Source: Perkinsus olseni
Lineage: Eukaryota
Direction: 5' to 3'
NCBI GenBank assembly: GCA_013115125.1
Contig: JABANN010000207.1
Span: 1-53,063 of the forward strand
Length of the DNA: 53,063 nucleotides
The first letter of the stretch is position 1. Each line of letters begins with the position of its first letter. Shown in pieces: positions 1-53,063 of this stretch. The notes below the pieces were generated by a model that saw only the letters and a program-made list of their open reading frames with translations, was not told the origin of the DNA and did no database searches. The translations under genes and the position numbers were made by a program.

Positions 1-1168
1 AGTAGAGAAGGAGTCCGCGCAGGCGCTACATACGACAGAGTAGTCGCGGTGGCTGAACAAGTCAGCGGAGCCTACAGTTACTCCAGGAGCTCATCTCCTC
101 GACCGCCTGCTCAACTCGCGGGCGGGCGGGAACCCAGCGGGAGCCTACCTCTGGCTCAGAGGCTGGGAGCGAATGAGTAATCCGTTCCGCTAGTCTGCAA
201 GAGCAGGACACTGTCAGGGAAGCTTCCATTGAGCAGGACGGCATCATGCACAGGATGAAGGCCGTCCACCCAGCTGCCATGGTGCAGAGCAGTGAGTCAT
301 CCCTAAGCTGGGAGCCCTGACCTGTGCAAGCTGCAGTGGACCCAACATGGCCGGGCCAAGTGCCGCAGGCGAGCTTAACCACTGCCGGGCAACGGACTGG
401 GGTAGAGCGGAAAGGACCGACGCAGTGCGCAGTGACTGCCGCAGGTACTCGAAGCGAGCGAACAGCCCATCGCGGAAACCTGCGCTGTCCACACTGCGGA
501 ACACAAAGGGACCAACTCTGGGGGAGGCACAACGTGGACTGGCAAGTCTAACCCGAGGTCCATGCGAACTGCGCGAAGGACGAACCCAAGAGACTTGAGG
601 AAACAGAGCCCGGTCAACCCTTGGTCCGCAGGAAGATAGCGGGAGAGCAGAGCAGACCCGACAGTGCCGGATATAAACAAATTCGCTTAGCGGAGCGAGG
701 TTGGAGAACAGCTCTGCTGCCTCCATGTGACTTGATCAACATGATCAGAAGCAGCAAGGCTCCCGCCGATGGCGATGCCTCGCCCGCCACGGCAGATACT
801 CGTGCAGGAGACGAGACACTGAAAGATCGGAGACCGGCGTCTTCGTACCGCTGCTAGGCAACATCCCCGACGGGCCCTTCCAGAAGCTAAGCGATGATCT
901 ACTACGAGCCTCAAGTTTCACGCCGAAAGCCGGCTTAGTCGGACTAGCTCCGATGTCTGTCGACCCAAGAGGGTATTGGACCAATACTATTGGTTCAGAC
1001 AAGTTCATCGAGCCAGGAATGTCGCGCTCGTCCACGAGTATCGGACAAACATAGAACGCTTCCTTTCCTCCAGGCAGGAATCCCTTTCAGTAGTGGGGCG
1101 GTAGTGCACTACCAAATCCTAGGCGAATGATTGACGTGATCCTTTTAGTGTGGTACTGTTGTTCTCTA

Positions 1169-2305
1169 ATGTGGAAGGCCTACGTAACGGTGTTCCTCGT
1201 AGCTTCGCTGTGCGTGATCTGCGAAGCTTCAGGAGTGGCACCGGATCCCTCCGACGGAATTGTGTCTATGCCGGTGAAGGGTGGCTTCGTTACAGTCAAC
1301 TTGGACGGCCAACGAGTAAATCTTCTCCTGGATTCTAACTTCTTCGAGATCTCTGTAGTCGATGGCGATTGGTATGAGCGAGCGTACGGTGAAGGTGCTT
1401 GCCGGAAGAGGGAGAACTCGGGCTGCTACTTCTGTCCTGAAGACGCCCCCTGTGACTTCGACAACGACTCGTCATCATCGACTACTCGCTTCGATGGCGG
1501 TCTCGTCATCAGGACCATATCACGCTCGGGTTCCCTCGAACTGGATGGCCAAAATGTCGACCTGATTTTTAAAGTTTCCAGGCCCGTGGGCTCCAACCGT
1601 GACGCTGGGCTGAAGGCGTTCTTTGGGATCTCTTTGCTTCCGAAGGGACCAGATCAGATCGAAGGCAGAGAGAGTGTCCTTGATTCCCTCGTTCGGGGTG
1701 GCGTCATTGGCCGTCTGTCTTTCTCGCTTCAAACCAACATCAGCCAAGTCTCCGATTTCGCCTCCGGCCAGCTCACGCTCGGTGGCAAGGCGGATGACAA
1801 CTACACCTTCCTGAAGCTCGTGGAAGACCAGCGGTACCATCGTGCGTTTCCTGCTGTATGGGTGTCGTCAATCAATCTCGCGGACACAGGCACGAAGCCA
1901 CGATCGGCGAGAGAGCACGCGGCCCGAACCCCGTTTGTTGCCTTCATGGACACTGGCGCCAACGGCATTTACGTTCCTCGCCCAGATCTACTGAATGGCA
2001 TGAAGCAGAGGCTGTTGTTGAGGTGGCAAGGCAATGGTGTGTGGAAACGAGACGCCAAGGGGTTCCTGCACGTGAAGGGGCAATCTTGCCTCGACCTGCC
2101 TCAGCTGAACCTTCGACTGAGTGACGGTATTGATGCTGTTCCGATAAGGATACGTCCGAAGCATTACTGTGTTACCCAACGAATAGGGGAAGATGTGGTA
2201 CTCGTGCAGGAAAATAGTATTAAAATACTGGGAGCACCGTTCTTCAAGGCCTACAGTGTTTATGTTGATTACGTTGATAAAAAAATTGGCCTGCTTGAGA
2301 ATTAA
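1169..2305 (+). CDS. Secreted pepsin-like (A1) aspartic protease, intronless
   Basis: Signal-like N-terminus MWKAYVTVFLVASLCVICEA; first lobe VNLLLDSN, second lobe FMDTGAN; LSFSL..GQLTLGG; C-terminal ILGAPFFKAYSVYVDYVDKKIGL typical of the pepsin family. An upstream in-frame ATG at 1127 is also possible. Confidence 0.9.
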   Translation: MWKAYVTVFLVASLCVICEASGVAPDPSDGIVSMPVKGGFVTVNLDGQRVNLLLDSNFFEISVVDGDWYERAYGEGACRKRENSGCYFCPEDAPCDFDNDSSSSTTRFDGGLVIRTISRSGSLELDGQNVDLIFKVSRPVGSNRDAGLKAFFGISLLPKGPDQIEGRESVLDSLVRGGVIGRLSFSLQTNISQVSDFASGQLTLGGKADDNYTFLKLVEDQRYHRAFPAVWVSSINLADTGTKPRSAREHAARTPFVAFMDTGANGIYVPRPDLLNGMKQRLLLRWQGNGVWKRDAKGFLHVKGQSCLDLPQLNLRLSDGIDAVPIRIRPKHYCVTQRIGEDVVLVQENSIKILGAPFFKAYSVYVDYVDKKIGLLEN

Positions 2306-3545
2306 CGTGTGATGGTGTCGTCATGGTGTACGAGAAGGATTACTGTTGAATGGAAGTTTTCAATTGACTTCGTCTATGTACCAATTCGAAGGCGACCGCG
2401 TAGTGTCTGAGTTTCAACGCCGATGACCGTCTTAGTCAGACCAGCATCGATGTATCTTGTTTCAAGAGGGACGAGTTTAGGTAACCTCATCGGGCACGGA
2501 AAGTACGTTCGGGCAGAGGGTAAGGCAAGCGTGTAGTGCTTCGGAAGTACGGACCTCGTCGGTAAGCCCGACTATGATGAAGGTCCGTACAGGATACTCT
2601 GCTGCTGGTAGCTCGTTGTGGCAGGAGAGTTGCCAATACTAGAGTATCGAGGGAGATCTCATCTCCGGTAGCGACCAGCTCAACACAACAACACTCAAAT
2701 GGTGGTAAATTCACGACGCTAGACATGATGCCTTCACTGCTGCCTGTGAGGGAACACGACGACGCCACATGTGGCGTTGATGGATGCTGGCGGCCTCTTC
2801 TCTGGGGACTGCCAAAAGAGGGAGAAGTGGCGATCATCACCCCAGGGCGTCCAACCTACCATGGCGCTCCGCGTGAGGGCGGACGAGGCACGAGATTCCC
2901 TTCCCCCCGGCATACAGGAAGCGTGGTAGATGACGCGCTGGAAAGTTGTCTCTCCCAATTTCAAGTTCCGCTCTGCTTCGCTCCGCTGAGACTTTCTCAG
3001 CCCCTCGGCCGAGACTTCGGGAAGGCCTACCAAGTGCCTGTGGGTTCCAATGCGAAGGATATATCCATTTACCATTTATGGCCGGGTCAGGTCGAGTGCG
3101 GTCCCGGCAAGACTCCCTGATGGAGTAGCTAGCGTACTCTCCCGAGTCTTGCACACGACGGCAGCTCTCAGAATAGCACAGTCGGGAGAATGGTGGCTTG
3201 AGGGAGGCAGGGTCGTCCGAGGGTGGCATCGGTTGGAAGAATCAGCTCCTCGAGATCGACTACGATTCACCTAGTTACGCAGCCACAATGTAGTTTGAGC
3301 GACACTCTCGTCAACCAAGATTCCCTCCGCCTCCCATGGGGGCCGATGATTGAGGTAACTCGACTATTGAGAATGAGAATCATTATTAAACTCCATGCGA
3401 CGCGTCGGCGGAGTGACGCAAAAGATTCTTCTCGTGAGTTACGCGATGGACATAACAGGTTAACCCCCTCAACACGATGAGGTGAATCGATGGTATGATG
3501 ATGTTGATGATGATGACGATGGAAACTGTACAAGTGGATTTCGAA

Positions 3546-6500
3546 TTACGCGATGCTGCTGCTGACCGTCTTGCTCTCGACCACCGCTATGACCTCCGAC
3601 ACGATCATCCTAGCCAGACTGTCGACTGATGTATCATCACCGTCCCTAGATGACTGGTCTAGGATGGTCTCAACTCGAGGCTCCTGCTGCTGCCCCTCCT
3701 CGGGCTTCTTTCTCTTTGGTATTTTCACCTCTTCCTCGAACCCCAAGATGATCTTCTGCGGCAACCTCTTGCCCATTTCGACCGACTGAGGCCTCGGGCT
3801 CCTTGAGCTGCTGTCAGGGGTCACATCAGGGGTCCCGATCGAGAACACCTACAGAAGAGAATCTGCGTCATCCTCCGCCCACCGTCCCCAAACCTCAGGC
3901 AACCGGGCTTGTCTGTCCAAATCGAGCCTGAGGGTGTCCCCTTGGGGCCGACGGGTTCTTCGACGACCGGCCATCGTGGAGTCGCAGCTCTTCGCCCGTC
4001 GAGATGACCTGTCGATGGTCGAAGCCGTCATCGACTCCGGGCCTGCCGTACGTCAGTCTCAGTGCCGCAGCTGAGGGCAGTCCCATGCTCCTGGAGGGCT
4101 TGATCGTAGCAGCAGCAGCAGCAGCACGACCTGACAGCGGCCTGCCGCTGCCGTCGCCGAGTCGATACCACCTTTCCGCAGGGCAGCTGTCTCCTGCTCT
4201 TCCTTCTCCTTAACCCTCCTCAGCAGGGCATCGTGCCGCAACTTGGACTCCTCGAACCTGATCCGAACTCTCGATAGCGGCCAGTCAGTAGCGGGACCCT
4301 CACAGACGATCGTGCAGCCCCGGGCGAGGGGCGGGAGCTTTCTTCGACTGCTGCAGGAAGGATCTAACCATGGCTTGCTTTGCCTTCTCCGCCGCCTCCT
4401 CCTCCGCCTTCCGCCGGTACACCTCATCGTGGCTGCTAAGATGGAGCCATACGACCAGAGGCACTCCGGAGACTTACAGAGAGGCGTGGAGGTCCTTCCG
4501 AGTCGGGGTCTTAGGAGTAGTCCGAGAGCCCACGCTCGAGGCCTCCAGAGCTTTCCTGACCAACAACAGTCCGATCGATGCCGACCCTCTGCCCTCACTC
4601 CCTCATCCTGCGTATGCGCTCATCCCTAGCAGCTCTCTCACGATACAGGTTTTCATGTACCCTGCTGCTGCTGGCGGTGGGGGATCGGAGGCCACCCAGG
4701 GTGGAGTTGCTGGCAGAAGGGGGTCTGTATCGACCCATCGACTTGCGCAGATTTGGTTGGTAGGTACCTGTGCGAGCGACCTACGATCAACACCATGAAA
4801 GAAACTGCCTCCACACACTCCACGACCATAGCCTGCCGGGGTCGCTGCCCTTGGCAGAGCCAAGGTCGGCATCTACACGAACTTGCCCAGATTGGGCAGC
4901 CCAGGGAACGGGATGGCTCAATAATGCTACCAGACATTTATCATTAGCATTTTAATTACGATATTCCAATATACACTCTTCATGCCTTAATGCCATCATT
5001 ACCCTATAGAGGGCACACCGACAGAAAGGCACTAGGCAGAACCCGAAGAGGGCCCCCCCTGAGGGCGCTACATTCCCTCTCTTCCTCCGCCTTCACTGCT
5101 TTGGCCAACTTCTCGATTCTCTCCTTCCGAGCCTTCGATTCAGCATACCTGACCAAACTCGTCACTTTCACAATTACACACCATCAACTCACAATCGATG
5201 ATGGCTCAGGCTCTTCCGCTTGCCTCCGGTGTCGGTGCCGGGGATCGAACCCGGAACCTTTCCCTCCTTCCTCTCCACCCTAGAAGCAGGCTGGACGGCG
5301 CCCTTCTCTACAAACAATATTTGCGCTTCGCTCCGCTAGAAAACCGCATCACTTTCTCTTGAGACTTTAGGTAGGAAGCCTTGGCACTGAGCAATCTCCC
5401 TGATCTCAGCCTCCTCCTGCAGCCGCTCCAACTTGGCACGTCTCCTCTCCCCGTCCGCGTACCTGATCGAAAGATGGACGGCGAAGCAGCCAACAGCAGA
5501 GGTACAGTCTGTCGGTCATCTCGCGGATATCGACGCTCTTATTCCCTCCGCCTGGCTTCTTGAACTAAGACTTGAGATTGACAAGCTTCAACCTAAGATA
5601 CTCACTCTGCCAGCATCTATCTTGGCCCTCTCCTCTTCCGAGTATTGCGTTGCTAGTTGCTCCAGCTTCGCCCGTCTCGAATCCAGCGCATCTTCTGACC
5701 CGTGAAATGCCAGCTCGACCTCCCCGTCCCCCGGCCTACTGCTCATGCGCTCCACCATTTCCACCACACTGCTGTTCTGCTGGGCTACAGACTCGGTCGA
5801 CACAACGCTGGTGTTTAGCGACCTTCGCGGTCTCGGAGGGGGACAGAACTGCCATTACCCACATGCCAAGCCTGCTGGCCCCCACCAGCCTACCCTGCTG
5901 GCCTCGATCTCTCGCCTCTCCCTCTCCGCTGCCTCCTCCTTCAACTTTTGCAACCTCATAGCCCGGGTGTCGGCCTCCTGCTTACTCATCCTCTCCCAAA
6001 GGCCGCTGGACCCTCCGACCACCGACCCCTCCCCGCCCGACGTACCTACTACCGCCACGGCATCCTAACCAGCCGCCGGAATTCTCGAAGCGTCCCAGTA
6101 CGGAGACCCAGGCCTGTAGGTGATGGGCCATACCCACTTCGAGTCGTTAGTCGGGCCTTGGCCATCGCTTCCTTCAACTTAGCGTCCTCCTCTTCCACTA
6201 TCGATTTTTCCAAATCCTTTCGTCTAGCTTTGCGCTCAGCCCCCTCTGCGTACCTATCAGCGAGCCAAGGACCGCCCCAACGGCAGCCATGGTCGCTCAC
6301 AGTCGTTCGAATCGGCTGGTGCCTGACTGGCCGCCGATGGGCACCGACACAGGAGGCTTCATGGGGCTCTTGTGACCCGGCCCACGATGACTGAAAGGAG
6401 CTGGACTGTCTGCTGGGCGTCGAAGATGATGGCAGTGGACCATAGGCTACATTGCAGTAGGAAGCCAGAGAACGACCACCCTCACTCGTCAGTCGAAATT

Positions 6501-7243
6501 TTCCATCTACGAAGCACCGCATTAAGGTATTGAAGTCTGGGTACGCTGAGAGCCTGGTTGGAATGTCGTCCAGTATCCGGGGTTCCGATTCGATAGAGAG
6601 GTTGTCGTAGCATCGGTGGCAATGCGCCCCCACAGTGCCCACGACCGTCCTACGTCTCTTTAGAGACCACCTTCCGTCTTCCAGTGGCCGTGCCCGGTCC
6701 CTCTAGTAACTCGTCCATTCTCTTCTGCGCCTGGGCCGTCGCCAACCTATCCGCCCTCTCCGCCCCATCTGCGTACCTGATGGTCCCCTGCAGCCGTGCT
6801 ACTCCTAGACCACCTACAACCGCTCGAATCGATCCAGTGGCTGGTCCAGTAGAGAGCCCGTCTCCTTGGCGCTGCCGAGTGGCTGACAATGTAACCAGCC
6901 TCAAGACGGGTACTGCCACTTCCCCTATTACCTCCACCTCCGTCAAGCTCTGCTCGGTGGCGCTCGGCCTTATGCCGATAGTTGATATGATCTCCTTTGC
7001 CCTCTCCAACGCCCTCTCACCTGCAGCAGCTGTACTGAGCAGTGTTGCTACCCTACTTACTATCCGAGACTGTTGCGGTCTGGTCCCTTGGTGCCTCCGT
7101 CACCCTACTACTAGCGTGAGGACTGCTGTTGGCGGTACTGATGCTAGGGCAGCCCCCACCACCTGCTGCTGCTGATACCGAACCTTTTCAGACAGCAAGG
7201 AGGGCCGCAGTGGCAGCCCCAGATGGGACTTGAACACGAGCAT
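3546..7243 (-). CDS. Multi-exon uncharacterised coiled-coil protein with repeated RY(A/F)(D/E)G-..R..K/L-rich modules
   Basis: Minus-strand segments repeat the same motif: IRYADGAERADRL, DRYAEGAERKARRKDLEK, IRYADGERRRAKLERL, VRYAESKARKERIEKL, IRFEESKLRHDALL. Exon boundaries and start not resolved. Confidence 0.55.
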
Positions 7244-7868
7244 AACTAAGAGACTTTTCACCCTCTTCGACCGTCGATCTGGTACGTGACTAACTCCCCT
7301 AAAGCGAATGACCTCGAGAACTCCGCGCAACGCCGCCAGGAATGTGACAGCCGGGTTGAGCGATATGCGGCGGCTAGATCGGCTACATCGAGACTTCTAC
7401 TCAGTTAACTTCAACCAGTCGGGCATCGACGACATGCAAGCGACGGACCACCCAGGAGCATTTCTGAGGGGTATCGCATACCCACTTTGCGTAACCACCT
7501 CTACTGGAGCTGCTCTTGAGGGACCAACAGTCGACCCAGCCGGAGGGGCGGCATCGATGGACTCTGTGCTGTGTTTGGTCTGCCCAGGAGGGAGGAGGAG
7601 GTATCGAGTGTTCGCCACCGACACCACGCCACCTCTGATGATGCGTGAGTCCCTCTTGTGGCGGCCAGAGGGGAGTTGCCAACGGCTGGCGTGTCCTCAG
7701 ATGCCGGACAGGGAGGATCCTCATCGACGATCATGTCAGGCTGGAGACGATTAGACGACGATAGACAAAAGTCAAACAGGAACCAACTCATCAGCACACC
7801 ACCCGTGATCGATATTAACAACACCCAACCCTTTCAACAACAGCGCTGGTCAGAAACATGATAGCCGG

Positions 7869-9115
7869 TCAAGTATCCTCAGGCGGAGTAGGGTCGAGGA
7901 GGTGCTGTAGCTGGGCTGCCGTATTCCTCCTGACCAAGTCCGCAGTGGTGGCGATCGACCCCATCTGCCTTCGCCGCAAACAGTGCTCGTATTGGCCCAT
8001 CGTCAAGGGCTCAGGGTAGTGCTGATCCAGGCTGATGCATTGAAGACTCTCGCAGCGTATCATGTCAGCTACCGTGGACTCGTCTACGGCCCACTGAACC
8101 TACCGTTGAGGAATATTGAGATCTGGCAAGACTGCAAGATGTGGCTAAAGACTATTCGTAATTTCGTGGCGCGCGGGTATCATTTACATTAACGTAAGTG
8201 TCCTGGATTTCCCCATCCATCTCTTTCACTTTTTCCGACTGACTTCTCCACCACCGCTGAATTATAACAGCCGCCTGAGCGTTGAGAAATTGCAAGATTA
8301 CGCAAGATTTCAAGACCCTACTTGAGTCTTCACAGGTAGATCTATACCAGGTAGAATCTGCTTCACCACTGCCTCCACGTGCTGCACCAAGTCTGCCAGG
8401 ATTCTTTCAACCCCAACAAAGTCACCGTCACCACCTGTCTGGTCGATTATCCGCCGCCGTACGAGTACTTGGTCAATGATCTTCCTCACAGACCCCTGGG
8501 CTCCCGCAAACCACAACGTGACTCCGCGGGAACTGTACTCCTCCGCAAGCTCTTCCAGGCCCTATCAGGAGCCGAGTAAGGGAAGAGACGGTATCTTAGT
8601 TTCAACCTGGACTGCTGTGGCGTCGACTATAGGTACTCCACCGAGTTGGATGACGACTGCCTCTACTGGCTTGCTACAGTACGCGGCGTACTTCTCTTCA
8701 GTTTTCAGTAACCTGGAAATAGCCCCGCTCGAAAATACGGAAATTTCCCCTCTTCCTCACTTGTCTTTCACATACTCCCAATTAGCGAATATCAACGGCC
8801 CATTGACACCAAAGACCAAGATTCCCGGTATGGTCTTGGCGCTCTGCGGCCAGTATTTGATAGCTCTCCATTGGCCGTTACTCAACCTAAGATACGTCGA
8901 GGACCTTGCCTTAGCCTATCTTTCGAGCCACGACGTGATTTCTGGTACCAAAAATTCGACGAAAAATTGAAAAGTCCAATGCGAGAGGCCCTCCGAAGAG
9001 CGGGGGCCCGGCCCACCCCGGGGGGGGGGGGCGCGGGGGGGGGGCCGGGGGGAACCCGCGGGGGGGGGGGGGGGCGNNNNNCCGCACCCCCCCCCCCCCC
9101 CCCCCCCCCCCCGCG

Positions 9116-9154
<39 letters not shown>

Positions 9155-12100
9155 ACCCCACCCCCCCCCCCCACCCCCCCCCCCCCCCCCCCGCCCGGCG
9201 GCCCCCCCCCCCCCCGGGGGGGCGGGGCCCCCCGCTCTTCGGAGCCTGTGTCACACAGGCTGAGTGGGGCTGAGCATCATCATCGAACCGTTCGATTCGA
9301 ACGTGTTGTGCCGATCACCCGGAGAAGTTTTTGGCAGCACTCGTGCTGAGTTAAGACGTATTGAAAATCCTCGCGGTCCACCTCTCTTGACTCAGCTCAC
9401 CTTCCCATAGCGAAGGAGGGCGGCAACGCTATTGAATAGATCATCAGAGTCACTGATAACATAACCGATAGGAAAACGCCTTGTAAGAGGCCAAATACGA
9501 GGGTCCCTGAGATGGCTGACGACCGAGGCCGGACGGAGGTGGACGGGCCCACCCATGAATGCCATCAGCCACACCGCAGCATCCCTCTTAGAGTGCGCTA
9601 TGAGCCATCTTGCGTGATGGAAGTCCATGAGGTGGGTCGCTGCGGTGATTATTATACCCGCTAGAGCGCATCGGGGTATCCAGTACCTGGCAGGCAGCTA
9701 CGGTGACCGACCGCTCGAAAATGACATTTTCCATTTGCCCGCGTGGAAGCATCCATTTCCCGACAAGACTCGTATCGAGAAAATGCTCATGAAGATGACT
9801 ACAATTCCCCTGGGAAATTCCCTCGTCCACCGAGTGAACGCCCGAAATTCGGTGAAACTGTCTAATGGATGGATCGAACTCGGATCGAAAACTCCCTGAG
9901 ATGGTTCATTGTAGCCCTCGCGGAGCCACCACTGGCGGCAACATCGGTGACAAGCTCTCCAACTTGGACCAACGATACCCACAATTAAGGCGCCTCTTAA
10001 GGATACGGTCAGCAGTACTGAAGCAGGTCTGTCTCAATGCATTCGGCAACGAATGATCTCAGCCCAAGTTAGGCTTGGTAATAACCGCTCTAATGATCGA
10101 GCGTAAAGCACCAATTCCGGCACAATAGTTAGCTTCTGATAACACAACTTCTGACAGAAATCTTCTGTTGCAGAAGTGTTCTTCTGACTAGGGTTTGCTT
10201 CCCGCCTTGTATGTAGAAGATAAATGGGCGAGGGAATCAGAGTAAAGGCCACCGTCGTTGCACTGCGTATCTGGATAACCATGCTGAATGGACATGTATG
10301 CCACTCCCTCCTCACCGAGTACTGGCAGCGGAACCACCCAACAATTTTGCCAGCTTGCGTCCCCCAAAACTGTACGAGTTGTTCAATACCATACGCTCTT
10401 TCGAAGACAGCCCAGACAATGGGTTACGCTGGTCTTTGGTGGCCCCTATAGTGGGATGAATCTGTGGAGATGCCGGTACGTAGTCACTGGCTGATCTTCC
10501 GACTCGCCCGTGTCACTGACACGGTGTCAGTGCCAGCCGCTACACAGAGAGTAACGTCCCCTGGTCCCTTGTGTGACTCTCTAGCTGGTTGAAGGCAGCC
10601 CGTAGGACTGCCGGATCCATCGTAGCAAGGGTCTATCAGGATGATTCCTCTGAAGATTCGAAGTCCAAGTTGTTATATTTCGCTGCTATGAACTCTGACA
10701 GCAATTCCGTCCCAGAACCGCTGCTATCATAGACACCGAGGGAAGTAATTTTGCGGCGGGCAAAAATCTTGGTACGCGCTAAGGTTCCGAAGTGACGGAG
10801 ACCATACGCCTGCAGCGGCAGCAGTGCTGCCTTCCTACTGGCGTTAGAAGGCTTCGAACTCACGTCAATCCACATAAGTGGCACGCAGAGAAAGAAAGTG
10901 GCGCGCCGGAGCAATTCCATAGCCCAGAGAGATTGCCAAAATTACCAATTTCGTTGAGCCCACTCAACTCACATGAGTGGGGTAAGCAAGGCCAGCACCC
11001 CGACCGCCACTACCGCTGCCACCAGTCCCGCTACCTGAAAGGCTCGGCCCAGCTATCGAGGGAAGGTTTGGACTACCTGTGATTTCACACCACTCGCGTA
11101 TCCGAGGGACGTCCGAGACATCCCTCCCTGGACCGGCATAGCACCAAAGAGGGAACCTGAGGTTGGCCATGGACTTGCATGAATTATGACATTATAGCAC
11201 TGCGCACAGCGAAGGATTCCGGGGGACTAGAAGTCCCTCGGAACCTACCAATGATATTCGCTGCACCCAAAGCCGTCAGCTCGGTCCCCGCGTTGATATC
11301 ATACCTTGACGCGAGTAAGTCACGGATTATCGGAAGATACTCAGTCGCTGCTGCAGCGGGTGCTCACCGGTCGACGATGGCGAACTTCTTGGCGGGGGCG
11401 TAACTCGAGATGAAACACATAAGAGAGACCATGAACCTGGAAAAAGAGGGAGTTGAGGAAACGCTAGAGAGCAAGATTTCGAGTCATCATCACCCGTTCG
11501 GAATGACCTCTGTGATTCCTTCCAAAGACGGCAAACTGAATGACGGTAGACCAGAAGGGACTTCGCCAACCTGACGAAAAGAAACTCCCACACCCGACTC
11601 GGGTAAGTAGATAGTATCCAAGGCCGAAGCTTGCAGAAGATACAACACGCTCTCAGTGGTTCGAAGATCCGAGGAAGGCCAGGATGTGCACTGAATTAAG
11701 ATCCAGCCCTCACCCTCGACACAAAAGTGGTTAGTGCCAGGCATGCCGTAAACGCGAAGCCATCGCGCATAGTCTCAGGGCTCAGTTACGGTTCCTCACA
11801 GTTACAAAGACCTCTGATATTCAGCCAAAAATGGCCGCTCGAAAATGCCACAATTCTTCGACCGGGAATTGGCCGAGGTGCTCTTTGCAAGAGCAAAGAA
11901 AGGCCGTGATGATGAAGTTGATAGTATTACATGCGGGATGAAGTCCTCCACCTCCTCCGGGTATAGGGACGATATTAACCAACATAAGATAGTAGCGACG
12001 ATCACTATACAACATGTCATCATGGCACAATAAAAGGTTGAAAGATACCCTTACCTGCAATAAGCTCTTTAAACTGAGACACCCGCCTAAGATACGGTGT

Positions 12101-14033
12101 AGCCTTGAACCGCTTCGATCCTTCTATTACTACCACGACCAGGACCCCGAGTAGCATGACGGGAAGGCAAGTCTGGAGGAATCAGCTAAGGCAATGGCAG
12201 CAGGGGGGCGAGGAAAATCTTTTCGGTGCCTCTTCCGTGTTAATTAGGGTCCTTTTATCGGGAAGTTGTACAAGTGCGTATGTGCTCCGAGGGGATGCGT
12301 TAAAGTCAATTGTTCTGTGTTGGATGGGCACCTCTCTTTACCCCTACCCGTTTAGGTAGTCATGGTAGGATTGCAACGACCGAGCAACGTTGGGACTCCC
12401 AAAGAGAGAAAAACGACTTTACGTTGACATCCAGACTAAAATCTTATTATTACGAAGCTGCTGCGCAGTCGGCAAGTGAGCTCGAGTGGTCAGATAAAAT
12501 CACTACAAAACTGAGAGCGGGGGGAGGAACGGAAAGAGGTGTAGAAGGAGAGCTCACCTGTGGCAGGCAGGTGGTGATGAAATAGATATTTTCAAAAAAG
12601 TCCACACCTTTCGGGACGGAGCGAAGCCCGAAGAAATCCTTCATTTGCGTAGCAAGTATAACAAAGGCTGAACCTGGTAAGATACGTTTTAGGCTGACAT
12701 GTAAAGATACGCCTCTACCTGAAACAAAGCCTGACAGCGCTGGTCTTGATATGAAGCGTACTAAAAACGACATCCGCAATGCTGCCATAACCCAGAGGGC
12801 CACCCCAGTGATGAGGGCAAGCTGGCAGGCTACCCGGGTACCTGACGACAGAGGCAAAGTTCACTATCATAAAAATACAGCCAGACAGGAAAGCACGAAA
12901 ACGGAGATGGGTAAAGGTCGAAGCGAAGAAGGTTTTCACTAGGGTCCTGCTAAGTGGTAGAGACTCATCAAGATTAGACAGTTCACTGTATATCATGACT
13001 GCAGTCTCGTCCGAGTCGACCTCGAAGGCTTCATACTATCAGAACGACAAATTGTCGGGTTGCAATCGTCGAGCCACGGAACCGAATGAACGTCAAATTT
13101 CTATAAAACTTCGTTAATATTGAACGTGAGGACCGCCGTTGTTTTTGGATAATGCGAAAATGAAGGTGATTCAAGTGGATCATTGTAAAACAGAACGCCG
13201 GCCAAACGCGGAGATAATCGGCGGCAGAGCACGGAAAGTATCAAGAACACTTCTATCGGAAATCTGAGAATCTTCGGTGCTTGTGACTTCCACGCATCGA
13301 GCTAAGATACGGAAGATCGCATCACAACAGAGGAAGCATCAGATAGACCCCCCAGCACTGCCTAAAAATGTTTTTTCTGGTTGCGTATTTTTGTTCTTTC
13401 GGTCACAAATTCTCATTTCCTGATGATTTCACAGTTGGCAGGCTCCGACGCCAGACGCGAAAAAATACTGCACAAAAATTGGGCTGCTAGGGAAAGCCGG
13501 ATATTACGCGTTTCGATGTCTCGATATTTGACAACCTGTTCCCCAGTCATGAGTGCCATCATTGCCCCTGTGCCGACCGATAAATGCCTTGACGAACCGA
13601 ACAAGGCGTATCTGAAGCCAACCATATTCGTATCTTACCAGCTTCAACCTAAGATACTACTCACATCAACGGTGGCCACACACAGGAGTAAGGTCCATGA
13701 ATCAAGGTAACATGCGCGATATTAGCGTGGGCCATGCTCTGTGATATCGCTACCAATCCAAGCACAACTCCTCCTCGGATATCCCTCTTCGCAACAGGCC
13801 CCGTGTAAGCCTGCAGTACTATTGTTATCGGTAGACAGTTGAATACAGCAGAAGCCAAGCGCGTTGTGATGGGCTCCTCGGAAGCAGCAGCATTGAGAAC
13901 TTCCGGAGTAGCCCTTCGGATCAGCGGGGTCACCTGAAGGATGGAAGACTCCGAAAGGGAAGGACAGTTTGCAACGGACTGAAACACGGACCAATAAGCC
14001 GCTGGTTAAACGGTGTGAGTATCTGTCCTTCAT
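7869..14033 (-). CDS. SulP/SLC26 anion transporter with C-terminal STAS domain (multi-exon)
   Basis: Spliced translation gives DIRGGVVLGLVAISQSMAHA, YALFGSSRHLSVG, FISRPALSGFVSG, TQMKDFFGL, VGEVPSGLPSFSLP, YDINAGTELTALGAANIIG, GGMSRTSL, YWIPRCALAGIIITA, then STAS-like GPLIFANWEYVKDK and VVIQLGGVPIVDATAVQGLEEL. The last exon (stop at 8310 vs 7869) is uncertain. Confidence 0.9.
9282..9303. repeat. Direct-inverted-direct 22-nt scar (target ATCGAACG)
   Basis: ATCGAAC+CGTTCGAT+TCGAACG, exact; lies in a SulP intron. Confidence 0.85.
10509..10530. repeat. Direct-inverted-direct 22-nt scar (target CGTGTCAG)
   Basis: CGTGTCA+CTGACACG+GTGTCAG, exact; lies in the long SulP intron. Confidence 0.85.
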
Positions 14034-16125
14034 ATCTTTTGTGGCTGTAAATAAGGAGAAAATTTCCGGGGAAACTTCATCTTTCCAACTTTCGGGTCAC
14101 CAAACAAGAAATTAATCAAAAGATTTTTGTCAAAAATCACCAAAAATGCATCCCGAGCTGCGGTATACAACACTGAGGAACCGTGATGAGCCTAGTAATT
14201 ATTATTCTTACCAAGGATCGATACAGAAGGTTCTGCTGCGGCGTGCCAGGCTCCCTCAGACCCTCCCGCCGCAACGACATAGTGAAGGTTACACCGATAA
14301 ATTCTAGTAGTAATGAGATTGCTTTCTTAAAAAAGCGCGCGCCCAGAAAGTAAGAGATTAGCCTCGGAAATTGTGCAGCATACCAGCGCTCGAAAGAATC
14401 TTGTCTAAAATGAGAGTTCCTAAATTTTTCACTGGTCGCCTCGGTATCGAAAATTGGGGATCGGACCGCTGAAAGCCGCCCTTAAGTGAAGGAGGAATGT
14501 CATTTTAGTTTTGTAATGTCTAAGGGCGCCGAGGCCTCGACGAGACTGTGGATGAATCGTCGTCAAGATGCGGCCCCTCCCACCATACCGGAAGGGGGCA
14601 TGCCTGAGGATGATACGTCTTTCGCGATGGACCGTTATGAGGATGACCATCATCAACCTAAGATGCTCGGGTGGGTATCTTATATTCTGTGAAGTGCATG
14701 GATCGGCCTGGTGTGCAGAGGTGGCCGGAAGTCGGGGAAAAAGAGGAGTTCATCGAGAGGGCGGCTGAATGAGACGTCGAGGCAACTGTCACGGTTCAGT
14801 TTGACCTCGCAGGCGAGCAGCTTCTCACAGTTGGAGTAGGGAGAGGTCCCCGGATCGATCCCCTCACCCTGCTTTTATCAGACGCGCCGACCTGTCGTCA
14901 ACCTATCGACCCCCGCCGCCCCAAACCGATTGCTGTGCTTGCCTCGGTACCACTGGGCTCACCACGAGCTTGGTGGTATCTTTTATTCTTGCAGGTGCGG
15001 CTGTTCGGTGGTGCTTCGGTGTGGACCCCTCGGGCAGGGAAATGTTGAATCGCCGAGACCGTCGTCTGGTTGCGCAGCATGAGAAATTGGTACTAACAGG
15101 TCGTTGGGGGAGCCTGGGGGGAGTCGGATTTTCCCTCTCTTGTTTCAACTCGTGAAATCACTGGTCTGAGAAGTTGTTATTTGGTAACTGGGCGATGGCC
15201 TCTCGGCGTAGTGATGCATAGTTCGGGGAGCCTGGGAATATCCTCACGTCTGAGTCACATGTCGTTGACCTGCGGAAATTTAGTCTGGCCATTGATTAGT
15301 GGCTTTCAATGGCTATTTATCATTCGTTCGCTATTCCTATTAATTGGAAGTCCTTGAGTAATAACTGGGCCATGCCGGGTCGGTGTAGTAACGTACTCGT
15401 TGTGGAAGTAGTTTGAAAAGGACCTCAGTCCGCCAACGCATGGGGACTCTTATTGACATGCAAGCTTGTGATGATAAATCACTGTGCTTGAAGGCAATGG
15501 TATCGATATCTTCTCCGACTGCTTCAGGGTCCCCTCGGCGAGGGGTTGTTGGTGGCACCGCCGCCACCGAAGTTGGAGCATTCTATCACGGACAGAGTTC
15601 GGGATCAGGTCATAGGCGAGGGGGTGGGGGGAAGCGGGTTCGACATATTCGATGCTTCGGGAGGTCTAAAAGTTTACACCGTTACCGTAGAGAAGTCATA
15701 CCGCTCGCAACTTGTGGAAAGTGTCGTACTCGAAACGTAGGCGTGTCTCATTTTTCATTTACAGGCATCTTTCATGTTGGATCAACACTCATCAAGAGCG
15801 CGAGATTTTTCTCGGGAGAGTCTCGCACGCCCGCTTTGAGAGCACGCCAGAGTACTTGTTAACATTTAGTTTACCATGTTTGTATAGCGCCCTGTTACGC
15901 AGTGAGAATTAGTTTCTATCGATGAGAATTCATCGTCCGTCTCGCCCCGCCGAGCTTTAATCACTCTCGTGTGTCATAGCGAACCCAGTGGCAGTTCTGG
16001 TGTAGTGGAACTCGTGAAAACTCGTCTCATCGCTCCTGACGGATCCCGAGGATCTGACGGAGTGGTATCAGGTTTATGAGATTCAGCGTCAACGGAGTGA
16101 CCGGACTAGTTTCATAAATCCTGGG

Positions 16126-19521
<3,396 letters not shown>

Positions 19522-19804
19522 TGAGTTCAAAATGCATCCCATCATGGGCAGAAGCGTGCTTAACGGCCTCCGAGGATGATGATGATAACGATAGGGCCGG
19601 GGGACTTCGACCAACCTCGATGACCCGTCGGGCAGCCTTCTCGAAAACCCTGCACGGTGATGCAGATTCGCGTTTAACCAGTTACTTGGAACGAAGCAGT
19701 CCTGATAGTGGAAACTGCGTGGATCCTGTGAGCAGTAGTACAGTGGAGTTCTGCCTGATACTGCTCTGGCTCCTTCGGAGGCTCTTCTCATCCAAGGGGC
19801 TTTG

Positions 19805-19826
19805 CGTACGGGCCGTACGGTACGGC
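19805..19826. repeat. Direct-inverted-direct 22-nt scar (target CGTACGGC)
   Basis: CGTACGG+GCCGTACG+GTACGGC, exact. Confidence 0.85.
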
Positions 19827-20734
19827 CCGGAAACGGCATGAGGCGTGGTACAATCGGGTCGTACGATTTGGCTTCATTTGACGCTGATGCCTTGGTGCCT
19901 CCTCATGTTCCCATTGCTGGCTTGGTGGCAACGTTTGCTCTTTGCGCTCTGAGGAGCTGTTGAATCTCAATCTCGGCGATGTCCGCTTTACTTTATCTCC
20001 GCCGCGGGTATCGAAGACGTTGTTTATGAAATGTTCAAAGACGGATGGGGCAGGGGGATCGCTATCAAGTTCCTCGCTGCAAGCCCGCTGACTATGCTCA
20101 CGCCATGTATCGACGGCTACCACCTGAGCTACGGATGGCCTACACTTCCGCTGTCAGGGAGTACTTTCGACAGAACTTCTGGCAACGGCCCCACTCAGCT
20201 CTCACACGGTCACCGTCTTTCCAATCTCAACCATTAGCCTCGGTTTTCTTGGTTAACCGAAAGTGCGGTGCATCTGGATGCTCCAGTGAACTCGCGATTC
20301 AGTCAAGCTGTAGCTGAAAATAGACCCGGCTGAGGCTACTTCGTCTTTGTAGAGGTCTGCATGGTTACGTAGCTCCGATAATTCGGCGTGCCTTCGGCCG
20401 GTGCGACGCTTGTGTGAGGATGTCTTTAAGCCCAGAGCTCCGGGTCTCGACCCATATCAACGGCGCATAAGACTAAGTATGAAGGGAATATATTATACCA
20501 ACTATAAAAAGTATCAAGCAAATGTAATTGCTATGTAAACTGAGCCCGAGATGAGACATTCACCTGAGTATCCGATGAGAACACTTTTTCTTTTTTCCCG
20601 GTCTCGTCTCTCGTTATGATAGCGATTCGGCAGGAAAAACCTATTTTTTCTTTGCCGAATCGGTCATCGGTGATGACCGATATCTTGAAACTAGTGCTCG
20701 ACGCTGAACTTTGTTGTGTTGACAGGCCATAGCG

Positions 20735-22164
20735 ATGATCAAGGACGAGTCTTCCTCGAGCGGCTCTGAAGGCTCTGAAGGAGAAATAAGCAGCGCGTAC
20801 GAGACAGAAGTTGAGGTCAGCATCGATTCCATTACCATCATTGCAGTCCGGAATACTTGCCGGCGTGTGATGATGACGAAGACGAGGCTCAACATCGGCA
20901 TCGACAGGATTCTCGAGGAAGTCTTGGGGGCCGTCGGAAGAGGATCAAACGACGGTGTCGTAAACGATGCCAAAGCTGGTGTGGTGAGTCGGAGGTGACG
21001 AGTAGTGGCGGTCTGTTGTGGCGGCCTGGGATATGACATGTCCTTTCTTGCTCAAATGTTTTTCGCAACCGCTCTCGAATCCTAGGCTGAGTCTTCTCTC
21101 TCAGGCCTCACATTGGTGACGCAGAGTGAGCCTTCCTCGCCTTACGCCCTGGCCGAAGCGGCGACTGATGATGCATTGAAAAGTAGGCGATGGTGCTTCC
21201 AGCAGGTGCTGAACAGATCGGCCGGACCTGCACCGTATGCTTGCAACCTGAGAAAAGGGTGCACTTGAACTACAGGGTCCTTGCTTATTCACTGATCGCG
21301 GTCTTGGAGAATCTCGGAGGGTCGTTGGCTCTCTGAGGCTGACGATTTCCCCTCAGGACTCCAAGAAGGCCGCCCGGGCACGCCTGCGGTGCCGAGTCTG
21401 ACGCGAAGGATCGGTCTTGACTTCCGTAAGAGTGATGATAGGCTGGGCCCTCTTAATGAGGATGCCGGGAACGAAAGAGCCGATTTCACTAAGGTGAGAA
21501 GACTGGTGAATCTTGCAATATAAGGTATTCTTGCATTTTTTCAACAGCCAGTATTGACTCGATGGCCAACGGAGGACAGCATGTCGCTGTCCGACTCGGA
21601 GATCAGCCCCTCCCGTTCCCTTGGCAGCTTTAGGGGGAAGGTGAGGCCACCTCGAGCGTCGCTCCGCCGTATGCCGATCGTCAGTCGCCCCCATTCAACG
21701 CGTTCCCTAAGAGATCGACCTTTCAACGGAGCCCTCCGAAGGAGCGAGGTACGCACGACGAGCATGCACACCCCGATTGACGCTCCGTCGCATCAGAGCT
21801 GTCGGGAGAGAGCATGCCTTCAGAAGCGAATGCCGATACGAAGCGGCGCCAAGCAGGGCCGCTTGTGAACCCGTTGAGAACGGGGCAGTACTTACTTCCA
21901 CCTGCTGACAGCAAGGTAGGCTGCGTTCCTATTCTCACATATTTTTGCGTTTTGTGGCGCCTCTTGGTCTTTCCGGACTACGCGTCGTTCGGTCAGCGAT
22001 CGTGGGGTCTTCTTGACTGCTCGGGCTCCCAGTGTCGTCGTCGTTTCAGGTTGAAAGGCAGCGCACTAACTCGTCAAGTGACCCCTCCTCAAGCTCCGAA
22101 CTCTGGGAGAGCCTCGAGTCCCTTCCAAAGTTGCAGATCCCCTCAAGCCTGCCTCCTCCGATAG
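20735..22164 (+). CDS. Probable multi-exon hypothetical protein (Ser/Arg-rich)
   Basis: ATG ORF MIKDESSSSGSEGSEG... ending at a GTGAGT donor, with further low-complexity exon-like segments; no domain recognised. Confidence 0.35.
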
Positions 22165-22921
22165 ACCCTTTCAAGCCGGATCAGCGATAGCCGGGTGCCG
22201 AGTAGAGACCATGTCTCGAAGTTTTTTATCATTACCGTATCATTATTCACTCTCCTCGTACCTCTTTTCGACCAACTCTCAGTAGTTGCCTCTGCACACC
22301 TCCAGCTCACGGTTCACTTTCTAACGATTTTGTAAGGCTGTTGACACTTCTCGGTATGAATGGTTGTTGTATCTCTTGCGGCCGATGGATGCTCCTGTCT
22401 AAAGTGGGCGGTGTTCTCTCCTGTCGGCCCAGACCTGTCACAACTGTCTCTAAACTGCCGCATAGTTGTGTTGTTAGTCGACCAACTCTCGACCGCTCTT
22501 CACTGGGCTGTGGCATGGTAGATGATACCCCTCCTTTAAGGAGCGAACCGTTCATTATCATTATCCTCCCTTGTCACGGTTAACGACCTCTTTCCGCTTC
22601 TACTGCTGGTTTGCCTCTTTAGTGCTTCCGAGGCAGTTAAGGCTTGGAGCAGCAGCAAGATCGAAAAGAAATGATTGAAACCTGGTTTAGCTCATTAAAG
22701 GGAGCCGTGCCGAGTGTCGATGATGCCACCAGGAACACTCTCGTGACGGTGTAAATACACTTTTGAGGCATCTGTCTTTGAGTGTCCGTCGGCCAAGCTG
22801 CTCGGCCCATTAGATGCCTCGGGTTCGGGAGCCCTCGATATCCTTTCCCGACACGAAATTGGGGATAAGGCCGATGTGACCCCGTCAGCTGTGTTCGCCT
22901 GCAGTGTGTCGTTGCTCTGTC

Positions 22922-25816
22922 ATGTCCTATCGTGAGGTCCGTGAGTTCTGCGAATGCCTTCGAGGTCTGGGCTTCCATCGAGTGGTGTCCTTATCCAACT
23001 TCAAGGAACCCAACTTCGAGCTCACAGCTGAGCTCATGGACTGGCTCGTCACTCGGTCGGAGCTGGTGACGTCGCAGCTAGTCACCACCGTGGCTTAGGT
23101 TGAACCCGGACATCACCCTGCCGGAAGATATCGATACTGAGGCCCAAAGGGTGGAGTTTATAACACAAGCGATCGAAGTATGACCAGCAAACTCGCAGCG
23201 GTCGTCGACGATCCGTACTCCAGGCCGTTGGGTCGTCGGCGAATATCAGATTGAACGCTCGGAAGGTGTACGGAGCCGATAGCTACGCCGTGAAGGAAAT
23301 TCTCAAGGTGAGGCTCTTCGGCGTCGGGGCTCCGGTCATCATAGCTCACGACCGGGGGGACGAACGAGCAGCTCCTAGGCAGACGACTGTGATTTCGGCA
23401 AGGGGGAATTTGGCTGGGGTGCGGTGGGAGAAGGCCCCAGTGGACACTGTTCCTGCCCAGGTTGCAAGGTATCTCTGTCGAGCTTGTCGAATTGGCGGCG
23501 GCACTGATGAGTACAGCACAACGAAACAGGTGGGCTCCCTCGGCATGGGGTGGCATGCCCGACTTTAATTCTGGATCTCCATCCATCGAATACTAGCCTC
23601 GGACCCTTCTCTGAGCTGGTACTCGTGGCTGTCTCATTGAAGTACCCTCACGGCGGTCTTGGAAGGCTGCCTGGAAGCTGCTGATGCACTACGATGCTCA
23701 TGACAGGTGAGGGGTCTTGACCCCAGCACGAAGTTGGAGGATGTCCTCAGCGGAGACCTCAGGCCAATGAGCTTCCTGTCGAGTGAGATCCTGGAGGCAG
23801 GTGGGTTCGAGAGGGCACCCAAGCAGCCGAACACTCGGACCTCCAACAGGTGCCAAACTTCACTCCCTACTCCAAGTAGAGACGATGCCTGACACGGAAG
23901 GCGGCTCTGGAGTGAGGGGGGGGGTCCCTTCGGAGGCCCGTCCGGTATCGTGGCTATGCAGGTCCGTAGGGCTCGACAGAGAGCTGTGAAGTTCCTTGAG
24001 GGCATCAGTCGCAACCTGCAGTCCGATCGAGAGCAGGTCAACGTTGAGCGGCAGGTGGGGCGTCTGCGGGCTGCGGCCTCGGATACTCAGTATGCTGCTT
24101 ATCAGCTCACTTCCCTGCTCACCGGCCAGTCTCAATCGGCCGAGAGGCTGACGCAGATGTGCAGGGAACTGGAGGATGATAAAAGGGGACTGGAAGAAGA
24201 GGCAGGGATATCTTTTGGTCCGTATCTTCCTAGAGTCGACCTCGTGAGTGTCAGGTTAAGAAGAAGCAAGTCGAGCTCGAACGTACGAGCAAAAGGCTGG
24301 CGGTAAGATTCTCTTCTCTCACGGTAACACTCTACCCGTGTTACCCAGCGCTGCTGTCGATTACTTACTGATTTTGATGCTACTGGAGTTTCCACCAGGC
24401 TTCCACGAATTAAGAGCATCACGAATCATTCTGATGAACATACTTGAAAGTGAATATAAGAGCATCCCCACGAGCGTCGGCGTCGGGTCAGCGTCTCTGT
24501 TTCACGGATGGAGGGCGCGTGAATTACTGCGCATTTTCAGTAGACTCGGGACCCCTCTTCCCTTGTGATAGTATAAGCTTGCGTCCTTGCCCTCAGGGGT
24601 TGAAGACAGTCCGACCAGCGTTTATGGATGAGTACGAAGAGCTGCAGGACTACTTGGACCGGTGGGCGTTGCGATGGTGGTGGTGGTGGCGGCGGCAGCT
24701 GGTCTATGGGCTGCCCTGCTAGGCTCTATGAGGCCTACGTCGAGCGGTTCCGAAATCTAGACTACCTCGAACAGGAGCTTGATATGCTCAACCGGGAGGA
24801 GCAGGAACGAGTGGACGCCAACGAGAAGAAGTTAAAGGCCTTGCAGAAGAAGCTCCGTGAGGAGGTAAGTCCCCACTGCCAGGAGAGGTTACTGACTGAT
24901 CTGGATCAGGAGTGGAAGCTCTTGCGAGGCGACACGGAAGCCAATGACCTGCCTGCTGCCGCTTCCTTTGCAGCCGACTACCCCAGGTATGCCCACTGAG
25001 TTTTATCCGCCGGCCATCTTGAACTCACGGGGCGGCTTAGGGGAGATAGATTTCGGCGTATCCTCATTCGGAGGGAGCTTCTCCGACACTGACCAGCACC
25101 AACCAAAGATTCCTTGATCGTTTTCGCCAGGCCCATGTCCCGCGATAGAAACTTCCGTGACGGAGGTCGGCGGAGGTCGCGAGTTCAGCAGCAGGACTAT
25201 CAAGTGCCGGAGGGGTTCAGACAAATGGAGCATGATGAGTGAGAACACAGAATCATGAGTGTTGCAAAACAATTTCGTGGCGCGCGAAATCTCACCGATG
25301 GTCATTCAGTCAAGCTCGTGCTCCCTCCCAGGTTCGGCCCTGCACCGGGCGTCGATGCTGCAAACGATTTCGACGAGCCCGAGTTCATCGACTCGGGTTC
25401 GGACGGTATCGTTTCGGTTGGTTCCAAACCCGAGGAAGGCCTCGTGAGGCTTCCACTGGTCAACCATCACCCACAACTCCATCGCGCCTTAGGTTGGCTC
25501 TTCGTCCACCCTCGACCTCGGGACGGCCGCTGCGGTGGAGCCACCCAATGGCGTCGATGATGATGACGATGAGATTATCGTAGAGAGCGATGAGGAGACC
25601 ATGATAAGCCAAGGCACGCACTCCTATCGATGTGTGGTTGACGTATCTTGTAGGTGAGGTGACATCTGACGAGGAGGTTGAGATCATCGAGGACAGTGAT
25701 GCTGAGGAGGCCCCGGGTCGACAGCATCACCATGAGGTGAGATGACTGACCTCATCGGCCTTTTGTTGGATAATCCTTTGTAGAGCCCGTCCTCCCAGAA
25801 CAACTATGACTTCTGA
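22922..25816 (+). CDS. CLUAP1: Clusterin-associated protein 1 / intraflagellar transport protein IFT38
   Basis: MSYREVREFCECLRGLGFHRVVSLSNFKEPNFEL, DIDTEAQRVEFI, LNARKVYGADSYAVKEILK, LKTVRPAFMDEYEEL, YVERFRNLDYLEQEL and an acidic tail ending NYDF* match recalled CLUAP1 motifs. Confidence 0.92.
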
Positions 25817-26013
25817 TAGCCTCTGCAGCTGCCATTACCTGTATCATGTACACCTCCATGCTATCACTGTCGACTAGTACCTCTACAGGGGGCACCTTCG
25901 ATATCTTCCCTGCTGTGTTTAGTTCTACTGAGTGTCCGGGGCTTGCCCGGAATCTTAGGTTAACCCGTGTCTCGATCGTTCAGTTGTTGATTCCCCGTGC
26001 CATCGTCGCCCCC

Positions 26014-26596
26014 ATGCAGGCCGAGAAGCTTTTTGCGATCTTCGAAGCGTGCGAGCATCTCCCTTCTACGCGGCCCTGTCTGTCCCTGCGAGTCTCAGGT
26101 TTTTCAACCACGCCTCTACCCCGGGTGCCGCCCTCGTTGACAAGGTCCATGCGACCTACACCTTCGAGATCTTCCCCGAGAAGGTCGGCTCTGGGGAGTC
26201 AAAGAAGTGGACCATTGACTTGAACACTCAGCCTGGCAAATGCACTCCCCAGGAGGTTAGACAGCCCCTTGCCTTGGATATGCTTTATGCCTTTTCCTCA
26301 GGGTGGTGGTGACTGCACCTTCCAGCTCTCCGCCAAAGACTTTCTGCAGCTGGCTGCCAACAAGCTGAACCCTCAGATGGCGTTTATGACGGGCAAACTG
26401 AAGATCAAGGGGGACCTCGGCAAAGCGATGAAGTTCACGCCCGACGTGAGCTCATACCATCCCTCCCCTCCGTCGTCGATAGATCTATGTTCAGTTGCTC
26501 CCCAAAGTCGACATGAAGGCGGCGCTGGACGCCTCTAAGAGCCCGAAGGAAATCGTTGCCCTCGTCCTCGGCGGTCAGAAACAGTCGAGGCTGTAG
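26014..26596 (+). CDS. Stand-alone sterol carrier protein-2 (SCP2) domain protein with PTS1 (-SRL)
   Basis: Four exons: ...ATYTFEI...KKWTIDL...DCTFQLSAKDFLQLAANKLNPQMAFMTGKLKIKGDLGKAMKF...GGQKQSRL*. Confidence 0.9.
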
Positions 26597-26734
26597 CCTA
26601 GGAAGTTGGCACAATTTTTATCATCAACTATCACGACAATCATAATCACTTTCATGTGAAGGGCTGCTCGACTTGGTGTTGTCAACTTCGTGGCGAACAG
26701 GAATCTGTTAGTGGGCTGGTTCCCTACATCAGTG

Positions 26735-28440
26735 ATGAGCAATGTCAGTCCGGCATCTCCTAGGCGGCCCCTTCCCTCAATACCACCGTCGTTGGCAGCT
26801 AAACCAGAATGGGCATCTTATTGGCAACGACTACTCCGAATTATCGAGAACCCAACCTTTGACAAAGAGCCACCGGAAATGGTGAGCCTCGAATGCTCGC
26901 GCGAGTCCCCAGGCGCACTGTCGAGTCGACAGTGTCGACAGTGAACTCCGGCTGTTCGGCAAACCTAATTCAACAGAGATTGATAGAAATCTGTCTTCCG
27001 TTACTGAGTACACCCGTAGAACCGTCGTACTGAACGATTCGCAGCTAAGGTGGCGGCATCCCCTCAGGTTTGTGACGTCTGTGGCACAGCTCTCGCCACG
27101 GTGTACTGCCCCGCAGACCGGGCCCACTTCTGTGAAGCTTGCGATGCCTCCCATCACTCTGTGTCAGCCCTGTTGCTGAGACACTCTCGAGTGCCCCTCT
27201 GCCAATCCCCATTCCAGTTTGGGGAGTGCGCGGAGCATCCGCCGGAGCTCATCGAAAGTGTCTGTCTCGACTGTGCTAAGCTGATGTGTCAACACTGTGT
27301 CCTTCTGACTGATCATCCCCCTCACCATCAGCTCATCTCCACCATAGACGTCTTCAGGTAGGCCATCCTCTCTCCCTTTCGGACTGGTCGCCGGAGCACC
27401 TGCTGCCTTTCAGGGCGTCACCTCCCCCATTGCCATCAGACGATCAGCAGAGGCATCTAGTCCGCACTATAGAACTTCTTCATAAGAGAATGCTCTCTGT
27501 GAGATCCAATTTCGTTGCGGTGCGGGACGCTCTCGACAAGCATCTTGCGGACCTCCTCACTCGGTCATCCGGCATCAACCATCAGCGTACAGAGGTCCTT
27601 GACTCGATTAGGAGGGAGGTGACCACCGCCATGCCCCGCCGACGGTTGCCACGGAGTGCAGGTTCTGACTGACCTTATCCACTTCGAGTGGAGCGCTGCC
27701 TTCTACCTCCACCAACGTCTCTGTCTTCCTATGGGAGAGTATCTTGTCGCCCGTGCTAACTACGAAAGAGGTCGGGAGTTCTTAGTACCCGTCCTCCGCG
27801 AACAGGCTATTAATGAGAAAGAACTCGCCACGAAGCGGCTGGAGAGTCGCCTGCCTTCGACGGTAGCTTCGGCGCTGACCCTCTGCACGCTCGGTAGACT
27901 TCATGCAGGTCACAGCTCCCCTAACGGTTAGCGGCACCATGGACGTGTTCCCGGCTGCTGTTGGTGATCGACTCGGGCCACGGACGGAGCTCATGCCTGG
28001 TGGCTTCGACGCTGCTGAACCTCCGGCGGTGGTCGGGGTGAGTGGACTGCAATGAGAACTCTCACTGATTGCCCTGTGTACTCCCTGCAGGATGGAGGGC
28101 TCGTGGTCGCTCACCCGGCCCGACAGCACGATGTTGTCTATGCCTCTAAGAAGAGTGATAAACTTCGTACCAGCTCACAAGCATCATCCCGCAGGAGCGA
28201 GGCCACATTGGACGTCATCGACAGCAGCAGCGGCAACGAACCGCCGGTGAGCTGTTTGCCAGCTTTGTTACCGTTCAATGCCGTTTGGTTCAGCCCCGCC
28301 CCTTGACCCCGGCGAGGCCGAGGAGTTCCACTTTGCGCGAACTCATGCTTGCTTCTAGCGGCTTCGTTGATGAGGTTAATAAGCGTAGCATAACCAGCAG
28401 TAACAGCTCGTCTCAGTCGTACCCCATGAGTTCACGATAG
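26735..28440 (+). CDS. Tandem B-box zinc-finger / coiled-coil protein (multi-exon)
   Basis: CDVCGTALATVYCPADRAHFCEACDASHH...HSRVP (B-box 1) and CAEH...CLDCAKLMCQHC...H (B-box 2), followed by a helical region. Confidence 0.85.
26918..26939. repeat. Direct-inverted-direct 22-nt scar (target CTGTCGAC)
   Basis: CTGTCGA+GTCGACAG+TGTCGAC, exact; in the first intron of the B-box gene. Confidence 0.8.
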
Positions 28441-30481
28441 TGATGCCCTTCTCTTGGCGGCCCCTCTGACGGCGTTGCTTGTTAATGGCTGTTGCATGTA
28501 ACACTGCATGGGAGGTGGCATCAGAGACGCGGCTCGCAGCTATGGTGTCGTTACCTCGCCGTGGTAAAGTTAGATCAAAGGATGATACGAAGGACTTAGT
28601 TTAACCGAGTCGGCAGAATTCGACTGTTACGAGAAATTCCGCCGACTTGCGCAGTTCGGCTGAACCCAGCCTTGAAAATTGTTGTCGTGTCCTCTGTCGC
28701 CCGCCATGCAGTATATTGTGGTATATCTACTCACTGACAGCGAAACACGACTACACTCCCAGGCCAACGGCCTGAGGCTGTCACAAAGTTATGAGCCATT
28801 GTTGTTTCTGGCAGTTAGTTTTGAACCTCTGTATAAGGCAGCCTGCGGGCTCATCAGTTGCTCCCTTGGATCGTGGAAGTGGCATCCTGTTGCAAAAATC
28901 TGTTCAACATGGTGTGTCCCATTACTCATGAAGATGAAGTGGGAATGGACTGGGAGTGGATGACTGGATTGCGTTTTCGGTCTTCTTTGTATTGGAATCG
29001 AATTCTGGAATACCTCAGAGCTGTTCCTCTGTGACTGGCCTGTATGATGTAGAGTGCTGTTTGAGTCTATTCTAATCGAGTGAGTTTGCAGCTTTAGAGT
29101 TGTTCCTCTGTGACTGGCTTCATGCTCAAAGCAAGTTCAATGATACAGACCTGATGGAAGATCGACGGTCGTTGTTCCGTTGTTCGATCGTAGTCGTTGT
29201 CCCGTATGGTCGTAGTCGATCTTTGTGTCGAACAGCTAAGGTGCTTGAATCTTCAGCAGCTAAAGATAGACCTACTAGGGAATACCGACCACGGTGTTCG
29301 GTATCGGTGACTTGAGCATCATTTGTCATGATTCATGATGATTCCATCAACTCAGTGTGGACCCAATTACTACTCGTTCGTTTCCAGGTTTTTGTTTTTA
29401 CTCTCTTTGTGCGCTCCTCCCCATCCTCATTATGTGCTGTTACTTTTATCACAGGCAGTTGTGCATGTGGTGGTATTGCGACAGGCCTTCTCTGACATGG
29501 TGTATGCTACCAGTACATTGAGTTACTCGATTCGAGTACAAGCCGACGGCAAATTCCATGGGCCCAACAGATGGTAAGAGCGACGACGTGAATGACAGTG
29601 CTACTGCCGAGGATCGTTCGGTACAGTGACAACTCGTAGAAATTTCGTCCGTACAAGCTTGATCCGTACAGTTTCCATGTAGTGACAATCCGACGAAGTG
29701 TACGGATTGAATCCGTACACTGACGACTCGACACCGGCTAGGCTAGACGCTCATGCTCCAGCTTCGCTGTCCTTGCCATATCAGGGCTGTACCTCGGAGT
29801 CATACATGACACCGTGCCTTACCGAGGACGCGCCGCGGTATAAAGGCGGGCTTTTGTTTCTTCCCAACGTCTCTGATCGGCCTCCTATTCACTGAGAACA
29901 GTATCCGTCGAGCGATGGTGAGTTGTGGGTGCTGGGTGATTACGATGTTTGTTGCCACGCATCAGCGCCGCCGCATCACTACATGTTACCAACATACTAT
30001 GCAATGACAACACGAGGGCACACTTCAACCTGTTTCTTATCCTGTCCATCATTCCACGATATGGTGAAGGAAAGGTAGCTTTTGCAGCTACCGTTAACTA
30101 CCGTTACGGCACCGGCGTTACCAAGTCGTTGATTTCCTCCTTCACGCGTACCGGATGCCTCCATGAAGAGCGATAGTGGCATGCAACCGCCGCAGCTTTC
30201 TAACGCTGTTCGTTGCACTCCAAGTGTGGGTCCAGGAATGAGGATCACGTGGCAGATCGACCTACCAGCCTAAGTCCAGGATGGAAGGTTCTCCTACAGT
30301 GGCACGCGACCCGTGGAAGAAAACAGCGTTGCATTTGGGCGACATCTCCCTGACCATACGTTCTGCTTACCGTACGCGCACGCTGCCAAAGCTGTCAGGC
30401 ATATTATGGCTGTCTGTTGCGACGTCTTCAGCACGTCCTTGCCGTTTGTAGAGAGTCTTCTCTCTGACCATTCGAAATGCG

Positions 30482-31513
30482 ATGCATCTCTTTATGGTCG
30501 TTCTATCCCTCGCTGCCTCTCTCGGAGAGGACGATGGTGACCAATGTATGGCTAATTATGCACGGGAACGGTACTGGGAAGACGCTGACCAAACCTTCAT
30601 TAAGTTCTTCGCCGCTCGGGGCCCGGAGAGGTACAACTGCGGTGACAGCTACAACTACTTGAATGTGGCCGATGCCTCCACGAAGGGGACTATCCTTCAT
30701 CTCTTGGCATTGGCGAAGTTTATCGAGGATTTCCGTCAGGCTAGTAATAACCATGCGACGGTATACCTATACTATCAGGGTGGATCCAAAGAAGATGAAG
30801 CAGCTGGGGCTACCAATTTTGTGTACATCTTCGAATCGTTCGTCCGCAAGTTCGCGACTGATGAGATGGGATCCCTTGGCATCAGCTTCGACGTGAAGCT
30901 TAAGTTCGGCCCATACATGAAGTTACTCGACGGCGTTTTCCAGATGAAGGAGAGGCTGAAACAGCACAACTTGAAGTTCGGTGTGACAATTCCCTATGAC
31001 CAGGAGGGTGCTGTATATGTCGACAGGTTTATGACGAGGGCCGATCGTATAACAGTCATGACCTACGGCAACTATTTTGGTCTTCCTGTGAACATGATGA
31101 CACACTTCCTCAAGGACACTTGTGTCTACTGTCATAGTGTAAACTATAATACCCTCAAGGCTAAGATCACATTCATCGCTCAGGGCGACTGTGAAGACTC
31201 AAGTTTGTGTCCAAAAGCGACCATGTGCGCCTACAATAGTGACACCGCTCGGACTGCCTTTAGGGACTCCGGCTTCATGCCGGGAACCGCGGGCGGCTCC
31301 TATGAAGTGATGTTCTACGTCTATGAGCTGCTAAAGTATACCACCGACTATTTACGCGGTAACGTCACCCGCGAGAAGTGGTTCGATCACCTATTCAAGG
31401 AGCAAGGGACTCGTTTTGGTATTAGCGACTTCAAGTGGGCCGGATCCTTTTATGGCTCGCAAGTTGCGAAGTCTGTCGGACTAACCCAATGGATGAATAC
31501 CCACGCCTCGTGA
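30482..31513 (+). CDS. Secreted 343-aa protein, probably a divergent GH18-like TIM barrel lacking the catalytic Glu
   Basis: Intronless ORF with a signal peptide; LGISFDVK and ADRITVMTYG resemble GH18 DGxxxDxE and DxxxxMxYD. The CDS is solid; the fold assignment is tentative. Confidence 0.7.
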   Translation: MHLFMVVLSLAASLGEDDGDQCMANYARERYWEDADQTFIKFFAARGPERYNCGDSYNYLNVADASTKGTILHLLALAKFIEDFRQASNNHATVYLYYQGGSKEDEAAGATNFVYIFESFVRKFATDEMGSLGISFDVKLKFGPYMKLLDGVFQMKERLKQHNLKFGVTIPYDQEGAVYVDRFMTRADRITVMTYGNYFGLPVNMMTHFLKDTCVYCHSVNYNTLKAKITFIAQGDCEDSSLCPKATMCAYNSDTARTAFRDSGFMPGTAGGSYEVMFYVYELLKYTTDYLRGNVTREKWFDHLFKEQGTRFGISDFKWAGSFYGSQVAKSVGLTQWMNTHAS

Positions 31514-32850
31514 GGGAGTGCTATAAATGACTGTACAGTCCTACGCTTTTCTGTCATTTTTTCATCTAGCATCCTACGGTTAGACTTCGTACGTGAGTCT
31601 CTTTTAGGGTGCTGGAAAACATCATTTCATTCTGCATCGAAGTGTTACTACAGATATTCACTTCGTTCTTGAAGCTATTCTGTTCTACAGAGTCGCTATT
31701 GGCTCTTTCATGGGTGATTGAGCTACTGAGTATTGCTGTTCTGATGTTTCTTATATGTGATAATGCTGAGGGCTGAGAATGGTATCCTTAGTGTTTTCTC
31801 CACAGTTGCGCTGCTTTGCCATTAGCTATGCTGCCTACACAGTTGCACGCATACTCATGGCTTTCTTGGCGCCTCCCTTCACTCTTGTTTTACAGTCAAC
31901 TGAGGCTCATAACAATTCTCATTGCGTTCTGCTGCTTTTGTCTTGTGTGTACCAATTATGCCGCACGTCGGGACCATTATATAGAAGCACCAAGGCTGCT
32001 GCCGGAGTAGCCCCTAGTCCACGCTATCAGACGCCCGCTCTGTTATGACAGAATGGTCAGTGGGAGCTCATATCCCCGGAGCTCACCTGACGTGAAGGTT
32101 TTTGATAAATGCTCTACAGATAACATGCCGCCCTTTATTTCTTTTTCGTCTGGGGTTTCTCATAACTGGGATTAGCAGCGGAGAGCATCGGCGACAGCGT
32201 GGTAACTAGAAGGGATTGATAATTTCCCGAAGCAATATCTTCATATGATGAGGTTCATAATTGTAAGGAGTGCATGTGCTGAGGATAAGATGTAGCTTGT
32301 CTGGTAGTGAGCCGTTCACTGTGAACGCCTACGGCTGATCGACGACAGGGAACTTCGGGAGTAGAAAAATCTCACGCTCCCGTACAGCGAAGGAGATGTT
32401 TGGTTGTGCAATAAGCCATAGGAGGATCTTTCGCACAAATGAAGTTTGTGCAGATATTCGAGCGCTATTGATGATAAGTGTATGATGTTGGTTGTCTGGT
32501 GCTCACCAGTCTTAAACAGCGGATTTTTGCGCCGTTCCCAATTCAACCCCTCAATGTGGAGGTAGGAACAGAGCTTGTTTGAAACGCTGTGGGCAGTGCT
32601 CTTCCCTAGCAACCCTGGCCAGTTAGCCACATCTATTCATCCCGTCTTCTGCGTCATTGGGAATTTCCTGTCCGAAATCATTCCCCTGGTAGTCCGAGAA
32701 GCTCCTTCTGATAAGAAAGTCAATTGCCAAATTAGATCTCATTTTTATATGCTGCCCACCGGAGAGAGAACCGCAAAGAGAGTTCAACCACTCGAACGCT
32801 TCATATCGCATCACATGAACGTACCACGCGCACGGTCAGTAGAAATCATA

Positions 32851-33058
32851 CAGGTCACAGCTTCCCTAACAGTCAGCGGCACCATGGACGTGTTCGCGGC
32901 TGCTGTTGGTGATCGACTCGGGCCACGGACGGAGCTCATGCCTGGTGGCTTCGACGCTGCTGAACCTCCGGCGGTGGTCGGGGTGAGTGGACTGCAATGA
33001 GAACTCTCACTGACGCAGCCTGTGTACTCCCCTCAGGATGGAGGGCTCGTGGTCGCTC
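32851..33058 (+). repeat. Duplicated internal fragment of the B-box gene (copy of 27906-28112)
   Basis: Near-identical ~207-bp sequence including an exon, the following intron and the start of the next exon. Confidence 0.9.
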
Positions 33059-33761
33059 CCTTAGAATGCGCGCCAGTACTGGCAATACGGGTAGTGGTTG
33101 GTACGTAGTGGATCATGTACCCTTTCTAAGTACTCCAGTTGCCTTACCAGGCCTGCAATTCGGTACATTCTTGGTGACCAATACGGTTGCCCAGTTTCAA
33201 TCGACACAAAGCTGGCGCTCTGCCGGTGGCTGATGCTACGTCTCGATGAATCCCAGATTCTCGGCAATGTATGCCTTGTTTCGAATACATACTCGCATCG
33301 ATGAAGTAACCGCTCTCAGCGCGTAGGTTTGGACGGTAAGGTTCAGAGACTCTCCGACGGAGATTCTAACCTACAGGCTCGACGGTCATCATCAGGGTGT
33401 TATTGCATTCTACCGCGCATCCAAACGCTGATCGCGAGCCCTGCGCCCAGATGTCGCAAGCGTACTGTGCATACGCTGACCGTATTCGGCACGGCGTGCT
33501 GTCGAAGGCAAAACTTTCATCGCAGAGGGCCTGCAGTAGGATATCTCCTTGTATCATGATCCATTCCTTTTCATTGACGAATCAACATCACAGTTGTGGA
33601 AAGAAAAATTATGATGTCCGACTTCACGACGTAGATGTCGAAATACTGTAGGTTGAATACATCAAAGTGCTGATACGAATTAAGCTGTTTCAACAAATGG
33701 CTTTCAAGACTCTCAGACCCGCTGCTTAGCGCAACAAAAGTGTGGTATATCGTCTTCCTCG

Positions 33762-34796
33762 TCACGGCCCTGGCTTCAGCTTTTGCTTAATACCGTAGAT
33801 GAGGGAACGCGTATCCTCGGGCGGGAGGTCTGATCCCAGGTGCCAGGCCATGAGCCCGCCCAAGCCCTCGTTGTTGGATAAGTCGATCTTTTCTTGCAGG
33901 ATAGGCTGCGAGTCGAAGAAGTATCCCGCGAATGATCCGTTCCCCTTGGGGTCGGCGCCCATCTCAACAAGCTTGAAATACGTTATTTGCGTTCCAGCAC
34001 CGTTCTCGCCGTACAGAGGTACCTATGAAGTTCGTAGAATGAACGACGACCTACCCTCGCTTGACATGTACAGAGAGTTATCTCACCCCAAGAGCGAACT
34101 TGGCAGAAGGCAGACCTTGAACGTTTTTCCACTCGTTGACCATGTTCTTCACCCAATAAATGTTGGACTGGCCCCTTGGGTCGTTGTGGTTGTCGTATCC
34201 CATCCATTGTCTACCACACCACACAAGCCAATCCTCTTGTACAGGGCGTATGCGTTACCGATGCTGAAGGACGGACGATGCGACAACAGACCGATGTTAA
34301 GCTCGACTTACGCGACGCTCACATTAACATTCTTGCCGTTCTTCTTCACGTTCTCCTTCGTCCCCTTCATCAAATCTCGATATTTGTTCCACTCATCGGT
34401 ATTCCTTGGGAACTCCCAATCAAAATTGATACCATCGAACTTGTACTGCTCGACCATTTTGTTCGCGGAGCCGTAGAACTTCGAAAAGGCAGCCGGGCCG
34501 CCATTGATGAACGGAATGCTCTGCAGCACGAACGGGACCCTCGCACCGTGAGTGTCGGCAGCCTGGCGGGCCAACAGCAGTTCGTTCTCATTGGAGAAAG
34601 TCCTCGTTATCGTTGTATCGGCTGAGACGGAGAATCCCACAAAGATGAGCTCCGTGACGCCTGCGTTGAAGATATCGTCGAAATAGGAGACATTCCTAGT
34701 GACTGGGAGGTCTTCGCCTATGAAGTAGGCGTAGAATTCGAACGCCTTGGTCTGCGATACGACGGCAGCCAGCAGAAGGTAGCAGATGGTTGCCAT
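33762..34796 (-). pseudogene. GH18 chitinase, three exons, frameshifted
   Basis: Signal peptide, FDGINFDWEFP catalytic motif, KFALG/VPLYG, GLGGLMAW. Exon 2 lacks 7 nt (near 34207) relative to the paralog at 40360, which shifts the frame. Confidence 0.85.
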
Positions 34797-34910
34797 CGCT
34801 GTAGGCCAACGTGGTGCACGAAGGAAATCTGAATAGACGCCGTGCAAGGAGACATTCTGGTGGTTGCATAATTCGGTGCGCTGGCTACCAGCCGAAGCCC
34901 ATTTTCAGAG

Positions 34911-35045
34911 AACGATAAACCACATGGATAATCCATGTGGTTTATCGTTGTGTTGGCTCACTGTGCCGACTGTGCCACTGGCCGATTGCCTTCACACTGT
35001 GCCGCTGAAGGCAATCCATGATGGATTGCCTTCAGCGGCACAGTG
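34911..35045. repeat. Paired long hairpins (19-1-19 and 25-1-25) sharing target 8-mer CATGGATT
   Basis: Perfect palindromes at 34911-34949 (centre A) and 34995-35045 (centre G), with patchwork filler between them. Confidence 0.85.
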
Positions 35046-36662
35046 CATGTCCCCATGGCTACTATGTGGTCTGGCTGGGAGAATTAACGCACCAGGTAGA
35101 CTACAACTCAGTACAGCGTGGCCCTTGGAGGCAGAACTCGAAAGATGAGGAAACTGAGCTCATTGCGGATTTAGAGTGATCGTATGTTCGATAGCATGAC
35201 AAGGAATGCGCGCGACTGCTGGGACGAACAGACGTACAGCGAGCAACGGCGCACAGGGAGTAGTGTGGGTACGCAGCAGCAGAGGAGGTGCTTACTATCA
35301 TAGTGCACATGTGCAGCCCAAGGGGCAAGCGAAGTTAGAGCTAGCGAAGGGTCTTCCGTTGATATATGCCCTGCGAAGTTTTGACGAACGCGTTGGTTGA
35401 TCTGTAGCGATGGGGCATCACGCCCACAAGCTAGCCCCACGTGCAAGAGGCTTTTCGGTCTGGGCATGTGAGGTCGAGTGTATCCAGTTGTCCAGCGTGC
35501 GAGAATCCGTCTTAAACCCTGCGATGCTGCTGGATTGATTCGCTGGTCAGTTGCATGTGATGAATACACTATGGTCACCCGTTGAACAAAGAGCAGTTCG
35601 AAGCATAAAAGACCGTTGCACTCTCTTGGGCACTCGAATCAACGTTCAGAGCTCCGATAAACCGGTCTACGCCGAAAAAAGGGCAAGATTAGCGATGGGA
35701 GTCTCCACGCACGAGAAGCTCCCTCCACTGAGGAGGTTACTCAATTCGAAGACCAGCGCTTCACGATTATCCTTGAACTCGCCCTGGGATGGGGGTTTAC
35801 GCAGCTAGAGGGTGTAAGCTGTCCCGTGCACCAGGAACATGAGAGTCCCCTCTCAGTGCTGACACTGACGGATTGAGACACTATGCAGCCGCATGAACAA
35901 CTCGACGAGTTGCTAGAGTAAATTATTATTCATCAAATCTTGTGGTTCTGGAAGGAAATCGACAACGAGTCTGACGAATCTACTCGTACTAGGTAGAGTA
36001 CGTTGATCATGGAGTAGTCGACACATAAGAGGGCTACCACCAACTCGTGCTACATACTCCGATTGTTATTAAAACTCCGATGAATGGAGCCTCCTCGTCG
36101 ATCAAGATGAATGACGATTCGCGTGACTCCGACTTCGACAATCTAATTCCTAGACCGCTGTACCAGAGAGTCCAAACCCAAAGTCCTCCACAGTGCGGAG
36201 TCCACACGGAAAGCTGGATCTCATTGGCTGCAGCCTCGGAAAAGGTAATGCTCAGTTCCTGTAGGGGCTGCAACACAGAATTCGAGAGTACTCCATGCCT
36301 CCCAGCTGTCGTCGGATCAGATAGAGCCTTCCATATCTGTTAGTTTGGAGCCCGTCAGACGTAACTTGATTCGGAAACCTCTGACCGCTCGAAATAAGCT
36401 TGAGTCGGCTGTCGAACATGGAGAATCTCGACGGAGGCCCCACCATGAGGATGCTTCCTCCAAACAGACATGATCCTTGAGGCATCGCGATACGATTCTT
36501 GCATTTTTCCTCAAGCAAGATTACATCACCTGTGTTCATCCCTACCATCCAAGTCTGCTGCGAGAAGCTCAATGAAAATACCAGACGCAGTGCCATTACG
36601 CTCTACTCCGAAGAAAACGTAATCAGCCGGGGAGGTCATTCTTCGTGGGAACTTCCCTCCTA

Positions 36663-36745
36663 CTACACCTTTTAAAGGCCCATTTCGCGATCAGTAAGAT
36701 CAATTTCGCAGGGCGAGCGATTACCCGCGCCTAGATATGCCTTAG
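36663..36745 (+). repeat. Dispersed ~83-bp repeat (second copy at 51626-51708)
   Basis: CTACACCTTTTAAAGGCC...GATATGCCTTAG occurs twice with 4 substitutions. Confidence 0.85.
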
Positions 36746-36981
36746 CCGGTAGCTCTGAACGAGGACCGACGTGCACCACGTCGGTCGCTCTGAAGTGTCA
36801 AGCATTGTGGGTCTCCTGGAAGACTCATGGCGATAACCTCCTTAGATGACTGTCGTAGACGGAGAAGGTCGGACCGCGCCCGAACATGAGGAGGCCCCTC
36901 CGACGATAGCTGCTGCCTCTTCATTCATTGTGACTCGATTCCTGCTCTTCTCTTTGAAGACGATACAGCCCGCCAGCCTTC

Positions 36982-37680
36982 TCATCTCCAGTCTAACGGG
37001 GTGGCAAGTGCTTTCTCGCTGTAGATAACATCCAAAATCAATGGTGATGCTGATACTGGATCGAGGCCCAGCAACCTAACGTCTTGATGATAGCTCCGCC
37101 AAATAACAGTCATGTTGCCCTCCATACCTCTATGTAGGACCTCAACGGGCTTTGAGTAACCCCTGCGCCTCCACACTACTCCAAGGAAGATATGACCAGC
37201 GATGGCAGCCATCGGACGAGGGAGCTACAGTGCGCCACTGAGACTGGAAAAGCTCAGTGTCTTGTTGACCGTGCGGGCCTTCATGTCATAGTCAATTAAG
37301 GATGGTGTACCCCCAAGCGAGGGAGCTGGAGATGGTCCACCGTTATCATGTATCATGTAGAGGTGAGCAGCCTCGGGGTCGTAGTAGAAAGTTGCGCCAT
37401 AGTGAAACCCATAGCGAGGGTCAGGGCTTTCCACTAGGGAGATGGGGCTTCCCTGAATAGATATCGGAGACAACGCCGTCACGGATGGAGATGAATTTGG
37501 GGAAATCTCGCATGCTGATGATAATCTCCCCTACGGGATGGTCCAAGGCTAGGGCAGGTTTGGGTATGTAGGCCATAATATCACACATCAACTCCGGTAG
37601 TGGCCGACGACTGTCGACTCCTTCCACACACTTCCAACCATCTCAACATGGAGGGCGTCAACGTGGGCAGGTAAGAGCAT
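36982..37680 (-). pseudogene. Degenerate member of a lineage-expanded family with an F-box-like N-terminus
   Basis: MLLPAHVDALHVEMVGSVWKEST.. then, in another frame, LPELMCDIMAYIPKP, followed by beta-rich fragments split over several frames. Confidence 0.35.
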
Positions 37681-38464
37681 CGGGATCGGAAGGAGGGATA
37701 CCCTGGATGTCTTGATGCAAGTCAACATGCGCAAACGAACGCCGTACGCATGCACAAATCTCATGCGGTCAAAAAACTCGTACACAGACCATCGACGGGT
37801 CAACCTCCTCATCTGGTGCTGAGTGATAGGCCGTCAATACAAGCTGAAGTGAACCGTGATGATGTCCTTGAGGTGCGGCCCATGAGTCCCACAAGAACTG
37901 CTGCATTCTCTTTCACAGTTTTCACAGCCTCTACTCCCATCTCACATGTTAGAGCACCTCATGTTCGAGATGATCGCGACCACCTCACCACAATTGCATA
38001 TTCACGCACGATACCAGATGGATGACGCGTGAGGCAACTCAAGGAGACGCATAGACAGAGATGATGACGTGACGACTAGAACGAAAGGACAGCATTTCCT
38101 GAGCAGAGCACCCTGTTAGTAGTCGATGTGACAGCGGACTCGTAGTGCCAGGTGAGGGTGGGTGAGAAGAAGACAACTGCATCTGTCGGAAACCCATAGA
38201 CGCTGAGGTTGGGAGAGGCATACTCGAAACCAGAACCCGCGAGAGGGGACACCAGACCATCAAACTCCAAAACCCGAGCCACTCCGGGTCCCCCAACGTC
38301 AAGGGAATGGGAGGGATGGGAAAGAGCTATAACACTTCTTTGTACATCCACCAACACCTCCATATATTACTCCACGACTAACTCACTAGCCAGTCATCGG
38401 GTGCCACAGCCCGCTCAAACTTTCGCGCTCGCCCGGGCCGCACACACAAGGGTGATCCTAATCA

Positions 38465-38486
38465 CTTCGAAGTTCGAAGTTCGAAC
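38465..38486. repeat. Direct-inverted-direct 22-nt scar (target CTTCGAAC)
   Basis: CTTCGAA+GTTCGAAG+TTCGAAC, exact; the core is self-complementary, so it also resembles a 7-bp tandem repeat. Confidence 0.65.
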
Positions 38487-38616
38487 CACAGCTAGGGGTT
38501 TCCCCCACAAGAAATCGTTCCGCATTTCTCTACGATGGAATTTGGGAGTGAGGCAGGTGCCATGCTAGAGCTTGGCATTACTATACCGTTCAGCAGCCTA
38601 TTTGCCGGATAAGGCT

Positions 38617-38876
38617 GCCTATATGGGGGTCGAGGATATCATCGCATTAGCAAATTGGCGGTAGGGCCGTAGCCTATATGGGGGTCGAGGATATCATCGC
38701 ATTAGCAAATTGGCGGTAGGGCCGTAGCCTATATGGGGGTCGAGGNNNNNNNNNNNNNNNNNNNNNNNNNNNNNNNNNNNNNNNNNNNNNNNNNNNNNNN
38801 NNNNNNNNNNNNNNNNNNNNNNNNNNNNNNNNNNNNNNNNNNNGGATATCATCGCATTAGCAAATTGGCGGTAGGG
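38617..38876. repeat. 55-bp minisatellite spanning an assembly gap
   Basis: Unit GCCTATATGGGGGTCGAGGATATCATCGCATTAGCAAATTGGCGGTAGGGCCGTA starts at 38617, 38672 and 38727 and resumes after the N-run. Confidence 0.9.
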
Positions 38877-39556
38877 TCGAGATGAGGGAATGCAATTGGA
38901 TGCGGATAGAGAAGTCGTTTCAGCGGGAGGCCTCAAATAAGGAGGTCAATTTCGCCGATGAAGATATCAATTTCGGAGATCAACTTTGACCTGAAATGTT
39001 CGGGCATATAACTCCGCACGATCTATTCCCGTGCGATTTCACTGATTCCTCTACATGTGATACCCTGATGCGCTTCACGGCAATTCATGTCATATTGCCC
39101 CACTCTTGCCAGGCCCCACTTGAGCCATGCAACGCGCGTGTTCTATAACTGACTACATACTCACAAGTTCCAATATCTTCAACACCAGTTTGATCATCAC
39201 TTTCAGCGCGTAGTACTGGATGGTACATTCGGAGACTCCCCGACGGAGAGTCTACCCCGACTTCCATCGTCAGCTTGCCGTGCCGTTATTGCATTCTAGG
39301 CCCCCAGGTGCCTTCTTCGACAGCGCCTCGGAGAAAATGTTGCTTGTTCTGCTCCTCGTTCACACGTGCACATATTCTTCACTTCGAAGGTGAGCCCAGG
39401 ATTAACTTCTCCGAGAAAGATCCTGTGAAGCCCTCCGTCTCGTTGACAGTGAACGCTCGAGAACACTAGTACTGGGCATATACCGACCGAGCACATGTCA
39501 ACGCTACAGAAGGTCTCCAACTGAGCACATCGGCAACCTGCCGACGGCAAGGGTCT

Positions 39557-39605
39557 GACTGAGCCGGCTGACCGAGCCGGCTGACTGAGCCGGCTGACTA
39601 GCCGG
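39557..39605. repeat. 13-bp tandem repeat (GACTGAGCCGGCT, ~3.7 copies)
   Basis: Directly visible; each unit contains the palindrome AGCCGGCT. Confidence 0.8.
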
Positions 39606-39914
39606 TTGCGGCTAGGCGGAACCGGCGTTGGAATATAAACTGACACACCGAGCTGTCGTACGGTTGCATCGCGGAATGCTTGCAGTACAAGGTCTTCTTG
39701 TATCGTGAACCATTCCTTTCCGCTGCCGAAATCAAAATCACAATTGATGAAGAGAAAATTTCGTAGCCAGACTTCACCAAGTAGTTGGCGAAATAATACT
39801 GTAGCTTAAATACATCAAAGTGGTAATACGAATAGAACTGGTTGAATAAATTGTTTTTAGGACTATCATACCCGATGCTAGGGTGCAACAAAGTGGGATG
39901 AATCGTCTTCCTCG

Positions 39915-40503
39915 TCAAGGCCCTGGCTTCAGCTTTTGCTTAATGGCATAGATGAGGGAGCGCGTATCCTCAGGCAGAAGATCGCACCTCAGACGAAAGG
40001 CCATGAGTCCGCCCAAGCCCTCGTTGTTGCATAAGTCGATCTTTTCTTGCAGGATAGGCTGCGAGTCGAAGAAGTATCCCGCGAATGATCCGTTCCCCTT
40101 AGGGTCGGCGCCCATCTCAACAAGCTGGAAATAATTTATTTGCGTTTCAGCACCGTTCTCGCCGTACAGAGGTACCTATGAAGTTCATAGTATGAACGAC
40201 GACCTACCCTCCCTTGACATGTACAGAGAGTTATCTCACCCCAAGAGCGAACTTGGCGGGTGGCAGACCTTGAACGTTTTTCCACTCGTTGACCATGTTC
40301 TTCACCCAATAAATGTTGGAGTGACCTCTGGTGTCGCCGCAGTTGTCGTATCCCATCCACAGGCACTTGTCCACCACACCACACAAGCCAATGCTCTTGT
40401 ACAGGGCGTATGAGTTACCGATGCTGAAGGACGGGCTATGCGACAACAGACCGATGTTAAACTCGACTTACGCGACGCTCACATTAACATTCCTGCCGCT
40501 CTT
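39915..40503 (-). pseudogene. 5'-truncated GH18 chitinase paralog
   Basis: Highly similar to 33762-34340, including both introns and the 3' flank (39690-39915 vs 33540-33762). Similarity stops near 40503, so the signal peptide and DxxDxE motif are absent. Confidence 0.85.
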
Positions 40504-41216
40504 TGATATCGTATTAGATGCTACCAAGTCATTCGGTTCAACCGAGTCGGTTGGTGTGGCATAGGAGAGTGTAGGGATGTAAGTCGGCGTTGAAGTTGGC
40601 TCAACTCTAGTATATTAGTGGCGGCGGTTTGCACTCCTCCTCACTGGCTCATCATACACCCCGTTCCGCCTGGTTCCTGGAAGAGCAATACTCTCTTTCT
40701 GAATAGAGGGTGTGTTTCCTCTCCTGGTGAAGATACCCGGTAGAGTCTGCCACCCCAGATGATCATTCTCGAGTGGGCTCGGGGAGGGATCGATGTTTCT
40801 CACGTTCAATGCGGAGAACTTTCTCGAGGCGAAGCGTTCGGAAACAAGAGGGAAACGGCAGTTTCGATATAATCGCGGCGCGATCGTCGCGCCGTTTACA
40901 CTCCATGCAAGCTGGACCAATCTCAATCATCAGGCTAGCTAATACCGACCCTATCGACTAAGTTGTTCATCGCTCATCCCTCATCCAACCACAAGAACAC
41001 AACATAAGGAGTAACAAAGAGAAAAAATTTCGAGTAACCGGCGAGACCGGATAATGAAAATGTCGTCGTCCAAAATTTCGTCGAAATGTAATTACCCTTC
41101 ATTATATTTGAAAAACCCGCGACCACCACCTGGAAGGGTTGCGCGTAGCTACGCATGCCCCTCTCTTAATGGTGGCTTGTTAGAAGGCTTAGAAGTTCGC
41201 AGTGCGCATCATTGAC

Positions 41217-42444
41217 TGTTAACCATCGGGAAACTCAAGTCAATGGTTTAGTGGAATCCTGAGATTCTGCCAATAATAACACTGATAAAGTCATCAACTA
41301 GCGTCAGGCTAAGCTTAGGAGCCATAGTTGTGCACTTGCACAACTACATCTCCCTCCCCTAAGAGACGGAAGCGTACAGTGACAATAAAAACAATAAAAG
41401 GAAGCTAAGAAGTGGAATCATCATTTACAACAACAGTATTATCATCATCATCGTCATCATCGTCGATATTAAAACGAGCTTCTCTGAGGACCTTAGCTTC
41501 ATCACATACGCAAGGACAGGATCAAATAAATAGAAAAAGAAACACAGCTTTGAGTCTTTTCCTTATCTGCACAGGATAAAAGTAACTATCACTCATGAAA
41601 AGTTTACTGCTATTAATGAAAGGCTCATTCTGCTTAACACCTTCTGACATCGCAATAGTAGCAATACAATACCACTCATTCTGATAAATAGTATGAACAA
41701 TTGGATCAGCAGGAACAGCAAGGGTCGGTTTATCAGGCAAGAATAATAGTACTGAATCGAAATTAATGCAGTCTCTATTTTCAGGATGAACAACTTTAAC
41801 AACTTTGGGTTCAATATTATCAACATGACCTATAATAGTACCACTATCATCATCATCGTCCATAGTTCTCATCGCATCTTTGTCGCAGACCAGATTATCA
41901 CATTCGCTATCCTCGGATACCGGATGTACAACTTGTTCAGAGTCAATCTTGCCAATACTGGTCACAGTGAGCGGTGTCGAGCCAGCAATAGAAGCAGCAG
42001 CAGTGGCAGTAATAATAACATCATCACCCACAGATCTTTCTTGGGAACCCATCCTATCGCGCACATCCTTAATGGAAACGTTGGCAGAACGATACAACTG
42101 GGGACGAGTATCTTCAATACTCTCCATATAATCGCACCAAGTCAATATATCAGCAACAGTCGTCTTCTTATCAGTGAGCATCTCTTCGCACTTCTCAGCA
42201 AATTCTTCGTCAGTAACATATCGTAAAAGGTAAACGTTCTCTACACCAAAGGCATGAGCAATCTGCAAGCCAACGGGGTTCACCGAGGGCTCGGAAGACG
42301 GGTTCTCCACCATGTTAACCATCGGGAAACTCAAGTCAATGGTTTAGTGGAATCCTGAGATTCTGCCAATAATAACACTGATAAAGTCATCAACTAGCGT
42401 CAGGCTAAGCTTAGGAGCCATAGTTGTGCACTTGCACAACTACA
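41217..42444 (-). mobile_element. Miniature (TRIM-like) non-autonomous LTR retrotransposon, 1228 bp
   Basis: Identical 132-bp TG...CA LTRs at 41217-41348 and 42313-42444; 5-bp TSD TTGAC (41212-41216, 42445-42449); minus-strand PBS TGGTGGAGAACCCG (42299-42312) and PPT AGGGGAGGGAGA (41349-41360). Confidence 0.95.
41522..42313 (-). CDS. Single 263-aa ORF of the mini LTR element (no RT, protease or integrase core motifs seen)
   Basis: Uninterrupted ORF filling most of the internal region; its ATG is formed by the last LTR base plus the TG of the PBS. Confidence 0.65.
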   Translation of the reverse strand: MVENPSSEPSVNPVGLQIAHAFGVENVYLLRYVTDEEFAEKCEEMLTDKKTTVADILTWCDYMESIEDTRPQLYRSANVSIKDVRDRMGSQERSVGDDVIITATAAASIAGSTPLTVTSIGKIDSEQVVHPVSEDSECDNLVCDKDAMRTMDDDDDSGTIIGHVDNIEPKVVKVVHPENRDCINFDSVLLFLPDKPTLAVPADPIVHTIYQNEWYCIATIAMSEGVKQNEPFINSSKLFMSDSYFYPVQIRKRLKAVFLFLFI

Positions 42445-42489
42445 TTGACTACTCGGAGTAGCCTACCTTCCTGAACGAGGTCGCGGTCT

Positions 42490-42511
42490 TGGATGGCCCA
42501 TCCAGGATGGG
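42490..42511. repeat. Direct-inverted-direct 22-nt scar (target TGGATGGG)
   Basis: TGGATGG+CCCATCCA+GGATGGG, exact. Confidence 0.85.
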
Positions 42512-44476
42512 CTTCCTGGAAAGATAGCCTGAATGTTATTGTGCCAGTATTGGGACTCTTCGTGTGTGAACTGGATTATGTGAATGTCTCCGACCCCTTC
42601 ACCAACCTTGCGCTTGATGCTGTACAACCCGTCAAAGAAGGCGCCCTTACCATTAACCTTAAAAGTCATAATATCAGTAAAGGTTGGACGGACTTTAGTT
42701 TTGGGAAAGGCTTCAATGCTTCAGAGATGATCCCGGCGAGATTAGGCATCATCAACAAGAACCTGCCAGGTTCTTGTCGATGATGAATCGTCGGCCAGAA
42801 GGGGATGGACGCACATGTGTTGTCTCCACTAGGGTGTAGGCAACATGTTGTATATAGATCTTCATCCACTATCCCCACTACACGCCTGTAAGTGTCCTCA
42901 TCAGCGACAGTAGACCCTAGTACGCGTGAAAGCCAATTCTGTGTCACAGCACAGTGCAGCAGTTGTGATATGCCGGGGGAGCTTGGGCCGGTTACCGGCC
43001 GCCTGTTTGAACCAGCATCTACCTTCGATAGCGCCGCTGCCTACCCTTCCGCTTGCGTGCTCGAGTAAGTTGTATAGACCACGCTATAAAGCTCCTGGTT
43101 ACTCGGCCTCATCAGTGCAGCGAGAAGTTCTCGCTGCACTGATGGGGCTTCACTGCTGAGAAGACACTAATGAGAAGTCCGAGGGCAACTAGTCTACTCG
43201 GGTAGGAACATTCCGACGGAGATCTGACTTATAATAGTTCCACATACGGAGTTTAGGGTCAGCACGAATAAGACGAAACCGGCCCGCGGAGAGCGCGGTA
43301 TCATTACGGGGAGTTACGAGTGGGTTGCATCCAAGGAAAAAGATCTTCCCAGATTGGTCGGCAGCAGGATTGCAATTCGTGCCCACTCGCAATGCCTTCT
43401 TGGACTCAAAGTTAGGCGTCTCTCGATGCCATCTACTGTTACGTAAGCACAAACCATTTTTCGCTCTGCAGACGTACAAGTTGGTGCCAGTGATATGCCG
43501 AATAGGTGGCTCTTGAGGAGGAGGTCCAGGGGAAAGTGTCTTCTCGATGAGAAATGGCGACGATTCCCTCCCATATCATCAGTTACCGCTGTAGACCACA
43601 TGACATCGAAACAACTATCATTATCATCTGGAGGTATGGACGAAGTCACATACCGTCGGTGAAGCCGGCCGTGTGGGGACATTCGACACAAAGGTGCAGC
43701 GTTGGGACACCAGCTGCACAGCTAGCGCTAGTATCGGACTCGGTTTCTGCCTTCGGCTACTCGAGTTGAGTTGACTCATTTATATTCGGGAGGAACACGG
43801 CTGCGTCCCTGCGGAGACGCGTGGGTCGCGCCGCCAGGCCTCTCTTTTGTTTTAAGCCACCCTCCCTAAACCCTACAAAAAACCGAGAGTGTGGGTGAGC
43901 TCGTCACCATTCAAAGGATGGGGCGGGCTGGACGTGTCTAGCACCGTTACCAGGGCAAGGTGCTTGGTCGAATACTCGGCTTTCATGGGCCTGCAAGTCC
44001 GTGATCGCTTGGGTTTCGGCGGTTCCGAGAGCTCTCTCACGGAACTGCGCTTGCCTCAGGTTCCGGCGCTCGCACGCCCCACTCCCCCTCCCCACACTCA
44101 GAGGTTTCACCAGGTGGATGAGGGTTTTCCGATACCGTTCCCTATCCTCAGTGAGGATTCCTCACCCTTCCCTCTTTGGTTGTCTAGCCTCTCACTTGTG
44201 TTTGAGAAGCGATTTTCATTCTCCGAGAGAATTTCTCCACTACATCAGCTCAACGCTTATAATCGCTTACATTCCCCAACCGAGTCCCGACCTTGAGTTC
44301 TATCACGGTGGCTACAACAAGACACACAAGTGAACCTCCTCCATGGCCGACACCGAGCAGACCCCAGACTCGATGATAGCAAGGTAGCCGGAAGAAGCGA
44401 ACTTCACTCGGTGTGGGCAAATCGATCATCGCTGGCATTTCCTAGAGATTATATAATAAGCTCAAATTGAGCGTCG

Positions 44477-44498
44477 TGTGAGTAACTCACAGTGAGTT
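44477..44498. repeat. Direct-inverted-direct 22-nt scar (target TGTGAGTT)
   Basis: TGTGAGT+AACTCACA+GTGAGTT, exact. Confidence 0.85.
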
Positions 44499-45139
44499 AT
44501 GAGGTCGATTGTGTAGAGGATTAGGATGGGCTGAGGAGAGCGCACGGAGGTGCGAGCAGCTTGTTTCACGTTCCTGATAGTTTCTTGGACAAACTGCAGT
44601 AGGCCTGCTAAGGGTTGAGTGGTGTCCAATGGACACTGTACATCCAGTGCCGAAGCAGGCGCTGAGCACCGAGGCTAGGATGGAGGTTAATACTGGCCTT
44701 CGTGAGGCCCAAGAGTTTTCGGCCGCTCGTGGTGATGAATCATCATCGCTGATGATGAACGTGATGTTCGGAAGAAAGCATCGAAAAGGGGATGAACGGC
44801 GGAGGGAGCAACCCGCAGAGTGTTGTATGTCTCTGATCAGGGGAGCTCCTACTTGCAGTTATGCTCTGGCGACAGCTTGATCTCAGTTTGAGAGCCTTCG
44901 TGAAAGTCGTGATCGCGATTTGTTTGGAGTGCACCCTCATGGACTGCCGAACCCGTTGTCATTGAGAACCCAAGGAAGAGAAGTTTTCTTTGAAAATGGA
45001 CGGTATAATACCGTAGGTATTGAAAAATAGAATGTATCTCGGCTCCTCCACGTCGTGAAGTTCACGAACCTCATTATAAGGCCCTTATACATAGCTGGCT
45101 GACGAGCTTCCTTCGGCTCGAACGAGTGTAGCACAGTCG

Positions 45140-45161
45140 GTGCTAGTCTAGCACTGCTAGA
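45140..45161. repeat. Direct-inverted-direct 22-nt scar (target GTGCTAGA)
   Basis: GTGCTAG+TCTAGCAC+TGCTAGA, exact. Confidence 0.85.
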
Positions 45162-45612
45162 GGAGACAGCTCGGAAATGTGAGGTCAATAACTAACTAAG
45201 GCATAGGCCTGATAGTAAAAGAGCCTCCTAGGGCACAGACTGGGGGTGTACGAAGTAAAGATGGCCATGGCTCGGCCCGAGCGAAGCCCACGATGACGCG
45301 CAACCGGTTTGGAGACAGATAGAGAGAAGTTAAGCTACGTAACTTAACGCACACTATCTGTGCGCGAGGGCCTCACGGTGAGGCTCACTCTCGGGCATCC
45401 ATCAAACCGCAATCATCATCACTATTGAGCCGATGCACGTTGGTTGTTCTGAACATATGTGCTACATATTTTGTATGAACAACTTGTTCATACAAAATAT
45501 GTGCTCATTATCAAGCAACGGCGGTATAGAAGAGAGATCTTGACAAGATATCTCTTCTGTACCGCCGTTGCTTGATAACAAGATCATCTTGTTGTTGACT
45601 CTCACGACGTTC

Positions 45613-45901
45613 CTAAAAACCCTCACAACAGTTAGTACAATGGTCTTCGGCGAAGACTCTTCGCATACGAACAGGTCCAGGAAACATCTAAAGTCGGCGG
45701 AGTTTTCCTTCGGGGGTAAACTCTCGCAGAATCTGCAGGTGGCACAGCGAGCTTCTGCAGGATTCACCGGCTCGATGATGACAGAGTCATCGGTCGTCCG
45801 ACGACCGTCGTAGGGGTAGAGGTTGTGGTAGGCTCAATAGCAGGTGCGGCAAAAGCAACACCAATGATGAACAGGACCTTTGCGATGAAGATGGCCTTCA
45901 T
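45613..45901 (-). pseudogene. Small secreted 8-cysteine peptide gene disrupted by two +14-nt scars
   Basis: Collapsing the scars at 45792-45813 and 45643-45664 to single 8-mers yields an open 86-aa ORF: MKAIFIAKVLFIIGVAFAAPAIEPTTTSTPTTDDSVIIEPVNPAEARCATCRFCESLPPKENSADFRCFLDLFVCEDHCTNCCEGF*. Confidence 0.88.
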
Positions 45902-46865
45902 GTTTACTATCATGAGCTCGATGGGTAGTACAACTGTTGTACTACCGAATTTCCGGGCGAGCGAGATTTCTTCCTTACACGACATACTCCCTTAGATTTC
46001 CGTAATTCAGCGATTACTATTGGCGATAACGAATAGATAAAACCAAGGGAGAGCGCGTATGACAGGTTCTTGATGATTAATGTATCATTTCTAGTAGTGA
46101 AACGGTTTCTAGCGACGCTAGAGGGTAGACGAAACGCTTTGGGTATGCGTGCTGCGTAAAGTATGATTGTCGTGCTTGGTGTCAACTGCGCCAATCACTA
46201 ACGGGCTCGGCTCCGGATCGAGCCTCTTGGCAGCCCTGTATGTGTTCTGGCAGGGTGAGCTTTCGGTCCGGGAGTTTCAGCACAATGGCAAATTGTGTTA
46301 TCGTTTCCACTCTTGAGTGACCGTCTTTCCTATGTGAGGAATCAGCGAAGCGCTCAATACCTCGACCTACGCAAGATCGCTGAGGGCGCTGTCTTCCCAA
46401 TTCCACTTGACTCAATTCGGAGGACATGGAGCAACGAATTTCGGATCTTACTCTAGTTTAATAGTAGCAACTACTCAAGCATATCTTATCGTTACTGAGC
46501 AGATGAATTAAAGGGCGAGCGATGATCAAAACTGCTCACACCTAGTAGGGAGTTCCCGCGTTCCTCCAGCGAGTTGAACTCTATTTTGCGCTCTTCTTAC
46601 GTGACATCAGAGAGACCCCGCGATGGTCGCGCATCGCCCTCTTGAACATGCATGCCGCGATCTCGAGCAGTGGCTATAGCGCGCTTCTCTAGCGGATACG
46701 CTGCAACAACAAGCCGCTCTCCCGAGATGCGATATCAGTCGGCTATCTGCCTCTACGCCATGAAGTTCACGCTTCTACATTAATACTTGTTAAGTGTCAA
46801 AGACCAAGTGTTGAGTTGGTTTTGATGAGCGGGCGGTGCTGGGATTCGATCCGGGGACCTCACGG

Positions 46866-49646
46866 ATGTCCGCTGCAGTTCATGCTGTCCTGTCAATGAC
46901 AACAACCGCGTTTGATGCATCGGAGAAGAGGGAAGTTAAAGAGAATGACGATACTCCGAGATGCTCCGACTTAGACGGGGTTACTGATGGACTGTCGGGC
47001 GTGATGGTAACCTCGGCAGAAGGCGCCACGGCAGTTGCCTTGGATGAGCTTGGAAGCTCTTGGACTGCAACTCTGCGAGGGGTACCCGCCTACAGGTTAA
47101 TGAGTTGGATGGGTACGCTTGCTCGCGAAGAACTTAGGTTCGAACCCACGTAAGGCTTCTTCTCAGATAACCCTTTTAACCGAGGTCATAATACCGATCG
47201 TTCCCTCCGTAGAAGATATTCCAACTCCGTCAGTGTTTCCCGCCTCGACTTCTTTGTGAGTCATTCCTGGAACGCCTCCTGGTGGGAGAAGTAATATCCT
47301 CCCGTGACGATGGATTCTGCTGTTGCAGAGGGCTGCTCAACAGTGCGCTCGATTCTTCCCTGCAGGCTCTTGGCTTTGTGTTATCTTTTCAACTACCAAC
47401 GGGCTTCCTGGTCGTCCATCGCTGCCGCCATCATCGAGGTCTCTGTTGTACTCTATATTTACTGTAATCAAAGTGCACCCGATACGAGCCTCCCCACGGC
47501 GCATTTCTTGGCTTGTATAAGTGAGTCGGATGATGGCCACTGTGAGCTAGACATCATCGCCATCATGGCAGGTACTAGTGTGTTTATTCTGCTACTACTT
47601 CTGCCCAATTTTCAGCTCACCAGAAGCAGCTACAAACTGTTCGTCGATAACTGTTGTATTCCGCAGGATGATGTAGGCGGGTGAGGGACGACGGAGGCGT
47701 CTAAGTTTTTGACGCCAATTACCATACCACACCACTCCCTACTCTTCAGCCCGTTCTCAAGGAGGTCGGCATCCGTTCTCTCGGTTCCTATCTGAGCCGT
47801 TCCTCCTCGATAATAGTGATGTGGTCGAAGTGTTACTTTGATCGCCTCTGGTGCGTCTATGAGCTTGCGGCCTTCCTGAGCCTCAAGGCCGGGGCGTTGA
47901 ATGGAGATCGGGGACCTGCCGAGAGAGGAAGTCCAGTCGTGGAGGAACTGAGCAGGGTTGGGAGGGGCATCAAAGAGTAATAAGTGACTGGGCCCGAGGG
48001 ACGCGATTTTTCTACTATACGCCGCTACAAGGGGAGATTCAGGAGCGTCCCCGGATGTGCGTTTGCAGGGTGGTTGCCGAAAGTAGTGGCTGCTTGTGCT
48101 GATTTGGTTGGTAGCGAATTGGTTCTTGGTGAAAATCTGAAGTTCTTCGAATTTGATAAAATTGCTGCTGAAAACATCAGAAAATTGAAGAGTTATTGCG
48201 TCGATTAATTCCGGTGATTATGATTTGACCCCCTTTTGGATGGCAGATGGATGGTTGGAAGCAGCTATCGGGACCAGGTCGTCTTTACCTCCCTTCCCTT
48301 AATTAAATTTGTCTTCGCCTTTACTCTAGTGGGCTTCGTAGGCAACATCCTGTTGAGCATAGAAGTGGTAATATTAATAGTAGCTTCTCATGACAGCCAT
48401 CTGCACTGGGTTCCCTCAGGCTGTGGTGGGGTCCTTCAAGGCCAGTCTGAGGGCTCGTCTCATCTGTGCTATCCCAGAGGGCCTCCTGTTGGCGGCCGTC
48501 CTCTGTCCGTTCGCTAGTCGCTACGTCCGGGACAGGGATGCCCTGGTCGATCAGATCATGACCTTCCAGATGGAAAACACAAAGTGCACAGTTGAGGCTG
48601 ATAGAGAGTAGGGCAGTTGGGAAGTCTGCTGGGTTCTAAGGGGACTTGTGAGTACGTACTGAAAGCTGCCATTATTTAGTACTGGACTGTCAGCGTCCGG
48701 AGCATCAGTAGGGGACGGGAGGATTGTCAGGGTAGTTGAAAATAGGAAGAATCATTCCTTTACCGTGCTTCGCGCTGCGCGAATCGCGCAGGGGAGGTAT
48801 TTACTACCGGCATACTTTGAAGGGTCTCAATTTCTCCCAAGCGTTCCTCAGCGTTGGTATGACGCATGAATGGCACCTTCGCTTTGTTGTTCAAGGTTTG
48901 TGACGGGGAGGATCTCTGCTATGTATAACGGTGATCTCACGACCTTCGAGAGAGTCGTCAAATCTGAGGTGGGAAGGGCGGCACGGCAGACGCTGGGAAT
49001 CAGGCGAGGAACGATACCTTTCAAATATGTACTGGGGATGGGGCCTTAAGGGGGGACGCCCTTAGTTCGATTGTACTTCGCAATTTTATGAAAGTTTTAT
49101 CAGGTAGTTCTCCTGTCTACTGTACATATAAACCTAGCACTGTGTCTGTTGCCTCCCGACATCATCATCTGGGGTCCCTTTTGGTCAGTGGGTTGCTTCC
49201 TCCCTCAAGTACTACTGGCCTTCACGAGGATGCCACTTTATATTTTCATTATTCTCACGGGAGCTCGAACAGCGGAGAGTTCTCCGACCAGGACCAGACG
49301 AGCGCTGTTTTTTCTTTTTGTGGGTTGTTGGTCTATTTTCAAGGTCAGTCTGGAGCTGGTCAGCGAGGGCCACCCGTACACGCTCATCCCGTTTTGTTTG
49401 ATTCATTCTATTATCTGTATCGCGCTCTACTTTCCTGTTTTCCCCAGGGAGAGTCGGGGCTGCTTGTCCCGCTTTATCGATCTCATATTTCCGGTGGATG
49501 TTGACGTCGAGGATTTGAACTCTTCTTCTGTTCGGGTGAAAGTTGCTGGTGTGGCTGATCTCGGTGGTGGCTCGAAGAGTCTCCCGTCGCTGAGGAGAGT
49601 TCAACTGGGTGCTGTCTCGAAGGTCTACCATGCGAGAAGCTGGTGA
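46866..49646 (+). CDS. Multi-pass membrane protein with a TIR-like domain split by transmembrane helices
   Basis: Spliced: LDFFVSHSWNASWWEKLLAL, hydrophobic insert, LFVDNCCIPQDD, KEVGIRSLGSYLSRSSSIIVMWSKCYFDRLWCVYELAAFL, then several hydrophobic segments. Start and some exons approximate. Confidence 0.75.
48769..48790. repeat. Direct-inverted-direct 22-nt scar (target TTCGCGCA)
   Basis: TTCGCGC+TGCGCGAA+TCGCGCA, exact; in an apparent intron of the TIR-like gene. Confidence 0.85.
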
Positions 49647-50535
49647 GACTGGGAGGAGCGGTTTGGCTTTGTTGAGGCCTCTTACGATGGTTTTATCCGG
49701 GCTTTTACGATTGGAGTGTTCGTGTTGAGAGTATCTTGAGGTTGAATCTGGCAGGATGCGGAATAGGTCAGGCTGGCTCTTTCTTTGAATCTCGGAGGAT
49801 TAACTTAAGCCTCAGCTTGGCCAGGAGCAAGGCAGGCCATTTGAGCGGGCGTAGAATTCCAGCCTTCTCTCCTCAGAGCGCTTAACACCTCCACGATTTA
49901 CTCTCGTGAATCCCGATTCAATCCCGATCTAGTATACGGTGAGTTGTCACTGGCGTGATCACAGTCGTTGTTCCATCAGCCCGACATTGGCCAGCCGCAG
50001 GCAAGTCAGTAAGGAGGCAAGAGAGGAAGCATCACCCTCAGCTCAGCCTCACTTCCTCAGACACCACTACCCTCACTGCGACTTACGCAGCTTTGTTGCT
50101 CTCCCTGATCCGAGCGTGTCGGTGGCCTCTCATGGTAAACATGATGCGCCGATCGTCTAGTGCATGCGTGCATAGCTGATTCCCCTCCCGAGAGTGAGCT
50201 TAGAAGAGAACACAGCCTTTACACTCCTTCTCGCCTTGCTCTGAGCAACCACGGAGTATCCCCTCCTTCTATTGGACTCAACTCCACACGATCAGGGTGA
50301 GAACGACAGGCTAGTCGGGGGGAGGTAGAGCGAGCAATCCTCGGGGCATCTAATGTTCGCTCTGGCAAGAAAAGGGGATGATGTTACTGGAGCTTCGAGA
50401 ACATATTTGTGTCGGGCAATAGTGGCCCGGTGGCGGAGCGACGCGCGGAACTAGCGTCTTCATAATGCAAGATGAATGCTATTATGGCTAGCTGAGTGCG
50501 GTGGAGAGAATCCTGCGACCTTGCTGGTTGTTGGT

Positions 50536-50625
50536 GATGTTGACAACATCATGTTGTGGTATGGGTCTGCTGTGTCTAAACCAATACCACAACATCATGT
50601 TGTGGTATGGGTTTAGACACAGCAG
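50536..50625. repeat. 22-nt scar (target GATGTTGT) plus a 29-1-29 hairpin on the same target
   Basis: GATGTTG+ACAACATC+ATGTTGT at 50536-50557; palindrome 50567-50625 (1 mismatch) centred on the same CAACAT-C-ATGTTG junction. Confidence 0.85.
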
Positions 50626-50861
50626 CCCTCGCAAGAGAACCCACAAGTCTCGTGGACAGCAAAGCACCAGCCGGGAATGATCTGTGCACTCCCTTCCTTG
50701 CAACCAAGGCAATAGTCGCAGAACTCGTCAACCGGCCAAGGAGGGCTCACGGGCTCGATGATGATGTCGAGCTCGGAAGGGGCGCTTGTGGTGCTGGACT
50801 TAGGTGGACGAGGGGCGGCGGTGGCGATGGACAGACTTGTCATAATAAGAATACCCTTCAT
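50613..50861 (-). CDS. Small secreted 8-cysteine peptide precursor (82 aa), intact
   Basis: MKGILIMTSLSIATAAP (signal-like), Ser/Thr/Pro linker, IIIEPVSP, then CDYCLGC-x11-CF-x5-C-x3-C-x2-CC; paralogous to 45613-45901. Confidence 0.8.
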   Translation of the reverse strand: MKGILIMTSLSIATAAPRPPKSSTTSAPSELDIIIEPVSPPWPVDEFCDYCLGCKEGSAQIIPGWCFAVHETCGFSCEGCCV

Positions 50862-51610
50862 GTTGGTGCGATGAGGGTTGATGGTGGTCTGGTCGGGCGA
50901 GCCACCCAGCTGCGGCTGAATCGATCTTTCCGATCGGAGACTTGTGCGGGTGGTGCTCGGGTAGTCGATGATGATGATGATAACTCTGGCAAAGGCAGAT
51001 AGTGCCCGAATTGGGCCCGGCAAGGTTGGCCAGAGTGCAGAGAATGATACTCAAAAGGCTGTACTTGAAATCGTTTGAGGAGGAGCAGCTAGGAGGAAGC
51101 GAATGCCATCGACCGACTACGCGTACAGGCCCGCACCAGCATCGAAGGCGTCGGAAAATATCGCTGGACTCGACTCAGACGGAAGTATAGAATGATGTAG
51201 CAGAGCAGGCCTGATTGATCTTCCTCATGCAGCCCTAGGTGCCACGGACCGTCTAAATGGCTACAGCGTTAAGCGATGAGGTAGTTTGTAGTGTAAGCTA
51301 GTACGGAAGCTCCTACACGCGGGCGCAGAAGGGCAGCTGGTGGCTAATGGGACTGAAGCCATTGAGAGTGTTGGTGGTAGAAGGACCTCTCACCCGCTGC
51401 CGCCCTAACGAGCTCGAGATGACCTTGTCAGCTCCCGCGTGGATGGCTGCAAAGGCCGCTACGACGGGAAGGGGGAGTTCCCGAGGCCCAGGACTCTTTT
51501 ATTGGGAGGGTGGCGGTATCTACTTGGCAGGAGCGGACCGGCGGGCCTCCAACTGCTGTGGGGTGCCTTAGGTGACGCTGCTTGAAATTTTCTTTATTTG
51601 TAGCAAGAAG

Positions 51611-51632
51611 ACTACACGGTGTAGTCTACACC
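51611..51632. repeat. Direct-inverted-direct 22-nt scar (target ACTACACC)
   Basis: ACTACAC+GGTGTAGT+CTACACC, exact; the homologous repeat copy at 36662 has a single ACTACACC. Confidence 0.88.
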
Positions 51633-51977
51633 TTTTAAAGGCCTATTTCGCGATCAGTAAGATCAATTTCCCAGGGCGAGCGATCACCCGCGCCAAGATA
51701 TGCCTTAGTAAGATCAATTTCGCCAGCGCGCGCGATAGTACGATCAATTTCGACGAAATGCGGAAATCAATTTCGCTGGTGGTAGATTCTATTTCGCTGT
51801 TGTGACGGATTCTGACGTCCGACGGTTGTAGGCCGGCCGTTTCGCCTATCATGATGCAAAATCCGAGTCACAAAGCTGATCATGATGAGCGCTGATGTAG
51901 TGGCCAAGTTTTGTACTTAACTCCCCTCAAGTATGGGCGTGGGAAGAGACCTCGTCGTCTCTAGTCGATCTCAACGG

Positions 51978-52249
51978 GTCGCCTGGTAGGAGTGTCTCCT
52001 CCCCGGCTGATCGATTCGCGACTTGAGCTCTGTCGCCTGGTAGGAGTGTCTCCTCCCCGGCTGATCGATTCGCGACTTGAGCTCTGTCGCCTGGTAGGAG
52101 TGTCTNNNNNNNNNNNNNNNNNNNNNNNNNNNNNNNNNNNNNNNNNNNNNNNNNNNNNNNNNNNNNNNNNNNNNNNNNNNNNNNNNNNNNNNNNNNNNNN
52201 NNCCTCCTCCCCGGCTGATCGATTCGCGACTTGAGCTCTGTCGCCTGGT
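51978..52249. repeat. 54-bp minisatellite spanning an assembly gap
   Basis: Unit GTCGCCTGGTAGGAGTGTCTCCTCCCCGGCTGATCGATTCGCGACTTGAGCTCT starts at 51978, 52032 and 52086 and resumes after the N-run. Confidence 0.9.
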
Positions 52250-52495
52250 TGCGGACGAAGAGCCGGGATTTTATGCCCATGGATTTCTCAGCTTCCTCCC
52301 TCGGCGCGTTGTCGGCAGACAACGCCGCTTTCCTTAGTTCTTCGGCGCGGTGCTTGCGTTGGGGCTGAAAGTTGGGTAAAAACTTGGAGTTGTGAAGGCT
52401 GTCAAAAAAGATGGATTTACACGTCACGAAGACTACCAGTTTCAGCGTATCTTTAGGTTGAACCTGGCAAGATACAAAACAGGTTCCTTCCTTTA

Positions 52496-52634
52496 ATGGT
52501 CGAGAAATCCATTAGTAAAGTCGCTTCGTCGGCTGCGGCGGGTGGGAGCAGAGAAGGGGAGGCCATCAGGACGTTCAAAGGGGAGTTCAGTTTCCTGTCC
52601 AACTTCAGCGAGGACCCAGTCAGGATGGACGATG
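52496..52634 (+). CDS. First exon of a NADAR/YbiA-like protein (partial)
   Basis: IRTFKGEFSFLSNFSEDPVRMDDG matches the NADAR N-terminal F.G...FLSNF...P...DG motif; the expected downstream EH.(Y/F)QA exon was not found in the window. Confidence 0.55.
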
Positions 52635-53063
52635 GTAGTAGTAGTTTTTGTTTTGTTTTGTGCTGGGGGCACGACATCTCCTGCTTCTGCAGTATGGCCG
52701 TATAGCCCCTGGCTCGGTGAGCCTGACGGCACGCACAATCACTTACGAGTATGCATGAGTTACGTACAATACCAACTGTTACAACCTGTTATTGTAGGGC
52801 CCACTCCCACGTTCCAACTCAGTCGTCTTGTCATTCCTTCCACGAGGGCGCTACCATCCTGAGGAAGCGCCTGACACGGTTCAAGCCTGTTTCGCCTGCG
52901 CCGACGAGAGAATCCCTGATGAGTGCCATGCCCCTCGAGGTTCTCTCTCCTGACAGGAAATCTACCGAATAATGATCAGGCCAAATTTTACGACGAATTC
53001 TACTCAGCTTAACAGCTGGGCAACTGAAAAAGTGCGCCAGGTCCTCGCTCGGTCCACAGCAAT

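What the first reader, a model, noticed from the sequence alone, without database searches (positions are those of the whole stretch)
45613..45901. Internal test of the scar model: two scars knock out a peptide gene and removing them restores it
Seen: the gene has two frameshifts, each located at a 22-nt scar (45792-45813, target GGTCGT[C/A]G; 45643-45664, target GTCTTCGC). Removing 14 nt at each gives 261 nt = 86 aa + stop. The rebuilt C-terminus CF-LDLFV-C-EDH-C-TN-CC matches the spacing of the paralog's CF-AVHET-C-GFS-C-EG-CC. Inference: the ancestral state was a single 8-mer, the net gain is 14 nt, and the process actively pseudogenises secreted-protein genes.
Basis: seen in the sequence. 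Interest (0 to 1): 0.75.

Follow-up and report, generated by a model that had tools for sequence, protein, structure and literature searches.

The report
Transposon excision scars break parasite gene
In the shellfish parasite Perkinsus olseni, jumping genes leave an unusually uniform 22-letter scar when they cut themselves out, and two such scars have broken a small gene of unknown function that happens to sit in a scar hot spot.

Summary
Both 22-nt scars and both frameshifts are real, and another sample carries them. They are hAT-type excision footprints: target bases 1-7, the inverted 8-mer, bases 2-8. Only 8-mers show this (133 in 634 kb, 0 in shuffles), with an nTnnnnAn bias. The genome holds 8-bp-TSD elements and an uninterrupted hAT transposase. 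Against unscarred homologues the net gain is 14 nt at 10 of 18 informative scars. Intact homologues exist. At 45643 they fit +14. At 45792 they do not: the window is +2, +2 and -1 nt against the three alignable ones, so the 86-aa ancestor is about even odds. Targeting of secreted genes is unsupported: two hits are expected in this hot spot (P=0.33). The notable part is genome-wide. The full inverted 8-mer is the only fill length in clear excess (76 vs 0), whereas published Ac/Ds and TcBuster footprints are mostly a few nucleotides. New variant of a known kind.

The parts
45613..45901 (-). Broken single-exon gene for a small Cys-rich peptide of unknown function (hydrophobic N-terminus, Pro/Thr linker, 8-Cys domain)
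   Evidence: homologues
45814..45901 (-). Piece A: start codon, hydrophobic leader, start of linker; 23 of 29 residues identical to the C611 paralog
45792..45813 (.). Footprint 1 (one mismatch). Net length vs intact homologues is +2, +2 and -1 nt, so it is a composite of a footprint and a 12-nt loss, order undecided
45665..45791 (-). Piece B: 41 codons without a stop, 41 of 41 residues identical to P0004 (P. olseni, other assemblies)
45643..45664 (.). Footprint 2 (exact 7+8+7), a canonical +14 event
   Evidence: Cys spacing equals P0005 and the 50613 paralog
45613..45642 (-). Piece C: last Cys residues and TAG stop
45508..45593 (.). Long-arm footprint in the 3' flank: 35-bp-arm palindrome centred at 45543. 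C611 has a degenerate plain 22-nt scar at the same site; an X9 contig has a single target-like 8-mer
45440..45502 (.). Long-arm footprint: 19-bp-arm palindrome centred at 45483 that obeys the hairpin rule; absent from C611 and from an X9 contig
45924..45946 (.). 11-bp-arm odd palindrome upstream of the start, homologous to a one-mismatch scar in C611 (L014:895)
45946..46009 (+). Right-end relic of a ~400-bp MITE family with 10-bp (one copy 9-bp) TSD; not the maker of the 8-mer scars
44144..45384 (.). Hot spot: seven more 22-nt scars (<=1 mismatch) starting at 44144, 44477, 44622, 45000, 45046, 45140 and 45363
50613..50861 (-). Intact distant paralog (82 aa); footprints lie only in its 3' flank (50536-50557 scar; palindrome centred at 50596)

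Best explanation
The scars are empty donor sites of hAT DNA transposons. An element inserts and duplicates an 8-bp target T. On excision each flank is sealed as a hairpin reading T1-7 plus the inverted T (left) or the inverted T plus T2-8 (right). In this organism the hairpins are opened 8 or more nt from the tip, the two single-stranded copies of inverted T pair, and the product is T1-7 + inverted T + T2-8: 22 nt, net +14, a frameshift in any reading frame. Opening further out gives the long odd-centred palindromes nearby. The peptide gene lies in a local hot spot and was hit twice. The 45643 hit is canonical. The 45792 hit also involves a 12-nt loss in the repetitive Pro/Thr linker, either earlier and in frame or by microhomology during or after repair. 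One hit sufficed to break the gene; paralogs remain. Shown: motif, 8-bp specificity, +14 vs empty sites, target bias, resident 8-bp-TSD elements and transposase, intact homologues. Inferred: the hairpin chemistry here (from published hAT work), which family made these two scars, and the order of events.
For: Only k=8 is enriched: 83 exact and 133 at <=1 mismatch in 633,745 bases, vs 1/6 for k=7, 0/2 for k=9, 0/0 for k=10-12, and 0 in shuffles. Target T at position 2 and A at 7 in 116 of 266 strand-readings; Hermes targets nTnnnnAn (PMC10512250, passages). Of 23 scars with a spanning homologue, 5 were compared with copies that also carry the scar. Of the other 18, 10 give net +14, 2 give +13, one +16, one +20 and 4 give other values (15 of 32 rows are +14). 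Odd-centred palindromes with 7-bp arms number 202 vs 36 shuffled. 23 of 40 with arms >=10 carry the partner target copy within 90 nt, 22 of them also with the predicted complementary base. That is the hallmark described for Ac/Ds (PMC5873905, passages). A 4,094-bp element with 11-bp TIRs, a perfect 8-bp TSD and a hAT dimerisation domain. Five of 5 MITE copies with both ends matched (11 loci examined) have perfect 8-bp TSDs. 11 hAT domain matches. An 819-codon uninterrupted transposase frame with DE, FDGA, H-x-x-NL, TRW and ER-x-FS motifs. A contig of the more distant run X9 lacks the 45046/45068 scars, and others lack the 45483, 45543 and 50596 palindromes.
Against: No element was seen in place at either site, and the gap table was cut (210 rows hidden), so the distant runs could not be read across the two scars. 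8 of 18 informative scars gave values other than +14, several from poor 67-77% alignments. At 45792 no alignable intact homologue gives +14. MULE transposases are also abundant (18 matches), and MULEs too make flank hairpins, with 8-10-bp TSDs (PMC5499845, passages). The 634-kb sample was not random: it includes this scar-rich window and was chosen partly around repeats.
Confidence: 0.85

Rival explanations
1. One reading: both events were plain +14 on an 86-aa ancestor whose linker had already lost four codons in frame.
For: The arithmetic works. The linker is repetitive, and the distant 50613 paralog has the same total linker length of 16 residues. P0004's N-terminal half is only 61% identical to piece A while piece B is identical, so its linker may come from another paralog lineage.
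Against: Three of 3 alignable homologues have 4-5 more codons at this spot, including the P. marinus outgroup. The window's frame 1 reads P-T-T-V, as P0004 and P0005 do, four bases into the supposed inverted middle. X9/X10 pieces carrying the P0004-type Arg codon at 45839-41 align down to about 45803 (inferred from the from_end column). The one mismatch must have arisen in one TSD copy while the element was resident.
Confidence: 0.45
2. The footprints were left by MULEs (Muta1-like) with 8-bp TSDs rather than by hAT elements.
For: 18 MULE domain matches. Muta1 makes flank hairpins and 8-9-bp TSDs (PMC5499845, passages).
Against: The only long-TIR family measured has 10-bp TSDs (5 of 6 copies; one has 9), and k=9-10 scars are absent. 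The 8-bp-TSD residents have short TIRs beginning CAG/TAG/TAA, and one encodes a hAT domain. Muta1 excision was >90% precise in yeast. No complete MULE could be delimited, so this rival is not excluded.
Confidence: 0.07
3. A process that actively seeks out secreted-protein genes.
For: At the sample-wide density, two hits in 289 nt have P=0.002.
Against: Scars cluster (44 of 117 gaps under 500 nt vs 11.7 expected). At the local density P=0.33. Two intact paralogs have scars only in their flanks. Scars also hit transposon sequences.
Confidence: 0.05
4. Transposon-free origin: template switching at quasi-palindromes or another repair by-product.
For: Site 45792 lies in low-complexity Thr codons, where homologues may already form a short quasi-palindrome (inference).
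Against: It would not give one fixed length (k=8), the 1-nt trimming at both inner ends, or the T2/A7 bias.
Confidence: 0.03
5. Assembly artefact, or segments spliced out so that the gene is still functional.
For: No transcript across the gene was seen either way.
Against: The X6 contig is identical across both scars. 14 nt is far below the 54-nt GT..AG intron seen at 47112-47165. Frame-restoring GT..AG spans near the scars would remove conserved residues (read). Intact homologues are single uninterrupted frames.
Confidence: 0.02

Closest known systems
hAT (Ac/Ds, Hermes, TcBuster) excision footprints via flank hairpins
   Same: 8-bp TSD; one base lost at each inner end; palindromic P-nucleotides centred on the complement of the base next to the element; microhomology joins; nTnnnnAn bias (PMC5873905, PMC1978519, PMC10512250, PMC3499496; passages only).
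   Different: Published products are mostly short: the longest arm was 3 nt in Candida, arms >=3 nt occurred in 20-30% in Arabidopsis and 47% in yeast (PMC5873905); 1-bp loss or exchange in sugar beet (PMC2921059); a few nucleotides for TcBuster (PMC3499496). Here a full 8-nt fill is the only length in clear excess.
MULE Muta1 (Aedes aegypti)
   Same: Flank hairpin intermediate, 8-9-bp TSD (PMC5499845, passages).
   Different: Long TIRs and mostly precise excision; the local long-TIR MITE has 10-bp TSDs and no k=10 scars exist.
V(D)J coding joints (RAG hairpins opened by Artemis)
   Same: Hairpin opening gives P-nucleotides (PMC5499845, passages). The genome has an SNM1/Artemis-type DRMBL nuclease and a Ku domain.
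   Different: Not programmed, germline-inherited, and the fill length is set by the TSD.
Uncharacterised Perkinsus proteins P0004 (P. olseni, KAF4705497.1/KAF4713387.1) and P0005 (P. marinus, EER08747.1)
   Same: Same family as the broken gene: hydrophobic leader, Pro/Thr linker, CxxCxxC...C...C...CC; P0004 is identical over piece B.
   Different: Intact. P0004 has 7 Cys and a more divergent N-terminus. No function known; no Pfam or fold match.

Membership tests
hAT excision footprint | 8-bp target duplicated | tested here: met
   k=8 only: 133 vs 6 (k=7) and 2 (k=9) at <=1 mismatch
hAT excision footprint | Inverted fill centred on the complement of the base adjoining the element, one base trimmed on each side | tested here: met
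   7+8+7 geometry; 23 of 40 long odd palindromes carry the partner target copy
hAT excision footprint | Empty site holds a single copy of the target | tested here: met
   net +14 at 10 of 18 informative scars; site 45643 fits P0005 and the 50613 paralog
hAT excision footprint | Resident short-TIR elements with 8-bp TSD and a hAT transposase in the genome | tested here: met
hAT excision footprint | Target bias nTnnnnAn (Hermes/hobo type) | tested here: met
   T at position 2 and A at 7 in 116 of 266; consensus as stated in PMC10512250
hAT excision footprint | Pre-excision allele with the element at these two sites | tested here: inconclusive
   none listed in four runs; tables were cut
hAT excision footprint | Excision by the transposase shown in an assay | not testable with these tools
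   needs bench work
Typical Ac/Ds footprint spectrum | Short fills (1-3 nt) predominate | tested here: not met
   fill 1: 84 vs 91.5 expected; fill 2: 33 vs 34; fill 3: 27 vs 17 (noisy); fill 8: 76 vs 0. High background could hide some tens of short ones.
MULE footprint | Resident MULEs with 8-bp TSD | tested here: inconclusive
   no complete MULE delimited in 10 loci; the long-TIR MITE has a 10-bp TSD
Pseudogene of a conserved gene family | Intact homologues with conserved residues in the same order | tested here: met
   C611, 50613 paralog, P0004, P0005
Secreted effector or toxin | Secretion and activity on the host | tested here: inconclusive
   hydropathy only; no Pfam hit, Atlas best 0.78, no fold match

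The most novel reading that the evidence does not exclude
P. olseni resolves transposon hairpins by a nearly fixed route: open at least 8 nt from the tip, then anneal through the TSD. Every excision therefore leaves a self-identifying, frameshifting +14 mark. Several thousand such marks would form a fossil map of cut-and-paste activity, hot spots and age, readable from a single genome. They far outnumber detectable resident elements and would be a main source of gene loss in the parasite's multigene families.
Probability: 0.55. Interest if true: 0.62.

Novelty: new variant of a known kind. Interest (0 to 1): 0.45.

Why it matters
Excision footprints normally cannot be recognised without an empty-site allele. 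This one can, so the number, placement and age of past excisions become countable in one genome: 133 in 634 kb, which scales to roughly 7,000-8,000 if the non-random sample is representative, against 4 resident 8-bp-TSD elements found by a strict scan. It also points to an unusual hairpin-repair preference in an alveolate that still has Ku and an SNM1-type nuclease, and it flags a recurrent frameshift that gene callers will mis-model. The broken peptide gene itself is an ordinary casualty.

Tried and rejected
Homologue search with the C611 protein in the word-indexed database: 1 candidate, none scored. Exact look-up of five window or C611 proteins: not in the collection. Atlas: best score 0.78, a lead only. 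AlphaFold model of P0005 (4 sequences): mean pLDDT 59, helical Cys domain; Foldseek gave no match at E<=0.001 and VIA best Z was 3.0, so no fold was assigned. Transposase vs PDB sequences: none. No RNA holder was listed; X7 is only guessed RNA and no listed piece crossed the gene, so there is no evidence on expression. The X6/X7 joint 45546->45805 is also in a DNA run and falls where the C611 alignment breaks, so it is not read as splicing. The X9/X10 joint 41209->42443 first looked like an 8-bp-TSD insertion; it is an LTR-type element with a 5-bp TSD. The MITE end at 45946 was tested as the scar maker and rejected (10-bp TSD). Loss of end-joining genes as the cause: a Ku domain is present; ligase domains lie on three contigs and ligase IV could not be typed. 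Zero scars in 53,751 nt of long frames vs 11.3 expected was not used as evidence of selection, because a +14 event shortens frames by construction. One anchor distance (233) was a mis-match of my anchor; +17 at site 45643 is read. Literature: searches listed no paper describing these scars in Perkinsus or a dominant full-TSD inverted fill. I saw listings and abstract starts for most papers and passages for six; no figures or supplements, where footprint tables usually sit. Most subscription papers (older Tam3, Ascot-1 and yeast Ac work, recalled) are outside the library.

Full report
Setting. The window is contig C1182 of a 39.9-Mb eukaryotic assembly. A transposase from this genome is identical to a record that its source names Perkinsus olseni, a parasite of molluscs.

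Observation. On the minus strand a frame starts at 45901 with a hydrophobic leader and a Pro/Thr linker, continues in a second frame with CxxCxxC and further Cys, and ends in a third frame at a TAG at 45615-45613. The shifts fall at two 22-nt motifs of the form T1-7 + reverse complement of T + T2-8: exact at 45643-45664 and with one mismatch at 45792-45813. The length arithmetic is right. A contig from run X6 covers 44082-46190 with 2 other letters and no gap, so this is not an assembly error.

What the motif is. The window has 15 exact and 25 near-exact copies, for k=8 only. In 633,745 bases (the window plus stretches of other contigs, not randomly chosen) there are 83 exact and 133 at <=1 mismatch. 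For comparison, k=7 gave 1/6, k=9 gave 0/2, k=10-12 gave none, and shuffles gave none for k=8. Targets have T at position 2 and A at 7 in 116 of 266 readings, the nTnnnnAn bias given for Hermes (PMC10512250, passages). The geometry is what hAT chemistry predicts: hAT transposases leave hairpins on the flanks (PMC5499845, passages), and Ds footprints show palindromic additions centred on the complement of the base next to the element (PMC5873905, passages). If both hairpins open 8 or more nt from the tip, each exposes the inverted target, and pairing them gives 7+8+7. This last step is my inference. Longer openings should give odd-centred palindromes with the second target copy nearby. Odd palindromes with 7-bp arms number 202 against 36 shuffled, and 23 of 40 with arms >=10 carry the partner copy (some rows are two sides of one event). 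The palindrome at 45483 beside the gene is one of these.

The agents exist. There are 11 hAT dimerisation-domain matches. A 4,094-bp element has 11-bp TIRs, a perfect 8-bp TSD and that domain. An 819-codon uninterrupted transposase frame carries hAT-type motifs. A strict TIR+TSD scan gave 4 hits for 8 bp, 1 for 7 and 0 for 9 or 10. In one MITE family, 5 of 5 copies with both ends matched (11 loci examined) have perfect 8-bp TSDs. MULE transposases are also common (18 matches), and no complete MULE could be delimited, so that rival is reduced but not excluded. The one long-TIR family measured has 10-bp TSDs.

Net gain. 273 candidate scars (<=2 mismatches, with duplicates from overlapping loci) were compared with the DNA in hand; 23 had a spanning homologue. 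Five of those homologues carry the scar too. Of the other 18, 10 give +14, two +13, one +16, one +20, and four give -21, -5, -1 and -1, mostly in poor alignments; one of the -1 values is site 45792. A contig of the more distant run X9 joins 45052 to 45093 with 6 letters between, consistent with lacking the 45046 and 45068 scars plus 6 nt. Others lack the palindromes at 45483, 45543 and 50596. So +14 is the rule, and some scars are lineage-specific.

The gene. Four intact homologues were found: an 87-aa paralog on C611, the 82-aa paralog at 50613, P0004 from other P. olseni assemblies and P0005 from P. marinus. Piece B is identical to P0004 over 41 residues, and in this genome only the broken locus has that middle. 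At 45643 the Cys spacing equals that of P0005 and the 50613 paralog once the footprint is allowed for. C611 is one codon shorter (17-nt gap). P0004 keeps the residues of the target but is three codons shorter just downstream. All four fit 14+3n, and two give exactly 14.

At 45792 the picture differs. P0004 and P0005 have four more linker codons, and C611 five more, than a plain +14 event implies; the window is +2, +2 and -1 nt against them. The 50613 paralog has the short total length, but its gaps align elsewhere. The window's first frame also reads P-T-T-V, as P0004 and P0005 do, four bases into the inverted middle. X9/X10 pieces with the P0004-type codon at 45839-41 appear to end near 45803 (inferred). 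Either 12 nt were lost in frame before the insertion, or they were lost by microhomology during or after repair. Each history needs one or two extra substitutions, and I rate them about even. The family looks mosaic: piece A is closest to C611 and piece B to P0004.

No targeting. Scars cluster (44 of 117 gaps under 500 nt vs 11.7 expected). Seven more lie within 44-46 kb, which makes two hits in 289 nt unremarkable (P=0.33; 0.002 at the sample-wide rate). Both intact paralogs have footprints only in their flanks, and scars also sit in a hAT transposase copy, MITEs and an LTR-type element. The data fit local hopping plus weak selection on a duplicated gene; this is inference. The peptide's function is unknown.

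What is unusual. Among T1-7 + fill + T2-8 with fills obeying the hairpin rule, only an 8-nt fill is in clear excess: 76 vs 0. Fill 1 gave 84 vs 91.5 expected, fill 2 gave 33 vs 34, and fill 3 gave 27 vs 17, from a noisy control. High background could hide a few tens of short footprints, and precise or deleted excisions are invisible to this test. Published hAT footprints are mostly a few nucleotides (PMC5873905, PMC2921059, PMC3499496; passages), though yeast arms reach 20 nt. Ku and an SNM1/Artemis-type nuclease are present, and ligase IV could not be typed, so simple loss of end joining is not shown. Ten literature searches listed no description of this in Perkinsus. Figures, supplements and most subscription papers were not seen.

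Verdict. The scars and the broken gene are real; the mechanism is the known hAT hairpin footprint (0.85). The stereotyped, genome-wide form of the footprint is a new variant worth following. Interest 0.45.

Noticed in passing
window 41217-42445: LTR-type element: two identical 133-bp TG..CA repeats, 5-bp TSD, an internal 266-aa frame without a Pfam hit; absent at this site from X9 and X10 contigs; 44 matches in the genome.
   Followed up: partly
window 45946-46009; L017-L025: About 400-bp MITE family with mismatched outer ends (GATTAAAATC...TTCACC), 45-bp subterminal inverted repeats and 10-bp TSDs, probably MULE-type; one copy (C848) carries a 22-nt scar.
   Followed up: partly
window 45508-45593 vs L014:1250-1272: The window and the C611 paralog carry different footprints (long palindrome vs plain 22-mer) at the same 8-mer, suggesting one insertion duplicated with the gene and excised twice.
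   Followed up: partly
L030:336-4429 (G000:C293): Full-length hAT element whose coding region is in pieces and which itself contains 3 scars, i.e. insertion into its own kind.
   Followed up: no
L039:2950-3209 (C1437:42950-43209): 260-bp 8-bp-TSD MITE with a long-arm hairpin footprint inside it at C1437:43068.
   Followed up: no
window 34930-35020: Footprint with both hairpins opened far out (19- and 25-bp arms, 90 nt apart), within or beside a GH18 chitinase-like gene at 34308-34796.
   Followed up: no
window 33799-34476 and 40176-40413: Duplicated segment (94% identical) whose two copies share one scar, which dates the scar before the duplication.
   Followed up: no
window 1127-2305 and 30482-31513: Intronless frames with hydrophobic N-termini: an aspartyl protease (PF00026) and a 343-aa protein without a Pfam hit; a scar lies about 130 nt upstream of the protease (973-994).
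   Followed up: no
window 47112-47165: 54-nt GT..AG intron spliced in an X7 contig.
   Followed up: no
sampled contigs: Palindromes with a 3-nt spacer are also enriched (arms >=10: 38 vs 1 shuffled); not explained here.
   Followed up: no
window 38617-38881: 55-nt tandem repeat running into an assembly gap.
   Followed up: no
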